Made by a program: the position numbers and the translations under genes
Shown: positions 1-63,218 of the stretch, in pieces
Position numbering within the stretch: the stretch's first letter is position 1
Layout of the letters: each line of letters starts with the position of its first letter
The notes under the pieces: model-generated
Database searches by the model: none
The model's input: only the letters and a program-made list of their open reading frames with translations
What the model was told of the DNA's origin: nothing
From: Candidatus Woesearchaeota archaeon
GTDB lineage: Archaea; Nanobdellota; Nanobdellia; Pacearchaeales; GW2011-AR1
Assembly: GCA_964601175.1 (NCBI GenBank)
Contig: CAZRMJ010000004.1
Span: forward strand, 1 to 63,218
Reading direction: 5' to 3'
Length of the DNA stretch: 63,218 nt

Positions 1-665
1 TTAATCAATGAAGGCAAAGTAATAGTCTCCACTATACCTTTTATCATTGTACTTATCAGCTCGTTTGCAACTGCGAAAGCTTGTTCCATTGGAAGATTAC
101 CTGCAATATCTACAAGTCTGTTATTGTCTATAACTATAACTGTATCAACTACTTCTCTTAGTTCCTGCAATCCAAATTCTGCTTTATCAATTCTAGCCTT
201 TTCGCACTCGAATGGCATAGTAACTACTGCAATAACTACTGCACCAGCTTCCTTTGCCAGTTGACCAACAACAGGAGCAGCTCCAGTACCTGTTCCTCCA
301 CCCATACCAGCACATATGAAAACCATATCTGCAGCACTAACGGATTTCTTCAATTCTGAAACAGATTCTTTTGCAGCTTCTCTACCCTTTTGAGGCCAAC
401 CACCACAACCAAGACCTCTAGTAAGTTCCTTTCCAATAAGGATCTTCTCATCAGCTTTAGTTATGCTAAGGTGCAATGCGTCTGTGTTAATGCCATATAT
501 TGTTGCTCCATTAATTCCCTTGTTAAATAACCAAGTAATAGTGTTACAACCTGCACCACCACAACCGAAAGCCTTTATGTTAGCCTTTCCAGCGCGAAGT
601 TCATCAAAATTTATGCTATGAGTTGAAGCATTCTGAATTGCTTCTTTTGCAAAATCAAGAACCAT
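1..665 (-). CDS. ftsZ: Cell division GTPase FtsZ, N-terminal ~221 aa (gene runs off the window start)
   Basis: Not in ORF track because it is open at the edge. Manual translation from ATG at 665: MVLDFAKEAIQN..NIKAFGCGGAGCNTI..FICAGMGGGTGTGAAPVVGQLAKE, which carries the tubulin/FtsZ GGGTGTG signature. Confidence 0.85.
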   Translation of the reverse strand, partial: MVLDFAKEAIQNASTHSINFDELRAGKANIKAFGCGGAGCNTITWLFNKGINGATIYGINTDALHLSITKADEKILIGKELTRGLGCGGWPQKGREAAKESVSELKKSVSAADMVFICAGMGGGTGTGAAPVVGQLAKEAGAVVIAVVTMPFECEKARIDKAEFGLQELREVVDTVIVIDNNRLVDIAGNLPMEQAFAVANELISTMIKGIVETITLPSLI

Positions 666-752
666 TTCGCTTCTTTTTTCATACCTCCTTTCAAATTATC
701 GATTTGAAATGTGAAATCTCTTTAAATAATTGTGTATGCCAAAAGATACAAT

Positions 753-1739
753 TTAGCTACAAAAAGTCTTAGCAACCAATAAAGGAAAAACTAGAGTCGC
801 ATCAGCAAAAACCTTGATACTAGAAGAGTTAGGTAATATTTTTCCCCAGGAAACCGCCTCTGAAGGCATAGCACCAGCATCACTCCCATCAAATTCCTGA
901 CTTGTATTTATGTAAACAGTATAATCTAAACCATTACGAAGCATATTTGCATTAAGTATGGCATGTTTAACAACTCCTGCTCCTAAAATAATTGCTCCAG
1001 ATTTTTTTAAGCCAATAGTAGTGTTGTTAAACTCTACAATGTCACTAATCAAATCCATCTCAAAGTCAGGCCTCTTAAATTTGAAAAAATAAACGTTGTC
1101 TCCGAGAGCTCCATCGAAAAGAGCAGGGCAATAAACTTTTATTTTGTTTTTCCAAGCCCAATAATAAATACTATTTTTATCATTGATTTTTTCTCCAAGC
1201 TTCCAAATAAGATCATTACCTGTAATTTTCTTACCATTATCTTTACTCTCAGAATAAAGTTCTTCAAGCACTTGTTGCACAAATTTCTCAAAAGCAACAT
1301 ATCTTGAATTAGGAACCAAAATATTTCCGATTCTATTAATCCCTTTATCGCGAAGATGAGCACCATCAAGATTAAAATCTCCGATTTTGAAATCCCCAAG
1401 ACATTTTATTATATCCTCTTCAATACCTCCGCAAGTTGTAACTAAAACATTTACCTTTTTATTTTCAACAAGAAAACGAATAATATCTCTCAATCCAGAA
1501 GAAATCATATTAGAAGTATATCCTAAAAAAATAAATGCTTTGTTAGAAGTCATTTCATTAACAATATCAACAGCCTTAGAAAAATGAGTAGCTTGAAATC
1601 CAGTTGAAGAAAAACTATCTATTAATTTTTTATAATCAAGCCCATTGTCAAAATTATAACCTTTTACAGATAATCCATTAGGTTCAGAGCTATCTCTAAG
1701 TAAATTCTCGCGAGCAATCTTCTCATTATTTGTAACCAT
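753..1739 (-). CDS. dys: Deoxyhypusine synthase
   Basis: 328 aa; GYTSNMISSGLRDIIRFLVENKKVNVLVTTCGGIEEDIIKC and SEAVSWGK are typical of DHS. Confidence 0.9.
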   Translation of the reverse strand: MVTNNEKIARENLLRDSSEPNGLSVKGYNFDNGLDYKKLIDSFSSTGFQATHFSKAVDIVNEMTSNKAFIFLGYTSNMISSGLRDIIRFLVENKKVNVLVTTCGGIEEDIIKCLGDFKIGDFNLDGAHLRDKGINRIGNILVPNSRYVAFEKFVQQVLEELYSESKDNGKKITGNDLIWKLGEKINDKNSIYYWAWKNKIKVYCPALFDGALGDNVYFFKFKRPDFEMDLISDIVEFNNTTIGLKKSGAIILGAGVVKHAILNANMLRNGLDYTVYINTSQEFDGSDAGAMPSEAVSWGKILPNSSSIKVFADATLVFPLLVAKTFCS

Positions 1740-1777
1740 GTATAAAAGTCAAAGGGTGCCTTTTTAAGCGTATCTAG

Positions 1778-2443
1778 TCAAATTTTATCAAGAATCTTGG
1801 CATTAATTCCCCTTTGATTGCAAAGTTCTAAAAATTTCTTAGCATCTTCAACAGTTCCATAAACTCCAGAGCCGTATCCATGAGGTATTACCAAAGTAGG
1901 ATTAAGAAATGAGGCAGCATCAGCAGCAGTCAAATAGTCCATGACCACATTACCTGAAATAGGCAAAACAACAACAAAGTTATTTTCTTTTTTTCCATAT
2001 CCGCTAACATTCTTAAGTTCAGGAGTTAGATCTGTATCTCCAGAAAAATAAAAAATATTATTCCCTGATTTAATTAAATACCCAAGCCATTCTTCTCCTT
2101 GAGGATGATGTTTGTTAAAAGTATATGCTGGAATGCATTGCATTTTAAAATCTCTAAACTCTAGAACATCATCTTTTTCAACTATATGTATTTCGACGTT
2201 TTTTACCTTCATTAAAGTACTCTGACAATCAACCGGACAAAAAACAAGAGTACCTTTTTTTACAATTTTATTTATATCCCTTATACTACAATGATCATTG
2301 TGGCTGTGAGTAATAAGAACTATATCTGCTTTAGGAACGTTATCTGAAACCCTATAGGGATCTATAATTATATTTTTACGATTCAGATTCAATAAAAATC
2401 CTGAATGTCCCAAAAATTTAATCTCACCATCTCCTATATCCAT
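1778..2443 (-). CDS. MBL-fold metal-dependent hydrolase (UPF0173-like)
   Basis: 221 aa; FLGHSGFLL..IIIDPY and the HSHNDH metallo-beta-lactamase motif. Confidence 0.7.
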   Translation of the reverse strand: MDIGDGEIKFLGHSGFLLNLNRKNIIIDPYRVSDNVPKADIVLITHSHNDHCSIRDINKIVKKGTLVFCPVDCQSTLMKVKNVEIHIVEKDDVLEFRDFKMQCIPAYTFNKHHPQGEEWLGYLIKSGNNIFYFSGDTDLTPELKNVSGYGKKENNFVVVLPISGNVVMDYLTAADAASFLNPTLVIPHGYGSGVYGTVEDAKKFLELCNQRGINAKILDKI

Positions 2444-2467
2444 AAATTACAATTATCTAAAAACTTT

Positions 2468-3784
2468 TTAAATTAAATGATTGCTAACAGCACTTTCAAC
2501 TTCTTTTGCAATAGATATCATTTTGGATTCATTACCTTTAGCACATACAATTTGAAGACCCACAGGTTTTCCATCTATTTTTCCTATCGGTACTGAAATA
2601 GCACATATTTCTGCAAGACTTCCAGGAATTGTCAAAACATCAACTGCATACAATTCTTCCATGGAGATTTTAGTGCCAAATTTCCAAGGTAAAAACGGTA
2701 CTGTTGGCATAAATATGCAATCTACTTCTTTAAGAACTCTTTCAAACTCAGATTTTATCATCTCCTTAACTGCTAAAGCTTTATGATAATATTGACCCTT
2801 GAATTCTGCTTTTGAAATCTCTTCTCCTCCGTAAATTCTTCTTAAAACTTCAGATCCTGCAGAATCTTCTATCTTCTCTCCAAAACGTCTTCCATCCATC
2901 CTCCTAGTTGCTGAAAACAATTCTGTCCAAACTAAAGGATGGTATGTCTGTATTCCCAAATCAATATATTTTAAAGAAACACTTTTATTTACCCATTTAG
3001 AATCCTTAGAAACCTTTTCAACAACTGAAGACATCAAATCAAAAATCCTTGAATCTACTAAAGGGATACTTACAATTCCAAACTTAATTTTTCCAGGTTT
3101 GGTGAAATTAATAGGTTTAGATTTAAAGGTGGTAGTATCCATTTCATCGTACCCTTTGATAACCTCTAACAATAATGCAGCTTCATATATATTTTTAGCA
3201 ATTGGACCAATTTGATCAATAGACATAGATAAGTCAATTAATCCATATCTGGAAACACAGCCATAACTTGGCTTAATTCCAACAACTCCACAAAATGAAG
3301 AGGGTACTCTTATAGATCCCCCTGTATCACTACCTAATGCCATATCACAAAATCCAGCAGCTACCGCGGCAACACTTCCAGAAGAAGATCCTCCAGGAAC
3401 GTAATCTGGTAAAATAGGATTATGAACTTTTCCAAACGCACTAGTCTCGCCAGTCCAACCACAAGCAAACTCATCACAATTAGTCATCCCTAAAATAATT
3501 CCATCTTCAGCTTTTATTCTGGATATAACTGTAGCATCATATGGAGACTCATAATCTTCAAGAGTTTTTGAAGAACAAGAAGCATGAAGTCCAGAAACAC
3601 AGATATTGCTTTTTACAGCTATAATTTTTCCATAAAGCTTACCTTTATTTTTTTTAGAGTCAATAGATCTAGCTTCATTTATAAGATCCTTTTCATTTCT
3701 AACTTCGATAAAAGCATTAATCAATTTATTATAATCTTTTATCTTCGATAGGCAATCTTTAACTCTTTCTTCAACCAAACCCAT
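2468..3784 (-). CDS. gatA: Asp/Glu-tRNA amidotransferase subunit A (amidase signature family)
   Basis: 438 aa; amidase signature GGSSSGSVAAVAAG..GSDTGGSIRVPSSFCG. Confidence 0.85.
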   Translation of the reverse strand: MGLVEERVKDCLSKIKDYNKLINAFIEVRNEKDLINEARSIDSKKNKGKLYGKIIAVKSNICVSGLHASCSSKTLEDYESPYDATVISRIKAEDGIILGMTNCDEFACGWTGETSAFGKVHNPILPDYVPGGSSSGSVAAVAAGFCDMALGSDTGGSIRVPSSFCGVVGIKPSYGCVSRYGLIDLSMSIDQIGPIAKNIYEAALLLEVIKGYDEMDTTTFKSKPINFTKPGKIKFGIVSIPLVDSRIFDLMSSVVEKVSKDSKWVNKSVSLKYIDLGIQTYHPLVWTELFSATRRMDGRRFGEKIEDSAGSEVLRRIYGGEEISKAEFKGQYYHKALAVKEMIKSEFERVLKEVDCIFMPTVPFLPWKFGTKISMEELYAVDVLTIPGSLAEICAISVPIGKIDGKPVGLQIVCAKGNESKMISIAKEVESAVSNHLI

Positions 3785-3834
3785 GTAATTTAATTAAAAG
3801 TAACCATTAAATATGTTACTAAACCAAAAAACCA

Positions 3835-4392
3835 ATGGTTGAATTAAAAAGATGCCCTTGGGTAAACGATAATCCTCTAATGGTAGAATACCATGACAAA
3901 GAATGGGGAAATCCATTAAAAGACGACCTCAAGCTATTTGAATATCTTATTTTAGATGCATTCCAAGCAGGTTTAAGTTGGAATACTATAATTAACAAAA
4001 GAGACAATTTCAAAAAAGCATTTGACAATTTTGATCCAGAAAAAATATCTAAATACACTGAACAAGATGTAAAAAGATTAATGAATGATTCTGGAATAAT
4101 AAGAAATAAATTAAAAATCGAATCAACAATAATCAATGCAAAAAAATTCTTAGAACTAAAAAAATCTCAAACATTCTCTGATTATTTATGGTCTTTTGTA
4201 AACAATAAAACGATAGATAATAAAATCAAAACAATCAAAGATTACCAATCTAAAAGTCAAGAGTCCGATGCAATGTCAAAATCTCTAAAAGAAAAAGGAT
4301 TCAAATTCGTAGGCACGACAATATGCTATGCATTTATGCAAGCCTCAGGTCTAGTGAATGATCATAGCGAAGATTGTTTCAGAAGGAATTAA
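3835..4392 (+). CDS. tag: DNA-3-methyladenine glycosylase I
   Basis: 185 aa; CPWVNDNPLMVEYHDKEWGNP..LILDAFQAGLSW is the Tag family pattern. Confidence 0.85.
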   Translation: MVELKRCPWVNDNPLMVEYHDKEWGNPLKDDLKLFEYLILDAFQAGLSWNTIINKRDNFKKAFDNFDPEKISKYTEQDVKRLMNDSGIIRNKLKIESTIINAKKFLELKKSQTFSDYLWSFVNNKTIDNKIKTIKDYQSKSQESDAMSKSLKEKGFKFVGTTICYAFMQASGLVNDHSEDCFRRN

Positions 4393-4683
4393 TTACCATT
4401 CAATTTTGTCTATCTCAACTTCATCATAGACAATTTCTTTAAGTTCATAAAACTTCAAAGTATCTGGAACTTGATCATCGAAATACCTTATTTGATAATC
4501 CTTATCAGTTTTAGAATCAAAAAGCTCGATCAACATTTCTTTAGTAGTTTTATAGTCCTCAAAAACATAATGGGCATCTACCTCAAGTTTCTTACCATTT
4601 ACAGTTATAAAGTCCCCTTTCTTAACGTCTGAAAGCTTCTTAGATTGCTTAACCACATTCATGTTACAGAAGAGAATAATCAA
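4393..4683 (-). CDS. Hypothetical small protein (start may be the internal Met at 4662)
   Basis: 96-aa ORF filling the gap on the dominant coding strand; no recognisable motif. Confidence 0.35.
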   Translation of the reverse strand: MIILFCNMNVVKQSKKLSDVKKGDFITVNGKKLEVDAHYVFEDYKTTKEMLIELFDSKTDKDYQIRYFDDQVPDTLKFYELKEIVYDEVEIDKIEW

Positions 4684-4700
4684 TTTTTAAAGGTTCTCTT

Positions 4701-4747
4701 TATAGTCAAGGACTCTCAAAATTGAACAAGTTTTGTCTTTGACTATA
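4701..4747. other. Long intergenic hairpin (13-bp stem, 21-nt loop)
   Basis: TATAGTCAAGGAC (4701-4713) pairs with GTCTTTGACTATA (4735-4747) with one G.T. The loop contains, on the minus strand, ACTTGTTCA, the same 9-mer as the apex of the tRNA-associated H2 hairpins. Confidence 0.4.
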
Positions 4748-4755
4748 GTACAATC

Positions 4756-5514
4756 TTAATCTAAAATATGAGGCTTACACATCTCATAACCCTCATCAAT
4801 GGGGCTATAACCAACTAGATTTTTAGTTTCATTCAAATCCATATATTCATTTTTGCTCTTAGAAGAACCAGCAAGAATTGCAAATTTCAGGTCTTTTGAA
4901 GCAAATATACTTTTATAGATTAATTGAGCAAAATCCCTCTGAGAAATAATATAATCAAAATTACTTCTAGTAGGGCAAGCAATCTTTAACATAGAATCAG
5001 AAATATATGCACCTATTCTAATAGCAAAACAACTCAAACCATAAGTTGCAGAATAAACATGACACATAGATTCAACAAAAACTTTAGTAGCCCCATAATA
5101 ATTCAGAGGTTTACCTGCATCAGCAGATTTAACATTTTTCCCTATAGAATATCCTCTAATAGCATGAACGCTACTAGCCATTATTACTCTTTTAATTCCA
5201 ACGCGTTTAGCAGCTTCTAGAACATTATAGGTCCCAATAATGTTAGGCTCAATAAAATTCATAAAATTTTGGTCTTTCTCATCAGAATTTCCCGCCAAAT
5301 TAATTACTACATCAAAACCAGAGAATACTTCCATCAAATTATTTAAATCAGACAAATTAACTTTAACAGTCCTATATCCTGAAAGAGGAGTCTTATTTAT
5401 TCCAACAGTTAAGTCATATTTATCTCTATAATTTTTATCATATTCCTCTAAAAAACTAGGCCCAATAGAATTCAACCTTTTCCCAGTCAATCCAATAATT
5501 AAAACTTTCATCAT
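4756..5514 (-). CDS. NAD-dependent epimerase/dehydratase family protein (short-chain, Rossmann)
   Basis: 252 aa; N-terminal VLIIGLTGKRL glycine-rich loop and YGATK (YxxxK) catalytic motif. Confidence 0.7.
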   Translation of the reverse strand: MMKVLIIGLTGKRLNSIGPSFLEEYDKNYRDKYDLTVGINKTPLSGYRTVKVNLSDLNNLMEVFSGFDVVINLAGNSDEKDQNFMNFIEPNIIGTYNVLEAAKRVGIKRVIMASSVHAIRGYSIGKNVKSADAGKPLNYYGATKVFVESMCHVYSATYGLSCFAIRIGAYISDSMLKIACPTRSNFDYIISQRDFAQLIYKSIFASKDLKFAILAGSSKSKNEYMDLNETKNLVGYSPIDEGYEMCKPHILD

Positions 5515-5535
5515 AAAAATTTAAGATTAGAATTA

Positions 5536-6138
5536 TTAAATCTTACCAACCAAATTAATTCCAGGTTTCAAAGTTTTATTTCCTGCTTCCCATTCGACAG
5601 GACAAACTTCTCCACCATGTTCTCTAACATACTTAGCAGCTTGAAGTTTACGCAAAACTTCTTTTACACTACGACCTATTGAGTTATCATGAATATCTGC
5701 ACTCCTAACAATTCCATCAGGATCTATAATGAATGTAGCTCTTAAAGCACGGCCCTCATCTACTCCACTATCTATGTAAACCCCATACATTTTAGAAATT
5801 TTTCCAGAGTTATCAGCGACCATCGGATAACTTATTTTTTTTATTGAAGGAGATTGATCCCACCAAGCCTTATGGACATGTTCGCTATCTGTACTTATGC
5901 TTAATACTTCAGCATTAGCAGCCTTAAAATCTTTATACATATCAGCAAATCTACTAAGTTCAGTAGGACAAACAAAAGTAAAATCTCCTGGATAAAAAGC
6001 AACAACAACCCATTTACCCTTCAAACTACTAAGTCTAAGTTGTTTAAACTTACCTTGATGAAAAGAATGAGAGATAAAATCAGGAGCTTTTCTTCCCACA
6101 AGTGTCCCAAAACCAGAATTTATTAAATTTTGTTGCAT
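5536..6138 (-). CDS. Peroxiredoxin (2-Cys Prx/AhpC type)
   Basis: 200 aa; FYPGDFTFVCPTEL active-site motif and C-terminal GEVCPVEW resolving Cys. Confidence 0.9.
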   Translation of the reverse strand: MQQNLINSGFGTLVGRKAPDFISHSFHQGKFKQLRLSSLKGKWVVVAFYPGDFTFVCPTELSRFADMYKDFKAANAEVLSISTDSEHVHKAWWDQSPSIKKISYPMVADNSGKISKMYGVYIDSGVDEGRALRATFIIDPDGIVRSADIHDNSIGRSVKEVLRKLQAAKYVREHGGEVCPVEWEAGNKTLKPGINLVGKI

Positions 6139-6142
6139 GTTA

Positions 6143-6370
6143 TTAATTCCAAGAACCTTTTTCTAACAAAAGGTACATATCATTCTTATGTTTAGCATTT
6201 TTAAACATTATTGTCTTAAATTTAACATCACAATCATTCCCTTCTCCTTCTTTTCTAAAAGAAGCAACAGAAGTTTTTTTAGAAGATATATTTTCCAAAT
6301 TAAGAGCTTCTAAATCTTTTGCAAATTTATCTAATATTTGCCTTGCTTCAGATTTATGATCTTCTTTCAT
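6143..6370 (-). CDS. gatC: Putative GatC-like amidotransferase subunit C (N-terminally short)
   Basis: 75 aa from ATG 6370; the track's TTG at 6373 is less likely. The ATG overlaps the aspS TGA by 1 nt (TGATG). ILDKFAKDLEALNLENI..FRKEGEG..MFKNAKHKNDMYLLLEKG parallels the GatC pattern (L..l.e.d...v.p...lReDe.....l.NAP...dgyf.VPk). Confidence 0.45.
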   Translation of the reverse strand: MKEDHKSEARQILDKFAKDLEALNLENISSKKTSVASFRKEGEGNDCDVKFKTIMFKNAKHKNDMYLLLEKGSWN

Positions 6371-7701
6371 CAAGGCACCAACCTATCTCTATCTCTAGGA
6401 AACATTGTAGCTTCTCTTACATTATCAAGTTCACAAACAAGCATGGTAAATCTTTCAAGACCTATAGACCATCCAGAGTGAGGAGGAGCACCATACCTGA
6501 ATGAGTTAACATAATCCATAAGACCTTCTGTCTTAAGACCCTTATGTTTAATTCTAGATAAAAGCAATTCAGGATTATGAATACGTTGACCTCCAGAAGT
6601 TATTTCAAGACCCCTATAAATACAATCAAATCCTTCAGAATATTTAGCATTAGAATTTTCTCCCTCCGGCATTATATAAAATGGTTTCAAAGATGAAGGC
6701 CATAAATAAACAAAAACAAGAGTATCTGGGAATAACTCTCCTAGTTTCTTTTCAGCTTCAGGATTAAGATCATCTCCAGATGAAATCTTAATACCATTTT
6801 TTTTAAGTAAAGCAATTGTATCTTCATAAGTAAGATACTTAGCACCAGGGACTTTAAGTTTCAAACCCAATAACTCAATCTCATCTTTATTTTTCTTTAT
6901 TATTTCAGAGATTACATGTTTTACACATTCTTCTTCTAATTTCATTACATCCATTTGATTCATGAAGGAACATTCGATATCCATCTGGCGAATCTCGTTA
7001 ATGTGTCTAATAGTATTGTGTTTTTCAGCTCTCCAAACAGGAGTAATCATAAATGTCTTTTCCATAGAACAAGCAACCATTTCTTTATACAACTGAGGAC
7101 TTTGCGCAAGACAAGCTTCTCTTTCAAAATATTTGACCTTGAATACATCAGCTCCACCTTCAGAAGCAACTCCTATTATACAAGGAGGTTGCATCTCCAA
7201 GAATCCAGAATTTGCAAAAAACTCTCTGAAAGAAACCGAAATAGTGTGTTGTATCTTGAAAATTGCCTGTGTTCTTCTTCTATGAAAATCAACATATCTA
7301 TAATCTAATCTTTTTGGCAATTCAGTTTTAGAAAAATCAGAAACATCTACAGGCAATGGTTGTTCAGCATTATTCAAAACTTCAAAAACTTCAGGAATAA
7401 TTTCTCTTCCTCCAGGAGCTTTTTCACTCTTTTGAACCTTGCCATGGATTAAAACAGAACTCTCTCTAGATATCTTTTGCATCAAATCAAAAACTTTCTT
7501 GTCCGATTTATCCTTATGAGCCGTAACTTGTACATCTCCACTAAAATCTCTCAAAACTAAAAAGCGGACTTTTCCCAAATCTCTTTGATCATATACCCAT
7601 CCAGCAACAGTCACAGGCTTTCCAGCATCCTTAGAATTCAAAGAAGAAATCATCTTTCTATCCTTAAGAAGTTTCCAATATTCCATATTTATGTCAAACA
7701 A
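6370..7701 (-). CDS. aspS: Aspartyl-tRNA synthetase, archaeal type (probably non-discriminating)
   Basis: 443 aa; class II motifs FRAE-like VWRAEKHNT and FRYGAPPHSGWSIGLERF. Confidence 0.9.
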   Translation of the reverse strand: MFDINMEYWKLLKDRKMISSLNSKDAGKPVTVAGWVYDQRDLGKVRFLVLRDFSGDVQVTAHKDKSDKKVFDLMQKISRESSVLIHGKVQKSEKAPGGREIIPEVFEVLNNAEQPLPVDVSDFSKTELPKRLDYRYVDFHRRRTQAIFKIQHTISVSFREFFANSGFLEMQPPCIIGVASEGGADVFKVKYFEREACLAQSPQLYKEMVACSMEKTFMITPVWRAEKHNTIRHINEIRQMDIECSFMNQMDVMKLEEECVKHVISEIIKKNKDEIELLGLKLKVPGAKYLTYEDTIALLKKNGIKISSGDDLNPEAEKKLGELFPDTLVFVYLWPSSLKPFYIMPEGENSNAKYSEGFDCIYRGLEITSGGQRIHNPELLLSRIKHKGLKTEGLMDYVNSFRYGAPPHSGWSIGLERFTMLVCELDNVREATMFPRDRDRLVP

Positions 7702-7731
7702 ATCGCTTTTTTAAGCATTGCGAATCTATTT

Positions 7732-8802
7732 TCAATGTTTCCTATAAAGATTCGCACATGCCTCTAAACCTGCACCATATCCAAACATAAGGATATAATC
7801 TCCTTGAGGAGCTGCATCCAAAAGTTGCCTAACTCTCCTACCTTGAGAAGCAGTAGATGTATTAAAGAAAAAATTCTTAATATCTAGTGGATCAGTCAAC
7901 CCACATTTTTTTAAAAATTTTGGAAATTCCCTATCTATATTTTCAAAACATCTTAGATTAGCCAAATAACCTGCAATACCGAATAAATCATCGAACTTAA
8001 GCCCTTTAGGGTTTAATTTAGAATTAACCTCGAGACCATTAAGAAGATCTTTCCAAATTCCAGTTACATAGGTAAATACTCTCCTGCCATCCATTTTCAA
8101 TACCTTGCCAGAAGTTCTAATGGGAGAAGCATTTCTTTCAAGAGCACTTAAAGCATCATCAAGAGTTACCTTTTCCGAACTAACACATTCAATAAGACCT
8201 CTTTTTGTCCCATCACCCATAGGAAAATGCCCCATAAAACCAAATTCCAAATCTTGAGGATTACGTGTTAATAAATAGGCAGAAGCACCATCTCCAAAAA
8301 GAATACAAGTCTGCCTATCTGAATAGTCTGTAACACCTGAGAGTTTTTCTGCACCTATGACTAAAACAGTTTCAAATTGCCCGGATCTTATTAAAGAATC
8401 TGCATTCATCAAAGCAAAATTTATTCCACCGCAGCCACCATAAAGATCTATTCCAGAAGCACCTTCAAGAATTTTAGAAGGATTAGATCCATGAACCTCT
8501 GCACAAACATAACCTGCTACATTAGGAAATGGTTGGTCATTAGTGTTAGTAGCAAATATAACATGTTCAATCGGAGGAATATCTAAATCTGATCTACTAA
8601 GAGCATCTTGAGTAACCTTAACAGCCATAGAACCTACAGTCTCATCAACACCAGCAACATTGCGTTTATGAATTCCAGTTCTTTGAACAATCCATTGGTC
8701 ACTAGTCTCTTGCCCACTAAGAGCTAATATCTTCTCCAAATCTGAGTTGGTCAAAACTCTTGGAGGAGAATAAAGCCCAACAGACTGAATTATAGAACCC
8801 AT
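7732..8802 (-). CDS. 3-oxoacyl-ACP synthase III (FabH)/thiolase-fold condensing enzyme
   Basis: 356 aa; LYGGCGGINFAL active-site Cys context, FGDGASA, C-terminal GYGAGL. Confidence 0.65.
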   Translation of the reverse strand: MGSIIQSVGLYSPPRVLTNSDLEKILALSGQETSDQWIVQRTGIHKRNVAGVDETVGSMAVKVTQDALSRSDLDIPPIEHVIFATNTNDQPFPNVAGYVCAEVHGSNPSKILEGASGIDLYGGCGGINFALMNADSLIRSGQFETVLVIGAEKLSGVTDYSDRQTCILFGDGASAYLLTRNPQDLEFGFMGHFPMGDGTKRGLIECVSSEKVTLDDALSALERNASPIRTSGKVLKMDGRRVFTYVTGIWKDLLNGLEVNSKLNPKGLKFDDLFGIAGYLANLRCFENIDREFPKFLKKCGLTDPLDIKNFFFNTSTASQGRRVRQLLDAAPQGDYILMFGYGAGLEACANLYRKH

Positions 8803-8836
8803 ATAAAAATTATAAAATGTCTATTTAAAAACAATA

Positions 8837-10048
8837 CTATGCCCAAAGTAAATTTATCAAACTAAATACAAGCATCCCTAAAGAAGAAATTATCCCTAAC
8901 AATGCCAAAACAGGAAATCTTCCTATATTCAATGGAATCTTAAACTTCCTTTCCGTTTTCAATTTATACCTTAAAACAACAACTGACAAATTAACTAAAG
9001 CAAAAGTAAAAAACATTAAAGAGGTAGTTAAATCAGCAACAAAGTTTATGTCTCCAATAAATGCGAATAATAAAGCAATTAAAGAAGTAACAAAAACTGC
9101 AACATAAGGAGTCATTCTTTTTTTATCAATTCTACAAAAAATCTTTGGTAAAGATTTTCTTTGAGACATACCATATATCATCCTAGAAGTTGTAACTAAA
9201 GTAAGTAGTATAGTATTTGAAGTAGAAAATAATGCAATTATTGCTAAAACAATAAATGCAGGTTCCCCGAAAATAGAAGCAGCAACATCTGCTATAGGGC
9301 TGTTACTTCCTGAAATCAATTGAGAAGGCAAAATGCTCACAACTGAAATAGAAACAAGTACATATACAATAGTAGTAATGACGATAGACCAAATAATTGA
9401 ATGAGGAATAGTTTTCTTAGGATTCTTTACCTCATCACTTAATTTAACTATAGTTTCAAATCCCATATAAGCAAAGAATACTAAGGCTCCTGCTTTAAAG
9501 ACCCCAAAAAGCCCATGAGGCATTTCAAGAAGATTAACTTTTCCATAATAAGGAATACCTAAAAAGATAATTATAACTAAACCTATAAATTCTACGGCTG
9601 TAGAAAACAAATTAAACTTATTGCTTTCCTTGATTCCGAAATAATTTATTAAAGTCATAACAAAAATAACGCCCAATCCTGCATAAAGATAATTAACTGA
9701 AATCAATGAAGATAAATATCCTGCAAACCCTAAAGCCACAGTAGAAGCAGTAACAATTCCCGTAAGAATAACTAAAATAGAAACAAAAATAGATATTTTC
9801 TTTCCAAATCCTTCCTTGAGATAGTCATATTCTCCAGCATCTCCTTTGAACATCGAACTCAATTCAGCATAACTTAATCCAGTGAATGCAGCAACAATTG
9901 AAGAAATCAAAAAACTAAGCCATAGGGTATTCCCAGTTTCTCCAGCAGCAATGCCTATCAAAGCATAAATTCCAGCACCAAGAATAATTCCTACTCCTGC
10001 AACGACTGCAGAAAAAAGACCAAGTTCTCTTTTTAGTTTACCGGGCAT
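8837..10048 (-). CDS. Amino acid permease (APC superfamily)
   Basis: 403 aa, about 11-12 hydrophobic helices, with the LSYAELSSMFKGDAGEY motif typical of APC transporters. Confidence 0.8.
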   Translation of the reverse strand: MPGKLKRELGLFSAVVAGVGIILGAGIYALIGIAAGETGNTLWLSFLISSIVAAFTGLSYAELSSMFKGDAGEYDYLKEGFGKKISIFVSILVILTGIVTASTVALGFAGYLSSLISVNYLYAGLGVIFVMTLINYFGIKESNKFNLFSTAVEFIGLVIIIFLGIPYYGKVNLLEMPHGLFGVFKAGALVFFAYMGFETIVKLSDEVKNPKKTIPHSIIWSIVITTIVYVLVSISVVSILPSQLISGSNSPIADVAASIFGEPAFIVLAIIALFSTSNTILLTLVTTSRMIYGMSQRKSLPKIFCRIDKKRMTPYVAVFVTSLIALLFAFIGDINFVADLTTSLMFFTFALVNLSVVVLRYKLKTERKFKIPLNIGRFPVLALLGIISSLGMLVFSLINLLWA

Positions 10049-10082
10049 AAATAATACAATTAAAGATTATTTTTAATTCTTG

Positions 10083-11543
10083 TTAGTTACTTCCAAGAAC
10101 TAATTCTATAAGTTCCATTGCTTTTTTAGCATCTATTTTACCCTTAAGTTTAGACATTAAAAGACCCATATATGCATTAGCCCTCATGCCAGGTTTCTCC
10201 TTGACAATTTTTCTTATTTCTAATTCTATTTCATCATCATTAACTTTCTCTATTTTAAGAGCATCCTTAACTTTAGATCCAGAAAGAACCTTAGAAAGAA
10301 TAGGTTTAACATCTCCAGAAACAATATTTTCATCTGCAAGCTCTCTAAGAACTTCAGCATATACAGTTTCATTCAAAATAGACCTAATTTCAGAAAAAGA
10401 TTTTTTATTTTTAGAAGCAAACTCCTGCCTCCAAAGAGTCACCATTTTAGCAACTAAATTAGCATCCATTGGATAGATATCTAATAAAACATTAAACTCA
10501 TCAAACAATTCCGAATCATCTAGAACAAGTTCAACCAAATCTTCTGAAACTCCTTTTTTACGCAATTCATCTCTAATATCCGTTTTGAGTTTAGGCAAAC
10601 TTTTTTTCAAATGATCTACTCTCTGTCTTCCAATTCTCAATAAACTCAAATCAGTTTCAGGATACATCCTATCAGCCCCAGGCATAGGCCTAAGAAATTC
10701 ACTAGTCCCATCAGGTAAAGCATTTCTAACATCTCCAGTAATCTTTTTTTTCTTAATATTTTCAATCTGCCTAGAAATTTCAGTGTCTATGGTTTTAATC
10801 ATCATTTTAGGATCTTGAAATCCTTTTATCTCAACCCTATCATGTCCTTTAATAGAAATATTAACATCTTGTCTTATTGTGCCAATACCTCTCTTAACTT
10901 TACAGGCCCTCAATATTTCTCCAATTTTCAAGGCACATTCCTTAACTTGTTCAGGACTAGTTAGATCTGGATATGTAGCTATTTCGACTAAAGGAATTCC
11001 AAGTCTATCCAATCTATAAACTACCTTTTCCTTGCTTCTAGAAATTACTCTCGCAGAATCTTCTTCTAAACAAACCGAAGCAACTCTAACATCACCATAA
11101 GAAGTTTCAATCAAACCATCATGAGCAATCAAAACAGTTCTTTGAAACCCACTAGTATTTGATCCATCAATAACCGTTTTCCTCATAACTTGAGTTACTG
11201 GATAAATCTCACAATTAAGAAGTAAAGAAACAGTAAGTGCTGTATTTAGCGCTTCTTCATTAACATTTTCAGGAGGCGCTTCATCAAGTTCAACTAAAGA
11301 AACCGTATCTTTATACCCTTCATAAAAAAATTTCTTTCCAAGAGAAGTTTCATGAACTACAGCAGTATCAACTTCTCCGCTCTCTCCAGCAACAGCATGA
11401 AGTTTCCTTTCAATAACATAATCAGGTTCATCATTTCTCAAAAAAGAGGGTGCTCCAGAAAACAACTTAGGACTATCTATTTGTTGATGTATTTCAAGTC
11501 CCGCTTTAAATCCCAGTCCAATATAATCATGTTTATCATTCAT
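10083..11543 (-). CDS. gatE: Glu-tRNA(Gln) amidotransferase subunit E (short form)
   Basis: 486 aa; N-terminus YIGLGFKAGLEIHQQIDS.KLF, RLDRLGIPLVEI, DVNISIKG, and a YqeY-like C-terminal tail. About 130 aa shorter than GatE as I recall it. Confidence 0.8.
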   Translation of the reverse strand: MNDKHDYIGLGFKAGLEIHQQIDSPKLFSGAPSFLRNDEPDYVIERKLHAVAGESGEVDTAVVHETSLGKKFFYEGYKDTVSLVELDEAPPENVNEEALNTALTVSLLLNCEIYPVTQVMRKTVIDGSNTSGFQRTVLIAHDGLIETSYGDVRVASVCLEEDSARVISRSKEKVVYRLDRLGIPLVEIATYPDLTSPEQVKECALKIGEILRACKVKRGIGTIRQDVNISIKGHDRVEIKGFQDPKMMIKTIDTEISRQIENIKKKKITGDVRNALPDGTSEFLRPMPGADRMYPETDLSLLRIGRQRVDHLKKSLPKLKTDIRDELRKKGVSEDLVELVLDDSELFDEFNVLLDIYPMDANLVAKMVTLWRQEFASKNKKSFSEIRSILNETVYAEVLRELADENIVSGDVKPILSKVLSGSKVKDALKIEKVNDDEIELEIRKIVKEKPGMRANAYMGLLMSKLKGKIDAKKAMELIELVLGSN

Positions 11544-11574
11544 AAAATTAAAACAAGAAAGGTATTATTAAAGA

Positions 11575-12492
11575 TTACTTCTTATTCTTTGGAAGATCTT
11601 TTGCAAAATTTTGAGTATTTGATCCATCATACCCTAACTTATGTGCTGAAGAATCCCACATACACTTAAAATCGCCTTCAAGCTGACCCCAACTATCTGG
11701 ATGAGATAAAAATTGAGGGTTATTACGTGCAGAATAAACATCAATTCCTTCAAAACCCATACAATTAGCAAAGGTCTCAGCAACAGATAAACAAGCAACC
11801 CCGAATTTAACTCCTTCAGGAAATCGTGCATTTCTACAAGACTGCATTTGAGAAACTAACATGCGTTCATTTTGAGGCCAAAATCCAACAACTCCAACTA
11901 ATCCAGTTTCTCCACGATTATCCTTAGAATCTTGATAAACTTCTATAATAAAAGGAGAATCTGATCTAATCCCTCCTCCATGAGTGCCTCCTTGACTTAT
12001 GGTGCCTATTCCAGTATTAACTGAAATTCTATATCCTCTCAAATCTTTTCCATCAGGGAGATGAATATCTTTAGTATCTCTGCCAAAATGTTTGGCCAAA
12101 AAACCATCCGTATGCAAAGTCATCAATGAAAGATTTCCAGCCAATTGATCGCTACACCCCATCGCCCTACTATAACGAGTTATAGCATCTAAATTGGGAG
12201 AAAGAGGAGATTCCAATAACGGAATTAATGCAAGATGACTATCTGGAGGACTCACGCGAAGACGATCTAAACTATTCTCAAAATAAGGGTCTCTAAAGTT
12301 TTGTTCTCCTAAAATTTCAGGGTAGACTAAATCCCAAACTTCCCTTAAAGAATCTACATCTACATTAGTAGCACCATCCAAAACTAAAGGAATTGCATCC
12401 TCATATAAAAAATTTCTAACAGAGCTAAATCTACCTTCACATTTAACCCTACGCCCATTAGAATTTTCTTCATTTGCCATGTAAATTATCAA
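11575..12492 (-). CDS. Hypothetical protein inserted between gatE and gatD
   Basis: 305-aa ORF on the coding strand, and it looks richer in G/C than its neighbours by eye. No firm motif; the C-terminal LVGVVGFW..MLVSQMQSCRNARFPEGVKFGVACLSVAETFANCMGFEGIDVY is loosely GNAT-like. Confidence 0.5.
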   Translation of the reverse strand: MIIYMANEENSNGRRVKCEGRFSSVRNFLYEDAIPLVLDGATNVDVDSLREVWDLVYPEILGEQNFRDPYFENSLDRLRVSPPDSHLALIPLLESPLSPNLDAITRYSRAMGCSDQLAGNLSLMTLHTDGFLAKHFGRDTKDIHLPDGKDLRGYRISVNTGIGTISQGGTHGGGIRSDSPFIIEVYQDSKDNRGETGLVGVVGFWPQNERMLVSQMQSCRNARFPEGVKFGVACLSVAETFANCMGFEGIDVYSARNNPQFLSHPDSWGQLEGDFKCMWDSSAHKLGYDGSNTQNFAKDLPKNKK

Positions 12493-12546
12493 AAAATTAG
12501 TTATTTAAACCTTTTCATTTGTAACCCTCTGGAAGTTACAACATAA

Positions 12547-13821
12547 TCAAGATGTAAGCAACTCGTTAAATTCTCCAGAAATATTTTCAAGCATTTTCTC
12601 GCGAATAAGTCCCTTCCACTGTTTATGCCCTAAAACAAAACCCAATTTGACAAATGCAGTCTCCGGAAGCATATCCTTAAGATAAATAATCCCTAAAGAT
12701 TCTAGTTCTCTTCCTGGAGAATAAACCTTAGAATTCAAAGACCCATAAAAAGTTTGAGGAGCAAAACAAATAGAAACTCCTTGTTTAATCAATCTCTTCA
12801 AACTTGGAATCCAGCTATGATCTGAATCTCCTGTTGCAACATGTCCAAATCCAGTAGCTGCAATTACAATTCCCTTATATCCTTGAACCAAATAATAATC
12901 AAGTATTGAAGGATCCTGTCCGGGATAATAATAGATTAGACCAACTTTACTAGAAAAAGAAGTATCAATTTTACATAAACCAGAATCTCTAGATTTATAG
13001 TGAGTAAAAAATTCAACTTTATCAGGATAAACTTTAGCAATAGGATCACAATTTATAGGCTTAAAAGCATCCCTTCTAGAGGAATGCATTTTTCTGACCT
13101 TAGTTCCGCGTAAAGCATAACAATAGTCATCATTTTCAGTTGCATGCCCAACAAGCATAACTTCAGCACAATCCGAAATAGCCATTCTAACAGAACATTT
13201 CAAATTAAGACTAGCATCACTTGAAGCCCGATCAATGCTTCTTTGAGAAAAAGTCAAAACGACTGGTTTCTTCAAATCTTTCAAAAAGAAGCTTAATGCA
13301 GAAGCAGTATAGTGTAAAGTATCAGTACCATGAGTCACTATAACTCCTTTGATTTCAGGATCATTTAACATCTCTTTAACATGCTCTGCAATAGTTATCC
13401 AATGTTCATAGTTCATGTTTTCTGAAGAGGTCATGAAAGGAACAGATATTTTCTTAACATTAGCCATTTCAAAAATCTCTGGATAGAATTTAGAAAATTC
13501 ATTTACATCAGTCAACCAAGAAACCCCTCCCGTTTTAGAATCCAGTTTAGCAGCAATAGTACCTCCTGTAATTATAAGCCCGATAGAATCTTTTTTACCA
13601 TCACCCTTTGGAAAAACAGATTTAGGTCTAGAGGCCTTATTAAATCCCTCAACAACTTGACAATCCAGGATATTTTCTTTAGGAATTCCTATGTTATAAC
13701 CAGATTTTAGCTTAACTAAAATAACATCTACATCATAACTTTCAAGAACGGTCCCTTCTATCTCTTCGCGAGCAAGACGAAATCTAACTTTATCTCCAGA
13801 ATTGAAATTAAATTCAACCAT
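12547..13821 (-). CDS. gatD: Glu-tRNA(Gln) amidotransferase subunit D
   Basis: 424 aa; GatD N-terminal domain (GDKVRF..IEGTVLE) followed by an asparaginase fold (TGGTIAAK, VTHGTDT). Confidence 0.85.
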   Translation of the reverse strand: MVEFNFNSGDKVRFRLAREEIEGTVLESYDVDVILVKLKSGYNIGIPKENILDCQVVEGFNKASRPKSVFPKGDGKKDSIGLIITGGTIAAKLDSKTGGVSWLTDVNEFSKFYPEIFEMANVKKISVPFMTSSENMNYEHWITIAEHVKEMLNDPEIKGVIVTHGTDTLHYTASALSFFLKDLKKPVVLTFSQRSIDRASSDASLNLKCSVRMAISDCAEVMLVGHATENDDYCYALRGTKVRKMHSSRRDAFKPINCDPIAKVYPDKVEFFTHYKSRDSGLCKIDTSFSSKVGLIYYYPGQDPSILDYYLVQGYKGIVIAATGFGHVATGDSDHSWIPSLKRLIKQGVSICFAPQTFYGSLNSKVYSPGRELESLGIIYLKDMLPETAFVKLGFVLGHKQWKGLIREKMLENISGEFNELLTS

Positions 13822-15239
13822 TAATAATTTCTAGCAACGTATGCAAGAGTTTTGGTTTTTTGTCCGCTGATAATACAAGTCCCTTCATTGCTTTCCTCCT
13901 CAACGATTCTTGAATTGGCACCAGTCTCTTTCTTCAATTGCTCTTCTATTTTTTTATCATCAACCATAAAAACTTTTACAAGTTTACCTTCATCTAATTT
14001 TTTAATTAGCTGATTTTTATCTCTAGCAGAGTCCATTCTATCATTAAGATTCTTCAAAGCATTTGAGTAAAGATCTTTTTGAATATCCTCTAAAGTTTTG
14101 TCAACAACAGATAGAATGTCCTTATCTGAAACTATCTCTTTTTTGTTATTATCTCTTCTAACGATTACAACTTGTTTTTTATCTAAATCTTTAGGTCCAA
14201 CTTCTATTCTTAATGGAACTCCTTTCAATTCCCATTCACTAAATTTCCACCCTGGAGAATATCCTTCACGATCATCTAAAAACGCACCATGTTGTTTAAG
14301 TTGATTGGCGATATGCTTACAATGACTCAAAACTTTATCCTTAGAATCTTCAAACAAGATAGGTACAATCACAATTTTATTAACTGCAATTTTTGGAGGA
14401 ATGATAAGACCTTTATCATCTCCGTGTACCATTGCAAGAGCACCAATTAAACGAGTAGAAAATCCCCATGAGGTCTGCCAAACATATTGATCATTTTCAT
14501 TTTTATCTTTAAACATAACATTAAATGATTTTGCAAAATTCTGGCCCAAGTTATGTGATGTCCCCATTTGCAATGCTTTTCCATCAGGCATTATTGCTTC
14601 CATTGTTAAAGTAGTCAAAGCTCCTGCAAACTTTTCCATTTTAGACTTACGACCAACTAGAACTGGAATAGCAAGTAAATTCTCAACTAATTGCTGATAA
14701 GAACCAATCATCTCATACATATTATTCTCAGCTTCATCTTTAGTTGCAAATGCACAATGGCCCTCTTGCCATAGAAATTCTCTAGTTCTTACAAAAGGCT
14801 TAGTCTGTTTAACTTCCCATCTTAAAACATTACACCACTGGTTTATCTTCAAAGGCAAATCTCTATGAGACCTAATCCATTTAGAATATGAATCATACAT
14901 TATAGTTTCAGAAGTAGGGCGTATTGCTAGTCTGTGATCTTCATCTTTCTGTTCAACGTAAGCCAATTCAGGTGCAAAACCCTCTGCATGTTCTGCTTCC
15001 TTCTTAAAAAAATAATCTGGAATCAATAAAGGAAAATAAGCATTAGAAACGCCTTTTTCTTTCAAAACCGCATTAAAATTATTCTGAATATTTTCCCACA
15101 AAGCATATGCTCTAGGCCTTACAATCATAAATCCCTTAACAGGAGAATAATCTGCAAGTTCTGCTTTTTGAACAACTTCAGTAAACCATTCACTAAAATT
15201 ATCATTCTTCTTGACAGTCAAACCTTTTGAGTCTACCAT
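13821..15239 (-). CDS. proS: Prolyl-tRNA synthetase, archaeal/eukaryotic type
   Basis: 472 aa; FSEWFTEVVQKAELADYSPVKG, RPTSET, WQTSWG, and a C-terminal ...Y residue. Confidence 0.9.
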   Translation of the reverse strand: MVDSKGLTVKKNDNFSEWFTEVVQKAELADYSPVKGFMIVRPRAYALWENIQNNFNAVLKEKGVSNAYFPLLIPDYFFKKEAEHAEGFAPELAYVEQKDEDHRLAIRPTSETIMYDSYSKWIRSHRDLPLKINQWCNVLRWEVKQTKPFVRTREFLWQEGHCAFATKDEAENNMYEMIGSYQQLVENLLAIPVLVGRKSKMEKFAGALTTLTMEAIMPDGKALQMGTSHNLGQNFAKSFNVMFKDKNENDQYVWQTSWGFSTRLIGALAMVHGDDKGLIIPPKIAVNKIVIVPILFEDSKDKVLSHCKHIANQLKQHGAFLDDREGYSPGWKFSEWELKGVPLRIEVGPKDLDKKQVVIVRRDNNKKEIVSDKDILSVVDKTLEDIQKDLYSNALKNLNDRMDSARDKNQLIKKLDEGKLVKVFMVDDKKIEEQLKKETGANSRIVEEESNEGTCIISGQKTKTLAYVARNY

Positions 15240-15376
15240 ATCTAAAAATTTTTCACCATAAACATAAGGACAAATCCCTTGTTTTAAATTTTTGGATGTC
15301 CAAGGTTTTCATCAAATAAACTTTGGCATTGAAAAAGAATGAAAACACTTATTAAAGCTTATCTTCAAACAAGATA

Positions 15377-17878
15377 ATGAAAAAAGAAATAGTGAGATTG
15401 CCAGATTACATAATTCCATCAAACTATTCAATAAATATAGAACCTTCAGAAGATATGAACTCATATAAGGGGTCAATTAAAATAAAAGCAGCAATAGAAA
15501 AACCAACCCAGAATATAATTCTACATTCAAAAAATCCAGAAATTAAAACTACTACAATATGCGTAGGAAACCAATGTTTGCTTCCAAAAATAACAGAAAA
15601 TAAAGATTCAGAAACAATAAACTTAGAAGTTCAAAAAACAATAAAAGGAGAAATAGAGATCCATATAGAATTCAATGGCATAGTTACTGAAGATCTGGCA
15701 GGAATTTACAAAAGCAAATATGATTATAAAAATAAAACAAATTACCTAATAACTACTCAATGTGAAGCCCCCTATGCTAGAAGAATATTTCCTTGTTTTG
15801 ATGAACCTGATAAAAAAGCTACTTTTGATTTAACAATAAAAATAAACAAAAATCTAAAGGCAATAAGCAATATGCCCACAGAATATGAAAAATCAGAAGA
15901 TAATAAAAAAATAATAAAATTCAAAACGACTCCTAAAATGTCTTCCTATCTATTCTATTTAGGAATAGGAGATTTTGAATTTGCAGAAGACAAATATAAA
16001 AACGTAAAATTAAGAGTGGCTACTACTCCTGGAAAAAGTAAAAATGCATCTTTTGCATTAGAAAAAACTAAGCAATACCTTGAATATTTTGAAAACTACT
16101 CTGAAATCCCATATCCCTTAGAAAAATTAGATCTCTTAGCAATCCCAGATTTTGGAGCTGGAGCCATGGAGAATTGGGGAGCAATAACATTTAGAGAATT
16201 ATTAATATTATTTGATAAAAAGAAAACATCTTCTAGTAGAAAGAAAAGAGTAGCAGAAGTAATAGCACATGAACTGTGGCATCAATGGTCTGGAAATCTA
16301 GTCACAATGAAATGGTGGAAAGATCTTTGGCTAAATGAAAGTTTTGCAACATATATGGCATATAAAGCAGCAGACCATTATAATCCTGAATGGAATTTAT
16401 GGAATGATTATTTAATAAACGAACTATCAACTGGACTGTATAAAGATACCCTTAAAACAACACATCCGATAGAAGTCGAAATAAAAAGCCCAGAAGAGAT
16501 AGAAGAAGTTTTTGATGAAATAAGTTATCAAAAAGGTGGCTCAGTATTAAGAATGGTAGAAAATTATCTAGGAGAAGAATTCTTCAGACTTGGAGTATCA
16601 AATTATCTAAAAAAATATGCTTATTCAAACGCTTCTGCAAGCTACTTATGGAACTCTCTAGATGAAGTATCTGGAAAGAAAATAAAAGAAATTATGAAAT
16701 CTTGGATATCTCAACCAGGATATCCTTTAGTACAAGTAGAAAAAACAAAAGATGGAATAAAAGTTTCTCAAAAAAGATGTAACAAACAAACAGATCAGTT
16801 ATGGCATATACCTCTATCGATATGCACAGAAAGCATATGCCACAACCATTTATTAGAAAAAAAAGAAGAGAATTACAAAATAAATGAACAAGACATTAAA
16901 CTAAATCATAAACAATTCGGATTTTATAGAACAAAATACTCCAAAGAGCTTTTAGATAATTTAGGAAGAATGATAAAAAACAACAAGTTAAGTGAACAAG
17001 ACAAGTGGGGAGCTAACCATGATTTATGGTCTTTAACTAGCATAAACGAAGAAAATCTAAAAAACTATATAGCTTCTCTGGACAACTACGAAACTGAAGA
17101 TAGTTACATAATATTATCTGAAATAGCTTCAAGCATAAAAAAAATTGATAGGCTTTTTTATAATGAATCTTGGTGGTTAGAAATAAAGAAAAAAATAGTA
17201 AAAAAATTATCTCCAACTTATAAAAATCAATTAACAAAACTAGGATGGGATAAAAGAAAAAATGACCAAATGGAACAAATTTTGTTAAGAAGTCTTTCAA
17301 TAAGCTTTTGTGGATTTTCCGAAGATATAGAAGTTATAGAAGAGGCTAAAAAAAGATATAATTCAAAAGACATAGACGCAGATATAGCAGGACAAGTATA
17401 CTACATAATTGCAATAAAAGGGAATAAAAAAGATTATGAAGAAATGATATTAAGATATAATAACGAGGAAGATGTTGAAAATAAGATTAAATTGTTAACC
17501 TCGATTTATCAGTTTAGAGATTCAACTATACTAAAAGATGCATTAGATTTTGCATTCACAGATAAAGTTAGAGTTCAAGATCTTAGATATATCTTTACAA
17601 GTTTGTTAAGCAATCCACTATCTCAAGAAGCTCTACTTAATTGGTTATCCCATAATTCTGAAAAAATAGAAGCATGTAAACAAAATCATTACATAATGAA
17701 AGATTTCATAGAATCAGTTATAATTTCACAAACTACAAAATCTGGAAGAGAAAAAGCAAAAGAGTTTTTAGAAAAAAGCAAAATACAATATGAAATGACA
17801 AAAACAAATGCATTTGAGATTTTAGACCAAAATCTAAAATTCATCGAAAATAACAAAGATTTTCTAAAAAATATGTAA
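15377..17878 (+). CDS. M1-family zinc aminopeptidase (aminopeptidase N / tricorn-interacting-factor-like)
   Basis: 833 aa; GAMENWG exopeptidase motif and HELWHQWSGNLVTMKWWKDLWLNESFA (HExxH-18-E). Confidence 0.9.
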   Translation: MKKEIVRLPDYIIPSNYSINIEPSEDMNSYKGSIKIKAAIEKPTQNIILHSKNPEIKTTTICVGNQCLLPKITENKDSETINLEVQKTIKGEIEIHIEFNGIVTEDLAGIYKSKYDYKNKTNYLITTQCEAPYARRIFPCFDEPDKKATFDLTIKINKNLKAISNMPTEYEKSEDNKKIIKFKTTPKMSSYLFYLGIGDFEFAEDKYKNVKLRVATTPGKSKNASFALEKTKQYLEYFENYSEIPYPLEKLDLLAIPDFGAGAMENWGAITFRELLILFDKKKTSSSRKKRVAEVIAHELWHQWSGNLVTMKWWKDLWLNESFATYMAYKAADHYNPEWNLWNDYLINELSTGLYKDTLKTTHPIEVEIKSPEEIEEVFDEISYQKGGSVLRMVENYLGEEFFRLGVSNYLKKYAYSNASASYLWNSLDEVSGKKIKEIMKSWISQPGYPLVQVEKTKDGIKVSQKRCNKQTDQLWHIPLSICTESICHNHLLEKKEENYKINEQDIKLNHKQFGFYRTKYSKELLDNLGRMIKNNKLSEQDKWGANHDLWSLTSINEENLKNYIASLDNYETEDSYIILSEIASSIKKIDRLFYNESWWLEIKKKIVKKLSPTYKNQLTKLGWDKRKNDQMEQILLRSLSISFCGFSEDIEVIEEAKKRYNSKDIDADIAGQVYYIIAIKGNKKDYEEMILRYNNEEDVENKIKLLTSIYQFRDSTILKDALDFAFTDKVRVQDLRYIFTSLLSNPLSQEALLNWLSHNSEKIEACKQNHYIMKDFIESVIISQTTKSGREKAKEFLEKSKIQYEMTKTNAFEILDQNLKFIENNKDFLKNM

Positions 17879-17882
17879 AAAT

Positions 17883-18134
17883 CTAAATTCCTAAGAATTT
17901 TAAGAGTTCATATACTAAAAATGCAGGCCAGACCATTGCTTTCAATATACCAAGAACACCCATCCAAAAACCAGTAGATATAGAAACATAGTAAATAGCA
18001 GCACCGACAGCTCCAAGACAATAAACTCCTGAGCCACATCCACCCTTGCCACGTTTACACTTATGATGCATGCACATTTCTTCATCCATATTCATCATTT
18101 TTCTATGCTTCATAGAATAACAAGAACAATGCAA
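17883..18134 (-). CDS. Small membrane protein with Cys/Met/His-rich N-terminus
   Basis: 83 aa; MHCSCYSMKHRKMMNMDEEMCMHHKCKRGKGGCGSG followed by two hydrophobic helices. Confidence 0.45.
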   Translation of the reverse strand: MHCSCYSMKHRKMMNMDEEMCMHHKCKRGKGGCGSGVYCLGAVGAAIYYVSISTGFWMGVLGILKAMVWPAFLVYELLKFLGI

Positions 18135-18145
18135 TATAAAAAGTT

Positions 18146-18243
18146 ATGGCCCTACGAGGAATACTTCAACTCTTAGTTGAAGTTAGATTACGACTTGTTC
18201 GTAATCGTACGTTCGATTCCTTGAAAATGGCCCTACGAGGAAT
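18146..18243. repeat. 17-nt direct repeat of the tRNA-Arg(TCG) 3' end flanking a 64-nt twin-hairpin cassette
   Basis: atggccctacgaggaat occurs at 18146-18162 and 18227-18243. Between them are H1 ACTTCAACT/AGTTGAAGT (18163-18183) and H2 GATTACGA-CTTGT-TCGTAATC (18186-18206). gttcgattcct (18211-18221) is the inverted copy of the T-loop region at 18238-18248. Confidence 0.85.
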
Positions 18244-18300
18244 CGAACCTCGATCACAGGATCCGAAGTCCCGTATTCTAATCCATTAAACTATAGGGCC
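18228..18300 (-). tRNA. tRNA-Arg (anticodon TCG)
   Basis: Hand-folded 73-nt cloverleaf: acceptor GGCCCTA/TAGGGCC, D loop with GG, anticodon arm CGGGA-CTTCGGA-TCCTG, T arm CGAGG-TTCGATT-CCTCG, discriminator A, no encoded CCA. Confidence 0.85.
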
Positions 18301-18321
18301 TTAAAATCAAATAAGAAGATG

Positions 18322-18330
18322 TATTTTAAA
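18322..18330 (-). promoter_or_regulatory. TATA box for tRNA-Arg(TCG)
   Basis: Minus-sense TTTAAAATA; the TTTAAA core starts 30 nt upstream of tRNA +1 (18300). Confidence 0.5.
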
Positions 18331-18331
18331 C

Positions 18332-19699
18332 TTACTTGCCAATCATTTTTTCAATTAACTTACGAACAGAATTAGAGTCAGCTCTTCTATTTGTAGCCCT
18401 CATAACTTCTCCGATCAAATAATTGAAAGCCTTAATATCTCCTCTAACAACTTCATCTACAACTTTTTTATTATCTTTAATAACTTTAGTAACAAAAGGT
18501 TCAAGTTCTTTTTCACTAGAAATCTTTCCATCAACATTAGAAGAATCAAAGCTATTAGGAACAAATTTATTCAAAATTTGTTTAGCTTGAAGCTCAGTTA
18601 TTTTCTTATCCTTTACTAAATTCAATAATTTTACAAAATGATCCGCATCTATAGAAACTTCAGAAAGTTTCTTACTGTTATAATTCAAAACTCTTAGAAG
18701 TTCTACAGTAACCCAAGGCAAAGCAAACTTACCATCTATTTTAGAAGCAACGTCCTCAAAAAACATTGCTACATCTAGATCTCTTGCAAGAACGGAAGCA
18801 TCATGAGGTTTAACCTTATATTTCTTAATTAATTTTTCAAGTTTTACAGAAGGAAGTTCCGGAATAAGTTTTTTCTGTGAATCTATAAGTTTTTTATCTA
18901 AAATCGCGACAGGCAAATCAGGATCAACAATAAATCTATAATCATCAGCTTGTTCTTTCCCACGCATCCTCATTGTAACGCCTTTAGATTCATCAAATCT
19001 TCTAGTTTCCCTAACGCTCCCCTCTTTAGATTGGCGTTCATATTCAAACAAAATTGCAGATTTCATAGCTTCGATAGAAGTAATGTTTTTTATTTCAACT
19101 CTTTCAGTTAATTGTTTACCAGAATCATCAACTAAAGAAACATTAACATCTGCTTTAATTCCAGCATTAGTATCTACAATTTTTAGATAATTCAAAGCAT
19201 GAACAAATTTATTGACCCAATTATAAACTTCATCTGCACTTTTGAAATCGGGAGCGGTAACAATCTCTACTAAAGGAAGTCCCGATCTATTGTAATCTAC
19301 TGCTCCAGATTTAGGATCCCATGATGCAGGATCTTCTTCCAAATGCATACTTTCAATATTGATATCTTCAAATTTACCATTAACTCCCAACGGAATAGCA
19401 TGAGGACCGCTCATAGTATTTTGATAACCTTTAGGTAAGTCAGGCCAATCGTAATGTTTTCTCATCCAAGGCATTTTATTATTTAATTTGCAAGATAGAA
19501 GCAATGCTATTTGTATGGCTCTTTCAATAGCAGTTAAATTTGGAGCCATAGGCTTAGCACCAGGTTGACCAGTGCAAATAGGACAGATATAAGTGTTAGG
19601 TTCAAGACCTCTTTCACGAGAAGCTTTACATCTACAGAAAAGCTTTTCTTTTGTTACAAGATATGTATGAATCTCCAAACCACATTTAAGCTTCACCAT
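18332..19699 (-). CDS. gatB: Asp/Glu-tRNA amidotransferase subunit B
   Basis: 455 aa; KCGLEIHTYL..KLFCRC, SGLPLVEIVTAPD, DVNVS, and a GatB/YqeY C-terminal domain. Confidence 0.9.
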   Translation of the reverse strand: MVKLKCGLEIHTYLVTKEKLFCRCKASRERGLEPNTYICPICTGQPGAKPMAPNLTAIERAIQIALLLSCKLNNKMPWMRKHYDWPDLPKGYQNTMSGPHAIPLGVNGKFEDINIESMHLEEDPASWDPKSGAVDYNRSGLPLVEIVTAPDFKSADEVYNWVNKFVHALNYLKIVDTNAGIKADVNVSLVDDSGKQLTERVEIKNITSIEAMKSAILFEYERQSKEGSVRETRRFDESKGVTMRMRGKEQADDYRFIVDPDLPVAILDKKLIDSQKKLIPELPSVKLEKLIKKYKVKPHDASVLARDLDVAMFFEDVASKIDGKFALPWVTVELLRVLNYNSKKLSEVSIDADHFVKLLNLVKDKKITELQAKQILNKFVPNSFDSSNVDGKISSEKELEPFVTKVIKDNKKVVDEVVRGDIKAFNYLIGEVMRATNRRADSNSVRKLIEKMIGK

Positions 19700-19733
19700 A
19701 AAAAGAATAAAAATAAAGACTATATTAAGTTAA

Positions 19734-20423
19734 TTAATTGCTTCCAAATCTTCTATTTCTATTAGAAAAGTCTTCAATAGCTTTAACCAACTCTTTAGAA
19801 GTAAAATCTGGAAAATGTATATTTGCAAAATAAAATTCACTATAAACTGATTGAAAAGGCATAAACCCGCTTAATCTTCTTTCCCCTGAAGTTCTTATTA
19901 TCAAATCAGGATCCGGAATTCCGTATGAATCAAGATTGTCTGCAATTTCTTTCTCACTGATTTCAGAAGCCCCAGATTTCAAGATCTTGTTGATAGCCCT
20001 CACAATTTCATCCCTTCCCCCATAATCAATACATAAGATAAGAGTAAAATCTTGAAAATCTTTAGTCTTAGATTCAAGCATTTCCAAACTATTAGCAACT
20101 TCTTTTGGAAGCCTATTCTTTCTACCAAAATGTTTTATTCTAATTTTATTCTTAATAGCTCCATCAAGAAGTTTAGGAACATTTTTAGAAAAATGATTAA
20201 ACAAAAAATTAACCTCTAATTTTGGCCTATTCCAATTCTCTGTAGAAAAAAACCATAGACTCATATATTTAACTCCAAGATTTTTAGCTCCAATTATCAA
20301 ACTCTCAAGATGCTCGTAATCGACTTTGGAATAACCATCCGTTTTAACTAAACCTTTAGAAGTAGCCCATCTACGATTACCATCTGGAATTATAGCAACA
20401 TGTAATGGAATTTTTTTTGACAT
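19734..20423 (-). CDS. uppS: Cis-prenyltransferase (undecaprenyl/tritrans,polycis-polyprenyl diphosphate synthase)
   Basis: 229 aa; HVAIIPDGNRRWA, FSTENWNRP, IRTSGERRLSGF. Confidence 0.9.
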   Translation of the reverse strand: MSKKIPLHVAIIPDGNRRWATSKGLVKTDGYSKVDYEHLESLIIGAKNLGVKYMSLWFFSTENWNRPKLEVNFLFNHFSKNVPKLLDGAIKNKIRIKHFGRKNRLPKEVANSLEMLESKTKDFQDFTLILCIDYGGRDEIVRAINKILKSGASEISEKEIADNLDSYGIPDPDLIIRTSGERRLSGFMPFQSVYSEFYFANIHFPDFTSKELVKAIEDFSNRNRRFGSN

Positions 20424-20464
20424 ATAAAGACTTCAAAAACCGAGTTTTTAAATCCAACTATAAG

Positions 20465-21517
20465 TTAGACTCTTTTCAAAACTTCTTCTTTGAACTTATC
20501 GAGATCTGAAGTATCAATTCTAGCACCAACTGCATCTCTGTGCCCTCCACCAGTTCCACGTCCCAAAACACCAAGGACTTCCGATAATATTTTAGAAACA
20601 TTTTTTCCCCTAAAGGAGATATTTGTAATTGGACCAGAACTATAAGCTACGCAGATATAATGCTTAGGATAAAGATATGAAAGCTCATTAGCTAAATCAG
20701 AGCTAATGCTAAGTTGCCCTCCATAATTGTAAAACAATAACTTATCCGAAGCACATTTATTAGCTTCACCTAACAAAGATTGATACTTTTTGGATATCTC
20801 TGAATATTTAGCAGCAAAAGCACTTTTGCTATCGAGCCCATGCTCTAAATCTACGGGATCCTTACAATTAATCAAAAAATTCTGTAATTCAACGACATGA
20901 GTAATAGAATCTTTAAGCCCGAAACTTAAGGATCTCGCAAGTTTTCCTATTAAAGTAGAGTAAAGTCCTTGGAACGGTTTTTTAATATCGTTAGCCCAAA
21001 AATGTTCATATTTTTCTACAAAATCTTTAACAACTGATTTGTTAAGATAGTGATCAGATAAACATCCCATCATAGCAATCCAAACATCTTCAAACCTCTT
21101 AGTGGCTTTGTAACACAAATAAGTAGTTGGCTCAGCACTTCTTCTTTTATTTTTAGAAGGATTATAAGTATGAAGCATATTGTAAGTTCCAGATTTACTC
21201 TCGACATCATGATGATCTATCCAAACAATAGGGATCTGAAGCATCTCAATTTCCTTAACAAAATCCTCTCCAAGAGAATGCCTGTCTAAAACAAAAACAT
21301 AATCTCCTCCTAATTCCTGAACCCTTTTAGCATAATTGATATCTATATTCGGATGAGATTTAACTGCAACACCTTTACCTCTTCCAATAAATCTTCTCAA
21401 AACAACATAGCTACATAATCCGTCAACATCATTATCATAAAGAAAAATAGGGTTTTGTGCCTTTTCTAAATGATTTCTAATCTCTTCTAATTGCTTCTTA
21501 CTTAACATATTAATCAA
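20465..21517 (-). CDS. DHH/DHHA1 family phosphoesterase (RecJ/NrnA-like)
   Basis: 350 aa; DNDVDGLCS (motif I), WIDHHD (DHH), GGGHRDAVGA (DHHA1 GGGH). Confidence 0.75.
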   Translation of the reverse strand: MINMLSKKQLEEIRNHLEKAQNPIFLYDNDVDGLCSYVVLRRFIGRGKGVAVKSHPNIDINYAKRVQELGGDYVFVLDRHSLGEDFVKEIEMLQIPIVWIDHHDVESKSGTYNMLHTYNPSKNKRRSAEPTTYLCYKATKRFEDVWIAMMGCLSDHYLNKSVVKDFVEKYEHFWANDIKKPFQGLYSTLIGKLARSLSFGLKDSITHVVELQNFLINCKDPVDLEHGLDSKSAFAAKYSEISKKYQSLLGEANKCASDKLLFYNYGGQLSISSDLANELSYLYPKHYICVAYSSGPITNISFRGKNVSKILSEVLGVLGRGTGGGHRDAVGARIDTSDLDKFKEEVLKRV

Positions 21518-21547
21518 AGAAAAATAGCGTTTTTAAGTCTTAATAAC

Positions 21548-23782
21548 TCAAGCTATTCCAATAACTCCATAGCCAAAGTTATTTGAAAGTTTAATAGATC
21601 CAACCTCTGACAAATTATCAATATTATTAGCCTTAATCAAATAATCAGAAACTGTATATAAAGAATCTCCTATAGTCAAAGATCTGTAAACATAACCTTG
21701 AGTTGGGAAATATTGCCTGTCTTCTCCAACGTCATTTGTAGAATCCTGTTTAAGATCATGAGCTATTTTTCCTCTAAGAGATATTCCATCACTTCCAATT
21801 TTGAAAACAAAAGCTCCTTGCCAATATTTCCAATTATTTCCTGATTGTTCAGAATAACTAACTGGAATAACTAACAAACCATTTTCATAATCTAATAAAA
21901 CAGATTTTGGTTCATACTCTGCATCCGAAGAAGAATAATCTGCATCAAGAACATAACTACTAAGCTCTTTAGGATTTTCAAAATCTGAAACATCTATTAA
22001 AGAAACCTTTAAATTCTGAGGTCCAAAACTATTTGAAGAAGCTCTTCCTATTCCTAAAACAAGATGATCTCCTATAGGTTGAAGATAGTTAGAAAATCCT
22101 TTAATTTTAGAATATCCTAAAACTTCTGGTTTAGTAGAATCAGATAAATCAATAACATAAAATTGGCTGTTCTCTCTTGATGTAGTCATATAAGCATAAT
22201 TTTCCAAAAATCTAACAGAATAAATCTGATCACCCTGAGCAAAATCTTCAATTTTACCTAAAATATTCAGATCAGAATCTAAAACATAAATATTGTTAAA
22301 AGAGTTAGAATAACCTCCAAAAATATTTCCGCTATTAGTTACAACTCTAAGATTCCCTTCAAATTCACTAATTGAAAATTGATTAAATATATACCCAGGA
22401 ATTTCTGCAACGCCACCATAAGATATATCTAATCCGTCTATATTTATCTTATGAATCAAAGTTTTTTCATATTCCTTGGAAAGTTGTGAATAATATTTAC
22501 CAATTGCAACACCATAAGACTTCTCAAAATCTTTTTTTTCATCCGAAGACAATCTGTTAAAGTATTCCTGTATTACTAATCTAATTTTGTCAGATTTAAC
22601 TGAATAATCACTATCTGAATTGATTATATCCTCTATTTTTGATCTAGAATTAGAGTCAACTAAATCAAGATAAACTTTAAGATCATCTCCTGATTGGATT
22701 TTTGAATAATCATAAGGCTTAGAACTTGCAATATAGATAGCATTATCTGAAACATAAATCGCACTTCCAGAACCTGTAATAAATACATCCCCATTAAAGT
22801 CTAAAGATTCAATATCTATGGCCATTACAGAAGTAAACATTGGATTTGATTGTAAATATCCTGGATAATAAACGCTATTCAGATCCGCTATTTTATTATC
22901 TCCGTCAGCTCCAAAAAATGGGATAACTGGATCTGCATAATTTACATATTTATTGGAAATGACATAAATTTTATTGTCGATAATTCTCGAAGAATAATAA
23001 GACCCCTCTACAGAAAAGTCCTTAAGAAGTTTAGGATCATAAACAAAATTTCCAGTTATGTCATAAATGTGTATGTTAACATAAGGACCATAACCTTCTC
23101 TAGGGGGAACTATTCCAGAATTTCCAGGAGAAGAAACTCCTTTTTCTGAAACAAATGTCTGATCAGGACCAAGATTCTGAGGATCTGCCATTATTGTAGG
23201 GTCTGGAATTCCTTTGCTCTCTTCTACAACTGAAGGAGAGCTATTTTTTACAGAGCCTTCAGGTAATTCGATAGAAGGATATTGAATATCTCCTCCTTGT
23301 CCATATGCCGACTCTAAGACAATTAGTTTGCCATCATTCACAAAAATTCCAGTTACATAATTATCAAAACTCAATTCTGAGATAATCTTCATAGAGTCCG
23401 CAGGATAAGCATTTATGATGTAAACTTTATTTGAACTAATTTTATAGATATATTTACCATCATTCTTAACAATATCAGGCTCGTCAACTCCAGAAACTTG
23501 AACATTAGTAGACGAATATGAAATTGTTTTCTGAGGATCCGCGCTTCCCTCTGAAGCTGAAACACCCGCAGCATCTTGACTAAATGAATCTAAAGAAATA
23601 GAGTTTTTAGAATTGAAATTTAAAGAGGAACTTTGCTTGTTAGATTCATCTAAATAAGAAACAAGCTCGCTATATGAGCTAACCCTCTTCAAATCATTAG
23701 AAGAGTTAGCAGAGTAATAAACAGCAAATAAAGCCAAAACAACTATACCAGATAACACTCCAATCAAAATTTTCTTATTCAT
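21548..23782 (-). CDS. Secreted beta-propeller domain protein
   Basis: 744 aa with an N-terminal anchor/signal (ILIGVLSGIVVLALFAVYY). NVQVSGVDEPDIVKNDGKYIY and repeated blade-like segments resemble the secreted C-terminal beta-propeller family that is commonly paired with an ArsR-type gene. Confidence 0.6.
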   Translation of the reverse strand: MNKKILIGVLSGIVVLALFAVYYSANSSNDLKRVSSYSELVSYLDESNKQSSSLNFNSKNSISLDSFSQDAAGVSASEGSADPQKTISYSSTNVQVSGVDEPDIVKNDGKYIYKISSNKVYIINAYPADSMKIISELSFDNYVTGIFVNDGKLIVLESAYGQGGDIQYPSIELPEGSVKNSSPSVVEESKGIPDPTIMADPQNLGPDQTFVSEKGVSSPGNSGIVPPREGYGPYVNIHIYDITGNFVYDPKLLKDFSVEGSYYSSRIIDNKIYVISNKYVNYADPVIPFFGADGDNKIADLNSVYYPGYLQSNPMFTSVMAIDIESLDFNGDVFITGSGSAIYVSDNAIYIASSKPYDYSKIQSGDDLKVYLDLVDSNSRSKIEDIINSDSDYSVKSDKIRLVIQEYFNRLSSDEKKDFEKSYGVAIGKYYSQLSKEYEKTLIHKINIDGLDISYGGVAEIPGYIFNQFSISEFEGNLRVVTNSGNIFGGYSNSFNNIYVLDSDLNILGKIEDFAQGDQIYSVRFLENYAYMTTSRENSQFYVIDLSDSTKPEVLGYSKIKGFSNYLQPIGDHLVLGIGRASSNSFGPQNLKVSLIDVSDFENPKELSSYVLDADYSSSDAEYEPKSVLLDYENGLLVIPVSYSEQSGNNWKYWQGAFVFKIGSDGISLRGKIAHDLKQDSTNDVGEDRQYFPTQGYVYRSLTIGDSLYTVSDYLIKANNIDNLSEVGSIKLSNNFGYGVIGIA

Positions 23783-24351
23783 TTAATAGGCCTCCTAGAA
23801 GACATCCAATCAAATATTAAAGCAATTGCTATAGAAAACAGAGCTCCTGCAATGAAAAATATCCATCCAAAGCTAGCAATACTAACATTTCCAGCAACCG
23901 CTGAATTTGCAGCTAGTACTGTAGCTTGAGCACTTTCAGCTAAAGCCTTATTTGAAATCTCATTAGCAGAACTATAAGAATAAGATCTCAAAAATAAACC
24001 AAGAACTGCAGAAGCAATAATAGCAGGAACAATCCCCCTGGTAGCCCTCTTAGGAGAAATTACTATTTGCTTATTTGCAACTTTGTAAACTGGAGTTTTC
24101 TTCCCCTTAACACTCCAAAAAAAGTTAGAAGATTTTTCAACAAGTCCTGAAGAGATTAATTTATCTAAATTATAGCCAGTAGTATTCAAAGGAATTCCAA
24201 GATTGCCCGCAATATCTCCTGCAGTCAATTCTTTCTCTGCAAGTAATCCAAGAATCTTTATGCAAGTTTTATTAGACAAAGCTTCAGCTACCAAAGCAGT
24301 CTTGGGATTATCCAAATCAATAACTATTGAACTTTTACTCATGGAGAACAA
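23779..24351 (-). CDS. ArsR-family winged-helix regulator fused to C-terminal transmembrane segments
   Basis: 190 aa; ALSNKTCIKILGLLAEKELTAGDIAGNLGIPLNTTGYNLDKLISSGLVEK plus 2 hydrophobic helices. There is a 4-nt overlap with the downstream propeller gene. Confidence 0.7.
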   Translation of the reverse strand: MFSMSKSSIVIDLDNPKTALVAEALSNKTCIKILGLLAEKELTAGDIAGNLGIPLNTTGYNLDKLISSGLVEKSSNFFWSVKGKKTPVYKVANKQIVISPKRATRGIVPAIIASAVLGLFLRSYSYSSANEISNKALAESAQATVLAANSAVAGNVSIASFGWIFFIAGALFSIAIALIFDWMSSRRPIK

Positions 24352-24453
24352 AGATTAAGGTAATATTTAAACCCTTAACAAAACTTCAATTCAAATTGAA
24401 CAATACAACAAAATCATAAAAATCTTTAAATAGTCATATAATTAAAGAGAACC

Positions 24454-24651
24454 ATGAATAAATGGTCTGAACTTATTGTTGGTCTTGTTCTGTTAATCGG
24501 AGTAATAGCTGGAGCATACTACTCTCAAAACTGGGGAGCATGGAACTTCTGGAACGCAGCTGGAGAATTCTTCAAAGGCGGAGTATTCTGGCTAATAGCA
24601 ATGATTGGTGCTCTTTTCATACTTTTAGGAATTTCTGACTTAAAAAACTAA
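24454..24651 (+). CDS. Small two-helix membrane protein
   Basis: 65 aa with two hydrophobic helices, in an intergenic position with a TATA-like upstream sequence. Confidence 0.4.
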   Translation: MNKWSELIVGLVLLIGVIAGAYYSQNWGAWNFWNAAGEFFKGGVFWLIAMIGALFILLGISDLKN

Positions 24652-24688
24652 TAATTAGATTTAATAACAAAAAAGTATTCTTTACCTT

Positions 24689-24952
24689 ATGAAAAATAGA
24701 AGGGTGAATAAAAATATAAGGCTGGAAGAAGAAAGCGCACTACTTGCTAACGAAAGAACTTTTCTGTCTTATATCAGAACAACATTTTCTGCATTAATTC
24801 TCGGATTCGCATTAATACAGCTATCTAATAGAAGCCCATCACTTCTAAGAATAGGTTTAGCAACAATAATCGGTGGAATAATTTTAGGATTAATAGGATT
24901 CATAGAATATAGATTACACAAAAAAAGAATAAGATTAGAAGCAATAGAATAA
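24689..24952 (+). CDS. DUF202 (YidH-like) membrane protein
   Basis: 87 aa; LANERTFLSYIRT motif followed by 2 TM helices. Confidence 0.6.
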   Translation: MKNRRVNKNIRLEEESALLANERTFLSYIRTTFSALILGFALIQLSNRSPSLLRIGLATIIGGIILGLIGFIEYRLHKKRIRLEAIE

Positions 24953-25003
24953 TATCTTGAAAAATACAATAATTTCTATAAACTTCAAATTAAACAACTA
25001 AAA

Positions 25004-26170
25004 GTGATCTGTAAAATATGCTATGAAGAGGATTGCGATAAACATTCTTTTTTTATAGGTAAAACAGTAAAACTTCAAAATTTTTCAGGTTCAACCCCTC
25101 CAGAGATATTTGTAGGAAAGTGGAATTACCCAAATGTCTATACGGGAATATTGGCACCACAAGAGACCGGGGATACTAGAATAATGTCTTCTCCAGAGTC
25201 CTGGCATGAAAATAAATTATCCATTTCTCAAATAGTAAACTACAGAAATCAATTAATTTATGGAAGAACTCAAAGCAATATAAGAAAATTAGAAACAAAA
25301 TTTTTATCTGTAATGAAAGAAGTAGCAATGACGCATAAATCCATAGCTACAGAATTTCATCTAAAAAAACCGGTAACTGCAAATAAAGAGCAAGATGATA
25401 GAAGTCCTTTAATTCCAAGAGCAGCAGAAATAGATAAAGCAGAGTTACAAGAAAATGCTCCAGTAAAACAAAAAGTAGATTATTTAGTAAATGATGTAGA
25501 AACCAAATCTGCCACAGCAATACAAGAACTACATAAGTCAAATATACAAACTTCCACGATAATAAAAATACTTTCTTCAGGACTTCTAGGTTTAAAGAAA
25601 AATAGAAAACTTGTGCCTACAAGATGGAGCATAACCGCAGTAGATGATACTATTTCAAAGAATAAACTAGAAAAGATAAAACAATATCAAGAAATATCTG
25701 AATATCTAGTATTTAACGCAGAATATTTAGGAAACCACTATGAATTTCTGCTATTGCCAGATTCATTCGCATTTGAAGTAATTGAAATAAGCATAAAAAA
25801 TCCATATCAACAGGGAGTATGGCAAGATTATGAAACAATATTTAGTAGAAAAAAATATGCGGACAATGTTACTGGAGGATATTATGCAACTAGATTAGCA
25901 TTATCAGAATACTTAGAATCGATAAAAAGACAAGCAACATGCATAGTAATGAGAGAAGTAAGACCTCAATATTATGCACCTTGCGGAGTAGGAATATTAA
26001 GGGAAACAAGCAGAGAAGCTTTCAAAAAGCAGCCAGAAAGATTCAACACATTAAATGAAGCATTAAATCAAATCCAGTCAAGATTGAAACAACCAGTATC
26101 AAATTACACATCAAGATCAGCAATACTTAAAATGAAGAAAGCTCAAACAAAACTATCTAATTTTATTTAA
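25004..26170 (+). CDS. Nre-family (archaeal NreA-like) putative DNA repair protein
   Basis: 388 aa, GTG start. It has N-terminal Cys residues, TPPEIFVGKWNYPNVYTGILAP resembles the Nre N-domain pattern, and PTRWSITAVDD is also present. Confidence 0.5.
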   Translation: MICKICYEEDCDKHSFFIGKTVKLQNFSGSTPPEIFVGKWNYPNVYTGILAPQETGDTRIMSSPESWHENKLSISQIVNYRNQLIYGRTQSNIRKLETKFLSVMKEVAMTHKSIATEFHLKKPVTANKEQDDRSPLIPRAAEIDKAELQENAPVKQKVDYLVNDVETKSATAIQELHKSNIQTSTIIKILSSGLLGLKKNRKLVPTRWSITAVDDTISKNKLEKIKQYQEISEYLVFNAEYLGNHYEFLLLPDSFAFEVIEISIKNPYQQGVWQDYETIFSRKKYADNVTGGYYATRLALSEYLESIKRQATCIVMREVRPQYYAPCGVGILRETSREAFKKQPERFNTLNEALNQIQSRLKQPVSNYTSRSAILKMKKAQTKLSNFI

Positions 26171-26191
26171 TCAATAGAGTATAACTAAAAA

Positions 26192-26626
26192 CTACCTTTT
26201 ACTCCAAGCAACAATACCAATTATGATAAGATTCACAAAAGGAATCACTGTAAGCAAACTCCACCATCCAGGATACTTAAATTTCTCAAACAATTTCCAA
26301 TGCCAAATAACTACGACAACTGAAAATACAACTTGAGCCACAAAGCTGAGAAAGTGCAAAGGCAAAAAGAATCCTGCAATCAAAATCCAAGGCCACCAAT
26401 GCATTCCAGAAGATTTATACACTATAATTAAAGGGCCTATAAATGGTATCCATGCAATCCCAGGAGATTTTTGCTTAGCCTTTTTAGCTATTGAAGAATA
26501 AGCAAAAGACAAATAAATGTAGAGAGCAATAAATGCAAAAACAAATATCAAAAATAAAGCACCAAGAACTGCGAATAAACCAGCTTTTAAATTTTCATCT
26601 GTAATTGAAAGATTTTGCAAAAACAA
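26192..26626 (-). CDS. Hypothetical multi-pass membrane protein
   Basis: 144 aa with 4 hydrophobic segments; TTG start in the track. Confidence 0.4.
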   Translation of the reverse strand: MFLQNLSITDENLKAGLFAVLGALFLIFVFAFIALYIYLSFAYSSIAKKAKQKSPGIAWIPFIGPLIIVYKSSGMHWWPWILIAGFFLPLHFLSFVAQVVFSVVVVIWHWKLFEKFKYPGWWSLLTVIPFVNLIIIGIVAWSKR

Positions 26627-26640
26627 AGCTGCAAAATCAA

Positions 26641-27210
26641 TTAAGCATTTTCCTTGTTAAGTCTCTTCAAAACATCCTTAACATTTTTATTTAGCTGTAC
26701 CATTGAATCGTCAAGTTCTGCTTTATTTTTAGTACCTGTACAAACAAGCTTTCCATTTGAAAAAAGTAAGAAAGTTGCATTAGGAGTACCTAATTTGTAA
26801 ACCAATCCAGGAAATTGTTCGGGCTCATATTCAGTATTTTCTAATTCTAAAGCAAGAATATTCAAATTCAAATCAACATCTATGCTTCCAGAAGCGACAA
26901 TATTCTGAACAGTTATCTTTGGAGTTGCAGTAATTCTAACTCCTATTTTAGAAAGCTGTTTAATAACTTGATTAACAACTTCTTTAACTTGAGCAATGCT
27001 TTTAGTACCTGTACAAACCAAGTTCCCCGAAGAAAAAACAAGAACTGCAGACTTAGGTTTCTTAACTCTTAAAACAAGTCCCGGAAACTGTTCAGGATTA
27101 TACTCAGTATTACTCTGAGTCTTAGCCAGCTTTGTCAAAGAAACTTCCTTCCCAAGAGAAGCAGTAGCGACAATATTCTGAACAGTTAAATTAGATTTTA
27201 CGTCAGACAT
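26641..27210 (-). CDS. tbp: TATA-box binding protein
   Basis: 189 aa; two direct repeats of QNIVA(T/S)..EYNPEQFPGLVLR / EYEPEQFPGLVYK ..LVCTG. Confidence 0.9.
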   Translation of the reverse strand: MSDVKSNLTVQNIVATASLGKEVSLTKLAKTQSNTEYNPEQFPGLVLRVKKPKSAVLVFSSGNLVCTGTKSIAQVKEVVNQVIKQLSKIGVRITATPKITVQNIVASGSIDVDLNLNILALELENTEYEPEQFPGLVYKLGTPNATFLLFSNGKLVCTGTKNKAELDDSMVQLNKNVKDVLKRLNKENA

Positions 27211-27250
27211 CTCAAAGGTATTTAAATAAAGGCCTTTATAAACCTTGTTT

Positions 27251-28951
27251 TTAGCTATTTTTGATAATTTTACGAAGACTTTTTGCAGATTCCCTCTTTA
27301 TATCGTCAATAGTTGCAATATCATGAATTCCCCTTTCAGGCCTATAATGAGTTATCCTAGGAAATCTCAAAGCAAAACCTGATGAATAAGTAGGACTATG
27401 TTGAATATTTTGATAACTTACTGAAACAACAACGCTAGGCTTAACAAAAACCACACTACCTTCTTCTTTAATTATCAAAGGCTGTAAAAGCGAGTCTATC
27501 TCGGAATAAGTTGTTCCTGCACCCTCTTTTTCTTTCAACCCAGAAGATACCTTACCAACTTCTAAAAATTTATCTCCTTTTTTACATGCAACAATAAAAC
27601 TAGTCAAACCTCCAGCCCTTTTTCCAGTACCATATTCTCCTCCGACAATTACTAAATCCAAATCTGCAACATCTGGTTTTAATTTAACAATATTTCCTAT
27701 ATACCTTCCAGACACGTAATTAGAGTTCAAATTTTTTACCATTACGCCTTCTTCTCCAATTTTCAATGCACTTTTGTAAAATTTATCTGCGTCTTTATCT
27801 TCAGAGGTTATTATTTGAGTAGAACAAGAAATTTTCCAAGGAACAGATTTAATTATTTTCTCAATCAATTTTCTCCTTTCAAAAAATGGAAGCTCCAATT
27901 TGTTTTCACCATTCAAATAAAGTATATCAAAAACTTTTAATTCAACAGGCATTTTTGAAGCAAGTTCTTCAATATTATATTTTCTTTTTATTCTCTGACT
28001 TATTGCTTCAAAAGGAAGATATTTCTCGGTTTTAGAATCAAAACCTACAGCTTCAGAATCCAAAATAAAACTTTTAGCCCCAACATGGTTCAAAACATTG
28101 CTTACTATATCTGGAAATTGTAATGTTACGTCTTCAAGCCTCCTAGTAAATAAATTGATTTTTTTTCCATCATAACTTACAATTAATCTAAAGCCATCAT
28201 ACTTGTGCTCGAATGCAGCAGGCCTTCCACAAACTTCAAAAGCTTCTTGAATGCTTTTAACTTTAGTAGGGAGCATAACATTCAAAGCTCTTCCTGGAAT
28301 CAAAGAGATATGTTCAAAATATTTCCTTCCAGAAAATGCAAATTTCAAAACTTGAGAAAAATCAGTTACTAGATCATAAGACCTTTGAACTTTATCTATC
28401 ATATCTGGTTCGTTAGAAAAAAAAGCTTTAACAATAGAATCTAATAAAACCGCATCTGCAACACCAAGCCTTAAGTCCCCAAGTAATGTTCTAACAATGT
28501 AACAACTTTCTCTTCCATGAGATTCTATAAGCAATTCAGATACAATTGAAACCTTAGAATCAACGCTCCCATCTCCTGAAATAGAGGTTATTTTCCTTAA
28601 GCTATCAATTACATGATTAACTGTAAGCTTCTTAGAAAATAAAGAATGTTGCTTTTTCTTCTTAAGTAGATCAAAAGCTACATCTCCCAAATCTCCTATT
28701 TCCTTAAACTTAGACACTACGTCAGATAAACTAAACCCCGAAGCAACACCTATAGCTTTAATGACTAATTGAGTAGAAATTCCCAACTCTCTCGAATCAT
28801 AATCTGGAAAAACCCTTCCCCTTAGCAAGTAAATAAAATCCTCATTGCCTTTTAATTTTGGCAAAAAATCTGAAATAAAAGAAACTTTCTCAAGTTTCTT
28901 TGTAGTAGAAGCAAGTTTCTCGTAAAGTTCTACAATTTCTGAGTAAAGCAT
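27251..28951 (-). CDS. lig: ATP-dependent DNA ligase
   Basis: 566 aa; adenylation motif EHKYDGFR, DSEAV, EGVMVK, LDLVIVGGEYGTGKRAG. Confidence 0.9.
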   Translation of the reverse strand: MLYSEIVELYEKLASTTKKLEKVSFISDFLPKLKGNEDFIYLLRGRVFPDYDSRELGISTQLVIKAIGVASGFSLSDVVSKFKEIGDLGDVAFDLLKKKKQHSLFSKKLTVNHVIDSLRKITSISGDGSVDSKVSIVSELLIESHGRESCYIVRTLLGDLRLGVADAVLLDSIVKAFFSNEPDMIDKVQRSYDLVTDFSQVLKFAFSGRKYFEHISLIPGRALNVMLPTKVKSIQEAFEVCGRPAAFEHKYDGFRLIVSYDGKKINLFTRRLEDVTLQFPDIVSNVLNHVGAKSFILDSEAVGFDSKTEKYLPFEAISQRIKRKYNIEELASKMPVELKVFDILYLNGENKLELPFFERRKLIEKIIKSVPWKISCSTQIITSEDKDADKFYKSALKIGEEGVMVKNLNSNYVSGRYIGNIVKLKPDVADLDLVIVGGEYGTGKRAGGLTSFIVACKKGDKFLEVGKVSSGLKEKEGAGTTYSEIDSLLQPLIIKEEGSVVFVKPSVVVSVSYQNIQHSPTYSSGFALRFPRITHYRPERGIHDIATIDDIKRESAKSLRKIIKNS

Positions 28952-28985
28952 AAAATCCAGAAGAAGAAAGACTATTTCAATCTAA

Positions 28986-29723
28986 TCACAACCAACCTCT
29001 TTTTCTAATACCTCCGTCATATATTTGGAAAACTAAAGATTTATCTCCTATAGATCTATGTTTCCTAAGATAAGCAATCCTTTTACCATTTTCATTACTC
29101 AATTCAATTAAACATTTACTCCAATATTTGATAATATCTCCTGCAACCATTCTTTGTTCATTATTCCAATTATATACTTGATTTGTTACTAAAACAGGGA
29201 TATCTTTTTTTCTAGCAATTTCCACTAATAATCTCATTTGTTTAGTTAAAATAGTATTAACAGATTGCATGCTCTCTATATTATTTTCATCACTATTGGA
29301 TTTATCCATCCTAGCATCTGCAAAATCAAGTCTATAAAGCATAGTCATTCCATCAACTATTATCATTGAAATTTGTTCCTTTGTATATTTCAAAAGTTGA
29401 TCAAAAACTTGTTGTTGTTCTTTAAAATTGGTGGGCTTCAGTATAAGAAGATTTGATAAAACTTGATCCAAGTTTAAATTCTCGTTAGAACCATTTGTAG
29501 ATCTAGAGGTAAAAAGTTGTTTAACCCTCTCAGAAGAAAAACCACCTTCAGTATCTATAAAAATAACCTTATTTCCCTTTTTAGCTTGAGAAACTGCAAC
29601 AGACATACAAAAGTTTGTTTTTCCACTACCTGGACCTCCATAAAGAGTAGTTACTATTCCAGGATCATATCCTCCCTTAAGCCAGACATTGAGGTCATAG
29701 CTACCTGCAGAAACCTTGCTCAT
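28986..29723 (-). CDS. radB: RadB/RecA-superfamily ATPase
   Basis: 245 aa; Walker A GGPGSGKTNFC, IFIDTEG, Walker B MIIVDG. Confidence 0.75.
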   Translation of the reverse strand: MSKVSAGSYDLNVWLKGGYDPGIVTTLYGGPGSGKTNFCMSVAVSQAKKGNKVIFIDTEGGFSSERVKQLFTSRSTNGSNENLNLDQVLSNLLILKPTNFKEQQQVFDQLLKYTKEQISMIIVDGMTMLYRLDFADARMDKSNSDENNIESMQSVNTILTKQMRLLVEIARKKDIPVLVTNQVYNWNNEQRMVAGDIIKYWSKCLIELSNENGKRIAYLRKHRSIGDKSLVFQIYDGGIRKRGWL

Positions 29724-29773
29724 AAAAAATAAAAGAATAATGCCTATAAAAAAATAATTACAAAAAAGTCTAA

Positions 29774-29992
29774 TTATCTTCTTCTCTTCTTAGAAGAATG
29801 ATTCATATGACTCATGTGTCTCATTGGCATCCTCTCATCACAAGCCTTACAACTTTTACACATTAAAGCATGTAATAAAAGCAGAATTCCTGCAACAATG
29901 ATTATCCATTGAGAAGAAGCGCTAGCCACGTAAGCAAAAACTATTATTACTATGGCAAGAATAGCTTCAGTCCAAGTACAATTGCATTTCAT
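29774..29992 (-). CDS. Small membrane protein, Cys-rich with Met/His-rich C-tail (paralog of 30049-30231)
   Basis: 72 aa; shares SQWII and a CKxC motif with its neighbour. The tail is MPMRHMSHMNH, and there is a strong SD (GGAGGTCGAT-ATG). Confidence 0.5.
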   Translation of the reverse strand: MKCNCTWTEAILAIVIIVFAYVASASSQWIIIVAGILLLLHALMCKSCKACDERMPMRHMSHMNHSSKKRRR

Positions 29993-30048
29993 ATCGACCT
30001 CCTAAATTAAATAACAAAAACAGTATATAAAAATAACGTAAAGGAAGC

Positions 30049-30231
30049 TTACTTCCTTCTTCCAGTTTTAGAGGACATATTCCCGTGAGCAAAACACTTT
30101 TTGCACGTAAAAGAATGTATTATCATTATGATTGCTGAGATGACTATTATCCATTGAGAATAAGCAGTCTGCCAAAGAGCAAAAACCAAAACGATAATTC
30201 CTAAAATAGATTCACACCAACTCTTACTCAT
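30049..30231 (-). CDS. Small membrane protein (paralog of 29774-29992)
   Basis: 60 aa; W-C-E-S-I-L..ALWQTAYSQWIIV..FTCKKCF, with SD GGAGGTAAA-ATG. Confidence 0.5.
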   Translation of the reverse strand: MSKSWCESILGIIVLVFALWQTAYSQWIIVISAIIMIIHSFTCKKCFAHGNMSSKTGRRK

Positions 30232-30276
30232 TTTACCTCCTTACAATATAAAAGAAAAAATGATTAATAAATCTGC

Positions 30277-30540
30277 CTACTTACTAACAACCTTTAAAAG
30301 TGAATTCAAATCCTTATTTATTGCAGAAATTGCATCAGCAATTGCTTTCTTTACAGTCTTTCCATTTGATTCTATCCTAAATATAACTGGCTTAGTCAAA
30401 TGATCTCTTCTCCATGCAGCAAATTTAATGCCCTCTTCGTTCAAGTAAACCCTTAGAATTTCTGCCACTGTTAAATTATCAATTCTAAGTTCAAGTTCAT
30501 CATTCTTCTGAGAGATAACTTCAATTTCCATATCAATCAT
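30277..30540 (-). CDS. rpoL: DNA-directed RNA polymerase subunit L (Rpo11)
   Basis: 87 aa; ELELRIDN.TVAEILRVYLNEEGIKFAAWRRDHLTKPVIFRIESNG follows the Rpo11/RpoL pattern. Confidence 0.65.
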   Translation of the reverse strand: MIDMEIEVISQKNDELELRIDNLTVAEILRVYLNEEGIKFAAWRRDHLTKPVIFRIESNGKTVKKAIADAISAINKDLNSLLKVVSK

Positions 30541-30576
30541 CAGAAATAGTGGTTTTTAAAGCCTTCTGTCCATAAA

Positions 30577-31170
30577 TCACTCTAAAATCTCAACATCACT
30601 TCCAGAGAATTTTGAAGAATCATTAAAGATATTAGAAGCAGATTCTTTCTTCTTTTCTTCATTACGCTTCTGCAAATCAGACAAACTAACCTGTGCAATA
30701 GAAGCTGGATGCTTTCTTAAATTAATCCCGAAAACTTGCTCAATTCTAGATATCAAAACAAAATCATCGGCAGGAAGTTCTCCCAATTCGATCATTTTAA
30801 CATCATCTTCTTTTGCATTTATCAACTGAGAAAGTTTTAATCGAGACATATTCTTCATTTTCCTATTCTTAGAAATCTCCCAATTAAAATTAGGGATTAA
30901 GTCATTCATTACATTATTTTTCTTTCCTCCAAACTTTCCATGCTTCCAATCATACATTATAGAACTATTTCGAATAGGTTCTTTATCCTTAGAGCTTCTC
31001 AAGGGACTCTGCATAGAAGGAGCACTACTTACGGGAGCAACATTAGAAATTTTCCTAAGAACAAACAAATCTTCTACTATGGCAACACTTTCAGGAACAC
31101 GAACAATCTCCCCATCTTTTATAGCTTCAACATAACCAGTCTCATCCTGCCTCAGATCTAAATAATCCAT
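30577..31170 (-). CDS. XRE-type helix-turn-helix domain protein
   Basis: I place the start at ATG 31170 (MDYLDL..). The track's 31293 start gives a hydrophobic extension that overlaps the upstream gene. The HTH is MSRLKLSQLINAKEDDVKMIELGE. Confidence 0.5.
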   Translation of the reverse strand: MDYLDLRQDETGYVEAIKDGEIVRVPESVAIVEDLFVLRKISNVAPVSSAPSMQSPLRSSKDKEPIRNSSIMYDWKHGKFGGKKNNVMNDLIPNFNWEISKNRKMKNMSRLKLSQLINAKEDDVKMIELGELPADDFVLISRIEQVFGINLRKHPASIAQVSLSDLQKRNEEKKKESASNIFNDSSKFSGSDVEILE

Positions 31171-31201
31171 AATAAAAAGTAAAAAAGCGTCTTTAAATGG
31201 T

Positions 31202-31870
31202 TTATGGCGAAGAAATAGTAGTTTTATTAAACACCAAGTTTTCCAAATCTTCAAAAGGAAGATTATCTGTAATGATTGTAGACCCATCAACAACTATTGC
31301 AGGATACTTTTCTATGGTCGCAGATTTCAAAAGAAGATCAACTGAAGAAAGATCTGTATCTATCGCAATAGGAATTAATATTATTTCTTCAGGATATTTA
31401 TTCTTCAAATCAGATACTTGCCTAGAGAAATAATTTTGTAATGCATTCAGTTCAATGTCTTCAGATTTATAATAATACAAATAGTTAACAACTTTAAAAT
31501 TATCATGACATCTTTGCTTTAAGTTATTTGCTTCAACAAGAAGCAATGTTCTAAGAAGATCGTATCTTCTGTGAAGATCAGTCAAATCCCCCAATCTTCC
31601 AGTCCCATCTACGCCTTCTAAGCTCAAAGCATCATAATAAATTTTATCTGCAAAACTAAAAAGACTATCTTTGGAGACAGAACAAGATAAATTAGAATCG
31701 GAAATAAGTTTCTGTCTAAGCTGATCATCGAGTATGTTTAGTTCAGACTGTATCAATTTAGAGTAAATCTTATCAGTTTGAACAGTTTCAATAAAAAATC
31801 CAAGAATAAGGCCTAATGAAAATACAATTACTGCAAACACAAGAGCCTGCCAAAAAGCATGTTTAGTCAT
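31202..31870 (-). CDS. Membrane-anchored hypothetical protein
   Basis: 222 aa with an N-terminal TM (FWQALVFAVIVFSLGLILGFFI); it sits 3 nt downstream of the GT2 gene. Confidence 0.4.
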   Translation of the reverse strand: MTKHAFWQALVFAVIVFSLGLILGFFIETVQTDKIYSKLIQSELNILDDQLRQKLISDSNLSCSVSKDSLFSFADKIYYDALSLEGVDGTGRLGDLTDLHRRYDLLRTLLLVEANNLKQRCHDNFKVVNYLYYYKSEDIELNALQNYFSRQVSDLKNKYPEEIILIPIAIDTDLSSVDLLLKSATIEKYPAIVVDGSTIITDNLPFEDLENLVFNKTTISSP

Positions 31871-31873
31871 ATT

Positions 31874-33118
31874 TTATCTTCCCCATGAGTATTTCCCGAC
31901 AATTTTTTTATATAATGAAGTAATCATTATAGCCGGATATATTGATAGGTACACTATCAAGTAAAATAGTATATTAAAAGTATTTGTTTCTTTCTTTGAC
32001 CTCATATCCATTATATTAAGTCCGATTAAAACAAAAATAAATCCCCAAGTAAACATTACGATTCCAAAGAAATTAAGAACTGTAGGGTGAAGGCTTATAT
32101 CTTGAAGTCTGATTAAAGTAGTCCCACCATATAAAGAATATTCAGTTACCAAAAAGTTAACCAAAACTCTCTTAACCATTAAATAAATAAAAAGACCCAA
32201 TCCAAACAAACCCAAAAAAAGAGATACGCTAAAAAAAGGAATTATGAAAGCACCCAACATTCCATTTCTAAAAATAAAAGATCTATACTTAATGAGGCAC
32301 TGCAAACCGCCAAGATTCCAACGAACACGTTGCGTCCACCATTTTTTGAATTTATCGGGAGTTTCAGAATAAACTCTAGCCCCTAAACACATTCTAGCAG
32401 AATAACCTTTAGATTTTAATCTCCAAACTATCTCTATATCTTGAGTAAGGTTATTTACATCAAATAAACCAACTTTCAAAAGCGCAGATTTTTTATATAA
32501 GGCAAATGGCCCAGGAGTAACATAAACAGCGTCGATAAAATCCAAAAGTTTTCTATTCCATGCGATTATAGAATATTCTATCATTTGAAGCTTTTGCATA
32601 AAGGTCCTAGACCCTCTTGCCATAACTGCACAAGTAACTGCAGCAACCTTGTTATCATTTTGTAAAAAACCAATCATTTTTATCAAAGCATCTGGTTCAG
32701 GAGCAGAATCATCATCCGTAACACAAATATAATCATACTTAGCAGCTTTGACACCTATGTTTGTAGGTTCAGCAGCTCCTCCGGAGTTTCTAGAATTAAC
32801 TATAAGCCTTATTTTACCAGGATAACGATCAACATATTTTTGAACTACTTTAACAGAATTATCTCTAGATTTATCATCAACGACAATTATTTCAATCATA
32901 TCATTAGGGTATTTTAAAGCAAGAACAGAATCTATAGCACCAGCAATACTATTTTCAGCATTATAACAAGGAATAATTACACTAACTGGCTGAGGTTTAC
33001 CTCTTGGATGATCAAACAATTTTTTTCTATTTGGAATCCAAAGAAAAATAAGCAAGCTAGTCATATAAAGTGAAATAAAAAGATAGACGTAAAATACAGT
33101 TTCTACAAAATCAAGCAT
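31874..33118 (-). CDS. Processive family-2 glycosyltransferase (membrane-embedded, D,D,D,QxxRW type)
   Basis: 414 aa; VSVIIPCYNAE, VTDDDS, TQDIE, QRVRWNLG, plus N- and C-terminal TM helices. Confidence 0.8.
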   Translation of the reverse strand: MLDFVETVFYVYLFISLYMTSLLIFLWIPNRKKLFDHPRGKPQPVSVIIPCYNAENSIAGAIDSVLALKYPNDMIEIIVVDDKSRDNSVKVVQKYVDRYPGKIRLIVNSRNSGGAAEPTNIGVKAAKYDYICVTDDDSAPEPDALIKMIGFLQNDNKVAAVTCAVMARGSRTFMQKLQMIEYSIIAWNRKLLDFIDAVYVTPGPFALYKKSALLKVGLFDVNNLTQDIEIVWRLKSKGYSARMCLGARVYSETPDKFKKWWTQRVRWNLGGLQCLIKYRSFIFRNGMLGAFIIPFFSVSLFLGLFGLGLFIYLMVKRVLVNFLVTEYSLYGGTTLIRLQDISLHPTVLNFFGIVMFTWGFIFVLIGLNIMDMRSKKETNTFNILFYLIVYLSIYPAIMITSLYKKIVGKYSWGR

Positions 33119-33677
33119 TTTCTTGTTCTTCGGATTTAGATTCTTTATCTTGATTCAACAATTTATCTTTTTCTACATTCGAGACATTAAAATAATTATA
33201 AAAACTTTCACTCAAATTTATCTCTGCAGTATGTCCAACTTTCTTTTTATTTATCAAACCCATTTCAACAAATTTGAGAACATGATCATATGCCTTGTTC
33301 CCTCTTATTTTTATTAAAACGCTTTGTTTGATAGGCTGTTTATATGCAATTATCGCAAGGGTTTCTTGTTCAGCCTTAGTAAATTCAGAATTCCCCGTAG
33401 CTAATCTATTAACCATATAAGTAAAGTCGGGATGAACATCCATTTTCCATAAATCTTCTCTTCTTACAACTTCGATACCCTTCCCCTGATATTTTTCTTC
33501 CAATGTCCGTAAAATGTCTCTTAAAAGCAAAGGGTTCACATCTGTTAAAGCAACAAGCTCTTTCAAACTCATAAATTTTCCAGAAACAAAAAGTGCTGCC
33601 TCTACCTTTCGGATATTATCTGCTTCCCTTGCTTCATCGAGTTCGTGAATTGATTCTTTAGCAATTATTCCTTCCAT
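33111..33677 (-). CDS. scpB: Segregation and condensation protein B
   Basis: 188 aa; VEAALFVSGKFMSLKELVALT..ETLAIIAYKQPI..IRG is the ScpB winged-helix pattern. Confidence 0.75.
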   Translation of the reverse strand: MEGIIAKESIHELDEAREADNIRKVEAALFVSGKFMSLKELVALTDVNPLLLRDILRTLEEKYQGKGIEVVRREDLWKMDVHPDFTYMVNRLATGNSEFTKAEQETLAIIAYKQPIKQSVLIKIRGNKAYDHVLKFVEMGLINKKKVGHTAEINLSESFYNYFNVSNVEKDKLLNQDKESKSEEQENA

Positions 33678-33710
33678 AAAGATCTAATCCTAACGCAATT
33701 TAAAAAGATT

Positions 33711-34307
33711 TCATCCGACAAAAACTATCAAAAAACTCTCTATAATTGCAGCTAAAATAAGTAAAGGGACGACTATGGCCAGAAAAGCTTTTAACGAATT
33801 ACTAAATCTATGCTTAAAGTTCTTAATCTTATCTCGACTAAAAAAGGAAGTTCCCAGATGAATTCCTAATCCCAATGCGATGAAAACTGCAGGCAACTCA
33901 AAAATTCCATGGGGTAAAAGTCTCCATATTACTGCATATCCTGCTATTGGAACTGCCTTGGAATAAACATACCCTAAAATGGTGCCATTAAAGAAAGAAT
34001 TAAACAAAGGAAATATTCCAAAAAATATTCCTCCAATAAAAGAGGTAACTGCGCTAGTGACATTATTACTAAATATAAACCAAACCATCTGAAGAAAATC
34101 GAGACCCTTAGTATTTTCTGCTATTTCATTAAGAAACTTATCTAATACTCCAAGATCTGAAGAATAAAAAAATCCAAAAAATGAGCTAATAAGAAAAACA
34201 AAAAATACCAAATAAATATTATATCTCTGCGCGTAAACATATCTAAAAGATTCCTCGAAGAGATCTAGAATTTCTCTCTTCCAAACATGTTTTTTATTTT
34301 TATTCAT
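33711..34307 (-). CDS. SpoIIM/DUF95-like membrane protein
   Basis: 198 aa; N..T....F.GG...G and LPHGIFELPAVFIALGLG motifs. Confidence 0.6.
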   Translation of the reverse strand: MNKNKKHVWKREILDLFEESFRYVYAQRYNIYLVFFVFLISSFFGFFYSSDLGVLDKFLNEIAENTKGLDFLQMVWFIFSNNVTSAVTSFIGGIFFGIFPLFNSFFNGTILGYVYSKAVPIAGYAVIWRLLPHGIFELPAVFIALGLGIHLGTSFFSRDKIKNFKHRFSNSLKAFLAIVVPLLILAAIIESFLIVFVG

Positions 34308-35161
34308 CTTATCATTTTATTGAGAAGTTTAACTTTCCTTGAATATTTATTCCTCAAATAAGCCCCATAAATTAAGCCAACTAAAAGACCCCCTAAGTGA
34401 GCCATATTTCCAATAGGTAACTTAACAAAGAAGCCTATAATCAACAAAGGAACAATTGCAACAATAGGGGCAATCCAAAATGAAAGACCCAGAGGAATAG
34501 CTATATTCCTTAATCTAGGGCTCGGAGAAAACATTGAGAATATCATCAAAAATATAATTATTCCAGAAACCAAATCTATTGCATTATATACGAGAGAAGA
34601 CATTCCAGGAATAGATGACAAAAGAACTTGTAAAATTATAACTATGAGTGGTCCTATAATTAAGTAAACTTTCTTTTTAGGCAAAAGCATAGCTAAAACC
34701 CCTAAAAGCCCAAATATTGCTCCTGAAGCTCCAACTGCAGAATCTTCAAGACTTCCAAAAATAAAATCTCCTCTAGTAAAAAAAGTTCCGAAATAAGAAA
34801 ACAAAACAAAAAATAAACTTCCTACAATACCTGCAACTAAATAAAACCAAATAAATCTTTTCCTCCCGAGTATCTGTTCAGTCAGGCTACCTAAAAAGAA
34901 CAAAGAAAGCATATTGACAAATAAGTGTAAGAAACTACCGTGCATGAAAATACTAGTAAAGATAGTCCAAAGATATTTTCCAGATAGAATAAAAGAAGAT
35001 TTTACTGCAACAAAGTCTAAAATTTTAGGATAAAAAGAAGAAACAATCAAAAATAAAAAAAACAGAATAACATTTACGATAATCAACGTATTAGTAAAAC
35101 TTAATCTACGTTTAGCAACAGCACGCGCGCCATTACGGCGAAAATCTCTTCTATAAACCAT
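34304..35161 (-). CDS. Rhomboid-family intramembrane serine protease
   Basis: 285 aa; HGSFLHLFVNM, catalytic GASGAIFGL, AHLGGL. Confidence 0.8.
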   Translation of the reverse strand: MVYRRDFRRNGARAVAKRRLSFTNTLIIVNVILFFLFLIVSSFYPKILDFVAVKSSFILSGKYLWTIFTSIFMHGSFLHLFVNMLSLFFLGSLTEQILGRKRFIWFYLVAGIVGSLFFVLFSYFGTFFTRGDFIFGSLEDSAVGASGAIFGLLGVLAMLLPKKKVYLIIGPLIVIILQVLLSSIPGMSSLVYNAIDLVSGIIIFLMIFSMFSPSPRLRNIAIPLGLSFWIAPIVAIVPLLIIGFFVKLPIGNMAHLGGLLVGLIYGAYLRNKYSRKVKLLNKMIR

Positions 35162-35164
35162 TAT

Positions 35165-35845
35165 TTATCTCTTCTTCCCCTTCTTTAACTTAGTACTTGA
35201 CTTCTTAGATTTTACTGCTGGTTTTTTAGGCTTTGATTTAGCAGGTTTCTTAACACTAGATTTAGCAAGTTTCTTAGCAGATTTTTTCAAAGATCTAGCA
35301 GAACTCTTAGCCAATTTTTCATTAAGTTGATCTAAAACTTCTTGTATTTGAGAAGCCTTTAATTTTAACCTCTGTATCACTTTTTCAATTTCTTTAACAC
35401 TTTCAGCAGAATCCTTCAAGGAATAAACTTCCCCGCATTCAACACAAGTAAACTGATTAATAAGTGCTTGTTCATCAGAAACTTCAATCCCACAATTTTT
35501 ACACACATAAAATTGCTTAGTCTTTTGAACTTGTAAAGAATTTTCTAAATTCTCTATTTCTTTAGTAACAGATGCCTTATAGTTAACAAGACATTTATGT
35601 TCATCTAAGGTCCAAAAATAAGTATACCATCCCCCACTCTTCAAATCTTTCTTACGCATAAAATAAACAAGACCAGCGTCGACTAACTTGTACAATATGT
35701 TTCTAGCTTGATTAATAGTCATGTTTAGCTTCTTAGCAATAAGAAATTCATTAACATTTTTCTTATTAAATAGAACCGATAAAATCTTATCCGCGCCAGA
35801 ACCAGCAATAGTAGAAATATATTCACTTAAAAACTTCTCAATCAT
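35165..35845 (-). CDS. tfe: Transcription factor E (TFIIE-alpha homologue) with Lys-rich tail
   Basis: 226 aa; winged helix (INQARNILYKLVDAGLVYFMRKKDLKSGGWYTYFW), Zn ribbon CKNCG..CVECG, and a KKxAK-rich C-terminus. Confidence 0.7.
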   Translation of the reverse strand: MIEKFLSEYISTIAGSGADKILSVLFNKKNVNEFLIAKKLNMTINQARNILYKLVDAGLVYFMRKKDLKSGGWYTYFWTLDEHKCLVNYKASVTKEIENLENSLQVQKTKQFYVCKNCGIEVSDEQALINQFTCVECGEVYSLKDSAESVKEIEKVIQRLKLKASQIQEVLDQLNEKLAKSSARSLKKSAKKLAKSSVKKPAKSKPKKPAVKSKKSSTKLKKGKKR

Positions 35846-35948
35846 GGAGAGCCTGAATAATTAAACAATAAAAACCTTTCTAAGAAAAGTGTAACTCCTT
35901 TATAATTAAGATAAACCTATATAAATAAAGTTCAAAATATACTTAAAA

Positions 35949-36539
35949 ATGTTTGGAACAAAAAAGAAAAACAACGAAGGCCAATTGCCAGACTTACCAA
36001 ATTCAGGGGCACCATCAATGAGAGACTATCAAAGAACTATGCTTCCACCAATAGGAAATGAAAACCCTGAAGAGATACATGGATTGCCATCATTTCCAGA
36101 TTCTTTAATGAATAAAGGATTTAGTCAAAGCATGATAAAAAGTGCTGTAGAAGACGAAGACAAAAATCTCCCTGAGCTACCTGAATGGAATAATGGGGGA
36201 GAAAAATCTTCTATGCAAAGAACAACAGAACTAAATGAATGGTCTCCAAAAAAAGTTATGTCTCAAGAGATGCCCGTTCAAAGAGAACCAATAAAATCCA
36301 ACAATAATCAAATAGACTACAAAAGACCAATATTTGTTAAATTAGACAAGTTCAAAGAAGCAAGAGAGTCGCTTATCAAGATATCTGAAAAATTAGAACA
36401 AATGGATGAATTACTAAAAACTGTAAGGGACTTAAAGGCGAAAGAAGATGAAGAAATAAGTGGATGGGAAAAAGATGTTGAAAGCATAAAATCAAGAATC
36501 CTCTTCATTAACAAAGAGATATTTGAAAATGCATACTGA
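35949..36539 (+). CDS. Hypothetical protein (Pro-rich N-terminal half, coiled-coil C-terminal half)
   Basis: 196-aa ORF divergent from tfe, containing KRPIFVKLDKFKEARESL..; no family recognised. Confidence 0.4.
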   Translation: MFGTKKKNNEGQLPDLPNSGAPSMRDYQRTMLPPIGNENPEEIHGLPSFPDSLMNKGFSQSMIKSAVEDEDKNLPELPEWNNGGEKSSMQRTTELNEWSPKKVMSQEMPVQREPIKSNNNQIDYKRPIFVKLDKFKEARESLIKISEKLEQMDELLKTVRDLKAKEDEEISGWEKDVESIKSRILFINKEIFENAY

Positions 36540-36876
36540 AGAGCAATTTGTAGGCTTAGAAAGGCCCCATGTTAGTGCAGGAAAAAAGCAATTACTCTAT
36601 TCTGAAATGGAAATACTAACTTCCTTGAAAAAATACAACAATTATATGAAATTCAGAAAAGAAAGTTTAGCATTAAAAAATCTATTAAAAAAAGTAATTA
36701 ATGAACTTAACAAAGAAATGGAGATCCTCCTTGAATATATCCCTAAAGTAAAAGTAGAAGAACTAAAACCTAAAGAAGTAAAGGAAAAACCAAAACCAAT
36801 ACCTCTTGTAAAAAGAGATGCGTTAGAAGAAGAAATCCAAAAAATAAGATCTAAGATCGCAATGTTGGGCAATTAA
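36523..36876 (+). CDS. Hypothetical coiled-coil protein
   Basis: 117 aa; overlaps the previous ORF by 17 nt and is K/E-rich. Confidence 0.35.
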   Translation: MKMHTEEQFVGLERPHVSAGKKQLLYSEMEILTSLKKYNNYMKFRKESLALKNLLKKVINELNKEMEILLEYIPKVKVEELKPKEVKEKPKPIPLVKRDALEEEIQKIRSKIAMLGN

Positions 36877-36920
36877 AACCAAGTAAATAATTTTAAAAAC
36901 AAAACTCTCCGGCAATATAC

Positions 36921-38693
36921 ATGGTTGAAAGAACTGATCTTATAAAAAAATACATAAAATTTTTTGAATCAAAAAACCACAAAGAAATTCCCAATTCTTC
37001 TTTAATACCAGTTAACGACCCAACAGTTTTATTTACAACTGCTGGAATGCACCCTCTAGTGCCATACCTTACTGGACAGAAACACCCATTAGGAAAAAGA
37101 TTAGTAAATGTTCAAAGATGTATAAGAACTGATGATATAGAAGAAGTTGGAGACAATACCCACCATACTTTTTTTGAGATGCTTGGAAATTGGTCGCTAG
37201 GAGACTACTTCAAAAAAGAAGCAATAGAATTCTCTTTTGAATTTCTAACAAAAATTCTAAAAATTCCATTAGACAAATTAGCAGTAACTTGTTTTGCTGG
37301 AGACAAAGATTCTGAAAAAGATCAAGAATCTTACAAAATGTGGGTTTCATTAGGAATTCCAGAAGAAAGAATAGCTTTCCTACCTAAGAAAAACAATTGG
37401 TGGGGGCCAGCAGGGCAAGTAGGCCCATGTGGTCCAGATACTGAAATGTTCTACTGGTCAAAAAATTCAAAAGTCCCTAAAAAATTTGACCCAGAAGATA
37501 ATAATTGGGTAGAAATTTGGAATGATGTTTTCATGCAATATGAAAAGAATAAAGAAGGAAATTATAACCTCTTAAAACAAAAAAATGTAGATACTGGTAT
37601 GGGCGTTGAAAGAACTGTTGCTGCACTAAACAATCTAGATGATAATTATGAGACCACATTATTCAAACCAATAATAGAAGAAATAGAAAAAATATCTCAT
37701 AAAAAATATCAAGAAAATAAAAAGGAAATGAGGATAATTGCAGATCATATAAAAGCTGCAGTATTCATAATCTCAGATGGAATATCCCCAAGTAACACAG
37801 GTCAAGGATATATATTAAGAAGATTAATAAGAAGAGCAATAAGATACGGAAAAATATTGAATATAGAAGTTAATTTTATCACAAAAATATCAGAAAAAAT
37901 ATTCAAAATATACAAAGATTATAGCGATTTGGAAAGCAACAAAAATAACATAATAATCAAGTTAGACGAAGAAGAAAATAAATTTAGAAAGACAGTTGAA
38001 AGAGGAATAAGGCAGTTTGAAAAAATATCTGCAGAACAAAAACATCTGTCTGGAAAAGACGCATTTTTATTATTCCAATCGTATGGTTTTCCAATAGAAA
38101 TGACTGAGGAAATGTGCAATGAAAAAAATATTAAACTAAATAAAAAAGAATTCCAAGAAGAATATGAAAAGCATCAACAATTATCAAGAACTACATCTGC
38201 TGGGATGTTTAAATCTGGATTATCAGATCACTCTGAAAAAACAACAAAGTTGCATACAACAACCCACATATTAAATGAAGCACTTTCAAGAGTACTTGGT
38301 CCAGAAGTTGCTCAAAGAGGATCTAATATTACTCAAGAAAGAACTAGATTTGACTTTGTATTTAGCAGAAAACTTACAGATAAAGAAATAGAAGAAATAG
38401 AAGAAATAGCAAACAAAGTTGTAAAAAAAGGTTTAACAATGAAATCTGAAGAGCTAAGTTACAAAGAAGCAATATCTTCAGGAGCAAAAGGAGAATTCGG
38501 GCACAAATATCCTGAAAAAGTATCCGTTTACACAATTATAGACAAAGATGAAAAAAAAGGATATTTCAGTAGAGAAATTTGCACAGGACCTCATGTAAAA
38601 AACACTAAAGAAATAGGCAAGATAAAAATAATAGAACAATCTTCAGTTTCTGCAGGAATCCGAAGAATAAAGGCTATAGTCGAAGATAATTAA
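36921..38693 (+). CDS. alaS: Alanyl-tRNA synthetase, bacterial-like, short form lacking the C-Ala domain
   Basis: 590 aa; DPTVLFTTAGMHP, QRCIRTDDIEEVGD..HHTFFEMLGNWSLGDYFK, and editing-domain motifs HTTTHILN and CTGPHV. Confidence 0.85.
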   Translation: MVERTDLIKKYIKFFESKNHKEIPNSSLIPVNDPTVLFTTAGMHPLVPYLTGQKHPLGKRLVNVQRCIRTDDIEEVGDNTHHTFFEMLGNWSLGDYFKKEAIEFSFEFLTKILKIPLDKLAVTCFAGDKDSEKDQESYKMWVSLGIPEERIAFLPKKNNWWGPAGQVGPCGPDTEMFYWSKNSKVPKKFDPEDNNWVEIWNDVFMQYEKNKEGNYNLLKQKNVDTGMGVERTVAALNNLDDNYETTLFKPIIEEIEKISHKKYQENKKEMRIIADHIKAAVFIISDGISPSNTGQGYILRRLIRRAIRYGKILNIEVNFITKISEKIFKIYKDYSDLESNKNNIIIKLDEEENKFRKTVERGIRQFEKISAEQKHLSGKDAFLLFQSYGFPIEMTEEMCNEKNIKLNKKEFQEEYEKHQQLSRTTSAGMFKSGLSDHSEKTTKLHTTTHILNEALSRVLGPEVAQRGSNITQERTRFDFVFSRKLTDKEIEEIEEIANKVVKKGLTMKSEELSYKEAISSGAKGEFGHKYPEKVSVYTIIDKDEKKGYFSREICTGPHVKNTKEIGKIKIIEQSSVSAGIRRIKAIVEDN

Positions 38694-39466
38694 ATCAAAG
38701 CGATTAATAAAGTCAATATACAAAGAATAAGAGTGTAAATTCCGAACCAAACAAAATTCTTTCTATTATTAAGTCCCCTTGTAAAAACAAAATGTATTGA
38801 AGCCAATCCTACGGCAAAAGAAACAAGACTGGCAGGTAAAAATTCCAGAGATAAAGAAGAACTCTTAAGGGTAGCAAGACTAGCCCCCAATATAACAGGT
38901 ATAGACATTAAAAAAGAAAATTTCATAGAAGATTTTTCATCAAGGCCAGATAAAATTCCAGAAGAAATTGTAGAACCAGATCTAGAGACTCCTGGAAGAA
39001 TAGAAACTGCTTGAGCGCATCCTATGATTATAGCATTAAAAGGTGAAACCTTAGAGATATCTTTGCCCTTGCATTTATGGACTGAGGAAATAAAAAGCAT
39101 CATGGAAGTAATCCCGAAGCCTACTCCAACAACTACAAGAGTACTTAATACGCTATCAAAATAACTCTCAACTAAAAAACCAACAATTCCTGCAGGAACA
39201 CTAGCAAGCAAGACCAAAAAACCAAGTCTAGAATTAGGGCTCTTCCATTTACCAGATAAAATATCTCTTGCAATATCAATAATATCCTTACTAAAATAAG
39301 CAAAAACTGCCATTAAAGTCCCAAAATGTAAAGTGACCTCAAAAACTAAGCCACCACTATAATCTAGTAAATCTCCAAATAAAACAAGATGCCCAGAACT
39401 AGAGATAGGAAACCACTCTGCTATCCCTTGAATAAAAGCTAGAATTAAAGCAGAAACAAATTCCAT
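38690..39466 (-). CDS. uppP: Undecaprenyl-diphosphatase
   Basis: 258 aa; GIAEWFPISSSGHL and PGVSRSGSTI motifs. Confidence 0.9.
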   Translation of the reverse strand: MEFVSALILAFIQGIAEWFPISSSGHLVLFGDLLDYSGGLVFEVTLHFGTLMAVFAYFSKDIIDIARDILSGKWKSPNSRLGFLVLLASVPAGIVGFLVESYFDSVLSTLVVVGVGFGITSMMLFISSVHKCKGKDISKVSPFNAIIIGCAQAVSILPGVSRSGSTISSGILSGLDEKSSMKFSFLMSIPVILGASLATLKSSSLSLEFLPASLVSFAVGLASIHFVFTRGLNNRKNFVWFGIYTLILCILTLLIALI

Positions 39467-39500
39467 AAAAAGAGAAAAAAAAGGGAGTTAATAAAACTAA

Positions 39501-39659
39501 TTATTCCCTTGTTTCTTCCAAATCAGAGATCCCGTGGATCACATCCAAAACGTTACGCTCTTCCGGCGTTATACCATAAAAAGAGTCCATATTTTTAAGA
39601 CTCTCAACAATAGCCATAACGCGCCTATCGCGCAAACCCTGTTGTTGTACGCCTGACAT
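39501..39659 (-). CDS. Unannotated 52-aa ORF with a strong Shine-Dalgarno
   Basis: Below the track's size cutoff. Manual translation: MSGVQQQGLRDRRVMAIVESLKNMDSFYGITPEERNVLDVIHGISDLEETRE, preceded by GAGGAGGTGATAAA-ATG. It looks G/C-richer than its surroundings by eye. Confidence 0.35.
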   Translation of the reverse strand: MSGVQQQGLRDRRVMAIVESLKNMDSFYGITPEERNVLDVIHGISDLEETRE

Positions 39660-39820
39660 TTTATCACCTCCTCAACGAAAAAGTTCAAGAGATTTATATA
39701 GAAAATAGAACCATTAACATATAAATCAAAATTAGTACTTTAGTTAAATACCAAATAACTTTTTAGTAATAACCAAGCGATTTATAAAGAGTTTCACCAA
39801 AAAAAGACAAATCGGTGTAA

Positions 39821-40336
39821 CTAAGGAATATTTAAGTGAGTTCTGTCATTAAGCACTGATATTCTCCATCTACCAGTACCATCATCTGAGCCCTCAGAGT
39901 ATTGTAAAATAGAAACTCCAGAAGGATATAAAGAAAAATGCCTTGTTTCATTTAAAGGCATTCCAGTGAGAGCACTTATCAAAACTCTATGAATCCCCCC
40001 TCCCATAGTGATTATAACATCTTTTCCAATTTCAGCAATTTCTTTAGCAAATAAATTAATGTGATCTAAGTTATTTTGATCAAAATCATCTAAGTCTCCC
40101 AAAATGACTTTTTTAGTAATCTCTACAAACCTTTCATCGCTGATTATTGGAATCTTTAAGGACTTACTCAAAATATTACCGCTCTGTCTAGAAACATCGT
40201 GACCATTAACATAAATTTTATCGAAACTAAGTTTGTCACTAATCAATTTTCTAGAAAGATTCTTCATTTGAAGAATTCCCTTAGGAGTTAAGTCATTTAA
40301 GTCGCTATCGCCTGGATGAATAAGATAAATTTTCAT
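39821..40336 (-). CDS. Divergent histidine-phosphatase-superfamily protein (SixA/PGM-like)
   Basis: 171 aa; MKIYLIHPGDSD replaces the usual RHGE, and ITMGGGIHRVLISALTG resembles the SHGG.IR.L block. Confidence 0.45.
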   Translation of the reverse strand: MKIYLIHPGDSDLNDLTPKGILQMKNLSRKLISDKLSFDKIYVNGHDVSRQSGNILSKSLKIPIISDERFVEITKKVILGDLDDFDQNNLDHINLFAKEIAEIGKDVIITMGGGIHRVLISALTGMPLNETRHFSLYPSGVSILQYSEGSDDGTGRWRISVLNDRTHLNIP

Positions 40337-40363
40337 TGGAAAAATAAATATATTTAGTTAAAT

Positions 40364-42823
40364 CTACTCTACGTAAATTCCCGGTTTTCCAGGCTTAGCC
40401 TTAGAAGCCTTATTTTCAGGATCATACTTCTTTTTATCATTGACTGCAAAAACACTAACCTCTATTCCGAGTCTTTTACTCAAATCAGAAGAATTTAAAC
40501 TTTTCAGTTCATTAGGAAGAACATACAAATAAGCATGTTCAATATCCTTACCTTTATCTCTGACTATTTTCAAAACATTTTGAACATCTAAAATAGTTTT
40601 CTCAAAACTTTCTTCAGCCCTATCAATATCTTCATTAATTTTTTTAGAATCTGAAACAGGCCAACTAGCAGTAGATATAATGTTTTTTGAATCGATGAAT
40701 TTATTCCAAAGCTCCTCTGAAATGTGCGGCGCAAAAACGCTAAGCAATTTCAAAAAGTTTCCAAAATCATACTTACTAATTTCTTTATCAAAACTATCAA
40801 ACAGAGTACGTAATTTGATGACCGCAATATTGTAATTAATATTTTCAATTTCCTTTGTAATCTCCAGGATAGCTTTATTCACTTTATGTTCGGTCCTACT
40901 ATCAGATTTAGAAAATTTAGCAATATTAGCATAATTCCAAACTCTATTTACAAATCTATTCATAGATTCAAGACCTGTAGAACTCCAAGAATAATCCTTA
41001 TCTGGAGAAGCCATACTAACTAAAAATAAACGTAATGTGTCTGCACCATACTTCTTAGTCATATCTAAAGGATCTATAACGTTACCCCTAGATTTAGACA
41101 TAACAGATCCATCTTCTCCGTGAATCATTCCTTGATTATATAATCTTGAAAATGGTTCATTTATAGTCAAATATCCCAAATCGCGCAATGCCTTTGTAAA
41201 AAATCTAGCATATATAAGATGCATACAAGCATGTTCAGCACCACCTACATAAAAGTCAACAGGCATCCAATAACTAGTATCGTCAACACTCAAAGGTAAT
41301 TTTTTATTTTCTGGATCAGTAAATCTCATATAATACCAACTAGAATCCATAAAAGTATCCATTGTATCTGTTTCACGCCTGCCAACCTTGCCGCAAGAAG
41401 GACATTTAGCTTCCAAAAATTTATCGTTTGTTTCTAGAGGGTTTCCTTTACCAAATATAACTTTTTCAGGTAACAAAACAGGTAGATCTTTCTCCGGAAC
41501 TGGAACAATGCCACACGAATCACAATATATTATTGGAATCGGAGTTCCCCAATATCTCTGCCTAGAAATTAACCAATCACGAAGTTTATAATTTACAACA
41601 GGACCTCCAAGACCTTTTTCTTTCAAAAATATTTGAATATGCTTGATAGCTTCATCGCTAGTCAAACCATTAAAATCTCCTGAATTAATTAAAACCCCAT
41701 AATTGGTGTATGCTTTATTTTTATCTGCATGTTCTCCTTTAACAGGTTTAATGACTGTAATTAGATCAATATCATATTTCTTAGCGAAATCAAAATCTCT
41801 TTGATCATGTGAAGGAACGGCCATTACAATACCAGATCCATAATCTGCAACAACAAAATTTCCGATCCATACCGGAATCTTCTTTCCGGTTAAAGGATGT
41901 ATTGCATAACTTCCTGTAAAAACTCCTTCTTTCTGGAGTTTATCTAAATCTTCTTGCTTGGTACTTTTAATTTTCTTAAGGAAGGCATCGACATGTTTCT
42001 TATTTTCTTTAGTTATAATTTCACTAAGTCTTGAATGTTGAGCGCTTATAACCAAAAAAGTAACTCCGAACAAAGTGTCTACTCTAGTTGTAAAGACAGG
42101 CCATTTTTCTCCATTTATTTCAAACAAAACTTCAGTACCCTCGCCCTTACCTATCCAGTTTCTCTGCATTGCCTTAATTCTTTCAGGCCAATCTAATTTA
42201 TCAACATCTCTAAGAAGCTCATCAGCATATTTAGTTGTTTTAATAAACCACTGTTCTAAATTTTTAATTACAACTTCTGTATCTTTATGCCTCCAACACT
42301 TACCATCATGAACTTGCTCATTAGCAAGAACACTTTCACATTTATTACACCAATTAACTGCAGAAGCTTTCCTATATGCTAAATCATTTTTTAAAAACTG
42401 TAAAAAGAAGTACTGATTCCATTTATAGTACTCCGGATCATGACTTTGAAGTTTCCTTGACCAATCGTAACTTAAGCCCAAAGATTTCTGTTGCAATATA
42501 AATCTCTTTATGGCATTATCAGTATATTTTTTGGGATGAGTCCCCTCCTTTATGGCAGCATTCTCAGCTGGAAGGCCAAAACTATCATAACCCATAGGAT
42601 ACAAGACAGATTTACCCTTCATACGCATAAATCTAGCAAGGACATCCCCTATAGTATAGTTAAAGGCATGCCCCATATGAAGCCCAGATCCAGAAGGATA
42701 AGGATACATCTCAAGAACATAATACTTTTCTTTCTTTGAATCAGCCTTAGCTTCAAAAATACCCAACTTTTCCCACTCTTTTTGCCACTTAGCATCAATA
42801 GAAGAAAAACTCACAGGTTTCAT
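40364..42823 (-). CDS. leuS: Leucyl-tRNA synthetase, bacterial-type architecture
   Basis: 819 aa; MYPYPSGSGLHMGHAFNYTIGD, GYDSFGLPAENAAIK, and VMSKSRGN (KMSKS). Confidence 0.9.
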   Translation of the reverse strand: MKPVSFSSIDAKWQKEWEKLGIFEAKADSKKEKYYVLEMYPYPSGSGLHMGHAFNYTIGDVLARFMRMKGKSVLYPMGYDSFGLPAENAAIKEGTHPKKYTDNAIKRFILQQKSLGLSYDWSRKLQSHDPEYYKWNQYFFLQFLKNDLAYRKASAVNWCNKCESVLANEQVHDGKCWRHKDTEVVIKNLEQWFIKTTKYADELLRDVDKLDWPERIKAMQRNWIGKGEGTEVLFEINGEKWPVFTTRVDTLFGVTFLVISAQHSRLSEIITKENKKHVDAFLKKIKSTKQEDLDKLQKEGVFTGSYAIHPLTGKKIPVWIGNFVVADYGSGIVMAVPSHDQRDFDFAKKYDIDLITVIKPVKGEHADKNKAYTNYGVLINSGDFNGLTSDEAIKHIQIFLKEKGLGGPVVNYKLRDWLISRQRYWGTPIPIIYCDSCGIVPVPEKDLPVLLPEKVIFGKGNPLETNDKFLEAKCPSCGKVGRRETDTMDTFMDSSWYYMRFTDPENKKLPLSVDDTSYWMPVDFYVGGAEHACMHLIYARFFTKALRDLGYLTINEPFSRLYNQGMIHGEDGSVMSKSRGNVIDPLDMTKKYGADTLRLFLVSMASPDKDYSWSSTGLESMNRFVNRVWNYANIAKFSKSDSRTEHKVNKAILEITKEIENINYNIAVIKLRTLFDSFDKEISKYDFGNFLKLLSVFAPHISEELWNKFIDSKNIISTASWPVSDSKKINEDIDRAEESFEKTILDVQNVLKIVRDKGKDIEHAYLYVLPNELKSLNSSDLSKRLGIEVSVFAVNDKKKYDPENKASKAKPGKPGIYVE

Positions 42824-42921
42824 ACAAAAACCTGTAAAAAGGCAGATTTAAAACTTACGCAAGTAAAGTTTTAAGCCTGTTAATGTCAATTAACAACGTT
42901 TAAAACTTACCATGTCCAATA

Positions 42922-43899
42922 ATGCTTGTGGAAAACACTAAAGGTTACATAAATAGAGTAATAAAAATCAAGGTCCCAAAAGTAACCAAAGAAAAAACAG
43001 TATCTCAAGTAATCGAATTTTTAAAAAAAGAAAGTAAATATTTTGAAGCAATAGATTATATTTATGTAATAGAAAAAAGTAATCAACTTATAGGCGTATT
43101 TTCTGTAAAAGATTTATTCAAATTTTCAAAAGAAACAAAAGTAGAGAGTTTTATGAAAAAGGAGATAATTTCAATATCTCCATCAGCAGATCACAAATTG
43201 ATTTCCAGATTAATTTTGAGACACGGAATAAAATCTTTACCAGTTGTAAATAAAAATAAATTAATTGGAGTGATCCCCCCAAAAGAAATAACCCAAATAT
43301 TGAACAGATCTCTAAAAGAAGATATATTGCATTTAGCAGGAATCCATAGATCTCATTCACAATATGAGAATACATTAGAAATCCCTATAAGAAAAAGTCT
43401 TCTACATAGAGCCCCATGGTTAATAGTAGGATTAGTAGGAATAATTCTAACTGCAGCGTACATAAATATTTTTGAAAAAATATTGGAGAAGTATATAATT
43501 CTTGCATTTTTCATACCTGCAATAGTTTACATAAGCGACGCCCTTGGAACTCAAATACAAACTTTGTTCATCAGAGATTTAGCAGTAATGGGCAAGGAAT
43601 TGAAACTTCACAAGTATATAGTAAAACAAGGATTCATCAGCCTTTCAATATCTCTAATTATGAGCATATTAATGTTCTTAGGGATAATATCTTTCTGGGG
43701 GCAATCTTACACTGCTATTGTAATAAGCATAGCAGCATTTTCATCTCTTATGGTAACTAGCTTTACAGCATTTCTCATAACTTTAATAATAGAAAGATCT
43801 GGAGGGGATCCAGCTTTAGGAGGAGGACCATTAGCAACAGTAATATCTGACGCAACATCAATAATAATTTACTTCTTAATAGCTACTATAATGCTTTAG
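42922..43899 (+). CDS. mgtE: MgtE-type magnesium transporter (CBS pair plus TM domain, no N-domain)
   Basis: 325 aa; CBS-like segments (IYVIEKSNQLIGVFSVKDL, LPVVNKNKLIGVI), a 5-TM domain, and GGDPALGGGPLATVISD. Confidence 0.8.
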   Translation: MLVENTKGYINRVIKIKVPKVTKEKTVSQVIEFLKKESKYFEAIDYIYVIEKSNQLIGVFSVKDLFKFSKETKVESFMKKEIISISPSADHKLISRLILRHGIKSLPVVNKNKLIGVIPPKEITQILNRSLKEDILHLAGIHRSHSQYENTLEIPIRKSLLHRAPWLIVGLVGIILTAAYINIFEKILEKYIILAFFIPAIVYISDALGTQIQTLFIRDLAVMGKELKLHKYIVKQGFISLSISLIMSILMFLGIISFWGQSYTAIVISIAAFSSLMVTSFTAFLITLIIERSGGDPALGGGPLATVISDATSIIIYFLIATIML

Positions 43900-43936
43900 A
43901 CAAATACCTTAAATATTAACATTCCCAATCAAATGA

Positions 43937-44449
43937 ATGATAACTGCACATATAACTTCCGAGAAAATACACTCCACTTCTAGTGAAGCATTTAGTTTAT
44001 ATGAGAAATCAAGATTCGGAGAAAAAGTAAGAGACAGAATAGAATATTCATGGATTGAAGCCCTATTTCTAAAAAGTAAATTCAAAATATCTTTACAAAG
44101 AAACAATAAAGAGCTTCAGTTAGAAAATGCAATAAATCTTGCAAAAAAACACGATAAAAGAATAGAAACAAAATTAGCAGTATTTGAAAGTTTAAGAAAC
44201 AAAGGATATGTTGTAAAAACAGCCTTAAAATTTGGTGCAGATTTTAGAATCTATAAAAAAGGATCAAAGCCAGGAGAAGATCACGCCCTATGGTTAGCAT
44301 ATGCTGTAAGGGAATCTGAGCCCCATACATGGCACGATTTTGCAGCAAAAAACAGAGTAGCACATTCCACAAAGAAGAAATTACTAATATGCATAGTAGA
44401 CGACGAAAATGATGTCTTATATTACGAAGTATCTTGGTTGAAGCCTTGA
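43937..44449 (+). CDS. endA: tRNA-splicing endonuclease (short, homotetramer-size subunit)
   Basis: 170 aa; YVVKTALKFGADFRIYKKGSKPGEDHALWLAYAV matches the EndA catalytic-domain pattern (Y..H..K triad context). Confidence 0.8.
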   Translation: MITAHITSEKIHSTSSEAFSLYEKSRFGEKVRDRIEYSWIEALFLKSKFKISLQRNNKELQLENAINLAKKHDKRIETKLAVFESLRNKGYVVKTALKFGADFRIYKKGSKPGEDHALWLAYAVRESEPHTWHDFAAKNRVAHSTKKKLLICIVDDENDVLYYEVSWLKP

Positions 44450-44532
44450 TTTGAACATATCTCGATCCAATTATTAGCTTAAAAATCACGGGGAATAACA
44501 ATCTTTATAACAAACATATCTATCAAATTAGA

Positions 44533-45483
44533 ATGCCTGATATGCAAAAGTTGATGCAAATTAAGGACAAAATCCTTGAGATCATAAAACAAAGAGGTCC
44601 TGAACTCCCTGTAAAAGTTGCAAGTACTATAGGTCAAAACAATATATTTACTGCAGCTTTTATGTCTGAATTAGTCGGAGAACAAAAACTAAAGATCAGC
44701 AATATGAAAGTTGGAGGATCTCCATTATATTATATTCCTGGACAAGAAGAGCAATTACAAAAATTTACAGAATACTTAAACCACAAAGAAAGAGAAGCAT
44801 TCAAGATATTAAAAGAAAAAGAAATTTTAGAGGATGATGAACAAGAACCAGCAATAAGAGTGGCATTAAGAAGCATAAAAGACTTTGCATTCCCTATAAA
44901 AATAATAGACAAAGGAATAGAGAAAACATTCTGGAAAATACACACTATTAGCAACGATAAAGCTAAAGAATCCATAGAACAAAAGATAAATCCTAAGCCA
45001 GAAATCAAAGAAAAAATAGAGGAAGCAAAAGAAGTTCCACAGATTAAAGAAACAATAGAAACAAAAATACCGGAAACAGAAGGCAAGCAAGAAATTGAAC
45101 TAAAAAAAGAAGAAAATCTTAACATCTTCGACAAACCGGTTCAAAAAAAACAAAAAGTTAAGGAAGTGTTTTCAAACTTCTTAGATAATTTAAAGACCCA
45201 AATCAAAGAAAAGGACTATGAAATCCTTAAGGAAATTTTAGTAAAAAAGAAAGAATTTGTAGCAAAGATAAGAATGGATACAAATCTTGGAAAACAAGAA
45301 ATTTACCTTGTTGCAAAAGACAAAAAGAAAATAACCTTAGATGATATTGTAAACACTTTACAAAAAGCACAAGCAGAAAAAATGCCTGCCCTTATAATCT
45401 CAAATGGAGACATAGACAAAAAGGCATTAGAGTACTATAAAGAATGGTCTAATCTAGTAAAACATCAGAAACTCAAGCTTTAA
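44533..45483 (+). CDS. Hypothetical protein: N-terminal winged-helix-like, K/E-rich linker, C-terminal globular domain
   Basis: 316-aa ORF directly after endA; no family recognised. Confidence 0.4.
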   Translation: MPDMQKLMQIKDKILEIIKQRGPELPVKVASTIGQNNIFTAAFMSELVGEQKLKISNMKVGGSPLYYIPGQEEQLQKFTEYLNHKEREAFKILKEKEILEDDEQEPAIRVALRSIKDFAFPIKIIDKGIEKTFWKIHTISNDKAKESIEQKINPKPEIKEKIEEAKEVPQIKETIETKIPETEGKQEIELKKEENLNIFDKPVQKKQKVKEVFSNFLDNLKTQIKEKDYEILKEILVKKKEFVAKIRMDTNLGKQEIYLVAKDKKKITLDDIVNTLQKAQAEKMPALIISNGDIDKKALEYYKEWSNLVKHQKLKL

Positions 45484-45488
45484 AAATC

Positions 45489-45548
45489 TTCAACTTTAAG
45501 GTATTTTAAGTTGAATGGGTTAAAAAACTACAATGGTTAGTTTTTTAA
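45489..45548 (+). terminator. Twin hairpin after the 316-aa gene (H1-like hairpin plus an 11-bp A/T hairpin)
   Basis: TTCAACTT (45489-45496)/AAGTTGAA (45508-45515), then TGGG, then TTAAAAAACTA (45520-45530)/TAGTTTTTTAA (45538-45548). The H1 stem and the following TGGG match the tRNA-Arg(TCT) cassette. Confidence 0.3.
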
Positions 45549-45571
45549 AGCCATAATAACAAAAAACAATA

Positions 45572-45820
45572 ATGGGTAGAATAAAACAATTAATGGTAAA
45601 GAGAGCTAGTAAGGAGCTTGTCTTAAAGGAATCTTCATTTAACGAAGCTTTCGATGATAACAAAAAAATACTTGGAAGCACAATGCCTAGTAAAAAGGTA
45701 AGAAACAAGATAGCAGGGTATATTGCTAGGTTAAAGAAAGCAGAAAGAATTGCAAAAGAAAATCCCCAATCTAGAATAAGAAAAACAGAAGACGTCGAAA
45801 AAGAAACATCTTATTCTTAA
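45572..45820 (+). CDS. rps17e: 30S ribosomal protein S17e (eS17)
   Basis: 82 aa; MGRIKQLMVKRASKEL..SKKVRNKIAGYIARL. Confidence 0.8.
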   Translation: MGRIKQLMVKRASKELVLKESSFNEAFDDNKKILGSTMPSKKVRNKIAGYIARLKKAERIAKENPQSRIRKTEDVEKETSYS

Positions 45821-46020
45821 GATTTTTTAACAATATTATTTATTCTACTTTCAATACGTTTAAGCCTTTCATCTATATCGTGAAGTAACATTCTTCTTTT
45901 TCTATTAAAATAAAGAGTAATAGCTTGTATTATTATCCAAATAACTACTACAAGACCAACGGCCTGTATCCATAATCCAATTTTTCCAAGCTGAATAGCC
46001 ACATCTTCAATAACAGCCAT
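45817..46020 (-). CDS. Small single-pass membrane protein
   Basis: 67 aa with one TM helix and a basic coiled C-terminus. Confidence 0.35.
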   Translation of the reverse strand: MAVIEDVAIQLGKIGLWIQAVGLVVVIWIIIQAITLYFNRKRRMLLHDIDERLKRIESRINNIVKKS

Positions 46021-46042
46021 AGAATATCATAGCACAATATCT

Positions 46043-46050
46043 TTAAAAAA
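46043..46050 (+). promoter_or_regulatory. TATA box for tRNA-Met
   Basis: TTTAAAAA starting 29 nt upstream of tRNA +1 (46072). Confidence 0.5.
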
Positions 46051-46071
46051 GCTGGCCAGCATATCAATTTT

Positions 46072-46143
46072 GGCTGTGTAGCTTAGTGGTAGAGCGCGAG
46101 TCTCATAAGCTCGAGGTCGGGAGTTCAATTCTCCCCACAGCCA
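46072..46143 (+). tRNA. tRNA-Met (anticodon CAT; elongator-like, but Ile2-type cannot be excluded)
   Basis: 72-nt cloverleaf: GGCTGTG/CACAGCC, D arm GCTT-AGTGGTA-GAGC, anticodon arm CGAGT-CTCATAA-GCTCG, T arm GGGAG-TTCAATT-CTCCC, discriminator A. Confidence 0.85.
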
Positions 46144-46259
46144 TTAGAGAATTGAATGGAGTTCAATTACTTTAACTCGTAAGAGTTTAAGTCACATTTG
46201 TGACTTGTTCACAAATAGTGCTCCCCACAGCCATTAGAGAATTGAATGGAGTTCAATTA
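46131..46259. repeat. 39-nt perfect direct repeat (tRNA-Met 3' end plus 26 nt of trailer) flanking a 51-nt twin-hairpin cassette
   Basis: ctccccacagccattagagaattgaatggagttcaatta occurs at 46131-46169 and 46221-46259. Between the copies are H1 CTTTAACTC-GTAA-GAGTTTAAG (46170-46191) and H2 ATTTGTGA-CTTGT-TCACAAAT (46196-46216). Confidence 0.9.
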
Positions 46260-46267
46260 ATCAATAA

Positions 46268-46633
46268 TCAAACTCTAGTCAAAAATCTCAGACCATCCGA
46301 GTCTTTTCTTGGAATTACATGAAGGTGAGCATGCATAACTTGCTGACCTGCAACACTCAAGTTGTTCATAATTAAATTAAATCCATCTCCGTATCTTTTA
46401 TCCATTAAATCTGATGCAATTTTTTTAGTAAAGTCGAGCATTTCTGCTCCAAATTTATTAGGAATATCAAGAAGAGTAACTAAATGCTGCTTAGGAATAA
46501 CAAGAGCATGTCCTTTGATACTTTGATCCTTATCAAGAATAGAAACAAAAGAATTACTCTCTGCAATTAAATCAGATTTAATCTCTTTTCTAACTATCTT
46601 GCAAAAGATGCAATCCTTGTCTGATTTAACCAT
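46268..46633 (-). CDS. HIT-family (histidine triad) nucleotide hydrolase
   Basis: 121 aa; CIFCKI.. and HAHLHVIP. Confidence 0.85.
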   Translation of the reverse strand: MVKSDKDCIFCKIVRKEIKSDLIAESNSFVSILDKDQSIKGHALVIPKQHLVTLLDIPNKFGAEMLDFTKKIASDLMDKRYGDGFNLIMNNLSVAGQQVMHAHLHVIPRKDSDGLRFLTRV

Positions 46634-46637
46634 TAAT

Positions 46638-47438
46638 CTAATTAAAAACGCCTTTATAAAAATCCTTGGACATTACAGCCCTATTAACTTTCTCAAGACT
46701 CTCATCATTCTTAAACAACTTGCTCAAAAATCCTTGCTTTTCAGGTAACCCAAGAACAGCTCTGCAAAATCTGTCAATTTCCTTTGTAAATGCAGTTCTT
46801 CCTGCAAAAAGAGGAGCAGGGACCCTTTCAGAAAGAGCCATATGCTGAATATCATCATATTTTATTTTTGCAACCACCGGAATTCCAGTAGATTCCTGTA
46901 TTTCATCTAAATTGACATCGTAATGGCCTTTAGATTGATTAACTATGATTCCTGCAATAGGCCTATGCCTCTGTTTAGCAAGCTGAGCAGCCCTTATTGT
47001 ACAACTCAAAGTAGGATAATCTGGGGTAGACACTGCAAACAAATGATCTGAAGCAATAATAGTAGCTAACATTTCATCATTTAAACTAGGAGAAGAATCC
47101 AAAACAACAAAGTCATAATCTTTCTTTATATGCCCTATTCTATCCTTCAAAAGCATAGGGTTAATTTCTTTATTATTCAAAAAATTACCTGGAATTACAT
47201 CAACACCATACTGATGATGTATTGCAGATGAAATCCCATCACCCAGTAAAACATCGTGAATTGTTTTTTGAGGAGAAACTATGTCCATATGAAGACCTAA
47301 ATTTGGAGCAGAAAAATTAGCATCGACAAGTAAAACTTTTTTATGATAAGTATTTGACAAATGAGTAGCAACGGCAGCAGATAATGTAGTCTTACCAACA
47401 CCACCCTTCAAAGAAATAAAACCAAGAGTTTTCGTCAT
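46638..47438 (-). CDS. MinD/ParA-family P-loop ATPase
   Basis: 266 aa; deviant Walker A SLKGGVGKTT and VLDSSP. Confidence 0.8.
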   Translation of the reverse strand: MTKTLGFISLKGGVGKTTLSAAVATHLSNTYHKKVLLVDANFSAPNLGLHMDIVSPQKTIHDVLLGDGISSAIHHQYGVDVIPGNFLNNKEINPMLLKDRIGHIKKDYDFVVLDSSPSLNDEMLATIIASDHLFAVSTPDYPTLSCTIRAAQLAKQRHRPIAGIIVNQSKGHYDVNLDEIQESTGIPVVAKIKYDDIQHMALSERVPAPLFAGRTAFTKEIDRFCRAVLGLPEKQGFLSKLFKNDESLEKVNRAVMSKDFYKGVFN

Positions 47439-47439
47439 C

Positions 47440-47682
47440 TTACTTTTTAGCTAAACCGGAACGGTTAAGCGACCTTATTACTATGAAATAAGCTAATGCT
47501 CCAATCCATCCCAACAAAACAACTACTACTATCCAAACTATTTTTTCAACATGGTTCTTGAAATTTCTCTTCGCACAATCAACTAACATCCAAATCCAGA
47601 ATATTACAAGAAGCACACTCAAAATAAACATAGCACCGCCAAGAGCAAAAGCAAACGGCCAGAACAAACCTATCATCCCCAT
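47440..47682 (-). CDS. Small membrane protein with PLD-nuclease-N-like domain
   Basis: 80 aa; IWMLVDCAKR..KIVWIVVVVLLGWIGALAYFIV. Confidence 0.5.
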   Translation of the reverse strand: MGMIGLFWPFAFALGGAMFILSVLLVIFWIWMLVDCAKRNFKNHVEKIVWIVVVVLLGWIGALAYFIVIRSLNRSGLAKK

Positions 47683-47704
47683 AACAAAACTTGGAAATTA
47701 TTAT

Positions 47705-49138
47705 TTATAAACCTAACTTATTCCTCAGATATTCTGAAAGATCTTTTATCTTAATTCTTTCTTGCTTAGTACTATCCCTATCCCTTATAGTCACATCTTT
47801 TCCTTTTATGGAATCTCCATCGATAGTTATGCAATAAGGAGTACCTATTTCATCATTTCTTGCATATCTTCTTCCTATACTTCCACTATCATCATATACT
47901 GCTTCAAATTTTTCCTTAAGCTCATTAAATACATCTCTAGACAGTTTAACCACATCTTCATCTTTTTTAACAATAGGAAAAACTGCAACCTTGACTGGAG
48001 CAAGTCTAGGATGCAATTTCAAAACAATATTATCTCTAGACTTATCATAATTATATGCTTCAAGTAAAATTATCATAAAAGTTCTTTCGACACCCAATGA
48101 GGGCTCGCAAACAACTTCAGGCAATATTTTACCAAATTTAGGATCCATAATTTCTAGATTCTTTCCAGAAAATTTTTGATGTTGAGTCAAATCATAATTA
48201 GATCTATCTGCAAATCCTTGAAGTTCTCTCCAACCCATAGGGAAATTATATTCTAAGTCCCAAGTATCTGAAGAATAATGACTTTTCTCTTCAGGTAAAT
48301 GTTGCCTTATCCTAAAATTATTTAGATTAACTCCAAGAAGTTTAAACCATTCAAGTTCTTGACTTATCCAATAAGCGTGCCAATCTCTTTTTATGACCTT
48401 ATCTTTGAGAGCTTTTGAAATCTTCATCTTAACAGGATCTTTTCCATTTTTTTGCATGTCTGAAGAATAAATAAGAATTTCATGATCTTTTATATCATAA
48501 TCACATTTTTGATTTGGAGCAATAAAATATTCTATTTCCATTTGTTCAAGTTCTCTATCTCTAAATATAAACTCCCTTGGAGAAATCTCATTACGAAATG
48601 CCTTTCCTATTTGAGCAATTCCAAACGGAAGACTCATACGCGAATTTTCTTGAACTAATTTAAAATTAGCAAATATTAATTGGGCAGTTTCTCCTCTCAA
48701 ATAAGCTTCAGTAGGGTTTAATGCTCCTACGCTAACAGGGAAAAGTTGATTAAACTTTCCAAGCACTTCAAACTGTCCTCCGCATTTATCGCACTTAACT
48801 TTCCCAACTTCATTAGAATCAATCTTAGTTGCATTCTTACATTTTTTACATTTAACAGCAACATCGTAAAAGCTAGATAAGTGACCTGAAGCTTCCCACA
48901 ACTTTCTTGGAGTTATAATAGCGCCATCTATTCCAACAAGATCTTCTCTCCTCTTAACATGAAAATTCCACCATTCTCGTTTTATATTATTTTTAAGCTC
49001 AACTCCAACAGGACCAAAATCCCAAACTCCTGCCATTCCCCCATAAATTTCAGCAGAAGGATAAACAAATCCTTTTCTTTTACAAAAAACAGCTAAATCC
49101 TCTACACTTATTTTACTGTCAGAAATCTTATCAACCAT
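47705..49138 (-). CDS. glyS: Glycyl-tRNA synthetase (alpha2, archaeal/eukaryotic type)
   Basis: 477 aa; RGFVYPSAEIYGG..G.WDFGP, FRNEISPR, EPSLGVER, and the anticodon-binding C-domain. Confidence 0.9.
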   Translation of the reverse strand: MVDKISDSKISVEDLAVFCKRKGFVYPSAEIYGGMAGVWDFGPVGVELKNNIKREWWNFHVKRREDLVGIDGAIITPRKLWEASGHLSSFYDVAVKCKKCKNATKIDSNEVGKVKCDKCGGQFEVLGKFNQLFPVSVGALNPTEAYLRGETAQLIFANFKLVQENSRMSLPFGIAQIGKAFRNEISPREFIFRDRELEQMEIEYFIAPNQKCDYDIKDHEILIYSSDMQKNGKDPVKMKISKALKDKVIKRDWHAYWISQELEWFKLLGVNLNNFRIRQHLPEEKSHYSSDTWDLEYNFPMGWRELQGFADRSNYDLTQHQKFSGKNLEIMDPKFGKILPEVVCEPSLGVERTFMIILLEAYNYDKSRDNIVLKLHPRLAPVKVAVFPIVKKDEDVVKLSRDVFNELKEKFEAVYDDSGSIGRRYARNDEIGTPYCITIDGDSIKGKDVTIRDRDSTKQERIKIKDLSEYLRNKLGL

Positions 49139-49186
49139 AAATGTCTTATCTAAAACATCTCTTTAAATCTTTCTAATAAAAACAAA

Positions 49187-49259
49187 AGCGCGGAACAGGA
49201 TTCGAACCTGCGAATACTCGGGCTGCAGCCGAGCGCGTTAACCACTTCGCCATCCGCGC
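49187..49259 (-). tRNA. tRNA-Cys (anticodon GCA)
   Basis: 73-nt cloverleaf: GCGCGGA/TCCGCGC, anticodon arm CTCGG-CTGCAGC-CCGAG, T arm GCAGG-TTCGAAT-CCTGT, discriminator U as expected for Cys. Confidence 0.85.
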
Positions 49260-49311
49260 ATACGCATGTATGGAGGATACTGTGAATTTCAATTCACTCC
49301 ATCCGCGCATA
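49250..49311. repeat. 13-nt direct repeat of the tRNA-Cys 5' end flanking a 36-nt hairpin-containing insert
   Basis: ccatccgcgcata occurs at 49250-49262 and 49299-49311 (minus sense TATGCGCGGATGG = 3 leader nt plus tRNA nt 1-10). The insert at 49263-49298 contains GTGAAT-TTCA-ATTCAC. Confidence 0.85.
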
Positions 49312-49331
49312 AAACAACAGATGGAAGTTGT

Positions 49332-49339
49332 TATTTAAA
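49332..49339 (-). promoter_or_regulatory. TATA box positioned for the DISTAL copy of the tRNA-Cys 5' end
   Basis: Minus-sense TTTAAATA; the core starts 31 nt upstream of the distal GCGCGGA (G at 49308), the same spacing seen at the other tRNAs. Confidence 0.5.
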
Positions 49340-49378
49340 CCTTATTTAATAAAAAAAATCAAAAAATAAAAATCACCC

Positions 49379-49534
49379 TCACTCTCTAGCAGAGAGTTCT
49401 TTTATTCTTTCTGCAACACCTTGTGCTTCATTTTCAAGACTTTTTTTGTATTCTTCAAGCATCTCAATTTTTTCAGTTCTTGTCAAAAAGCCTCTACTAG
49501 ATTCACAAGAATTACCGTAACATTGCCAACCCAT
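49379..49534 (-). CDS. Unannotated 51-aa DUF5320-like protein
   Basis: Manual translation: MGWQCYGNSCESSRGFLTRTEKIEMLEEYKKSLENEAQGVAERIKELSARE, with SD AGGAGG 9 nt upstream. It is divergent from the PadR gene. Confidence 0.5.
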   Translation of the reverse strand: MGWQCYGNSCESSRGFLTRTEKIEMLEEYKKSLENEAQGVAERIKELSARE

Positions 49535-49615
49535 TATATTGTTCCTCCTTTCATTTATATGTATCGTATATGCGATACATTAACTATATAAATATATCGG
49601 TCGTCCAATAATAAA

Positions 49616-49906
49616 ATGGAAAAAGGTTACTGTGACATGAGGGGTTTTCTCTCATTTCTTATATTATTCATGTTATCGAAAAAACCAATGCACGGTCAAG
49701 AGATAGCCAACGAAATAGAAAAAAGAAAGGGGTGTAAACCTTCTCCTGGAACAATATACCCGGCATTGAAACAACTAAAAGAAAATGGATTAATAAAAGA
49801 AAAGAAAGAAGGAAAAATAATAACTTATTCTATAACACCTCAAGGTAAAAAAGAATTTGAACATGCAAGGGATCAATTTTGCAAAACATTTAGTGATGTA
49901 TTTTAA
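49616..49906 (+). CDS. PadR-family transcriptional regulator
   Basis: 96 aa; RGFLSFLILFMLSKKPMHGQEIANEIE...SPGTIYPALKQLKENGLI. Confidence 0.85.
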   Translation: MEKGYCDMRGFLSFLILFMLSKKPMHGQEIANEIEKRKGCKPSPGTIYPALKQLKENGLIKEKKEGKIITYSITPQGKKEFEHARDQFCKTFSDVF

Positions 49907-49930
49907 TAAACAATATCTAGATAGTATATT

Positions 49931-50045
49931 ATGTTCAAATCCTTAACGACCCCGACAGGATTCCTTCAACTTTTAAAAGTTGAATGGGACTGAAGTGACT
50001 TGTTCACTTCAGGATGTTCAAATCCTTAACGACCCCGACAGGATT
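49931..50045. repeat. 32-nt perfect direct repeat (tRNA-Arg(TCT) 3' end plus 18 nt of trailer) flanking a 51-nt twin-hairpin cassette
   Basis: atgttcaaatccttaacgaccccgacaggatt occurs at 49931-49962 and 50014-50045. Between the copies are H1 TTCAACTTTT/AAAAGTTGAA (49966-49985) and H2 CTGAAGTGA-CTTGT-TCACTTCAG (49990-50012). Confidence 0.9.
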
Positions 50046-50104
50046 TGAACCTGCGGCCTGCTGATTAGAAGTCAGCTGCTCTATCCAGGCTGAGCTACGG
50101 GGTC
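50030..50104 (-). tRNA. tRNA-Arg (anticodon TCT)
   Basis: 75-nt cloverleaf: GACCCCG/CGGGGTC, D arm GCTC-AGCCTGGATA-GAGC, anticodon arm GCTGA-CTTCTAA-TCAGC, T arm GCAGG-TTCAAAT-CCTGT, discriminator G. Confidence 0.85.
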
Positions 50105-50127
50105 ACGAAAATGAGAATAAAAAATCC

Positions 50128-50135
50128 CTTTTAAA
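50128..50135 (-). promoter_or_regulatory. TATA box for tRNA-Arg(TCT)
   Basis: Minus-sense TTTAAAAG starting 31 nt upstream of tRNA +1 (50104). Confidence 0.5.
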
Positions 50136-50190
50136 CTTATGTAAGTAAAAGCATGGAGAGCTATTTAAACAATAAAAAATACATATTAAA

Positions 50191-51087
50191 ATGGAAATGG
50201 AAGTAGTCTGCCTAGGTACGGCAAGTGCGGTACCAAGTAAAAAGAAAAATCATAGCGGATTTTTAGTAAAAACAGAAAAGCACAAAATTCTAGTAGACTG
50301 TGGGGAAGGAATACAAAGACAATTTAAATTTGCAGAAGAACCCGTAACAAAACTAACACACTTACTTATAACCCACTGGCACGAAGACCATTCTATTGGA
50401 CTATTTCCCTTACTAAAATCAATGGGCATGAACAATTATAGTCAAACTCTTCAAATTTACGGACCCAGAACAACAAAAGAAAAAATAGATTTACTACAAA
50501 AGATATATTCTAAATATAGGATAAACGTAAAAGTAAATGAAATAAGTTCAAAGTTAGTTTACGAAGACAATGACTTAAAAATAGAAGCTGAAGAGATGGA
50601 TCATGGAATAGAAACTCTTGCATACAATATAATTTTAAAAGATAAATTAAGAATAGACAAATCAAAAATAAAAAAATTAAAACTCCCAAATTCTCCCTTG
50701 ATAGGCCAACTTCAACAAGGAAAAGATATCAAATTTAATAATAAGACAATAAAATCCAAATCGGTAACTTATATTGAAAAAGGAAAAAAATTGACTATAA
50801 TCCTAGACACTGCAATGAATCAAAATGCTATAAAAATGACAAAAGATTCCGATTTACTAATATGTGAATCAACATATTCCAAAGAAGAGCCAGAACAAGC
50901 AAAAGAATACAAACATCTTACAACTATTCAAGCAGCAGAAATTGCAAAAAAAGCAAAAGCAAAAAGACTAGCGCTAGTCCATATCTCAGATAAGCATCTT
51001 CACAGAACCAATCAACTACTAAAAGAAGCAAAATCAATATTCAAAAACACATCAATCCCAGAAGATTTGCAAAAAATAAAGATATAA
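50191..51087 (+). CDS. rnz: Ribonuclease Z (tRNA 3' endonuclease, MBL fold)
   Basis: 298 aa; LGTASAVPS, LLITHWHEDHSIGL, and a C-terminal LVHIS. Confidence 0.8.
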   Translation: MEMEVVCLGTASAVPSKKKNHSGFLVKTEKHKILVDCGEGIQRQFKFAEEPVTKLTHLLITHWHEDHSIGLFPLLKSMGMNNYSQTLQIYGPRTTKEKIDLLQKIYSKYRINVKVNEISSKLVYEDNDLKIEAEEMDHGIETLAYNIILKDKLRIDKSKIKKLKLPNSPLIGQLQQGKDIKFNNKTIKSKSVTYIEKGKKLTIILDTAMNQNAIKMTKDSDLLICESTYSKEEPEQAKEYKHLTTIQAAEIAKKAKAKRLALVHISDKHLHRTNQLLKEAKSIFKNTSIPEDLQKIKI

Positions 51088-51100
51088 CTAAAAAATAAAT

Positions 51101-51331
51101 TTAAGCAGGAGAGATAAAGATTATTGTATCTCCTCTCAAAAAGGTAGATCCATAGTTTCTCTTCAATTCACCGTTAATCATTTCTTTAGCATTGTCAAGA
51201 ACAATATTTATGTGAATGTCAAAAGCTTTCAGAACTCCAGAGAACTGTCTATCGTTCTTCAACTGAACGATAACTTCTTTACCCTTGGAGTTATTCAAGA
51301 GATCTAAAGGCCTTTCAATAATGTTTGCCAT
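51101..51331 (-). CDS. Sm-like archaeal protein (SmAP/LSm)
   Basis: 76 aa; PLDLLNNSKGKEVIVQLKNDRQFSGVLKAFDIHINIVLDNA..LRGDTIIFI (Sm1 and Sm2 motifs). Confidence 0.85.
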   Translation of the reverse strand: MANIIERPLDLLNNSKGKEVIVQLKNDRQFSGVLKAFDIHINIVLDNAKEMINGELKRNYGSTFLRGDTIIFISPA

Positions 51332-51388
51332 AATAGATTGATGTGCACAAAAAGACTATTTAAACATTATGTATCTGAAAAATAAGGT

Positions 51389-52072
51389 TTAGTAAGGTGC
51401 AGGAAAAACAGTCGCAGTTATTGTATCCCCAAGCGCTCCAGTAAAAGAATCTGAAGGAACTGTAAGATTAAAGTCTATACGAATAGAATCTTGGCTATCT
51501 TGATAAGAAAAGAAAGTACAGAATAAAGCAGTAGTCGTATTCACATTATAAAACACATCTAATGGAAGATTCGAAGTACCACCAGTAGAATTCCTACAAC
51601 TTCCAGTTTCTGCATTAGAAATATTCCATTTATAAGTCGGTCCAGTTCCCCCAATAAACTGAGCAGCAGTCTTAGTCCCACTTAAGTTTAAAGTAACGTT
51701 TATGTTCCCATTATTTTGCAGTCTCAAACCACCTGCATTTTGAAGTGTCCAGTTCCCATTAGTAACGTTATTAGTTTCAAATGTATTGAGGCCTGCAGAA
51801 CTATACCCTAGATTAACTCTTCCAGATCCCCAATTAATTTGAGAAGTAGTAAATGTAACTGTAGAATCAAATTCAACACTTAAATTAACTTCTCCAGTAG
51901 AAGTAGCATATCCTGAAAAGACATTAAAAAGATCTCTAGCTGAATGATAAAAAACCCCCAATGAAATTAATGAAGTCAAAACAAGTAAAAGCGCTAAAAC
52001 AAAAACAAATTTATTATCGTCACCTTTCATAAAAAAAAGAAAACTGGCAAGTTTATTAAGCATTCTATTCAA
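51389..52072 (-). CDS. Secreted/anchored beta-rich hypothetical protein
   Basis: 227 aa with N-terminal TM FVFVLALLLVLTSLISLGVF, followed by S/T/N/G-rich beta-type sequence. The true start may be the internal MKGDD. Confidence 0.4.
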   Translation of the reverse strand: MNRMLNKLASFLFFMKGDDNKFVFVLALLLVLTSLISLGVFYHSARDLFNVFSGYATSTGEVNLSVEFDSTVTFTTSQINWGSGRVNLGYSSAGLNTFETNNVTNGNWTLQNAGGLRLQNNGNINVTLNLSGTKTAAQFIGGTGPTYKWNISNAETGSCRNSTGGTSNLPLDVFYNVNTTTALFCTFFSYQDSQDSIRIDFNLTVPSDSFTGALGDTITATVFPAPY

Positions 52073-52119
52073 AATGACACACTAGAAACCTTTAAAAACA
52101 ATAATCCGAAAAGGAGTAT

Positions 52120-52482
52120 ATGAATAAAGGAAGAAAGATCACTGGAGGAAAATACCACAGAGATAGAAAGAAAAGGTTAGACGAGTATAAAGCTCAAGAG
52201 AACAAAACATCTCTAGGAGAGATAAAAAGAAAGATTTTAAGAGTCAAAGGCGGAAATAAAAGAATAATTCTCCTAAAATCAAATAAAGCAAATCTGACTA
52301 TAGGAAATAAAACTGAACAAGTAGATATAAAGAATGTACTTCAAACACCTCAAGACGTATTCCTTGCAAGACAAAACAGATTGATAAAGGGAGCAATAAT
52401 AGAAACATCAAAAGGAAAAGCAAAGATCACTAATAGGCCAAGCAGAGAAGGCGTAGTAAATGCAATCCTTATAGAAAGTTAA
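52120..52482 (+). CDS. rps8e: 30S ribosomal protein S8e (eS8)
   Basis: 120 aa; GRKITGGKYHRDRKKR...RVKGGN.K..LL. Confidence 0.85.
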   Translation: MNKGRKITGGKYHRDRKKRLDEYKAQENKTSLGEIKRKILRVKGGNKRIILLKSNKANLTIGNKTEQVDIKNVLQTPQDVFLARQNRLIKGAIIETSKGKAKITNRPSREGVVNAILIES

Positions 52483-52483
52483 C

Positions 52484-52768
52484 ATGCTTAAAGAAGAGTT
52501 GATGAATAAACTTAGGAACATATTCAATATGTGGGACATTTCCCCATATCCTGAAGAAAAATTCAAAGATTTTAAGCAATACGATGAAGCAATAAAAGAC
52601 CTCCTAGAAAAAATAAGCAAGGTAAAAAACAAAGAAGATTTAGAAAAAATATTAAAAGAATCGTTTGGAGAGCAATTCTGGATAAAAACCGCCAATAAAA
52701 ATAATAAAGAAAACTTAGTCAAGGATTTGTATAATTTCTTCAAATCTAATAATTTAATAAGAGGATAG
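52484..52768 (+). CDS. Hypothetical protein
   Basis: 94-aa ORF starting 1 nt after rps8e; no motif recognised. Confidence 0.35.
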   Translation: MLKEELMNKLRNIFNMWDISPYPEEKFKDFKQYDEAIKDLLEKISKVKNKEDLEKILKESFGEQFWIKTANKNNKENLVKDLYNFFKSNNLIRG

Positions 52769-52824
52769 AAATAGAAAGATTTATAAAGTATAAGTGAAAG
52801 TCTTATTTAAAAACCTTTCGCCCA

Positions 52825-53769
52825 ATGAATTTTGTCAAAAGATGCCCAGAGTGTAACAGTATAAATTTAACACATGATGATCAGAAAGGTGAAATAATTT
52901 GTGGTGATTGCGGACTTATTATAGAAGATAAAATGGTTGATACTGGCCAAGATGTCGGAGGCCAATTTGATAAATCTGAAAAAAAGGGTAGAGGGGGAGC
53001 TCCAATATCCAGACAAAAATTTGATCAAGGATTAACAACAAATATAGGAGAAATTTCAGATATTTACAAATTAGAAGCAGGTCAAACAAGAAAATTCTTA
53101 AGATTAAAAAAATGGCAGGAAAGAGTTTCAACTTCCATTGAAAGAAATCTCAGATTGGCAATGGCAGAGTTAAGAAGAGTATCTTCATTCTTAACCTTAC
53201 CTTCAGTAGTTAGAGATGAAGCTTCTAGAGTATATCAATTCGTTCTTCAAAGAGGTCTAGTAAGAGGAAGATCTATGGAATCAGTTATAGCAGCATGTAT
53301 ATATGCAGCATGTAGATCTTATAACATCCCAAGAACATTAGATGAAATAGCTAACGCATCTGATGTAGCAAGAAAGGAAATAGGAAGAACATACAGATTC
53401 GTAATAAGAAAATTAGGAATAAAAGTTAAACCTTCATCTCCAAAAGACTACATTTCAAGATTTTCATCAATTTTACATTTGAGCCCACATGCGCAAAATG
53501 AAGCAATCAAAATACTAAAGAAAGCTGATATCTCCGAACTAACATCTGGAAGAGGTCCAGCAGGAATAGCCGCCGCAGCATTATACGTCTCTGCATTAAT
53601 CAATGATGAAAAAAAGACACAGAGAGAAGTAGCAGATGTAGCAGGAATAACTGAAGTAACTATAAGAAACAGATACAAAGAATTAATCGACAGATTAGGA
53701 ATAGAAGACAAATTAAAACTAAAAGAAGTAGAAAATAAGACTGTAAAACCTCAAGTTAATGAAAAGTGA
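52825..53769 (+). CDS. tfb: Transcription initiation factor IIB (TFB)
   Basis: 314 aa; Zn ribbon CPECNS..CGDCG, B-reader, and two cyclin folds (RGRSMESVIAACIYAACR, GRGPAGIAAAALYVSA). Confidence 0.9.
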   Translation: MNFVKRCPECNSINLTHDDQKGEIICGDCGLIIEDKMVDTGQDVGGQFDKSEKKGRGGAPISRQKFDQGLTTNIGEISDIYKLEAGQTRKFLRLKKWQERVSTSIERNLRLAMAELRRVSSFLTLPSVVRDEASRVYQFVLQRGLVRGRSMESVIAACIYAACRSYNIPRTLDEIANASDVARKEIGRTYRFVIRKLGIKVKPSSPKDYISRFSSILHLSPHAQNEAIKILKKADISELTSGRGPAGIAAAALYVSALINDEKKTQREVADVAGITEVTIRNRYKELIDRLGIEDKLKLKEVENKTVKPQVNEK

Positions 53770-53772
53770 TTT

Positions 53773-56700
53773 CTAAAAATTTAATCCATTAACAACATCT
53801 GAAACAGATATCGTCTTTTCATCAAACATATCATAAGCTCCACTAAATAAATTTGAATCAACTAATTCTTTTTCAGAAACAAAAAGAATTCTGCCATTGT
53901 TTACAGATCCAACTCTTTGCTCACTTTGTCCAAAATCGATATAGACCCCATTTCCTAAAACAAAAACAAAGGTCTTTTTACCATCAAGATAAAAATAATT
54001 TCTAGAAGAGCTAGAGTAATTTTTAAAAGACAAACTTTTAGTCTGAGGAAGATTAGCATTATTTGATGCTGTAGAACTAGAATCGGCCACGTTAGCAACA
54101 GATTTAATCGAAACAGCGTTGTTAGAAACAGATTTGGCAAAAACATTAGAATAAAGTTTAGCCCTCAATAAAAGAACGCTAGCTTTGTCCGAATTCCAAA
54201 ATGCCTTATCCATTAAAGAATTTATTTTAATTAATAATCCATTAAAGCTAGAAGAATCTGCACTATCTATTGAGCCTTGAAGATCATTTATCTCTGAAGC
54301 AATACTAGTAGGACTAGAATATTTTTGAGAATTTAAGTTATCTTGTTGAACTTTAGTAATTTCACTTAAAGTCTCATTTTTTAATCCAGCATTAGAATCA
54401 CTTATAGCATTTTGAACACTATTCTTATCCAACCAACACTTCAATCTATCACTTCCACAAATTCCAACTTGAACGAATCTAGAAGGATCTGTGGCACTTC
54501 CAGGATTATCTGTAGAACATATTCTTACAATACCCCTATTATATATTGAAGGATTAAGAGCTTCTTCTCCAGCACTTTGTAAATTAGGATTAAGAAGCGA
54601 AGTTGGACTTAAGCTTCCAGATACACATTCAGTTTCTGTAGTTATATCAGTTCTAGCTAATTCATCTGAAACAATTTTATCACTGACATAATTAACTGCA
54701 AAGCTACTAGAGACTTCTTTAAATCCACATTCTTCTTTATCATTTATTCTAACGCACAATTGCTTATACCCTTTAGGAGCAGTAAAGTCTTTGCTTTCAG
54801 TAGCGTATTGCCCTTTAGAGATAAATCCAGTAGAAACTACAACTACTGGAGATGTAGCATATTGCGAATTAGAAGGAGGATCTTTCAAGTAAACGCTATA
54901 TGAAACACCCCTATCATTTCCTGCAAATATGTGATAAAACACCTTATACTGAGAAGTAGCAGGGAAAGTAGCATCTGTAAAGTCTATCGAACTATACCAA
55001 GCATGGAATTGAGGAGGCGAATCAGCTTGAACAAGAGTTTCAAAAGTATTAGGGACCTTAGCAGAAATAAATGCTCTACAAAGTTCAGTTCCTGCTTCTT
55101 CAGTACTTCTTATTTTAAATGCATCAAATGAATTAGATGCATAACTTTGTGTAAAGTATTCTGCAGAGTCCTGGGCGTTCTGCCAACTACTTTGAACCGT
55201 CAAATATTCTCCTCCACCTCTAACGCTCTTCTGTCCTCCAGTATAAGCAGTTTCAACAAGCTTAGGAACAAGAGTCTTAGCCAAAGGTGCTGCTTGTCTC
55301 CAGAAAAATTCACAAAGATAAACTGAACTAATTTGATCACAAATTCCAACATACTGACCGGTATCTATTGACTCTTGTAAGCACTGTTGATGAGATTTCA
55401 AAATAGAAAGATATCCATCAACTCCAGCTTTAATTCCGGTCAAACAAACAGGAACTACAATTCCATCATTTATGTTAGGCAAACAAAGTAATGCGCTTCC
55501 AACTATTCCAGATTGAACAACATCTGAAACATAATATTCTCCTCCAAAGTTACATCTAGATACAGGACATATTACAGGGTCACAAACGTTAAACAATATT
55601 TTACATTCTTCAGGACTCATATAATCTTGGCACTGGCTTCCAGGCAAAAGAGAAGCAGAATCTCCTACATTTAGAGTGTTAGAACCAATTCTAACATTCT
55701 TTTTACCATATTGTTGAGCAGCATCTTGCAAGGCCTTAACTGCATCATTAACAAGCTTCTTACTTTCAGATTCACTTAATCCAGGGAAATTAGAATAAGA
55801 CTGTCCAGTATAAGCATTAAATTGAACGCATTCATCATCTCCATAATTTGGAGCATTAAAGTCAACTCTTTTATTACCCATTATATTACAAACAAAGAAG
55901 TTTGAAGGTTTTCCATTATCTTCGTAAGATTTAGTGCCTCCAAAAATAGGCAAAGCCTGAGAAGTAGCAGCGTAAAATCCCCTATTCAAATCAAATGGAA
56001 CTATCGCAGGCATTCCCTTGTACGGCTCAGTTTCAAAGTACTTAACTACATTTTCTCCTGGAGAAAATTGATTGTTATACCTTCCGGAGCCAACTTCATT
56101 AAATACGCCAGGAAGGTTCTTTAAAGCATTATTAGAAGCAAGATTAACTTCTGAAGATATTACCTTATGATCATTACCAGTTAATGTATAAACCTTATCT
56201 GAAACGTATTGATCTCCTTGTTTCTTCAAGGTAACCAAATAATTATTTCCATCATCTGCCTTGATAATCTGAGCATAAGCTCCATTGTCAATACTAACTC
56301 CAGAAGATGTACTAAAGGAATTTTGATTTATCAAAGAACTAACTGTCGATCCATAATAATTTCCAGGTCTACTTGAAGATATAGAATAAACTTGAGCCCC
56401 GTTATAATTTTTCAAAGTATTTTGATAATTCAAGTTATCACCTATAGTTTTACCCAAAGAATCTAATTCGGAAGAAGATCTTAACTTGCCTTGAGTGCTA
56501 GTCTGAGGATCATTAACAACTTTGCAATTAAAGTAAACATCTCTCAATTCACTATATGAATAACTAGTAGCATTAAGTTCAGAAGGTAAAAGAGATCCGA
56601 CACTAGAATAACCTATTCCAGAGCTTTTAATTCCAAGATTAACATTACTACATTCACTTCTTATTTTATTGATTAATTCAGTTCTGGCAGTAACATCATC

Positions 56701-58983
56701 AAAAGAAGTTCCAGCAAAAACACCATCTCTACTTTGGAATGAATTTCTTTTTTCTATATCTTGAGTAATCCTATTAGTATCTTCTATAGCTTTTTGTCTA
56801 GCAGAGACATCACTTGCAATCTTTTGAGAGTTTGCATTATAACAAGCAGTTAATGAAGTGTAATTATGAGCATTCACAGCGTTTTGACAGAAGTTTGTCC
56901 ATCCATTTTCTCCAGACATAGCACCTCTTCTAGCAAGAGCCCCTCCACTCAATCCAGTAAAGAAATTCTTAACTGTAAGAACTCCAGCAGTAGCAAAACA
57001 AGCAGCATTAAGATTAGTAACTACTCCATTAAGAGTTTTAGAAATAGACTCAAATTTCTGAATAGTTTTATTCAAATTTTCTATTTTCTTATTAGCCTTA
57101 GCAGGAGTCAGTTCTATAGCTCTTTTTTCTATACCTATTCCAACAGTAAAGTTAGTAATTTCTCCAGATCTAGTTACTGGAGATATCCTTACCTTATAAT
57201 AACTCTGAGCATCAATTTTAGAAACTTTAATTATTTGACCACATGCTTTAACAGTATTCAATAGCCTAACATTTCCATTAAAGTCATTTTTCCTATCTTC
57301 TCCAGTGCATTTAGCAGATATTTCTACAGTTTGAGAATCTTTTATTGAAGTCAATGACAAAGTTCCAAAAGAGAAATCAAAATTACCTCCTTGTTCGACG
57401 GTCTTTTCTTCCCTTCCCCAAGAGATAGTTGCACTTGATTTTTTGGAAGCACCATTTACATCTAAAAGCCTTATCAAGTGATATCCATCATCCGATTGAA
57501 CGACAGTTCCAGAAATAGAAGAATCAACAGAATAAATATTGTTTAAAGCATTTGTGAAATCTACTGCACTACTTCCATCCGGATAAAGATCTAAATATTT
57601 TTCAATTAATCTTATAGCTTCAGTATTCTTTCCATACTTAAGATTAAGATTAATTGCATTACTTAGTGCAAAGTCCCCATAAGTTTTTCCAAGTTCTTTC
57701 TTTTCATCACCATAAGAGTCTGCTATAGCCTCATAATCTTGAGTCGCATTTCTCAAATAAGATTCATAATCTCCATAATTGGCATCTTGTAAAACATTAG
57801 ATGAAATAGGCCTAACAAAACCAGATAGAACTATTGAACCATCATTTAGTTTATAGAATACCCCAGATTCATTTCTAATAACTTCCAAAACGGAATATTC
57901 TTTACTTTTATCAACTGAAAGATCTTTATTGATCTTCCAAACTCTTTCTCCAGAACTTAAAGAAATATCTGAAGAATTCAAGAAGATTTTCTGATTACCG
58001 CAGCTTATATCAATACTACCACTAACAGAATCTCCATAAACTTTTCTAACGGTACATTTATTATTCAAAAATCTAGATCCACCATATAAGTCAAGAATAT
58101 CATCATCAACTCTCAACCTAGCAATAAGAGATGGAGAAATAAAGTCAGTATAACTAAATTGCAAAGCAGTCTGGCAATAACTTCCGGGCAAATAAACTGG
58201 AGTAGGTTGAACTTGGTTCTTTCTCAAAGTCAATTCAGAATATTTTCTATCCCCTGAATAAATTTCAAGACCTAAAGTGTTATTAGAGTCCACTTCTGAA
58301 ACTCTAACAGACATTTTTCCATTAAACAATGTTTGTTTGTTCTTAACGATGTTCCATTCAGCATCATTAGTTTCTTTTAACAACAACTCAGTAGCTCCTA
58401 TTCCTACAGAATTTCCAGAATAATAGTCCACGCTAGCACTTAAGGTGAAGTTGAAAAAATTAGGAATGGTTTTCTCATCAGGATTCCTCTTCAAAACAAC
58501 TACAACATAACCAATATTACTTTGTAGAGGGGTTCCCAACAAACTATTTGTAGTCCTTAATGCAGCGTTAGCTGGATGAAACCCAACTCCTGCAACATAA
58601 TCTGGATAACGTCCACTAAATCTAATATTTCTAATTTGTTTAATATCTATAATTGGGTTAATTTGTAATAAATCCAATTGACAAAATACAGGAACATTCT
58701 GCTCAGCAAGCAAATCGCTTCTAACAACTGAAGGCTGACAACCAACAGGAGAAACCTGTATCAATATATCTTGACTAGAAGTACAAGAGTCTCTGTTAGA
58801 TAAAATAGGCCAGTAAGTATTAGCATTAGATCCATAATAACTGGAAAAACTACTTCCGTAACTTGTAAAACTAGCAGTCCTAGTTAATCCATTACCCAGA
58901 AAATTAGGATCTGAAGTAACAACCTGAGCACTAACAAACCCAATAAACAAAACAAAAGCAAAAGCAAGAATTAATTTATTCAT
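53773..58983 (-). CDS. Giant secreted protein (1736 aa), Sec signal peptide, central Cys-rich module, no recognisable domain
   Basis: Uninterrupted 5.2-kb ORF with N-terminus MNKLILAFAFVLFIGFVSA|QVV. It is S/N/G/T-rich and has a Cys cluster around CQDYMSPEECKILFNVCDPVICPVSRC. The ATGA overlap links it to the upstream 609-aa gene. Confidence 0.7.
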   Translation of the reverse strand: MNKLILAFAFVLFIGFVSAQVVTSDPNFLGNGLTRTASFTSYGSSFSSYYGSNANTYWPILSNRDSCTSSQDILIQVSPVGCQPSVVRSDLLAEQNVPVFCQLDLLQINPIIDIKQIRNIRFSGRYPDYVAGVGFHPANAALRTTNSLLGTPLQSNIGYVVVVLKRNPDEKTIPNFFNFTLSASVDYYSGNSVGIGATELLLKETNDAEWNIVKNKQTLFNGKMSVRVSEVDSNNTLGLEIYSGDRKYSELTLRKNQVQPTPVYLPGSYCQTALQFSYTDFISPSLIARLRVDDDILDLYGGSRFLNNKCTVRKVYGDSVSGSIDISCGNQKIFLNSSDISLSSGERVWKINKDLSVDKSKEYSVLEVIRNESGVFYKLNDGSIVLSGFVRPISSNVLQDANYGDYESYLRNATQDYEAIADSYGDEKKELGKTYGDFALSNAINLNLKYGKNTEAIRLIEKYLDLYPDGSSAVDFTNALNNIYSVDSSISGTVVQSDDGYHLIRLLDVNGASKKSSATISWGREEKTVEQGGNFDFSFGTLSLTSIKDSQTVEISAKCTGEDRKNDFNGNVRLLNTVKACGQIIKVSKIDAQSYYKVRISPVTRSGEITNFTVGIGIEKRAIELTPAKANKKIENLNKTIQKFESISKTLNGVVTNLNAACFATAGVLTVKNFFTGLSGGALARRGAMSGENGWTNFCQNAVNAHNYTSLTACYNANSQKIASDVSARQKAIEDTNRITQDIEKRNSFQSRDGVFAGTSFDDVTARTELINKIRSECSNVNLGIKSSGIGYSSVGSLLPSELNATSYSYSELRDVYFNCKVVNDPQTSTQGKLRSSSELDSLGKTIGDNLNYQNTLKNYNGAQVYSISSSRPGNYYGSTVSSLINQNSFSTSSGVSIDNGAYAQIIKADDGNNYLVTLKKQGDQYVSDKVYTLTGNDHKVISSEVNLASNNALKNLPGVFNEVGSGRYNNQFSPGENVVKYFETEPYKGMPAIVPFDLNRGFYAATSQALPIFGGTKSYEDNGKPSNFFVCNIMGNKRVDFNAPNYGDDECVQFNAYTGQSYSNFPGLSESESKKLVNDAVKALQDAAQQYGKKNVRIGSNTLNVGDSASLLPGSQCQDYMSPEECKILFNVCDPVICPVSRCNFGGEYYVSDVVQSGIVGSALLCLPNINDGIVVPVCLTGIKAGVDGYLSILKSHQQCLQESIDTGQYVGICDQISSVYLCEFFWRQAAPLAKTLVPKLVETAYTGGQKSVRGGGEYLTVQSSWQNAQDSAEYFTQSYASNSFDAFKIRSTEEAGTELCRAFISAKVPNTFETLVQADSPPQFHAWYSSIDFTDATFPATSQYKVFYHIFAGNDRGVSYSVYLKDPPSNSQYATSPVVVVSTGFISKGQYATESKDFTAPKGYKQLCVRINDKEECGFKEVSSSFAVNYVSDKIVSDELARTDITTETECVSGSLSPTSLLNPNLQSAGEEALNPSIYNRGIVRICSTDNPGSATDPSRFVQVGICGSDRLKCWLDKNSVQNAISDSNAGLKNETLSEITKVQQDNLNSQKYSSPTSIASEINDLQGSIDSADSSSFNGLLIKINSLMDKAFWNSDKASVLLLRAKLYSNVFAKSVSNNAVSIKSVANVADSSSTASNNANLPQTKSLSFKNYSSSSRNYFYLDGKKTFVFVLGNGVYIDFGQSEQRVGSVNNGRILFVSEKELVDSNLFSGAYDMFDEKTISVSDVVNGLNF

Positions 58984-60809
58984 TGAAAGTCCACCTCCAA
59001 TCCAATACTATTGAAAACTTCATAATTGTATTGTAATTGCTCCAATGAACTAGGCTTAGGAAGTTCACTAGCATGAATTATCAAATTGCCATTAGAAAGT
59101 TCGCTATCAAGCAGATAATATTCAGTGAGTTTACCTCCTCCAATTAAAGCATAATCTATCTTTGTTGAAGGGATATCTACATTAACACACTTCTCAGTTT
59201 TAGCACCTAAGAAGCCAGCAATTCCACCTTTGCTAACTTGAACACATTCAGTTTTAGTAGTAGATGGTATAACAATACTAGAATTTCCATAAATGTAAAC
59301 CTCTATATCATAAAGACCCTCTTTGAGCTTCACACTAGAACTATCAGGGATAATTGCATTAGATGAATATCCGTCAGTGCCTATAAAGTGGACAATCGCA
59401 TTACTTTGAACCTTATTTCCAATCATTACTTGAACATTTAGATTATGTTCTTTCTGCAAAACAAGCTCTGCAGAGCTTTGAGAATTAGAAGAGAATAATA
59501 TTTTAGAGTCTGCATAACCATCTGCAGAAGCTATAAGATATCCATTAACACAAGCAGGAACTTTAGTATCAACTCTTCCTGAAGAAGAAGTTTGCCCGAT
59601 ATTACATAAACTATCAAAACAATTATAGCTCAAGTTAACAGATAAAGGATTAAGAGATGAATCATAAGCATTTACTGTAAGATCATTTTCAGCAAAAGAG
59701 CAAACATCAACTTCCTCATCAGCATTAGCATAAGTAAGATTCAAAGAATTTACAAGATTATTATCTATATTTACTATAACTGGAAATTGGAAATTATCAA
59801 TGCCATCTCCAACTTGTACTAAAACTGGAAATCTAAGGTCATAAACAAAATGATAAGGAACATAACAAAATCCCATAATCCCCATTCCTTCTTGAGTTCC
59901 TACAGGTTCAGCAACCATTAAAGCTTGAGAAGCTGGAGTAATCTCAATTTTACTTGGAAAAGATTCAGGCAAGTAAATAAAGTTAGCACCATTATTGACC
60001 CTAATATTTTGGTTGAAATATTTATCTCCAGACCCATCTACCTTTATATTACCTATATTTGCTTGAAGACCATCTTTTATTTCCTTAACTACATCTTGTG
60101 TCTTCCATATTTTTGGAGAACATTGTATTTCGACACCATCAACTGGAGCATAAGATTGTAAAACGTCTAAAGCATAATTTTCCAAAAACAAACTACTTCT
60201 TTCATTATTATATATGGAAACAGCTTCCCCGTATAATGATCCAAGCTTGCTATCTAATTTAACATCATGAGTTCTCTTAACTGCTGTATCGTCACCAAAA
60301 CCAGTAGAAAGGGAAGATTTAACTGAAACTGAAACTGAATTATCTGAGATCTTTACAGTAGCATCAGCCGAAGATTTGTCTATAGAAAATCCTTTAGCAT
60401 AAAAATCTGAAAAGTCACAATCTCCAATTCTTGAAGATACAAATGAACCAAGGTCTTTCTCCATATCAGAAATAGAAGGAACATCATTGATAACTAAATT
60501 ATTTCCCGAAATTCCATACCAATAAGGAACCCTAAGTCCTAGAAAATTAAGGTTAGAAGAAAAAGGATTAAAATCACTAGCAGAAGCGGTTTCCTCTACA
60601 TTCAATCTACCACCTTGAGCTTGAAGTAATTTAATTCCGTTAGATAATTCCTGAGAGATACACTCGGAGTATCTATCATAAACAGGTACAAGTGAAGCAG
60701 GGATATTGCTTCCAAAAATGCTACTCCTAAAAAAGAAAAATAAAGCTATGGCTGCAACAATTATTATTGCAAAAATCACGAAACCAGTTACCTGACCTCT
60801 TCTAATCAT
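58980..60809 (-). CDS. 609-aa extracellular protein with class III (type IV pilin-like) signal peptide
   Basis: N-terminus MIRRGQVTGFVIFAIIIVAAIALFFFF has the basic-Gly-Gln cleavage-type motif followed by a hydrophobic helix. The remainder is beta-rich with no known domain. Confidence 0.65.
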   Translation of the reverse strand: MIRRGQVTGFVIFAIIIVAAIALFFFFRSSIFGSNIPASLVPVYDRYSECISQELSNGIKLLQAQGGRLNVEETASASDFNPFSSNLNFLGLRVPYWYGISGNNLVINDVPSISDMEKDLGSFVSSRIGDCDFSDFYAKGFSIDKSSADATVKISDNSVSVSVKSSLSTGFGDDTAVKRTHDVKLDSKLGSLYGEAVSIYNNERSSLFLENYALDVLQSYAPVDGVEIQCSPKIWKTQDVVKEIKDGLQANIGNIKVDGSGDKYFNQNIRVNNGANFIYLPESFPSKIEITPASQALMVAEPVGTQEGMGIMGFCYVPYHFVYDLRFPVLVQVGDGIDNFQFPVIVNIDNNLVNSLNLTYANADEEVDVCSFAENDLTVNAYDSSLNPLSVNLSYNCFDSLCNIGQTSSSGRVDTKVPACVNGYLIASADGYADSKILFSSNSQSSAELVLQKEHNLNVQVMIGNKVQSNAIVHFIGTDGYSSNAIIPDSSSVKLKEGLYDIEVYIYGNSSIVIPSTTKTECVQVSKGGIAGFLGAKTEKCVNVDIPSTKIDYALIGGGKLTEYYLLDSELSNGNLIIHASELPKPSSLEQLQYNYEVFNSIGLEVDFQ

Positions 60810-60943
60810 TTTCTATCACCTTTGTCAACCTTATCCTTAACAAGCTCCATAAGTGCGGAGTTAATATCCTTATCTATACTATCTTTGAACTTCTCCCACA
60901 ATTTCTCGTCTTCAATAAGCAAAAGATATTTCTTCACAATCAA
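60806..60943 (-). CDS. Putative small ribbon-helix-helix-like protein (43-45 aa, TTG/GTG start)
   Basis: Manual translation: (LI)VKKYLLLIEDEKLWEKFKDSIDKDINSALMELVKDKVDKGDRK. Its stop overlaps the 609-aa ATG (ATGA), and GAGGT lies upstream. Confidence 0.35.
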   Translation of the reverse strand: MIVKKYLLLIEDEKLWEKFKDSIDKDINSALMELVKDKVDKGDRK

Positions 60944-60985
60944 AACCTCTAAAATAAAAAACAAAATTAGTATATAAATATTATT

Positions 60986-61021
60986 AGTAACTTAATCAGT
61001 AAGTTACTTACTTAGTAAGTA
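60986..61021. promoter_or_regulatory. Operator-like palindromes upstream of the RHH/609/1736 operon
   Basis: AGTAACTTA-ATCAG-TAAGTTACT (60986-61008) followed by TACTTA-G-TAAGTA (61009-61021). The half-site TAAGT(T/A)ACT recurs, and TATATAAATA (60971-60980) lies between these palindromes and the ORF. Confidence 0.3.
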
Positions 61022-61056
61022 TAATTAATCCTAAAAATAAAAAATCAAATAAAAAA

Positions 61057-61127
61057 TGGCCCCACCAAGAATCGAACTTGGGCCTCGTCCACGTCAAAGA
61101 CATGTTCTACCATTAGACTATGGGGCC
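61057..61127 (-). tRNA. tRNA-Val (anticodon GAC)
   Basis: 71-nt cloverleaf: GGCCCCA/TGGGGCC, anticodon arm TGTCT-TTGACGT-GGACG (two G.U pairs), T arm CCAAG-TTCGATT-CTTGG, discriminator A. The D stem has one mismatch. Confidence 0.75.
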
Positions 61128-61194
61128 TTTTCACACTCGGCAGTGAGAAGGTCCACAACGAAGTGAGGAACCTCGCAACAAGAGAGGGTGAAAA
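61128..61194 (-). other. 67-nt stem-closed structured element between the promoter and tRNA-Val +1
   Basis: Minus sense: TTTTCAC..GTGAAAA 7-bp closing stem abutting the tRNA, with internal hairpins CCTC-TCTTGTTGC-GAGG, GGTTC..GGACC and CACT-GCCG-AGTG. Confidence 0.4.
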
Positions 61195-61218
61195 TATATT
61201 AACAAATCCAAACGAGCG

Positions 61219-61227
61219 TATAAAAAG
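61219..61227 (-). promoter_or_regulatory. TATA box positioned for the start of the 67-nt element upstream of tRNA-Val
   Basis: Minus-sense CTTTTTATA; the TTTATA core starts 30 nt upstream of 61194. Confidence 0.45.
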
Positions 61228-61270
61228 TTATGTGAGCAAAACTTTTAAACAAAATAATCCTTAATAAAAC

Positions 61271-61540
61271 ATGTTTGGTAAAAAAAAGAGCAAACAACAA
61301 GAACATAAATTCTGTCCTTCATGTGGTACAACTTTAAAGGCAACAGACACTTATTGTATAAAATGCGGATATTCCTTTGCAGAAAGAGCTGAAAAAAAGA
61401 AAAAAGTAAAAAAAAGGAATCTTTTCATAATAATCTCGATAATTGTAATAGCCTACTTTGGATTAAGATACTCCAATAATCAAACAATAATCCCGACATC
61501 TTTCTCTGATGCCATACAAACAATCTTCCCTAAAAAGTAA
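61271..61540 (+). CDS. Zinc-ribbon protein with C-terminal TM helix
   Basis: 89 aa; CPSCG..13..CIKCG, a lysine patch, then LFIIISIIVIAYFGL. Confidence 0.55.
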   Translation: MFGKKKSKQQEHKFCPSCGTTLKATDTYCIKCGYSFAERAEKKKKVKKRNLFIIISIIVIAYFGLRYSNNQTIIPTSFSDAIQTIFPKK

Positions 61541-61657
61541 TTGGCGCAAACTAATAAGGTTTAAAAACCAACAATTCTGAGGTCTAGAAGCATTAACCCT
61601 CAAGCTACCTGGCCAGCAAGAGGTTAGCTAACAAAATCCTGCCAGATTAGAAGTAAA

Positions 61658-61987
61658 ATGAAATTACCAGAACAAACAAACAGATACTGCCCTTATTGTA
61701 AGAAGCAGACAAAGCAAAAGATTAGCGTAGCGAAGCAAAAATCACGTTCATCTGCACACCCATTATCAAGAGGTTCTACAATGAGAGTTCAAGCAAGAGG
61801 ATTTCGTGTAGGAACAGGAAACCAAGGAAGATACTCAAAACCTGCAATAAAATCATGGAAGAGAAAAACAAAACAAACAAAGAGATTACCTCTATTGTAC
61901 ACATGTACAGTTTGTAATAAATCAAAAGGAATTAAAAAGGCATTAAGAGTATCTCGTATTCAAATAGGAGAAAAAATAGCAAAGTAA
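61658..61987 (+). CDS. rpl44e: 50S ribosomal protein L44e (eL42)
   Basis: 109 aa; YCPYCKKQTKQK...TCTVCNK zinc ribbon and a basic core. Confidence 0.85.
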   Translation: MKLPEQTNRYCPYCKKQTKQKISVAKQKSRSSAHPLSRGSTMRVQARGFRVGTGNQGRYSKPAIKSWKRKTKQTKRLPLLYTCTVCNKSKGIKKALRVSRIQIGEKIAK

Positions 61988-61988
61988 A

Positions 61989-62606
61989 ATGGCAGAAAAA
62001 AAATCAAAAAAACTAATTAAGAAAAAATTCTTTGACATTCCAGTACATTTGACAGCCTCAAAAGTAAAACTATATGCTTCAGAGGTTGAAGAACTAGATG
62101 GAAAAATAATCAAGTTAGATATGACCAAAAACCTAAAGGGTAAAAATGTAGAGTTAAAAGCAAAAGTAATTAGCAAAGACGGAAAAATAGAAAGTGAACT
62201 AATTAGCATGATTCTATTGCCTAGTTTCATAAGAAGAACTATGAGAAGAGGAATTGATTATGTAGAAGACTCATTCAAAGCATCATGTAAAGATGCAGAA
62301 CTTTTGATAAAACCCTTTATGATAACAAGAAATCACGTATCTAGAGATGTAAGAAAAGAAATAAGAAATACTGCTCGTAAATTTATAGAAAGCAGAGCAA
62401 GAATAAAAACATTAATTGAATTGTTCTCTGAAATTATGACTGGAAAATTACAAAAAGCAGTATCTACAAGAGTAAAAAAAATATATCCCCTAGCATTTTG
62501 TGAAATACGTTGGATAGAGAGAGTAGGGCCTCCAATAAAAACAAAAGATTCTGAAAAAGTAGAGGAAGAAGAATTTGAAGCAGAAGAAGCTCCAGAACAG
62601 CAATAA
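61989..62606 (+). CDS. rps3ae: 30S ribosomal protein S3Ae (eS1)
   Basis: 205 aa; KKKFFDIPVH..LYASEVEELDGKIIKLDMTK and an acidic tail. Confidence 0.85.
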   Translation: MAEKKSKKLIKKKFFDIPVHLTASKVKLYASEVEELDGKIIKLDMTKNLKGKNVELKAKVISKDGKIESELISMILLPSFIRRTMRRGIDYVEDSFKASCKDAELLIKPFMITRNHVSRDVRKEIRNTARKFIESRARIKTLIELFSEIMTGKLQKAVSTRVKKIYPLAFCEIRWIERVGPPIKTKDSEKVEEEEFEAEEAPEQQ

Positions 62607-62674
62607 TCAATAAACAAAATTCTCAACCGAACTATTAATAATAGAAAAAATTATAAAGACCAGCCTCATAGTAT

Positions 62675-63082
62675 GTGATAGGTATGACTAATAAAAAGCA
62701 ACTATCTAAAGAAGGAGAACTAAGGTTTGCATCTGAATTCATAAGAAAAGGATGGAATGTTTTCTTACCCTATGGAGAAGATGGTCCAATAGATTTGCTT
62801 TTAGAAAAAGAGGGTCAATTTAAAAGAATACAGATAAAATCAACATCTCCAATAAATGGTACTATACATTGCAGAATAAAATCTTCTAATAACTGGCAAA
62901 TCAAAAAGTATACAAAAAAAGATATAGATTATTTCGGAATTTATGATTATTCCAATAAAAAAGGATACTTTATACCAATAGAAGAAATGGAAGGATTTGG
63001 AGAAACAATATTAAGAATAGAAAAAACAAAAAACAACCAGTCCAAGGGAGTTAGGCTGGCAGAAAATTATGTTTATTTCTAA
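62675..63082 (+). CDS. PD-(D/E)XK-fold nuclease-like protein
   Basis: 135 aa (GTG start, or ATG at 62684); GELRFASEFIRKGWNVFLPYGEDGPIDLLLEKEGQFKRIQIKST fits a D..(D/E)xK/QxK nuclease core. Confidence 0.5.
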   Translation: MIGMTNKKQLSKEGELRFASEFIRKGWNVFLPYGEDGPIDLLLEKEGQFKRIQIKSTSPINGTIHCRIKSSNNWQIKKYTKKDIDYFGIYDYSNKKGYFIPIEEMEGFGETILRIEKTKNNQSKGVRLAENYVYF

Positions 63083-63093
63083 AAAGAATAGCA

Positions 63094-63101
63094 TTTTTAA
63101 A
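63094..63101 (+). promoter_or_regulatory. TATA box for tRNA-Thr
   Basis: TTTTTAAA; the TTTAAA core (63096) lies 29 nt upstream of tRNA +1 (63125). Confidence 0.5.
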
Positions 63102-63124
63102 CCAAGAATTTCATTAAATTTTAT

Positions 63125-63216
63125 GCCTCTGTAGCTCAACGGTTAGAGCAATAGTTTTGTAAATCCAGAGATTTCAAAACAACTATAGGTTGGGGGTTCG
63201 ATTCCCTCCAGAGGCT
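63125..63216 (+). tRNA. tRNA-Thr (anticodon TGT) with a ~19-nt canonical 37/38 intron
   Basis: GCCTCTG/CAGAGGC acceptor, D arm GCTC-AACGGTTA-GAGC, anticodon stem ATAGT/ACTAT, loop TTTGTA|intron 63162-63180 (aatccagagatttcaaaac)|A, T arm GGGGG-TTCGATT-CCCTC. Confidence 0.8.
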
Positions 63217-63218
63217 TT

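Follow-up and report, generated by a model that had tools for sequence, protein, structure and literature searches.

The window, that is, the whole stretch of 63,218 nucleotides analysed here, is a housekeeping region of 32% G+C from a DPANN archaeon of the Pacearchaeota/Nanoarchaeota type, and its genes include those of GatB, ProRS, GlyRS, ribosomal proteins and, probably, EndA and RNase Z. The tRNA-Arg(TCG) gene of this region (Table 1) is intact, but its 3' end is present a second time downstream. The repeated sequence, ATGGCCCTACGAGGAAT, is the reverse complement of the tRNA from A58 to the discriminator base 73 plus 1 nt, and occurs exactly twice, at the positions originally given, whereas shuffled sequences give an expectation of 0. 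The 64-nt insert between the two copies carries two hairpins, H1 (ACTTCAACT-CTT-AGTTGAAGT) and H2 (GATTACGA-CTTGT-TCGTAATC), exactly as they had been described; folded together as single-stranded DNA they reach -13.3 kcal/mol (z = -7.1), a value equalled by none of 200 shuffles. An inverted copy of the T-loop region (invT, GTTCGATTCCT), complementary to positions 18238-18248, had been said to lie outside the repeat, and does so. According to the folds, it has two possible partners, the real T-loop and the ATTCCT of the distal copy; pairing of its 5' part (AGGAAT) with the latter closes a three-way junction (helix P1 of the RNAalifold consensus). On the tRNA strand, the locus reads: tRNA ...GGTTCGATTCCTCGTAGGGCCA / T TTTCA AGGAATCGAAC GTAC / GATTACGA-ACAAG-TCGTAATC / TA / ACTTCAACT-AAG-AGTTGAAGT / ATTCCTCGTAGGGCCAT / AACTTTTTATATTG....

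Table 1. Positions in the window of the parts of the modules and of the other features mentioned in the text
Feature	Positions	Strand	Remarks
Cys/His-rich ORF	17883-18134	minus	83 aa
Arg-TCG distal repeat copy	18146-18162	minus	Displaced tRNA fragment, A58-73 plus 1 nt
Arg-TCG H1	18163-18183	plus	9-bp stem, loop CTT
Arg-TCG H2	18186-18206	plus	8-bp stem, loop CTTGT
Arg-TCG invT	18211-18221	minus	11-nt inverted copy of tRNA positions 53-63 (T-loop and 3' T-stem)
Arg-TCG proximal repeat copy	18227-18243	minus	A58-73 plus 1 nt, within the working gene; repeat 17 nt, start-to-start spacing 81 nt
tRNA-Arg(TCG) gene	18228-18300	minus	Intact, without encoded CCA; ARAGORN; Rfam tRNA 66.4 bits
Probable EndA gene	43937-44449		170-aa ORF
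Met module	46071-46259	plus	tRNA 46071-46144; repeats 46131-46169 and 46221-46259 (39 nt, start-to-start spacing 90 nt)
Met invT	46147-46156
Met H1	46169-46192
Met H2	46196-46216
tRNA-Cys gene	49187-49259	minus	Region of the 5'-end duplication, 49250-49310
Arg-TCT module	49931-50105	minus	tRNA 50029-50105; repeats 49931-49962 and 50014-50045 (32 nt, start-to-start spacing 83 nt); invT within the repeat
Arg-TCT H1	49963-49987
Arg-TCT H2	49990-50012
Probable RNase Z gene	50191-51087		On the 5' side of tRNA-Arg(TCT)
tRNA-Val gene	61057-61127	minus	Leader of about 65 nt, 61128-61200
PD-(D/E)XK nuclease gene	62675-63082		Directly upstream of tRNA-Tyr(GTA)
tRNA-Tyr(GTA) gene	63125-63216		Contains an intron; at the end of the window

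Both repeat copies and the cassette between them are found in independent Logan assemblies from other samples. The module of two of these is identical to that of the window (L001, SRR31643649; L033, SRR23493590), and that of a third differs by a single C-to-T change in the distal copy (L036, SRR6837583). Hence, although some Logan contigs end inside or beside the repeats (L004, L041), an assembly artefact or a chimeric join has practically no chance of explaining the repeat: 3-4 independent assemblies from different samples span the whole module, and orthologous modules occur in NCBI, ENA and JGI assemblies of other species. The artefact reading is refuted by these independent assemblies and by the orthologous locus of L045. 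Several Logan or ENA contigs (L002-L004, L034, L035, L041) end inside the tRNA-Arg(TCG) or the Met repeat, which suggests that tRNA-linked repeats or their variants break short-read assemblies of this organism. Short perfect repeats at about half of the tRNA genes of the window bear on such assembly breaks and also on false CRISPR or pseudo-tRNA calls.

Directly after the distal repeat lies an ORF for a Cys/His-rich membrane protein that has no Pfam match. A TATA-like sequence (TTTTTATATT) begins 4 nt past the repeat, ahead of this ORF. The gene is wholly missing from an 80% relative (L037), where tRNA-Arg abuts a peptidase gene.

A module family at four tRNA genes

The tRNA-Arg(TCG) locus had been presented as the third one with the module and the one with the shortest repeat. 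The tRNA-Met and tRNA-Arg(TCT) loci are indeed real, and the 17 nt of tRNA-Arg(TCG) compare with 32 and 39 nt at the other two. Furthermore, the module is also found in other genomes, so that the family occupies four tRNA genes, three of the window (Arg-TCG, Arg-TCT and Met) and one, Leu-TAA, of two other Pacearchaeota-like genomes. The repeat pairs of Met and Arg-TCT each bracket an H1-like hairpin and an H2 hairpin with the loop CTTGT, and all three hairpins of the window that combine this loop with a stem of at least 5 bp adjoin tRNA genes whose 3' end is repeated.

Five modules, which we call Arg-type, have the same order on the tRNA strand: tRNA, a trailer of 2-12 nt, invT (9-13 nt complementary to tRNA positions 53-63), hairpin A (H2'), hairpin B (H1') and a copy of the tRNA starting from A58. 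The inserts measure 51-64 bp and contain no ORF, and the hairpins are 1-5 nt apart. The left edge of the repeat always falls in the T-loop, at A58 in Arg-TCG, Arg-TCT, L045, L011 and L083 and at C61 in Met, whereas the right edge varies from +1 to +25 nt beyond the gene end (position 73). In the Met module, unlike in the Arg modules, the H1-H2 cassette is reverse-complemented relative to the tRNA and interrupts a second, pseudo T-arm at 60/61 (GGAGTTCAATT / cassette / CTCCCCACAGCCA); a closing stem GGAG/CTCC keeps the three-way-junction layout.

The hairpins had been called the same at all loci; they are homologous without being identical. Common to the cassettes are the H1 sequence and the H2 core GACTTGTTC (the core being shared by Arg-TCG, Met, Arg-TCT and L011), whereas in the outer H2 stems every difference is compensated. 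The H1 arm motif CTTYAACT/AGTTRAAG recurs in all modules with small variations, the form CTTYAACT being present in the four modules of the pattern scan. In all six modules (6/6), the H1 end abuts A-W-T, i.e. tRNA positions 58-60 on one strand or the other. Moreover, the strand that carries CTTGT is the C-rich one in the window, L011, L045 and L083. This uniform orientation of the cassette relative to strand composition at four independent sites is suggestive but not significant.

RNAalifold, applied to six modules with no prior structure, returned a three-way junction made of P1, hairpin A and hairpin B, with 25 pairs of which 10 show compensatory changes. P1 joins the 5' part of invT to the distal AATCC and encloses both hairpins; this T-loop-derived helix of 4-6 bp is the only terminal inverted match in the module. 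H2 is 97.9% paired and six of its eight pairs are changed on both sides, a covariation score reached by 0 of 500 shuffles.

The strict cassette pattern was scanned against 185,579 GTDB species genomes (one genome per species), JGI metagenomes and IMG/VR. Seven matches were obtained in the GTDB genomes, of which only one is real: L011, a MAG labelled Woesearchaeota with a module at tRNA-Leu(TAA). The 21 matches in the JGI metagenomes are all due to chance, and IMG/VR gave 0. The Leu cassette of L011 closely resembles the one at Met in the window: 23 of 24 positions of H1 are identical, the CAC spacer and the AGTG tail are the same, and three compensated pairs differ in the outer stem of H2. Walking along conserved synteny added orthologous modules at Arg-TCT (L045-L047, GlyRS 80% identical to that of the window) and at Leu (L083/L084, ArgRS 76% identical to that of L011). 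No further double-hairpin cassette was found beyond the known ones in 190 kb of related loci. The window holds no other exact or near-exact copy of H1 or H2, and its other loci share the architecture and core motifs only. Among Rfam families, only the tRNA itself matches, the scores of the cassette being all far below the gathering threshold. Since our literature search found no published description, the module itself appears to be undescribed.

Gain, loss and evolution of the copies

Comparison with related genomes revealed that the Arg-TCT module is present in a relative of about 80% identity and that its presence is polymorphic among close strains. Thus, L040, which is 98.4-98.9% identical to the window (100% for GlyRS), lacks exactly 83 bp at Arg-TCT, corresponding to the cassette and one repeat. 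One repeat copy, including invT, is retained, and the alignment breaks inside the 32-nt repeat, as a clean indel does. Since L045 has an orthologous module with the same 9-bp H2 stem, this empty allele is most simply interpreted as a loss. At the other tRNA genes, relatives have sites that were never occupied: L037 and L039 (GatB about 80% identical) have tRNA-Arg(TCG) with no invT, cassette or repeat; in Met relatives at 84, 80 and 76% the tRNA abuts the neighbour gene, with no module and no invT; and L080, an 83% relative of L011, has no module at Leu. Therefore, the Arg-TCG, Met and Leu modules were gained in particular lineages, those of Arg-TCG and Met in that of the window.

The two repeat copies do not evolve alike everywhere. 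The tRNA-Arg(TCT) of L045 shows three differences from that of the window within positions 58-73, all compensated in the stems, and its distal copy carries the same three changes, being identical to its own tRNA at 18 of 18 positions. Elsewhere the distal copy has decayed, by 1 nt in L036, by 3 of 17 in L011 and by 5 of 9 (acceptor part) in L083. Of the two invT of L045, only the first is perfectly preserved, the second having decayed. The Arg-TCT modules of the window and L045 are 81.7% identical, compared with 84.4% for the tRNA and about 78% for coding DNA. When the Leu modules of L011 and L083 are compared, an unrelated perfect 9-bp hairpin has taken the place of hairpin A and H1 shows two compensated pairs, whereas the tRNA and its intron are 96% identical. 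Such a swap beside so conserved a tRNA therefore indicates turnover rather than slow drift.

A possible insertion module and competing readings

We tentatively favour, at somewhat less than an even chance, the interpretation of these loci as miniature insertion modules that are non-autonomous and have att-like repeats on both sides. The repeats can be viewed as att-like because their left edge is fixed in the T-loop while their right edge varies past the gene. An insertion module is suggested because four different target tRNAs carry homologous cassettes, because presence and absence vary among relatives and because distal copies decay as displaced fragments do. Integration is known to split the tDNA, the element restoring the gene and the displaced fragment marking the other end (PMC4383910), and the T-loop is one of the preferred integration sublocations (10.1101/2020.11.02.365908).

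The family would consist of gene-less modules of about 80-90 bp lodged in the part of tRNA genes from the T-loop to the 3' end, with a unit made of tRNA 58-73, a short trailer, invT, hairpin A and hairpin B. This unit would recombine into a tRNA gene at position 57/58: its own 3' segment would restore a working tRNA, and the original 3' end would be displaced downstream as the distal repeat. Recombination between the repeats would remove the unit and leave one copy. H1, conserved in sequence, and H2, conserved in structure, would be the parts expected to be recognised by a recombinase acting in trans, most likely a T-loop-specific tyrosine integrase or, alternatively, a hairpin-recognising single-strand enzyme. 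The 32- and 39-nt repeats, which include invT, may be re-occupied sites that had kept a solo repeat such as that of L040. Through the alternation of occupied and empty states, both copies would stay compatible with the tRNA, as in L045, whose 18 of 18 identity is expected if the copies alternate as the working 3' end or are homogenised. The anatomy, the recurrence at four tRNAs, the gain and loss, the geometry of the repeats and the covariation of the stems are direct observations; we infer that the module moves as a unit, which of the two repeat copies would be its own and what enzyme may act on it.

Several observations weaken the insertion-module reading. Cassettes within one genome differ much, which indicates no recent copy burst; a double-stranded circle of 80-90 bp is physically implausible; and the presence of invT within the Met and Arg-TCT repeats presupposes an earlier event at that site. 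Furthermore, no recombinase gene, free form or wide recurrence was found. No integrase, transposase or HUH gene is present among about 30 scanned ORFs of the window, nor among those ORFs of the relatives' contigs that are recognisable by sequence or by precomputed Pfam matches. In IMG/VR, neither a free form nor an attP-like arrangement came to light: searches with the three tRNA 3' ends as possible attP sites gave 0, 0 and one unrelated high-GC contig, and the 28 matches to the free-element order (H1' ... core ... H2') have no H2 stem longer than 4 bp.

A bolder version, which we regard as rather unlikely, makes the module a live, self-repairing mobile element of about 80-90 nt, equipped with two hairpins for recognition and with a tRNA 3' end that replaces the original one. 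It would flip in and out of the T-loop, probably as single-stranded DNA because of its size and of the uniform orientation relative to strand composition. Both repeat copies would alternate as the working tRNA 3' end, which would explain their co-evolution with the tRNA. If this were true, it would be the smallest integrative element described.

The insertion-module reading is also weakened by orthologous modules that keep their hairpins through compensation despite a decayed distal copy, as in L083; such conserved hairpins fit host selection better than a dead mobile element. The main rival, to which we grant an appreciable though minority chance, is a structured 3'-flank element under host selection. 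InvT, the two hairpins and the distal AATCC would form a three-way junction, either in the trailer RNA or in single-stranded or cruciform DNA, with possible roles in trailer processing, insulation of the downstream promoter or termination, and the tRNA-derived repeat would be mere raw material for helix P1. The RNAalifold junction with its compensatory pairs and the covariation of H2 are what such selection would leave, as are the identity of the Arg-TCT module between the window and L045 (close to that of the tRNA and above that of coding DNA), the first invT kept intact in L045 and the whole junction of L083. The architecture is moreover maintained in Met, although the cassette is inverted. 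However, on the tRNA strand the conserved H2 loop of Met reads as the reverse complement of that of the Arg modules. The distribution is sporadic as well: about half of the tRNAs of the window are concerned, several relatives have none, and the module was lost in a strain of about 98.5% identity. In addition, a T7 run, which is a strong archaeal terminator, lies between the tRNA and the module in L083 and makes co-transcription doubtful there, and no Rfam family matches. Finally, palindromes can self-correct by template switching (quasipalindrome mutagenesis), and this mimics covariation without selection.

The same process underlies another, unlikely reading in which the loci are mutational by-products, neither mobile nor functional. 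Template switching or slippage at the palindromic T-arm would have produced invT and the direct duplication, and the hairpins would be quasi-palindromes kept perfect by arm-to-arm correction. Sense, antisense and sense T-loop copies do follow one another, most clearly at Met (real T-arm, invT and GGAGTTCAATT again), an analogous case is tRNA-Cys, where a hairpin and an inverted junction copy accompany the duplication of 11 nt of the 5' end, and loss by simple repeat recombination is seen in L040. Yet this reading leaves unexplained both the presence of the same H1 and H2 core GACTTGTTC at four unrelated tRNA genes in two genomes and the A58 boundary fixed in five modules.

Alternatively, the modules could be stripped relics of kilobase-sized integrated elements whose interior was deleted, leaving attL, attR and the innermost arms. 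CIMEs are elements without integration and transfer genes that have kept attL and attR (PMC6323972), and such relics would be an extreme case of them. The geometry of the repeats suits this possibility as well as it suits an insertion module, and gene islands lie beside tRNAs in relatives, at tRNA-Leu in L080 and at tRNA-Arg(TCT) in L045. We nevertheless consider it quite improbable. It needs deletions down to the same two hairpins, 1-5 nt apart, on at least four separate occasions; no full-length relative with H1 or H2 was found in the loci examined, IMG/VR or the GTDB genomes; and the L080 island has no second att copy beside it.

The loci could also be read as a non-canonical tRNA intron or an alternative 3' exon, the first copy and the cassette being removed and the tRNA body (1-57) joined to the distal copy, but this has very little in its favour. 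In the minimum-free-energy fold of the complete precursor, the distal copy pairs with the 5' acceptor strand and invT with the T-loop, and probable genes for EndA and RNase Z are located in the window. However, no bulge-helix-bulge (BHB) exists at the junctions within the tRNA, where the central helix forms at most 2-3 of its 4 pairs, nothing is conserved at the junctions between Arg-TCT orthologs, the contiguous gene already makes a complete tRNA (66-74 bits) and the distal copy has decayed in L083 and L011. A BHB intron was rejected. A 10/10 BHB score at Met corresponds to the trailer and rests on AGUU/AGUU with two G-U pairs; the shuffle control is uninformative, since shuffling the insert does not affect junctions located within the repeat. 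Hammerhead, K-turn, C/D-box, integron attC and IS91 (GTTC/CTTG target) were compared by eye, and none fits.

Known elements and other tRNA-linked features

The module is best classed among tRNA-gene insertions, as a new and extremely reduced variant at the far end of the CIME range, although a new structured flank element is a credible alternative. As in other tDNA-integrated elements, the repeat corresponds to the 3' part of the tRNA from a loop sublocation through the gene end, and an empty allele with a single att copy exists (L040 versus the window); no integrase lies inside the 51-64 bp insert, which has no ORF. With islands and proviruses of tyrosine integrases, the module shares a regenerated tRNA, a displaced fragment downstream and the coexistence of empty and filled alleles among strains. 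It differs from them by having neither integrase nor cargo, by its two hairpins and inverted T-loop copy, by the lack of any integrase in 63 kb and by the occurrence of its cassette in both orientations. The retention of attL and attR with loss of integration and transfer genes, which defines CIMEs, also describes the module. Like Firmicutes CIMEs, it has lost integration genes and kept both att sites, and its movement would depend on a helper. However, those CIMEs are kilobases long and bacterial and their parental ICEs are known, whereas the module is shorter than 100 bp and has no known parent.

PATEs derived from IS200/IS605 and REP/REPIN sequences resemble the module in being small, non-coding and built of hairpins, with a conserved structure and a partly conserved sequence. 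They too have no terminal inverted repeats. The H1 end of the module always follows A-W-T, and the uniform orientation of the cassette with respect to strand composition in four contexts is a further likeness. In contrast, they make no target duplication and do not target tRNA T-loops, and the module is much shorter than known PATEs and has a flanking repeat. No TnpA or RAYT gene was seen among the scanned ORFs of the window. Casposons are known to insert at tRNA 3' ends (PMC5137440), and the repeat-insert-repeat arrangement (32-39 / 51 / 32-39 nt) is reminiscent of a CRISPR array with one spacer, i.e. of Cas1-type integration. Nevertheless, casposons have a fixed target duplication of 14-15 bp, terminal inverted repeats and a Cas1 gene, while the repeats of the module range from 17 to 39 nt, its inserts are homologous to one another and no cas genes accompany it. 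A CRISPR array was rejected since its repeats would be tRNA 3' ends and its "spacers" hairpins homologous to one another, and since the scanned window ORFs include no cas gene. A MITE derived from a DDE transposon was rejected as well, the repeats (17, 18, 32 and 39 nt) not being of fixed length and there being no terminal inverted repeats beyond P1.

A model in which MGEs drive the disruption of archaeal tRNA genes has been proposed (PMC3293823). Disrupted tRNA genes recall the module by the tRNA fragment nearby and by the exon-complementary sequence next to the break, but the tRNA of the module is not disrupted, and it has no BHB and no recombinase gene between the fragments. On either the insertion or the host-element reading, these loci are a tractable case for the disruption, duplication and splitting of archaeal tRNA genes. 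An insertion would mean that the integrate-and-restore logic known at tRNA genes fits in a gene-less unit of less than 100 bp, and that such units are a recurring source of tRNA-gene fragments that confuse annotation in archaeal genomes and MAGs. If the module is under host selection, tRNA genes of DPANN archaea, a group in which RNA processing is poorly known, would have a new flanking cis element.

Several other tRNA genes of the window and of its relatives have unusual surroundings. In tRNA-Cys, the 5' end from -1 to +10 (TGCGCGGATGG) is duplicated 50 nt upstream, and the 38-nt insert between the copies holds an inverted copy of the junction as well as the hairpin GTGAATT-GA-AATTCAC. The spacing between the TATA box and the upstream copy is normal. 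L040 and L042 share this insert, which is missing from the 80% relative L045; it looks like an equivalent, on the 5' side, of the 3' modules. The tRNA-Val gene is separated from a TATA-like box by a G+C-rich leader with T-arm-like strings (GCGAGGTTCCTCAC), no Rfam match and a fold z of only -1.6.

As for neighbouring genes, the ORF on the 5' side of tRNA-Arg(TCT) encodes a metallo-beta-lactamase protein with the motif HWHEDH, probably RNase Z, and the 170-aa ORF probably encodes EndA, the tRNA splicing endonuclease; precomputed Pfam matches on the corresponding proteins of related contigs are the basis of both assignments. The gene upstream of tRNA-Tyr(GTA) encodes a small nuclease (PDDEXK_5, E = 1e-21). 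At positions 4474-9073 of L045, an insertion of 4.6 kb that the window does not have lies between RNase Z and the 5' side of tRNA-Arg(TCT) and encodes proteins of 49, 960 and 469 aa, the last one with a PRC domain. Also in L045 (12917-13238), a block made of tRNA-Met and the gene of a 65-67-aa membrane protein is inverted and carries no cassette, as established by comparison with positions 45817-46144 of the window and 2725-3051 of L043. Downstream of tRNA-Leu(TAA) in L080 (3196-9450), where no second copy of the tRNA 3' end was found, an island encoding nucleotidyltransferase/HEPN, RHH and DUF6036 proteins takes the place of the module.

Follow-up and report, generated by a model that had tools for sequence, protein, structure and literature searches.

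Double-hairpin DNA cassettes between copies of the tRNA 3' end in DPANN archaea, probably inserted at the T-loop

What is a gene-less stretch of about 50 bases, folding into two hairpins, that lies between perfect copies of the tail of a tRNA gene? The case considered here comes from a Candidatus Woesearchaeota archaeon (assembly GCA_964601175.1, contig CAZRMJ010000004.1), and the window, by which we mean the whole stretch of DNA analysed, comprises 63,218 nt. A preliminary description had reported an intact tRNA-Met followed by such an insert, and had left side by side the options of a miniature integrative element mobilised in trans, a non-canonical T-loop intron and a small structured RNA. 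Here we show that the insert belongs to a cassette family associated with tRNA genes, and argue that it is, on balance, probably a non-coding DNA cassette inserted at the T-loop by a trans-acting enzyme, with att-like repeats left behind. The locus is made up as follows.

46072..46143, plus strand: intact tRNA-Met(CAT) (ARAGORN; Rfam RF00005, 74.1 bits)
46131..46169, plus strand: first copy of the direct repeat, spanning tRNA positions 61-73 and the next 26 nt of trailer, 100% identical to the second
46147..46156, plus strand: T-arm complement GAGAATTGAA, perfect against the T-loop and 3' T-stem at 46124-46133 (inverted-repeat search)
46150..46168, plus strand: third hairpin AATTGAA-tggag-TTCAATT, formed by the T-arm complement and the second GGAGTTCAATT copy (DNA fold)
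46169..46218, minus strand: core double-hairpin cassette (covariance model R1, 68.5 bits, E = 8e-14)
46221..46259, plus strand: second copy of the direct repeat, with the same tRNA positions and trailer (repeat search)

All of the local repeats derive from the T-arm and 3' end of tRNA-Met. The 39-nt repeat (46131-46169 = 46221-46259) has a spacing of 90 and an identity of 100%, and the 11-mer GGAGTTCAATT starts at 46120, 46158 and 46248, in both respects as first described; the downstream T-arm complement, present a second time at 46237-46246, had been overlooked. The DNA between the repeats is filled by H1 (span 46169-46192, arms 46170-46178/46183-46191) and H2 (span 46196-46216, arms 46196-46203/46209-46216), the latter bearing the invariant GAACAAGTC on its minus strand, and folds with z = -6.2 on the plus and -6.1 on the minus strand. 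The repeat is not an assembly artefact: in k=31 unitigs from seven independent sequencing runs, the unitigs of every run end 30 nt into the repeat, as k=31 graphs do at a genuine one. An EndA gene encoding a 170-aa single-domain protein lies 1.6 kb upstream of the locus, at 43937-44449.

Recurrence of the arrangement at two tRNA-Arg genes, also part of the preliminary description, was borne out by the covariance model and by exact repeats.

18146..18300, minus strand: tRNA-Arg(TCG) module, whole (R1, 38.9 bits)
18228-18300, minus strand: its tRNA
18211-18221, minus strand: its T-arm complement
18163-18207, minus strand: its cassette
49931..50104, minus strand: tRNA-Arg(TCT) module, whole (R1, 63.5 bits)
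50030-50104, minus strand: its tRNA
50016-50026 and again 49933-49943, minus strand: its T-arm complement
49963-50013, minus strand: its cassette

The repeats measure 17 nt at Arg(TCG) (18146-18162 = 18227-18243) and 32 nt at Arg(TCT) (49931-49962 = 50014-50045), and both begin at tRNA position 58, as against position 61 at Met, so that the repeat does start in the T-loop or 3' T-stem as proposed. R1 detects exactly three cassettes in the window, each no more than 30 nt from a tRNA 3' end and all on the minus strand; because tRNA-Met is encoded on the plus strand and both tRNA-Arg genes on the minus strand, the Met cassette is inverted relative to its own tRNA, which agrees with the initial reading. 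Each of the three tRNAs is complete upstream of its insert (66-74 bits, Rfam) and is followed, 13-16 nt past the T-arm, by a perfect reverse complement of the T-arm of 10-11 nt. The cassettes are not due to chance, since GAACAAGTC occurs three times in the window, always inside a cassette, against 0.39 occurrences expected, and the expectation for the two-hairpin pattern is 0.00. In related strains a fourth cassette follows tRNA-Gln(TTG), about 7 kb past the window. The window's tRNA-Cys carries a duplication of its 5' end.

Copies beyond the window were collected by exact-pattern scans. Of 30 pattern matches in 185,579 species genomes, eight fall in four Pacearchaeota/Woesearchaeota MAGs and each of these adjoins a tRNA. 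Taken over the genome, metagenome and window scans there are about 25 hairpin-forming copies, most of which adjoin a tRNA and all but one of which lie on low-GC contigs, the exception being a GC-rich chance match; so far, then, the family is almost confined to DPANN archaea of the Pacearchaeota/Woesearchaeota type and to low-GC metagenome contigs. It is hosted by at least 13 tRNA isoacceptors. The cassettes of this family measure about 47-51 nt, and inserts overall 45-110 nt. Two pattern scans of the 2.9 million viral contigs of IMG/VR returned no copy of the cassette; the matches there are chance ones within coding sequence, none with an H2 hairpin of more than 3 bp, and a viral origin was accordingly set aside. 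A search of Rfam 15 with the Met locus and one type-B locus (see below) matched the tRNAs alone, both at the gathering score and with E up to 10, anything else scoring far below the gathering threshold, and we found no description of this module in the literature searched.

Both hairpins are conserved as structures. Across the family 92.6% of the stem cells are paired and nine pairs change on both sides, a result matched by 0 of 500 shuffles. Watson-Crick pairs account for 172 of 190 stem cells, with nine A.C and four G.U combinations, the latter all at a terminal pair, and neither strand is favoured; the stems thus look like DNA palindromes. The nine-nucleotide apex of H2, GA-ACAAG-TC, is invariant, and its GAACAAGTC is not derived from tRNA and is constant over at least 13 isoacceptors and many genomes. 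The arms of H1 contain TTCAA/TTGAA, which is T-loop-like.

The junctions fall into discrete classes. Each of the 12 forward-type cassettes runs in the direction of its tRNA, and at 11 of these loci the downstream tRNA copy begins at position 58, whereas with inverted or type-B cassettes it begins at position 61-62. Type B has the same core within a different shell: its units possess 11-nt terminal inverted repeats and no clear duplication, their terminal stem covaries, with G.U pairs in L101, and they also occur ahead of tRNA-Ala and tRNA-Val, in sequence that must be transcribed as part of the leader. The repeats always run past position 73 to a variable right-hand limit, which gives lengths of 16-39 nt. 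At Arg(TCG) and in L021 the downstream copy is succeeded by a T-run, which in L100 and L105 lies a few tens of nucleotides further on, as would fit a displaced original tRNA tail with its terminator. The spacers between tRNA and cassette mostly lack a run of five or more T.

Comparison of syntenic tRNA loci, which had been suggested as a check, revealed empty sites. L025 is collinear with the window from 43.9 to 51.1 kb and its tRNA-Met is empty; relative to the window, both tRNA-Met and tRNA-Cys have been flipped without leaving their positions. At Arg(TCT) the double-hairpin cassette is present in the window and in L032, L042 has this cassette together with another type, and L025 has only that other type. 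At tRNA-Thr/'Tyr' the window's species has no insert, whereas L055 carries one. Insertions may also be stacked. In L074 about 900 nt after tRNA-Ile(TAT) contain at least six copies of the tRNA 3' end, separated by this double-hairpin cassette, by an unrelated inverted cassette type and by a piece of the T-arm of a Lys-type tRNA; serial insertions are found in L070 and L077 as well, and in L072 tRNA-Ser is trailed by the 3' part of another tRNA-Ser allele. A lack of further copies and of empty and filled alleles, which the preliminary description counted among the conditions for a mere fossil duplication, is not what is observed. The empty and filled alleles of any one site were seen between genera only. 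Exact-protein look-ups gave no polymorphism within the window's species, although k=31 unitigs could not reveal a Met allele lacking the insert. The Arg(TCG) cassette is base-identical in seven other assemblies, which also speaks against an assembly artefact.

Cassette similarity tracks neither the tRNA nor the genome. The window's three cassettes are 64-69% identical to one another, so that no transposition has taken place recently within this genome. The one at Met shares 86% identity with that at Leu(TAA) in L036, and the Arg(TCG) cassette of L105 is 94% identical to the Ser(CGA) cassette of L035 and 69% identical to the Arg(TCG) cassette of the window.

Because the same cassette recurs at many DPANN tRNA genes while leaving the tRNA unbroken, we read it as a miniature mobile element. 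The multi-copy family, its occurrence in both orientations, the stacked arrays, the syntenic loci that are empty, filled or differently filled, and the pattern of cassette similarity make a mobile or att-like DNA origin the best supported of the three options first proposed. According to this model, a cassette would enter the tRNA gene on the 3' flank of the T-loop, either by insertion at the DNA level or through site-specific recombination. An insertion would leave an intact tRNA beside its promoter, a second copy of the tRNA 3' end on the far side of the cassette and also an inverted copy of the T-arm, and repeated events could stack cassettes into arrays. The flanking repeats behave like attL and attR in that an intact tRNA is retained and its 3' end recopied beyond the cassette. 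The hairpins, above all the H2 apex GA-ACAAG-TC, are most likely recognised by a trans-acting enzyme that the cassette does not itself encode, for which a tyrosine recombinase or topoisomerase-IB-like enzyme and an HUH single-strand nuclease are candidates; double-strand-break repair following a tRNA-gene-specific nuclease would be an alternative route. That mobility is the cause of the pattern, that the T-loop is the entry point and that such an enzyme exists are points that we infer. More tentatively still, the cassettes may represent a 'micro-integrative' class of gene-less double-hairpin units of about 50 nt, served by a dedicated T-loop-specific trans-acting enzyme (tyrosine-recombinase or topoisomerase-IB-like, HUH, or a homing-type nuclease with repair) with the GAACAAGTC apex as its recognition site, inserted in either orientation, forming integron-like arrays on many tRNA 3' ends and bringing about in-place inversion and allele replacement of DPANN tRNA genes, although we would not expect all of this to hold.

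Several observations sit uneasily with mobility. Ten otherwise unassigned ORFs of the window gave no recombinase, transposase or Cas1 by Pfam, the match among them being a PD-(D/E)XK nuclease (62684-63082); the remaining ORFs of the window were taken to be housekeeping genes on visual inspection only. Ten unassigned ORFs near modules at other loci likewise gave no recombinase, the sole match being a type IB topoisomerase in L035, and neither set of ten contained a Phage_integrase match above threshold. The suggestion of an element mobilised in trans is thus upheld as regards the family and its polymorphism between relatives, but is not matched by a recombinase in the ORFs checked or by polymorphism within the species. 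Old and diverged as the cassettes are, the repeats that flank them show 100% identity, for which a recent re-insertion, gene conversion or selection is needed. Pairing with the 5' acceptor strand is confined in L038 and L042 to the tRNA-proximal copy; the distal one fails to pair, having two acceptor mismatches in L038 and differing from its own tRNA at four positions in L042; a simple model in which attP replaces the 3' end predicts the opposite, barring a decayed distal copy or replacement of the whole allele. An excised double-stranded circle, at 80-90 bp, would moreover be very small. Finally, most forward cassettes have no preceding terminator, which makes their transcription, and with it a function as RNA, a real prospect.

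Should the cassettes prove mobile, few site-specific insertion units known from any prokaryote would be as small, and they would be the first gene-less ones shown to use the T-loop of many isoacceptors. They would also imply an undiscovered recombinase or nuclease in Pacearchaeota/Woesearchaeota that targets a universally conserved feature of tRNA, and could help to explain rearrangement hot spots at tRNA loci of these reduced genomes, where we see tRNA genes inverted in place, partial tRNA copies in stacks and alleles replaced.

Among known systems, tyrosine-recombinase elements integrated at tRNA genes offer a close parallel. Both the T stem-loop and the 3' end are recognised positions of att sites within tRNA genes, and in archaea tRNA-Arg(TCT) is one of the targets used most often (PMC8371274). 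As in our cassettes, the att repeats start in a loop with dyad-symmetric stems and extend through the 3' end and sometimes beyond it, an intact tRNA is regenerated beside the original promoter, and tandem accretion at one tRNA occurs; there is a 5'-half variant (pTN3-like) comparable to the duplication at the window's tRNA-Cys, and integrase-driven inversions are known (PMC8371274). These elements, however, are kilobases long and bring an integrase, whereas the inserts described here are gene-less, are accompanied by an inverted T-arm copy beside each forward cassette, and have no integrase in the cassette of 50 nt or in the ORFs checked in the window and near modules. Furthermore, since one cassette family occupies at least 13 tRNAs, its tRNA-specific part cannot be a fixed attP. 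In form the cassettes recall the double-hairpin and other repetitive hairpin-forming elements of fungal and sponge mitochondria, which are likewise very short, non-coding and multi-copy, consist of one or two abutting hairpins, are present or absent among close relatives, are presumed mobile, and often lie in intergenic regions beside tRNA genes (PMC2800124). The likeness is of form only: those elements belong to eukaryote organelles, bear no sequence relationship to ours and lack strict T-loop targeting, and the Allomyces elements are without target duplications (PMC2800124), while the cassettes are flanked by long tRNA-derived repeats.

No HUH or Y1 enzyme was found among the ORFs checked. 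A further comparison is with the hairpin-dependent single-strand DNA systems, namely miniature elements derived from IS200/IS605 (PATEs), REP/BIME sequences with their RAYT transposases, and rolling-circle Rep origins. These systems resemble our cassettes in that recognition rests on hairpins whose stems vary and covary while a short motif stays constant; their elements can be tens of nucleotides long, are mobilised in trans and insert by a short conserved target motif. Unlike the cassettes, they make no target duplication, and we know of none that targets tRNA T-loops. Invariant-apex hairpins and a junction beside the T-loop TTCR speak for a kinship with IS200/IS605 or REP/RAYT, and the long duplications and the lack of a transposase in the ORFs checked speak against it. 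Clusters of integron attC sites without an integrase have been reported in Archaea, including Nanoarchaeota (PMC9668308). Such arrays, like those seen here, have units bounded by folded imperfect palindromes and are often integrase-less. The arms of H1 (CTTCAAC...GTTGAAG) are loosely like what we take to be the attC core sites, RYYYAAC/GTTRRRY. Typical attC sites, however, measure 57-141 nt, form an R''/L''...L'/R' hairpin, each follow an ORF and are served by an IntI integrase, whereas the cassettes have no ORF, no IntI was seen, H1 is about 20 nt long and the arrays are anchored on the tRNA 3' end.

How do other explanations fare? The cassette could instead be a functional tRNA trailer RNA, co-transcribed with the tRNA and released by RNase Z, in which the T-arm complement and the downstream copy close a three-way junction around H2 and H1; its role might lie in 3' processing or termination, in protein binding as a small RNA, or in tRNA-specific antisense or guide activity. 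We regard this as unlikely, though deserving of serious consideration, and it would amount to a new clade-specific tRNA-trailer RNA family. The common orientation of the 12 forward-type cassettes, mostly without a prior T-run, would suit a transcript, as would the strong covariation of the hairpins with their invariant nine-nucleotide apex, the type-B terminal stem with its G.U pairs, the type-B units in tRNA-Ala and tRNA-Val leaders, and fixation within the species. RNAalifold also predicts a closing stem of 6-7 bp around both hairpins, but this is trivially explained, since each strand of that stem is itself a T-arm copy. A trailer RNA is harder to reconcile with those cassettes that are antisense to the tRNA, namely the one at Met and the type-B units that follow tRNA-Cys in L025 and tRNA-Thr/'Tyr' in L055, with relatives whose syntenic tRNAs have no module or unrelated cassettes, and with arrays of up to six tRNA tails and fragments of other tRNAs. 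The small structured RNA of the preliminary description found no positive support in an Rfam family or in a strand-favouring G.U signature, G.U pairs being nearly absent from the stems. Rather less probable is that no dedicated element exists, and that the structures are by-products of replication slippage, of template switching at the quasi-palindromic T-arm or of ectopic T-arm recombination, with hairpins kept perfect through intra-strand templated repair. Direct and inverted T-arm-derived sequence at every junction, the T-loop-like motif of the H1 arms, the near-pure Watson-Crick stems (as expected of templated copying), the in-place inversion of whole tRNA genes, the tRNA-Ser fragment in L072 and the lack of a mobility enzyme in the ORFs checked would all fit. 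What by-products do not account for is the invariant apex foreign to tRNA, cassettes 86-94% identical at different tRNAs of different MAGs, junctions at two discrete positions instead of scattered ones, and a single core in two different shells.

The att-like appearance of the direct repeats and the popularity of tRNA-Arg(TCT) as an archaeal integration target (PMC8371274) might also suggest the decayed ends of kilobase-sized viruses or plasmids, of which internal deletion or imprecise excision left an att-adjacent arm. This is very improbable, given that all of the roughly 25 copies share short boundaries with tRNA-derived sequence on each side, that none is joined to a long insert or an integrase gene, and that none occurs in the viral contigs. 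Least credible of all is the intron once proposed, in which the 90 nt between the repeats would be a non-canonical T-loop or T-stem intron and the downstream copy the true 3' exon. Non-canonical archaeal tRNA introns do form related short structured inserts at several tRNAs, including in the T-loop, and transfer through att sites has been proposed for them. Such introns and their transposition are documented in Thermoproteales (Sugahara et al., 2012, as cited in PMC8371274). In the present case splicing at equivalent repeat positions would yield an identical mature tRNA, the tRNAs of this clade do have anticodon-loop introns of 17-49 nt, and the EndA gene is close by. The single-domain type of 170 aa is, however, one that we take to be strict for canonical bulge-helix-bulge substrates, and a scan of all equivalent splice-site pairs yielded no bulge-helix-bulge inside the tRNA at Met or Arg(TCG). 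At Arg(TCT) the repeat copies can pair as a weak bulge-helix-bulge-like motif, but this is a self-pairing artefact. An intron that starts with the same sequence as exon 2 would need a self-complementary central 4-bp helix, which is not present; the 5' site would be buried in a perfect 11-bp duplex with the T-arm complement; the downstream copy breaks the acceptor pairing in L038 and L042; and the upstream copy already completes the tRNA. The cassette also occurs inverted and in arrays, and six-copy arrays make no sense as introns. With introns allowed, ARAGORN predicted none in the three cassette-bearing tRNAs.

Other candidates were rejected outright. A cDNA of mature tRNA stopped at m1A58 is ruled out, because the downstream copy continues into genomic trailer and not into CCA. 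Inspection by eye for a C/D-box or H/ACA small RNA, a k-turn or an opposite-strand tRNA-like fold gave no boxes and no cloverleaf, and ARAGORN calls no tRNA there. Classical terminal inverted repeats with a target-site duplication can be drawn at Arg(TCT) but fail at Arg(TCG); in contrast to a classical MITE or DNA transposon, forward cassettes bring no terminal repeats with them, the inverted repeat at their flank coming from the T-arm, and the duplications vary between 16 and 39 nt. In practical terms, repeats of 17-39 nt fragment short-read assemblies at tRNA genes, and the partial tRNA copies may mislead tRNA annotation of DPANN MAGs.

The modules at tRNA-Met, tRNA-Arg(TCG) and tRNA-Arg(TCT) are real and non-random. 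The 39-nt Met repeat of the preliminary description (46131-46169 and 46221-46259) has no mismatch, the three occurrences of GGAGTTCAATT are there as claimed, H1 and H2 lie where they had been placed, and both tRNA-Arg loci are built from the same parts, their repeats (17 and 32 nt) again perfect. Searched with a covariance model of H2 plus H1, the window gives three matches and no more, all on the minus strand, so that the Met cassette is inverted relative to its own tRNA, as had been proposed. All three occurrences of the 9-mer GAACAAGTC in 63 kb are in these cassettes, and the DNA between the Met repeats folds well beyond shuffles on either strand (z about -6). The Met repeat exists in nature: k=31 unitigs of seven runs each stop 30 nt inside it, and the Arg(TCG) module is without differences among seven assemblies.

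One component was absent from the preliminary description. The trailer of each cassette-bearing tRNA contains a perfect reverse complement of the T-arm, 10-11 nt long. Placed 13-16 nt downstream of the T-arm and spanning tRNA positions ~53-63, it is missing from the three tRNAs of the window that have no cassette. The Arg loci run from the tRNA through a spacer, the T-arm complement, H2 and H1 to a copy of positions 58-73, while at Met the inverted cassette has a T-arm copy (positions 50-60) on one side and a copy of positions 61-73 on the other.

Features at tRNA genes in the window and in comparison contigs (L-numbers)
46072-46143: tRNA-Met, intact
46072-46143 and 49187-49259 (L025 2110-2233 and 5883-5955): tRNA-Met and tRNA-Cys, inverted between window and L025
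49250-49262 and 49299-49311, minus strand: 13-nt direct repeat at tRNA-Cys (3 nt of leader plus tRNA positions 1-10)
61128-61194 (L055 ~5870-5945): ~67-nt unit abutting the 5' end of tRNA-Val (61057-61127, minus strand)
62684-63216 (counterpart locus L176 10590-10740): PD-(D/E)XK nuclease gene and tRNA
L176 17280-17435: fourth cassette, after tRNA-Gln(TTG), in a close strain

The window is core chromosome of an archaeon. It has a G+C content of 32% and encodes EndA, RNase Z, TBP, TFB, an ATP-dependent DNA ligase, a RadA-like protein and many aminoacyl-tRNA synthetases, with TTTAAA-type boxes, the tRNA promoters, ending ~24 nt upstream of tRNA position 1. Pacearchaeota and Woesearchaeota MAG contigs are collinear with it at 50-98% protein identity, and the 674-kb contig Ga0172278_1397 (JGI 3300013121) represents a very close strain.

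Syntenic loci differ among these relatives. Over 43.9-51.1 kb of the window L025 is collinear; its tRNA-Met has a 49-nt intron, absent from the window copy, and no 3' module, and tRNA-Met and tRNA-Cys both stand in opposite orientation, in place, in the two otherwise collinear genomes. Cassette sets at Arg(TCT) differ across four genomes, and the tRNA at the window's right end, which has no module in the window's species, has a type B cassette (described below) in its L055 counterpart. Judged by sequence identity, cassette similarity tracks neither tRNA nor genome: the window's three cassettes are 64-69% similar to one another, the Met cassette shares 86% identity with the Leu(TAA) cassette of L036, and the Arg(TCG) cassette of L105 is 94% identical to that at Ser(CGA) in L035 but only 69% to the window's own Arg(TCG) cassette. 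At some loci the distal tRNA copy is unlike the local tRNA, that of L042 resembling tRNA-Arg(TCT) of another lineage. The locus differences and the cassette similarities point to a dynamic process that acts on DNA.

The stems themselves speak to the same question. Across the family 92.6% of H1 and H2 cells are paired, both sides have changed in nine pairs, and none of 500 shuffles and no slid register comes close. Watson-Crick pairs account for 172 of 190 stem cells; only four are G.U, all at one terminal pair, and nine are A.C, which would be G.U if read on the other strand. Both strands fold equally well. We infer that the stems are constrained as DNA, whether as a palindrome or as a single-strand hairpin, and not as RNA.

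Cassettes fall into distinct arrangements. Type A (forward) occurs at 12 distinct loci, always in the orientation of the tRNA, and its downstream tRNA copy begins at position 58 in all but one; inverted cassettes are followed by a copy beginning at position 61-62. Type B has an H2-H1 core identical in kind within a ~110-nt shell with covarying 11-nt terminal inverted repeats, and is placed antisense against the tRNA 3' end or sense against the 5' end. Cassettes of other, unrelated kinds are likewise found between tRNA-tail copies, in L042, L025, L077 and L074. In L074 a ~900-nt array with at least six tail copies follows tRNA-Ile(TAT) and combines forward cassettes of the double-hairpin family, inverted cassettes of another type and a T-arm fragment of a Lys-type tRNA.

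By exact-pattern scans the family is confined, almost exclusively, to one clade, Pacearchaeota/Woesearchaeota. Among 185,579 species genomes there were 30 matches, eight of them in four MAGs of this clade, every one beside a tRNA; the remainder were without the H2 palindrome. With further copies from a JGI metagenome scan and the window's own three, ~25 copies form the H2 hairpin, on low-GC contigs except for one GC-rich chance match, and the majority adjoin a tRNA: Arg(TCT), Arg(TCG), Ser(CGA), Ile(TAT), Lys(CTT), Gly(CCC), Leu(TAA), Leu(TAG), Met, Cys, Thr/'Tyr', Ala and Gln. The Gln(TTG) cassette, found in two close strains ~7 kb past the window's right end, brings the count to four of nine tRNAs in ~73 kb. 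In L176 its T-arm complement (11 nt) is perfect, its 19-nt repeat begins at position 58 and its H1 is degenerate; the exact-pattern scans did not pick it up. The pattern scans gave no copies in viral contigs, and no Rfam family matches the cassette.

On balance, the cassette is probably a non-coding double-hairpin element mobilised in trans by a putative enzyme. The flanking repeats have a left border fixed in the T-loop, always include the tRNA 3' end and vary at the right border, like the att repeats of tRNA-integrating elements; the T stem-loop and 3' end are recognised att sublocations in tRNA genes, and in archaea Arg(TCT) is a preferred target (PMC8371274). T-runs tend to come after the distal copy and not after the tRNA itself, which would fit displacement of the original tail along with its terminator. 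The two junction classes (58 versus 61-62) bracket A58-A59-T60 and may show where the two strands are cut, 57/58 on one and 60/61 to 61/62 on the other. The classical att model is not matched in every respect: the insert is ~50 nt and gene-less, an inverted T-arm copy accompanies it, the ORFs checked yielded no integrase, and in L038 and L042 the 5' acceptor strand matches the proximal copy, not the distal one.

That the cassette is instead a co-transcribed trailer RNA is rather unlikely; its orientation and the missing terminators favour such an RNA, but inverted copies, presence/absence differences and arrays count against it. Passive template switching or ectopic T-arm recombination, with no dedicated element involved, seems improbable, since the invariant apex is not tRNA-derived and copies at unrelated tRNAs are 86-94% identical. 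We would be surprised if the cassettes were decayed ends of large integrated elements, of which no scan returned a long version. The T-loop intron raised in the preliminary description is scarcely credible: the tRNAs of the Met and Arg(TCG) loci contain no bulge-helix-bulge, and the distal copies of L038 and L042 break acceptor pairing.

In its way of working the trans-mobilised element is closest to att-flanked integrative elements, from which it is set apart by integrase and size, and in form to mitochondrial double-hairpin and repetitive hairpin-forming elements, whose mobility is likewise merely inferred (PMC2800124). Hairpin-dependent single-strand systems and integron attC arrays, the latter reported in Nanoarchaeota (PMC9668308), offer a mechanistic lead only. 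We found no description of a double-hairpin tRNA module in the literature, and these hitherto undescribed cassettes are best filed under tRNA-targeting mobile DNA, as a new variant.

Several further observations concern tRNA loci. Assemblies L165, L166, L167 and L169 (three JGI, one Logan) break at nearly one point (window ~18218-18222) inside tRNA-Arg(TCG), just 3' of the anticodon loop, which suggests a second genomic copy with the 5' half of this tRNA. In L072 (175-345), 12 nt separate a complete tRNA-Ser(CGA) from the 3' part, variable arm to 3' end, of another tRNA-Ser(CGA) allele, and cassettes come next, as if the allele had been replaced and the old 3' part left over. Window 53773-60809, compared with L171 1-8317, is a strain-variable island adjoining tRNA-Val, in which the genes for two predicted proteins of very large size (1736 and 609 aa, with no Pfam match on record; we guess surface proteins) give way in the L171 strain to other genes, including one for a beta-helix/NosD-like protein, between conserved flanks. 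Directly upstream of tRNA-Val, the ~67-nt unit, bounded by 11-nt inverted repeats TTTTCACACTC / GAGGGTGAAAA and kept at the same position in L055, resembles a type B shell minus the H2-H1 core; it is probably a transcribed structured leader, because the nearest TATA-like box lies ~75 nt upstream. tRNA-Cys shows the mirror image of the cassette loci, its 13-nt repeat flanking 36 nt in which GTGAATT-GA-AATTCAC forms a hairpin. The distance of the TATA-like box suits the upstream partial copy, so that the true tRNA would be transcribed with a ~49-nt leader.

Two enzyme genes lie near tRNAs or cassettes. A type IB topoisomerase gene in L035 (3536-4579; Pfam Topoisom_I 4e-15, weak Phage_integrase match) is 2.4 kb from a cassette; such enzymes have catalytic chemistry in common with tyrosine recombinases, and the gene may simply be a housekeeping one. 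The free-standing PD-(D/E)XK nuclease gene (Pfam PDDEXK_5, 1e-21) lies directly upstream of an intron-containing tRNA, called undetermined or Tyr-GTA by ARAGORN, and its product matches PDB 2OST (E = 3e-4), the tRNA-intron homing endonuclease I-Ssp6803I. The close strains L175 and L176 lack the gene and have at its site a different, intron-less tRNA-Thr(TGT) allele between identical flanks, so that nuclease and protected tRNA allele look like a homing-type cassette replacing a tRNA gene.

Follow-up and report, generated by a model that had tools for sequence, protein, structure and literature searches.

The small hairpin that recurs three times in the DNA studied here, H2, is probably the variable-stem half of a mobile DNA cassette: a gene-less, non-autonomous, strand-specific twin hairpin that occupies the 3′ ends of tRNA genes. 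The host of this cassette family is a Nanoarchaeota lineage of the Woese- or Pacearchaeota type; the related genomes are labeled Nanoarchaeota, Ca. Woesearchaeota or Pacearchaeota MAGs in public records, and the strain itself is present in wastewater and activated-sludge runs from nine studies. The window, by which we mean the whole 63,218-nt stretch that was analyzed, is contig C4 of a 616-kb genome (G000; 14 contigs, 32% GC, 88% complete) with intron-bearing tRNAs. A sequence-only reading had placed three H2 hairpins in it, all perfectly paired and all capped by a CTTGT loop with GA/TC closing, and DNA folding confirms this: as single-stranded DNA, each has a perfect stem, a 5-nt CTTGT loop and closing G-C and A-T pairs, the stems being 8 bp (plus 3 bp beyond a bulged A) at 46193-46220, 9 bp at 49990-50012 and 8 bp at 18186-18206, with z-scores for the window hairpins of -2.8 to -4.4 against shuffles. 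In all three cases H2 is adjoined by a second hairpin, H1 (consensus CTTCAACT..AGTTGAAG), and the two together make a cassette of 44-51 nt just 3′ of an intact tRNA gene. The features of the three loci are as follows.

46071..46144, + strand: tRNA-Met(CAT), intact, target of the cassette with the focal H2 (ARAGORN; Rfam tRNA, 74.1 bits)
46131..46169, + strand: Met proximal 39-nt direct repeat (sequence reading; k-mer repeat scan)
46170..46191, + strand: Met H1 hairpin, CTTTAACTC-GTAA-GAGTTTAAG, with one T.T mismatch (DNA fold -3.8 kcal/mol, z -2.8)
46193..46220, + strand: Met H2, the focal hairpin, CAC-ATTTGTGA-CTTGT-TCACAAAT-A-GTG (DNA fold -6.9 kcal/mol, z -2.8; cassette-profile match)
46221..46259, + strand: Met distal 39-nt direct repeat, identical to 46131-46169 (sequence reading; k-mer repeat scan)
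50029..50105, - strand: tRNA-Arg(TCT), intact (ARAGORN; Rfam tRNA)
50014..50045, - strand: Arg(TCT) proximal 32-nt direct repeat (sequence reading; k-mer repeat scan)
49963..50013, + strand: Arg(TCT) 51-nt cassette (sequence reading; profile; DNA fold)
49965-49984, + strand: Arg(TCT) H1, TTCAACTTTT/AAAAGTTGAA (sequence reading; DNA fold)
49990-50012, + strand: Arg(TCT) H2, CTGAAGTGA-CTTGT-TCACTTCAG (sequence reading; profile; DNA fold)
49931..49962, - strand: Arg(TCT) distal 32-nt direct repeat (sequence reading; k-mer repeat scan)
18228..18300, - strand: tRNA-Arg(TCG), intact (ARAGORN; Rfam tRNA)
18227..18243, - strand: Arg(TCG) proximal 17-nt direct repeat, the tail from A58 plus one base (reading; repeat scan)
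18210..18222, + strand: Arg(TCG) inverted T-arm copy, reading CGTTCGATTCCTT on + (reading; repeat scan)
18163..18206, + strand: Arg(TCG) cassette (reading; profile; DNA fold)
18163-18183, + strand: Arg(TCG) H1, ACTTCAACT-CTT-AGTTGAAGT (reading; DNA fold)
18186-18206, + strand: Arg(TCG) H2, GATTACGA-CTTGT-TCGTAATC (reading; profile; DNA fold)
18146..18162, - strand: Arg(TCG) distal 17-nt direct repeat (reading; repeat scan)

Each window cassette is thus bracketed by direct repeats of the local tRNA's own tail, 39, 32 and 17 nt long, which start in the T-loop, and between tRNA and cassette there is an inverted T-arm copy (IR) that complements positions 53-63. At the Met locus, the proximal repeat comprises tRNA-Met from C61 to its end, TTA, the inverted T-arm copy GAGAATTGAA (46147-46156), TG and a direct T-arm copy, GAGTTCAATTA; at Arg(TCT), it comprises the tRNA tail from A58, TTA, the inverted T-arm copy (+ strand GTTCAAATCCT, 50016-50026) and AT. 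The inverted copy at 18210..18222 is complementary to the T-arm of tRNA-Arg(TCG), including that tRNA's unusual TTCGATT loop. ARAGORN and Rfam find the tRNAs upstream of cassettes complete and contiguous, and there are no ORFs inside the cassettes. An insert of a different kind is found at the 5′ end of a tRNA: there, the 5′ end of tRNA-Cys(GCA) (49187-49259, - strand) is duplicated, within 49250-49312, as a 12-nt repeat (ATGCGCGGATGG in the tRNA frame) that brackets a 37-nt insert with the hairpins GTGAATT-TC-AATTCAC and CATAC-GCAT-GTATG.

Scanning all 37 tRNAs of the genome for tail repeats gave eight cassettes, at Arg-tcg, Arg-tct, Met, Gln-ttg, Lys-ttt, Ile-tat (two) and Leu-tag, and two relics, at Leu-aag (truncated) and Lys-ctt (IR only). 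A cassette profile run over the same genome returned 7 copies and one truncated one as significant matches, all at tRNA 3′ ends, with no significant match away from tRNA ends; the eighth cassette, a variant behind the second tRNA-Ile(TAT), was picked up by the tail-repeat scan. The two near-identical tRNA-Ile(TAT) genes, on C11 and C12, differ both in their introns and in their cassette types. Introns are common in the tRNAs of this genome, some of them long (Tyr, Glu, Ile, Thr, Val), as at 63125-63216 of the window and on other contigs.

Two layouts of the cassette can be told apart once H1 and H2 are read in the tRNA frame, where they are written H1′ and H2′. In type A the order is tRNA, spacer, IR, H2′, H1′ and tail copy, so that the cassette is antisense to the frame of the sequence-only reading; in type B it is tRNA, spacer, IR, direct T-arm copy, H1, H2 and tail copy. 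The tail repeats start at A58 in type A, at C61 in type B and at T54 in a third insert family at tRNA ends, type C. The latter (L022, at tRNA-Arg-tcg of the relative G009, and L059 and L060, at tRNA-Glu-ttc) has a conserved right end, AACTTTT..AAAAGTTGTAT directly before TTCGA, and contains the hairpin ACTTGT-TT-ACAAGT, in which the apex word of H2 forms the stem. No single insertion rule could be derived for the type A and type B junctions, although one was attempted.

Tail repeats of 17-44 nt flank every copy, the shortest form being 17-19 nt, and a perfect 17-nt tail repeat was found in 25 of 31 copies. Arrays contain 1-3 units; tandem arrays pair identical long repeats with different cassettes, truncated older units lie distal to newer ones, and the tail repeat runs through the IR wherever an older copy already occupied the site. 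Composite or internally repeated cassettes also occur (L150 and L151, at tRNA-Arg-tct of G001 and G008; L139, at tRNA-Lys-ttt of G009; L067, at tRNA-Ile-tat), with at least 3 hairpins, or up to three tandem internal units, between tRNA and tail copy. One and the same cassette lineage is found at many different tRNAs, each time with that tRNA's own tail copy. Cassettes at different tRNAs of one genome are 15-25% diverged, yet their repeats are perfect, and this combination is odd for recent intragenomic transposition. At T-stem base 63, the IR usually agrees with the local tRNA (14 of 18 sequences by manual count). In the genome studied here, however, the spacer, IR and H2 stem are identical between the Arg-tct and Lys-ttt copies, at the price of a mismatch at Lys-ttt, and hence the IR travels with the cassette in first insertions. 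A derivation of the H2 stem from the anticodon arm of the local tRNA was rejected since the same stem is found at different tRNAs. In viral contigs, no match to the IR..H1′ pattern was seen, and 20 matches of a 17-mer there lack the hairpin context and were dismissed as chance.

What is conserved in H2 is not what it first appears to be. The sequence-only reading called the apex invariant, and copies in the same genome already contradict this: the Lys-ttt copy has GAGCAGGTC at its apex on a stem identical to that of the Arg-tct copy, and the Ile-tat copy has GACTTGCTC. Pattern scans blind to H2, anchored on IR and H1, covered 41 relatives, 401 genomes of the family and metagenome contigs and, together with fetched regions, yielded 35 distinct type-A H2 hairpins. 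Sixteen of these carry GA-NCAAG-TC in the tRNA frame (9 exactly), 2 carry the loop in flipped form while stem and flanks stay as they are (L031, L053), and the remaining 17 differ in the loop (for example TTCG, TGAT, CGCTCT, CTC or TAT). The apex is thus a majority motif and not an invariant one. In other genera the same layout is found with unrelated H2 sequences, and these are still hairpins of 8-9 bp. The 9-mer ACTTGTTCA had also been noted on the minus strand within the hairpin at 4701-4747; it is indeed there, at 4723-4731, but the fold does not display it as a GA/TC-closed loop. That hairpin, a large AT-rich one in a 72-nt gap between the minus-strand ORFs 4393-4683 and 4756-5514, was rejected as a relative of H2, being intergenic and unrelated, and the shared 9-mer is probably chance; two further occurrences in the window, at 10945 and 52314, are both outside hairpins.

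The stem, by comparison with the apex, holds up well. For 21 distinct homologous copies with invariant flanks (GGATTTGAACATC..TCCC) and an unambiguous alignment, 95.7% of the cells of the 9-bp H2 helix are standard pairs, versus 78.9 ± 1.6% with shuffled partners, a level that none of 500 shuffles reaches, with the qualification that related copies are non-independent and p-values are therefore optimistic. Slid-partner controls are 30-40% paired. Changes on both sides are seen in 8 of the 9 pairs, and there are 30 compensatory cells where 7.1 are expected. The covariation claimed from three stems is therefore strong on the larger sample; as for its being fully compensatory, this is true of the three window copies, whereas about one-fifth of the copies in relatives have one stem mismatch. 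H1, in contrast, is for the most part invariant and retains a C.A mismatch or a bulged purine, and both H1 and the flanks are conserved while the H2 stem sequence drifts, faster than the flanks. Pair counts support both helices, and the irregularity of H1 is, by analogy, the kind of feature that proteins read on folded DNA sites.

The sequence-only reading attributed this pattern to selection on structure, in RNA or in single-stranded or cruciform DNA, rather than to decay of a common ancestor. The stems are indeed kept paired by something that works on the structure, beyond shared ancestry, and the choice can be narrowed to DNA. Only 1 of 186 H2 cells is a G-U pair, and A.A, T.C and T.T make up the cells that do not pair; in an RNA helix that changes via transitions, many G-U intermediates would be seen, and their near-absence therefore indicates pairing under DNA rules. 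Several observations favor single-stranded or cruciform DNA over RNA: G-U pairs are scarce, the cassette occurs in both orientations with respect to tRNA transcription, loops are in rare cases flipped, and strains differ in whether they carry the cassette. It should be kept in mind that the covariation shows that the hairpin forms in DNA and is no proof of host use; even in the absence of selection, hairpin-templated correction at replication could give rise to compensatory changes.

The second line of evidence is the direction of the cassettes. In all eight copies of the genome, the H1-to-H2 frame lies on the locally C-rich strand, whatever the direction of the tRNA. For the relatives, regions of 10 kb on either side of the copies were examined in 13 genomes and every tail-bracketed insert was classified. 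The tRNA was on the G-rich strand in 18 cases versus 4 for type A and in 0 versus 7 for type B (Fisher p = 2.1e-4), and for 25 of 29 copies the H2′-to-H1′ reading fell on the G-rich strand (binomial p = 1e-4), GC skew being only a proxy for replication direction and also following gene orientation; tRNAs free of inserts split 26 versus 20. Cassette direction is thus set by local DNA strand asymmetry and not by the direction of the tRNA. That all three window copies read CTTGT on the + strand had been given a chance of about 0.25; it is an instance of this rule. Strand bias had also been raised with respect to replication direction, and relative to GC skew the bias is strong, which would point to a link with replication.

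Third, the cassettes come and go between close strains. Contigs from run X17 that are 98.8% identical to the window bridge the Met and Arg-tct loci without a cassette. At the Met locus, 39 letters stand in place of 46157-46269, and among them the IR and a decayed relic of older date are still present; at Arg-tct, 49911-50013, that is, the cassette and the distal repeat, gives way to 20 other letters, and the tRNA, TTA, IR and AT are retained. These are RNA contigs, of a strain that lacks both cassettes, and so are uninformative on cassette transcription. Among species-level relatives (about 75% identical), tRNA-Arg(TCT) sites are found both filled and truly naive, without even the IR, and every tRNA-Met site seen is empty. 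No excised or circular form of the cassette was seen.

From these observations we propose the following mechanism. The hairpins would be active in single-stranded form, on the G-rich strand, probably the template of lagging-strand synthesis. H1 would be the sequence-specific recognition hairpin and H2 a structural one, for which an RCAAG loop may be preferred without being required. Insertion would target the T-arm and duplicate the tRNA tail, with the tRNA gene staying whole, and propagation would need both hairpins folded. The route might be a candidate strand-specific recombinase or transposase acting in trans, or else template switching during replication between tRNA loci via the conserved T-arm. 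Covariation would then reflect selection for transmission of the cassette together with hairpin-templated correction, rather than a function of host RNA. Searches of the genome, 88% complete, for a mobilizing enzyme revealed no Cas1 (PF01867), Y1 HUH transposase (PF01797), TnpB, serine recombinase, IS110 or DDE_Tnp_1; a XerA-like recombinase (C2:67949-68422) and an integrase are present.

Of the alternatives, the one that survives best dispenses with an enzyme altogether. Here the hairpins stall the fork, and the nascent strand copies a cassette from another tRNA locus via T-arm homology and returns at the T-loop AATCC, duplicating the tail, while the matched changes and the loop flips come from hairpin-templated correction. 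Such a process would account for the failure of the searches to turn up an enzyme, for the strand bias and loop inversions, and for repeats of 17-44 nt that always begin in the conserved T-loop and extend through the IR at formerly occupied sites; the match of the inverted copy to the local base 63 is a further point in its favor. Nevertheless, we consider it unlikely. It leaves unexplained why H1, its imperfection and the flanking ATCC and TCCC are conserved while H2 drifts. Moreover, microhomology at the tRNA-distal switch point is weak, and template-switching events are normally rare, yet cassettes sit at 8 of 37 tRNAs.

It is improbable, in our estimation, that the cassettes are scars or miniatures left by an integrase. 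According to this explanation, a tyrosine integrase recombines a tail-bearing attP with the tRNA gene, deletions leave the arms (an H2 side and an H1 side), and the hairpins are arm-type binding sites. A tail repeat that spans from T-loop to tRNA end is what an att site classically looks like, the tandem and heterogeneous arrays look like tandem integration, and the genome does have an integrase (C14:2-970) by a tRNA-Ser att tail from A58, with an empty allele on C12. However, the tRNA-Ser integrase elements, in this genome and in G006, lack the inverted T-arm copy, H1 and H2, and within the genus the integrase was detected in just 8 of 17 genomes, versus verified cassettes in about a dozen. 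Nor would it be expected from this explanation that a single cassette lineage occurs at many tRNAs, each with its own tail, or that there are two orientations relative to the tRNA, governed by strand skew; and a double-stranded circle of 85-100 bp would seem an implausible integrase substrate. A link to the genome's own integrase was rejected for the same reasons: the att sublocation is shared, but its elements are without IR, H1 and H2, and the integrase is patchy in the genus. As an aside, the tyrosine integrase gene at C14:2-1042 is about 55 nt from the tRNA-Ser tail copy (AATCCTGGTCCGGGCG, from A58), which is followed by the same flank as is found after tRNA-Ser(GCT) at the end of C12 (13226-13348). 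From the shared flank it follows that attR and the empty allele were both assembled, and the whole has the look of an integrative element present in part of the population.

Very unlikely, given the DNA-type pairing, is a functional RNA, in which the pre-tRNA 3′ trailer, or else an antisense transcript, would contain folded H1 and H2 that serve in processing, in termination or as a small RNA. Covariation of hairpins is the usual signature of RNA, and the position directly downstream of tRNA genes makes co-transcription likely for type A; in E. coli, tRNA-linked repeats (TLRs) with the same layout are transcribed, some are processed small RNAs, and they bind Hfq and CsrA (PMC8144298). Set against this are the single G-U in 186 cells, with mismatches that are A.A, T.C and T.T and not wobble, the two orientations relative to the tRNA, as a result of which the transcript would carry different loops, the hypervariable H2 loop and the dispensability of the cassette between near-identical strains. 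There is also no Rfam match: in Rfam 15, with gathering and E-value thresholds, tRNA alone passes, and the best other match in the cassettes has 14.3 bits (E = 2.7). By eye, hammerhead, C/D-box and H/ACA motifs are not consistent across copies. A tRNA-like cloverleaf on the opposite strand was rejected because the T-stem and the 3′ acceptor partner are absent. A T-loop intron was rejected too: the tRNA is complete without splicing, so that removal of the insert is not needed for a mature tRNA, and no bulge-helix-bulge was found by eye, the inverted T-arm copy pairing unbroken and without bulges across the would-be 5′ splice site.

Finally, that three unrelated hairpins came to share one 9-mer by accident is vanishingly improbable, indeed already refuted: the enrichment of GACTTGTTC is, taken alone, modest (exactly 3 in the window versus 0.52 expected, and at least 3 in 2 of 100 shuffles), but H1, the tRNA-tail repeats and the position at a tRNA are common to all copies, the cassette profile gives E-values of 1e-17 to 1e-5, and there are dozens of homologues in relatives.

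With the mobile twin-hairpin cassette as the preferred reading, it is useful to ask which known systems it resembles. By layout, the closest published analogue is the E. coli TLR, which is reportedly to be found in Egan and Landy 1978 and Rudd 1999. We found no described archaeal equivalent in the literature, with the TLR as the only analogue. TLRs lie directly downstream of tRNA or rRNA genes, in groups of one to five units per locus, and the last 18-19 bp or so of a unit repeat the 3′ end of the gene before it; their origin and mechanism are unexplained (PMC8144298). Likewise, our cassette is directly downstream of a tRNA, with a minimal tail repeat of 17-19 nt and arrays of 1-3. By contrast, TLRs are found in bacteria and are longer; a core of two hairpins and an inverted T-arm copy are not part of their published description, nor has a strand rule or strain-level turnover been reported. 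The likeness is one of layout and description, and cross-domain sequence homology is not expected.

By mechanism, the IS200/IS605 elements and their kin, PATEs and REP/REPIN-RAYT, invite comparison, with their small defining hairpins, structure kept over sequence and non-autonomous copies. IS200/IS605-derived PATEs have hairpins at both ends of a short gene-less element, as H1 and H2, folded as DNA, do here. The orientation of IS200/IS605 is said, by Ton-Hoang et al. 2010, to be tied to the replication strand; that of our cassettes is biased relative to GC skew (25/29), a proxy for replication. The differences are also clear. IS200/IS605 elements insert 3′ of a short motif without target duplication, whereas the cassette duplicates a tail of 17-44 nt, and the genome has no Y1 transposase (PF01797). 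Such transposases are present in 6 of 16 relatives, and the likeness there extends to end hairpins with a constant loop and covarying stems; these hairpins, however, are GC-rich (CCGNNGC-AGA-GCNNCGG) and unlike H1 or H2, and a link was rejected on the ground of unrelated end hairpins. Four of these genes, L128-L131 (G009:C48, G004:C25, G003:C45 and G015:C43), have GC-rich flanking hairpins in which the loop (AGA or TTTA) is constant and the complementary stems vary, e.g., CCGCAGC-AGA-GCTGCGG and CCGATGC-AGA-GCATCGG.

Elements that integrate into tRNA genes share with the cassette a direct repeat of the tail from the T-loop and an intact tRNA, and the genome's own integrase element has the same sublocation. 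They differ in that the cassette is gene-less, that its tail is always that of the local tRNA, and that one lineage is found at many tRNAs in both orientations; the integrase elements have neither H1 nor H2. Integron attC and the attP(+) of CTX phage are folded single-stranded recombination sites, strand specific, with a conserved structure and a varying sequence. Fixed stem irregularities, such as those of H1, are recognition features in these sites. For the cassette, unlike for them, there is no context of an IntI-type integrase, the target is the tRNA T-arm, and the target duplication is long. Long target duplications, and new units placed next to a "leader," here the tRNA, are reminiscent of casposon or CRISPR Cas1, and casposon targets have reportedly been seen at tRNA 3′ ends. 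As differences, there is no Cas1 in the genome, casposon-type terminal inverted repeats are absent, and the inserts are a conserved hairpin family.

An intriguing if tentative extension is that the cassettes are substrates of an unrecognized structure-guided system for inserting single-stranded DNA. Such a system would recognize the T-arm hairpin that any tRNA gene extrudes on the lagging-strand template and would add the 51-nt twin hairpin, always in the same direction with respect to the fork, while a duplication of the tail would keep the gene intact. As its enzyme, either the XerA-type tyrosine recombinase of the host or an as yet unrecognized protein might serve, and the tRNA-linked repeats of E. 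coli may owe their existence to the same process.

In any case, the DNA-type pairing rule, the apex statistics and the strand rule are new in this analysis, and together they provide a quantified case of a DNA hairpin that keeps its pairing through many double substitutions while its sequence outpaces its flanks in drift. The strand rule is a mechanistic clue, as it separates the cassette from integrase-type insertions at tRNAs and aligns it with the mobility of single-stranded DNA. The cassette family also offers, in an archaeon, a tractable counterpart of the E. coli TLRs, for which an explanation of origin has been sought since 1978. For the organism itself, a 0.6-Mb symbiont-type DPANN archaeon, the finding means that about a quarter of its tRNA genes have been colonized by a gene-less cassette, and for DPANN genomes in general, the family may be a source of tRNA-gene fragments and rearrangements.

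Follow-up and report, generated by a model that had tools for sequence, protein, structure and literature searches.

A 51-nt, non-coding insert made of two hairpins, flanked by two copies of the 3' end of tRNA-Arg(TCT), lies in the archaeal DNA analysed here and is missing from the same place in close relatives. The cassette is a real insertion/deletion polymorphism between near-identical strains. We read it, with a probability of roughly 60%, as a mobile, non-autonomous mini-element of Pacearchaeota/Woesearchaeota (DPANN) that targets tRNA genes.

How archaea acquire tRNA introns and tRNA fragments, and why mobile elements prefer tRNA genes, are long-standing open questions. The locus offers filled and empty alleles that occur naturally in near-identical genomes. 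The family to which it belongs adds many independent insertions, arrays that record the order of insertion and one copy that forms a canonical intron, which makes the question testable.

The tRNA-Arg(TCT) locus

The window, meaning the whole 63,218-nt stretch of DNA, is an AT-rich (~32% GC) segment of an archaeal chromosome with six tRNA genes (Rfam, ARAGORN). It encodes TFB, TBP, EndA (43937-44449), RNase Z (50191-51087), an Sm protein and numerous aminoacyl-tRNA synthetases. The nearest homologues of its RNase Z are labelled Pacearchaeota or Nanoarchaeota.

The gene for tRNA-Arg(TCT) occupies 50030-50104 of the minus strand (Rfam tRNA, 69.7 bits; ARAGORN gives 50029-50105). Both programs find a whole, unbroken gene in which CCA is not encoded. 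A 32-nt direct repeat, ATGTTCAAATCCTTAACGACCCCGACAGGATT, occurs at 49931-49962 and again at 50014-50045, with 100% identity and a start-to-start distance of 83 nt. Read on the strand of the tRNA, the proximal copy (50014-50045, minus strand) consists of tRNA positions A58-G73 (50030-50045) and 16 nt of trailer. The sequence-only reading had counted 18 nt of trailer within the repeat; the actual length is 15-16 nt, depending on whether the tRNA end is taken from ARAGORN or from Rfam. The distal copy (49931-49962, minus strand) is a displaced duplicate of the tRNA 3' quarter with its trailer. Beyond it the original spacer follows, and then the PadR gene.

Between the two copies lies the cargo (49963-50013, plus strand), which contains no ORF. 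It reads cc, a first hairpin (H1), the linker TGGGA, a second hairpin (H2), and g. H1 is a perfect 20-nt palindrome at 49965-49984. H2, at 49990-50012, has the form CTGAAGTGA/CTTGT/TCACTTCAG, with arms of 9 bp and the loop CTTGT. The covariance model of the family, R1, matches the cargo with 71 bits (E 6e-14). Thus the exact 32-nt repeat and the two perfect hairpins are both present, and the earlier description of a duplicated tRNA 3' end around a twin-hairpin cassette is borne out. Repeats of a tRNA 3' segment flank the insert and the tRNA is reconstituted, which is the layout of tRNA-integrating elements.

The repeat carries a further feature, which the sequence-only reading had missed along with the empty sites, the stacked arrays and the intron copy described below. 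At 50016-50026 (minus strand; RNA sense AGGATTTGAAC) the trailer contains 11 nt that copy the T-arm of this tRNA in inverted form, here called Tc. It pairs with 50040-50050, is 100% complementary to it and leaves a loop of 13 nt. A second copy of Tc is found at 49933-49943, within the distal repeat.

Empty and filled sites

The locus is empty in a near-identical strain. L110, part of the 674-kb contig Ga0172278_1397, matches the window with 99.7% identity towards PadR and 98.4% towards RNase Z. Its 32-mer occurs once and the cargo is missing, so that the window amounts to L110 with exactly 83 bp added. The flank at 49900-49930 is identical in L110, and the match in the spacer reaches the edge of the repeat. 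In an alignment with L089, whose RNase Z is 98% identical, one repeat copy without a cassette is seen as in L110. The TCT cassette is likewise absent from the more distant L090, L092, L093, L094 and L096. L090 has a presumed footprint, in which Tc is joined straight to ATCCT and the cargo is gone.

The filled TCT allele is found in the window only. When the three closest strains are compared, the more parsimonious reading is a gain in the window. A loss in L110 and L089 through recombination between the 32-nt repeats is possible, and mechanistically it would be equally easy.

A different species, L095 (RNase Z 72% identical), has a homologous cassette at the same tRNA-Arg(TCT), with H2 stems that match the window cassette exactly. 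The 18-nt repeat that flanks it follows L095's own, different acceptor.

Sister insertions in the window

Two other tRNA genes of the window carry insertions of the same kind. The one at tRNA-Arg(TCG) spans 18146-18243 (minus strand; R1 29.2 bits). Its 17-nt repeat lies at 18146-18162 and 18227-18243 and encloses H1 (18164-18182) and H2 (18186-18206), and an inverted copy of the T-arm is found at 18211-18221. The one at tRNA-Met spans 46131-46259 (plus strand; R1 71.8 bits). The copies of its 39-nt repeat occupy 46131-46169 and 46221-46259, and between them lie H1 (46170-46191) and H2 (46192-46220). Relative to its tRNA, the Met cargo is oriented opposite to the other cargoes of the window.

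Both sister insertions are free of any suspicion of misassembly. Six independent assemblies contain the TCG cassette in identical form, and the Met cassette is found in two further contigs (L123 and L130). Six Logan unitigs from different runs (L104-L109) end at 46230, 30 nt into the distal Met repeat, which is expected of a true duplicated 39-mer; such tRNA-end repeats break k=31 assemblies.

Evidence that the three cassettes are related comes from several comparisons. The window contains three occurrences of the nonamer GACTTGTTC, where 0.52 are expected, and all of them lie at the apex of an H2. A composite pattern of H2 apex and H1 matches exactly the three tRNA-linked cassettes and was matched in this way in none of 100 shuffles. 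Model R1, run with its filters off over the 63-kb window, likewise returns only the three tRNA-linked copies. In a permutation of the cassette alignments that preserved hairpins and matched composition, the three pairs within the window reach p ~0.003-0.013, and five of the six pairs drawn from different genomes reach p <= 0.0005. For the sixth such pair, L030b against the window TCT cassette, one of 2000 shuffles was equal or better. The homology of the TCT, TCG and Met cassettes, first proposed from shared stem and apex sequences, thus withstands formal alignment and permutation, and chance similarity is rejected.

It had also been remarked that H1 precedes H2 on the plus strand at all three loci. 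The agreement is probably a coincidence (three copies, chance ~1 in 4); what differs is how the cassettes are oriented with respect to their tRNAs. Of the cassettes found across genomes at tRNA 3' ends, seven run antisense to their tRNA and two, the Met cassette among them, run in sense; the intron copy of the module described below is also in sense orientation. A strand rule tied to replication was considered too, but for three copies in one window the mixed orientation relative to the tRNAs argues rather for coincidence.

The family in other DPANN contigs

Beyond the window, model R1 finds copies in nine contigs (L010, L030, L048, L050, L054, L080, L090, L095 and L096). Relatives in Pacearchaeota/Woesearchaeota contigs lie at tRNA-Arg(TCT), tRNA-Leu, tRNA-Cys and tRNA-Ser, the last of these in L050. 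Pattern scans of genome and metagenome collections returned 87 loci that are mostly chance matches, with real H2 stems in only seven.

The closest relative of the window Met cargo is the cargo at tRNA-Leu(TAA) in L010. The two are ~90% identical, and their differences in H2 are compensatory. This likeness suggests that cargo moves between tRNAs. The L010 repeat is imperfect, with three differences in 19 nt.

Some tRNA genes carry several units in a row. At the tRNA-Cys of L096 there are three successive units, each consisting of the 3' quarter, trailer, Tc and a hairpin; the array ends in a partial 3' quarter that is followed by the ancestral trailer. At the tRNA-Leu(TAG) of L054 the 3' quarter is found in three copies. 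In such stacked arrays the outermost copies are the most decayed. L048 has two copies, one of which lies at the contig end beside partial tRNA 3' segments in antisense orientation. In a search of 6 kb around every tRNA, no further 3'-quarter copies were found to bound larger cargoes beyond these mini-arrays.

Not every copy lies at a tRNA. In L030, a twin-hairpin copy at 3980-4031 (minus strand; 30.7-32 bits) follows a TTTAAAAA box at a distance of ~25 nt and precedes the L44e-S3Ae ribosomal-protein operon. Targeting of tRNA genes is therefore not absolute. In contigs from Hainich groundwater, the twin hairpin is found inside a longer element, which also has a third hairpin and a closing stem that covaries.

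The hairpins are maintained by paired changes. Among 14 distinct copies, 97.3% of cells are standard pairs, and 10 of the 17 pairs have changes on both sides. These measures and the covariation score were reached by none of 500 shuffles, in an alignment that was fitted to the model and so favours pairing.

The position of the insertion is also recurrent. The left edge of the repeat is A58 of the T-loop at six of nine loci. Repeat lengths range from 12 to 46 nt; in the simplest cases (window TCG, L095, L010 and L054) the repeat runs for 17-19 nt from A58, and the others measure 12-14, 32, 39 and 46 nt. The cargo of the family ranges from 51 to 110 nt. In the window and six related loci, Rfam gives no match that overlaps a cassette, whether hits are limited by the gathering threshold or accepted to E 5.

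A different small element adjoins another tRNA of the window. It is ~70 nt long, lies directly 5' of tRNA-Val (61128-61198) and has a covarying closing stem (TTTTCACaCTC...GAGgGTGAAAA), conserved ends (ACTCGGCAGTGAG ... GCAACAAGAGAG) and no Rfam match. It is orthologous to an element of L030 and related to the longer, H1/H2-bearing Hainich form.

The inverted T-arm copy

All three cassette-bearing tRNAs of the window have, in their trailers, a 10-11-nt inverted copy of their own T-loop and T-stem. Among 34 distinct tRNA loci, a Tc of at least 9 nt is present at five of the six with repeats and at three of the 28 others. All three of these others are empty tRNA-Arg(TCT) sites of relatives. Tc is tightly linked to cassettes or to presumed footprints of them. 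It may have been copied from the target, or it may be a product of quasi-palindrome correction.

A relative inside a tRNA-Met gene

One member of the family is found within a tRNA. The tRNA-Met gene of L090 has a 102-nt insert at the canonical intron position, and the core of this insert is the twin-hairpin module. The exons and the promoter are identical to those of the intronless gene in L093. A second model, R2, which was built without L090, recognises the intron core with 52.4 bits (E 6e-10). The flanks of the intron hairpins resemble those of the TCT-type cassette. In the predicted fold, the splice sites would be symmetric about a 4-bp helix with 2-nt bulges, a relaxed form that is BHB-like.

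The TCT cassette differs from this copy. When all repeat registers were scanned for a bulge, a 4-bp helix and a second bulge, no BHB was found that would place equivalent cuts in the tRNA body, and no position gave the 4-bp helix with helices on both sides inside the tRNA; the scan was strict and passed over the relaxed L090 intron motif as well, which makes it a conservative test. A reading of the TCT cassette as a BHB intron was rejected, as the tRNA is complete and no convincing BHB appears either in the scan or in the fold of the precursor. A tRNA-like fold of the inserted unit was also considered and dropped, since neither ARAGORN nor Rfam calls one.

Models for the insertion

Three kinds of mechanism can be proposed for a mini-element of this type. 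Staggered-cut transposition is a tentative first choice, site-specific recombination at an att core is a possible but doubtful second, and recombination or template switching is a rather unlikely third.

On the reading as a mobile mini-element, the 83 bp made up of one repeat copy and the twin-hairpin cargo would represent a single insertion event. The tRNA stays intact because the segment from A58 to past the 3' end flanks the cargo on both sides, and the outer repeat copy is a displaced, non-functional duplicate. RNase Z would cut the cassette off along with the trailer, and the insertion would therefore be close to neutral.

In the transposition model, an enzyme acting in trans may recognise the T-arm and make staggered cuts at ~57/58 and a few nt past the end of the tRNA. 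Gap repair would then duplicate the 16-19-nt 3' quarter as a target-site duplication. Such a process would resemble the way in which casposase and Cas1 use the TpsiC segment as a leader.

The 32-nt repeat at tRNA-Arg(TCT) could be explained as a 16-nt duplication followed by 16 nt over which the left end of the element (TTAAGGATTTGAACAT) matches a footprint in the trailer. This older footprint would be what the empty L110 and L089 sites carry. The variable repeat length in the family (12-46 nt) misfits a fixed stagger unless this footprint argument is invoked, and the perfectly matched inverted T-arm copy goes beyond a simple cut-and-fill model.

A source of the mobilising activity was sought in the window and in collections of mobile elements. 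A local enzyme was rejected as a candidate: Pfam searches of the ~40 ORFs in the window, which represents ~9% of a ~0.7-Mb genome, gave housekeeping genes only, and no integrase, transposase or Cas1 was among them. Three pattern scans of IMG/VR gave only chance hits, on GC-rich or unrelated contigs with no tRNA nearby, and blastn against phage and plasmid collections gave no match. A virus or plasmid origin was set aside on the lack of any true match in these collections, in which DPANN mobile elements are poorly sampled.

Another model replaces transposition with recombination between att sites. Here a small circle, in which the cargo is joined to a tRNA 3' segment that acts as attP, recombines by means of a tyrosine-type integrase supplied in trans, and the repeats are attL and attR. 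The arrangement at the tRNA is what such a process would leave, as the repeat is the 3' part of the tRNA, begins in the T-loop and runs beyond the 3' end, and the tRNA is restored. Integration of this kind has been tied to tRNA fragments and to the gain of introns (Sugahara et al. 2012, PMC3293823). The tandem stacking in L096 and L054 resembles island arrays, and the imperfect repeat of L010 could represent an attP that differs from its attB.

Several observations make this model unlikely nonetheless. There is no integrase in or near any cassette or elsewhere in the window, and an attP-bearing virus or plasmid was not found in the collections searched. Each tRNA would need a new matching core, yet tRNA-Met and tRNA-Leu carry near-identical cargo. 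The repeats of L095 and of the window each match the acceptor of their own host. A spacing of 13-19 nt separates the inverted T-arm repeats, which is too wide for the core of a tyrosine recombinase. Finally, a double-stranded circle of 83 bp is physically implausible.

Insertion could also occur without a dedicated enzyme, through host recombination or template switching during replication at short homologies, namely the near-universal AATCC of the T-loop and the T-loop-like arms of H1. Hairpins would promote slippage, and deletion between the repeats would give the empty sites. The left boundary of the repeat does lie at the conserved AATCC, the H1 arms (CTTCAAC/GTTGAAG) are T-loop-like, and the variable repeat lengths and the footprint in L090 can both be accommodated. 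The perfect inverted T-arm copies might come from quasi-palindrome correction, and the window encodes a RadA-like protein. Against this, homologies of 5 nt are very short to have produced the same architecture at many tRNAs and in many genomes, and the compensatory conservation of the H2 loop and stems is left unexplained. Transfer from another tRNA locus should also import the acceptor of the donor, which is not seen. An enzyme-free origin is accordingly improbable.

Alternatively, the cassette may be a feature of the RNA, either intron-like with a BHB or functional as a trailer RNA; the distal repeat would then be the true 3' exon or a regulatory decoy. The module does form the core of the L090 intron at its canonical position, with predicted splice sites symmetric about a 4-bp helix, the hairpins covary, and EndA and RNase Z are both encoded in the window. 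But tRNA-Arg(TCT) is complete and needs no splicing, no BHB would cut both repeat copies at equivalent points within the tRNA body, and the 5' candidate site, at the T-loop boundary, sits in a perfect 11-bp helix. With seven antisense and two sense copies at tRNA 3' ends, no single RNA strand is conserved. Near-identical strains manage without the cassette, and no Rfam family matches it even at E up to 5. Taken as a whole, a role in the RNA has very little probability for the TCT cassette.

An assembly artefact, whether the window gained a false duplication or the empty contigs lost a repeat copy by collapse, might be suggested by the recovery of the filled TCT allele in the window only and by the ease with which short repeats confuse de Bruijn assemblers, but it has next to no probability: the cargo is a unique 51 nt homologous to cassettes elsewhere, which mis-joining cannot invent, L095 shows the same architecture at the same tRNA, and the genome of L110, with its 674-kb contig, keeps both the TCG cassette and the Met cassette with its longer 39-nt repeat, so that the empty TCT site is not a collapsed repeat.

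Relation to known elements

Literature searches found no description of these elements. We classify the TCT element, read as a mobile mini-element, as both MITE-like and integrative-element-like, with a substantial chance that it represents a class of its own with a bearing on tRNA intron gain.

MITEs, REP/PATE elements and the double-hairpin elements of Allomyces mitochondria are small, non-coding, hairpin-rich, multi-copy, variably present and non-autonomous. The double-hairpin elements are ~50 nt long with two hairpins. Long, variable duplications are known from elements of the IS1634 group.

The tRNA-linked family resembles MITEs and other small palindromic elements in being small, non-coding, hairpin-dominated, multi-copy, polymorphic in its presence or absence, and apparently non-autonomous. 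It differs from MITEs in its duplication, which is not short and fixed but covers 12-46 nt and is tied to the geometry of the tRNA. Clear terminal inverted repeats are also lacking: no conserved ones were found in the family, where closing stems covary instead, and in a reading of the sequences the similarity between element ends is weak, with 5-9 matching positions. In addition, the T-arm is duplicated in inverted form, and the host lineage (DPANN archaea) and the target are different.

A second comparison is with the introns of archaeal tRNAs. Fujishima and colleagues reportedly proposed, in 2010, the transposition of archaeal BHB tRNA introns. In the present family, a homologous module is the core of the recently gained or lost tRNA-Met intron of L090, and relatives lie at different tRNAs. 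Unlike a BHB intron, the TCT cassette lies outside the mature tRNA, has no BHB and needs no splicing.

Elements that integrate at tRNA att sites, such as the pNOB8 and SSV types and bacterial islands, provide a third comparison (Sugahara et al. 2012, PMC3293823). As in the present family, repeats of a tRNA 3' segment are shared and the tRNA is restored. The likeness extends to displaced partial tRNA copies, tandem stacking, occupancy that varies between strains and a proposed link to intron gain. The present family differs in that its cargo is a hairpin unit of 51-110 nt with no integrase or other gene. Its repeat also tracks the host tRNA, an inverted T-arm copy is present, and no free attP element was found in the collections searched.

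The casposase of Aciduliprofundum boonei produces a 15-bp duplication that overlaps a tRNA 3' end, and it requires the TpsiC segment (Beguin et al. 2016, PMC5137440). By analogy, this precedent shows that chemistry of the type envisaged exists in archaea. Further parallels with casposons and Cas1 are the long duplication of a tRNA 3'-end target, the TpsiC arm as a possible leader, and leader-proximal units that yield polar repeat-insert-repeat arrays. Casposons have a fixed duplication of 14-15 bp with a tRNA overlap of 5 bp, and they are large elements that carry Cas1, PolB and long terminal inverted repeats (PMC5137440). In the TCT-type insert, by contrast, the duplication begins inside the T-loop, its length varies, the cargo is tiny and the window has no Cas1.

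A bolder reading is worth considering, although the odds are somewhat against it. The family may represent a DPANN class of mini hairpin elements that home to the tRNA T-loop, duplicate the 3' quarter together with an inverted T-arm copy, build leader-proximal, CRISPR-like arrays of tRNA fragments, and enter the anticodon loop as a spliceable intron. If such a class exists, it would provide a directly observable route from mobile DNA to the gain of tRNA introns and the fragmentation of tRNA genes. For annotation, the cassettes are a source of partial tRNA copies, and their repeats break DPANN MAG assemblies at tRNA genes.

Other variation at tRNA genes

The neighbourhood of tRNA-Arg(TCT) varies in other ways. 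L110 departs from the window near ~49347 (position 1232 of L110), on the promoter side of tRNA-Cys, and has a TrmB-family gene instead of the tRNA-Cys/GlyRS block. In L093-L097, two large genes lie between tRNA-Arg(TCT) and RNase Z, one a PRC-barrel gene of ~470 aa and the other a gene of ~970-1020 aa without a Pfam match. These contigs also have an ORF of 45-51 aa on the same 5' side of the tRNA. All three are missing in the window, L089, L090, L092 and L110.

Genes of other kinds are found at tRNA 3' ends in two relatives. [quoted passage not shown] Immediately 3' of tRNA-Met, L090 has an inserted MazE/PIN pair (5467-6046). Genes such as these were considered as a payload of the elements and rejected, as no 3'-quarter copies bound them.

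An insert at a tRNA 5' end is found at the tRNA-Cys of the window, between the promoter and the tRNA (49250-49311). The first 10 nt of the tRNA and 3 upstream nt (CCATCCGCGCATA, plus strand) are duplicated 49 nt upstream, giving repeats at 49250-49262 and 49299-49311. They enclose a different hairpin (GTGAATT tc AATTCAC). An orthologous 5' insert is present at the tRNA-Cys of L096, where the distal copy has diverged (GCGCGGATG vs GCACGGATG), and L090, L093, L094 and L095 have none.

The last tRNA of the window (63125-63216) looks like a tRNA-Thr(UGU) with an intron of ~20 nt. Its acceptor begins with a G1-C72 pair and its loop reads TTTGTAA, while the ARAGORN call alternates between Tyr and '???'. 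An ORF of the PD-(D/E)XK type (PDDEXK_5; 62684-63082) precedes it. L118, L119 and L122, in which the S3Ae protein is identical, have a tRNA-Thr(TGT) that is intronless and differs in its 5' half, and they lack the nuclease ORF, and homology with the window resumes within the tRNA's 3' half. The region (62684-63216) looks like an allele replacement of the homing-endonuclease type.
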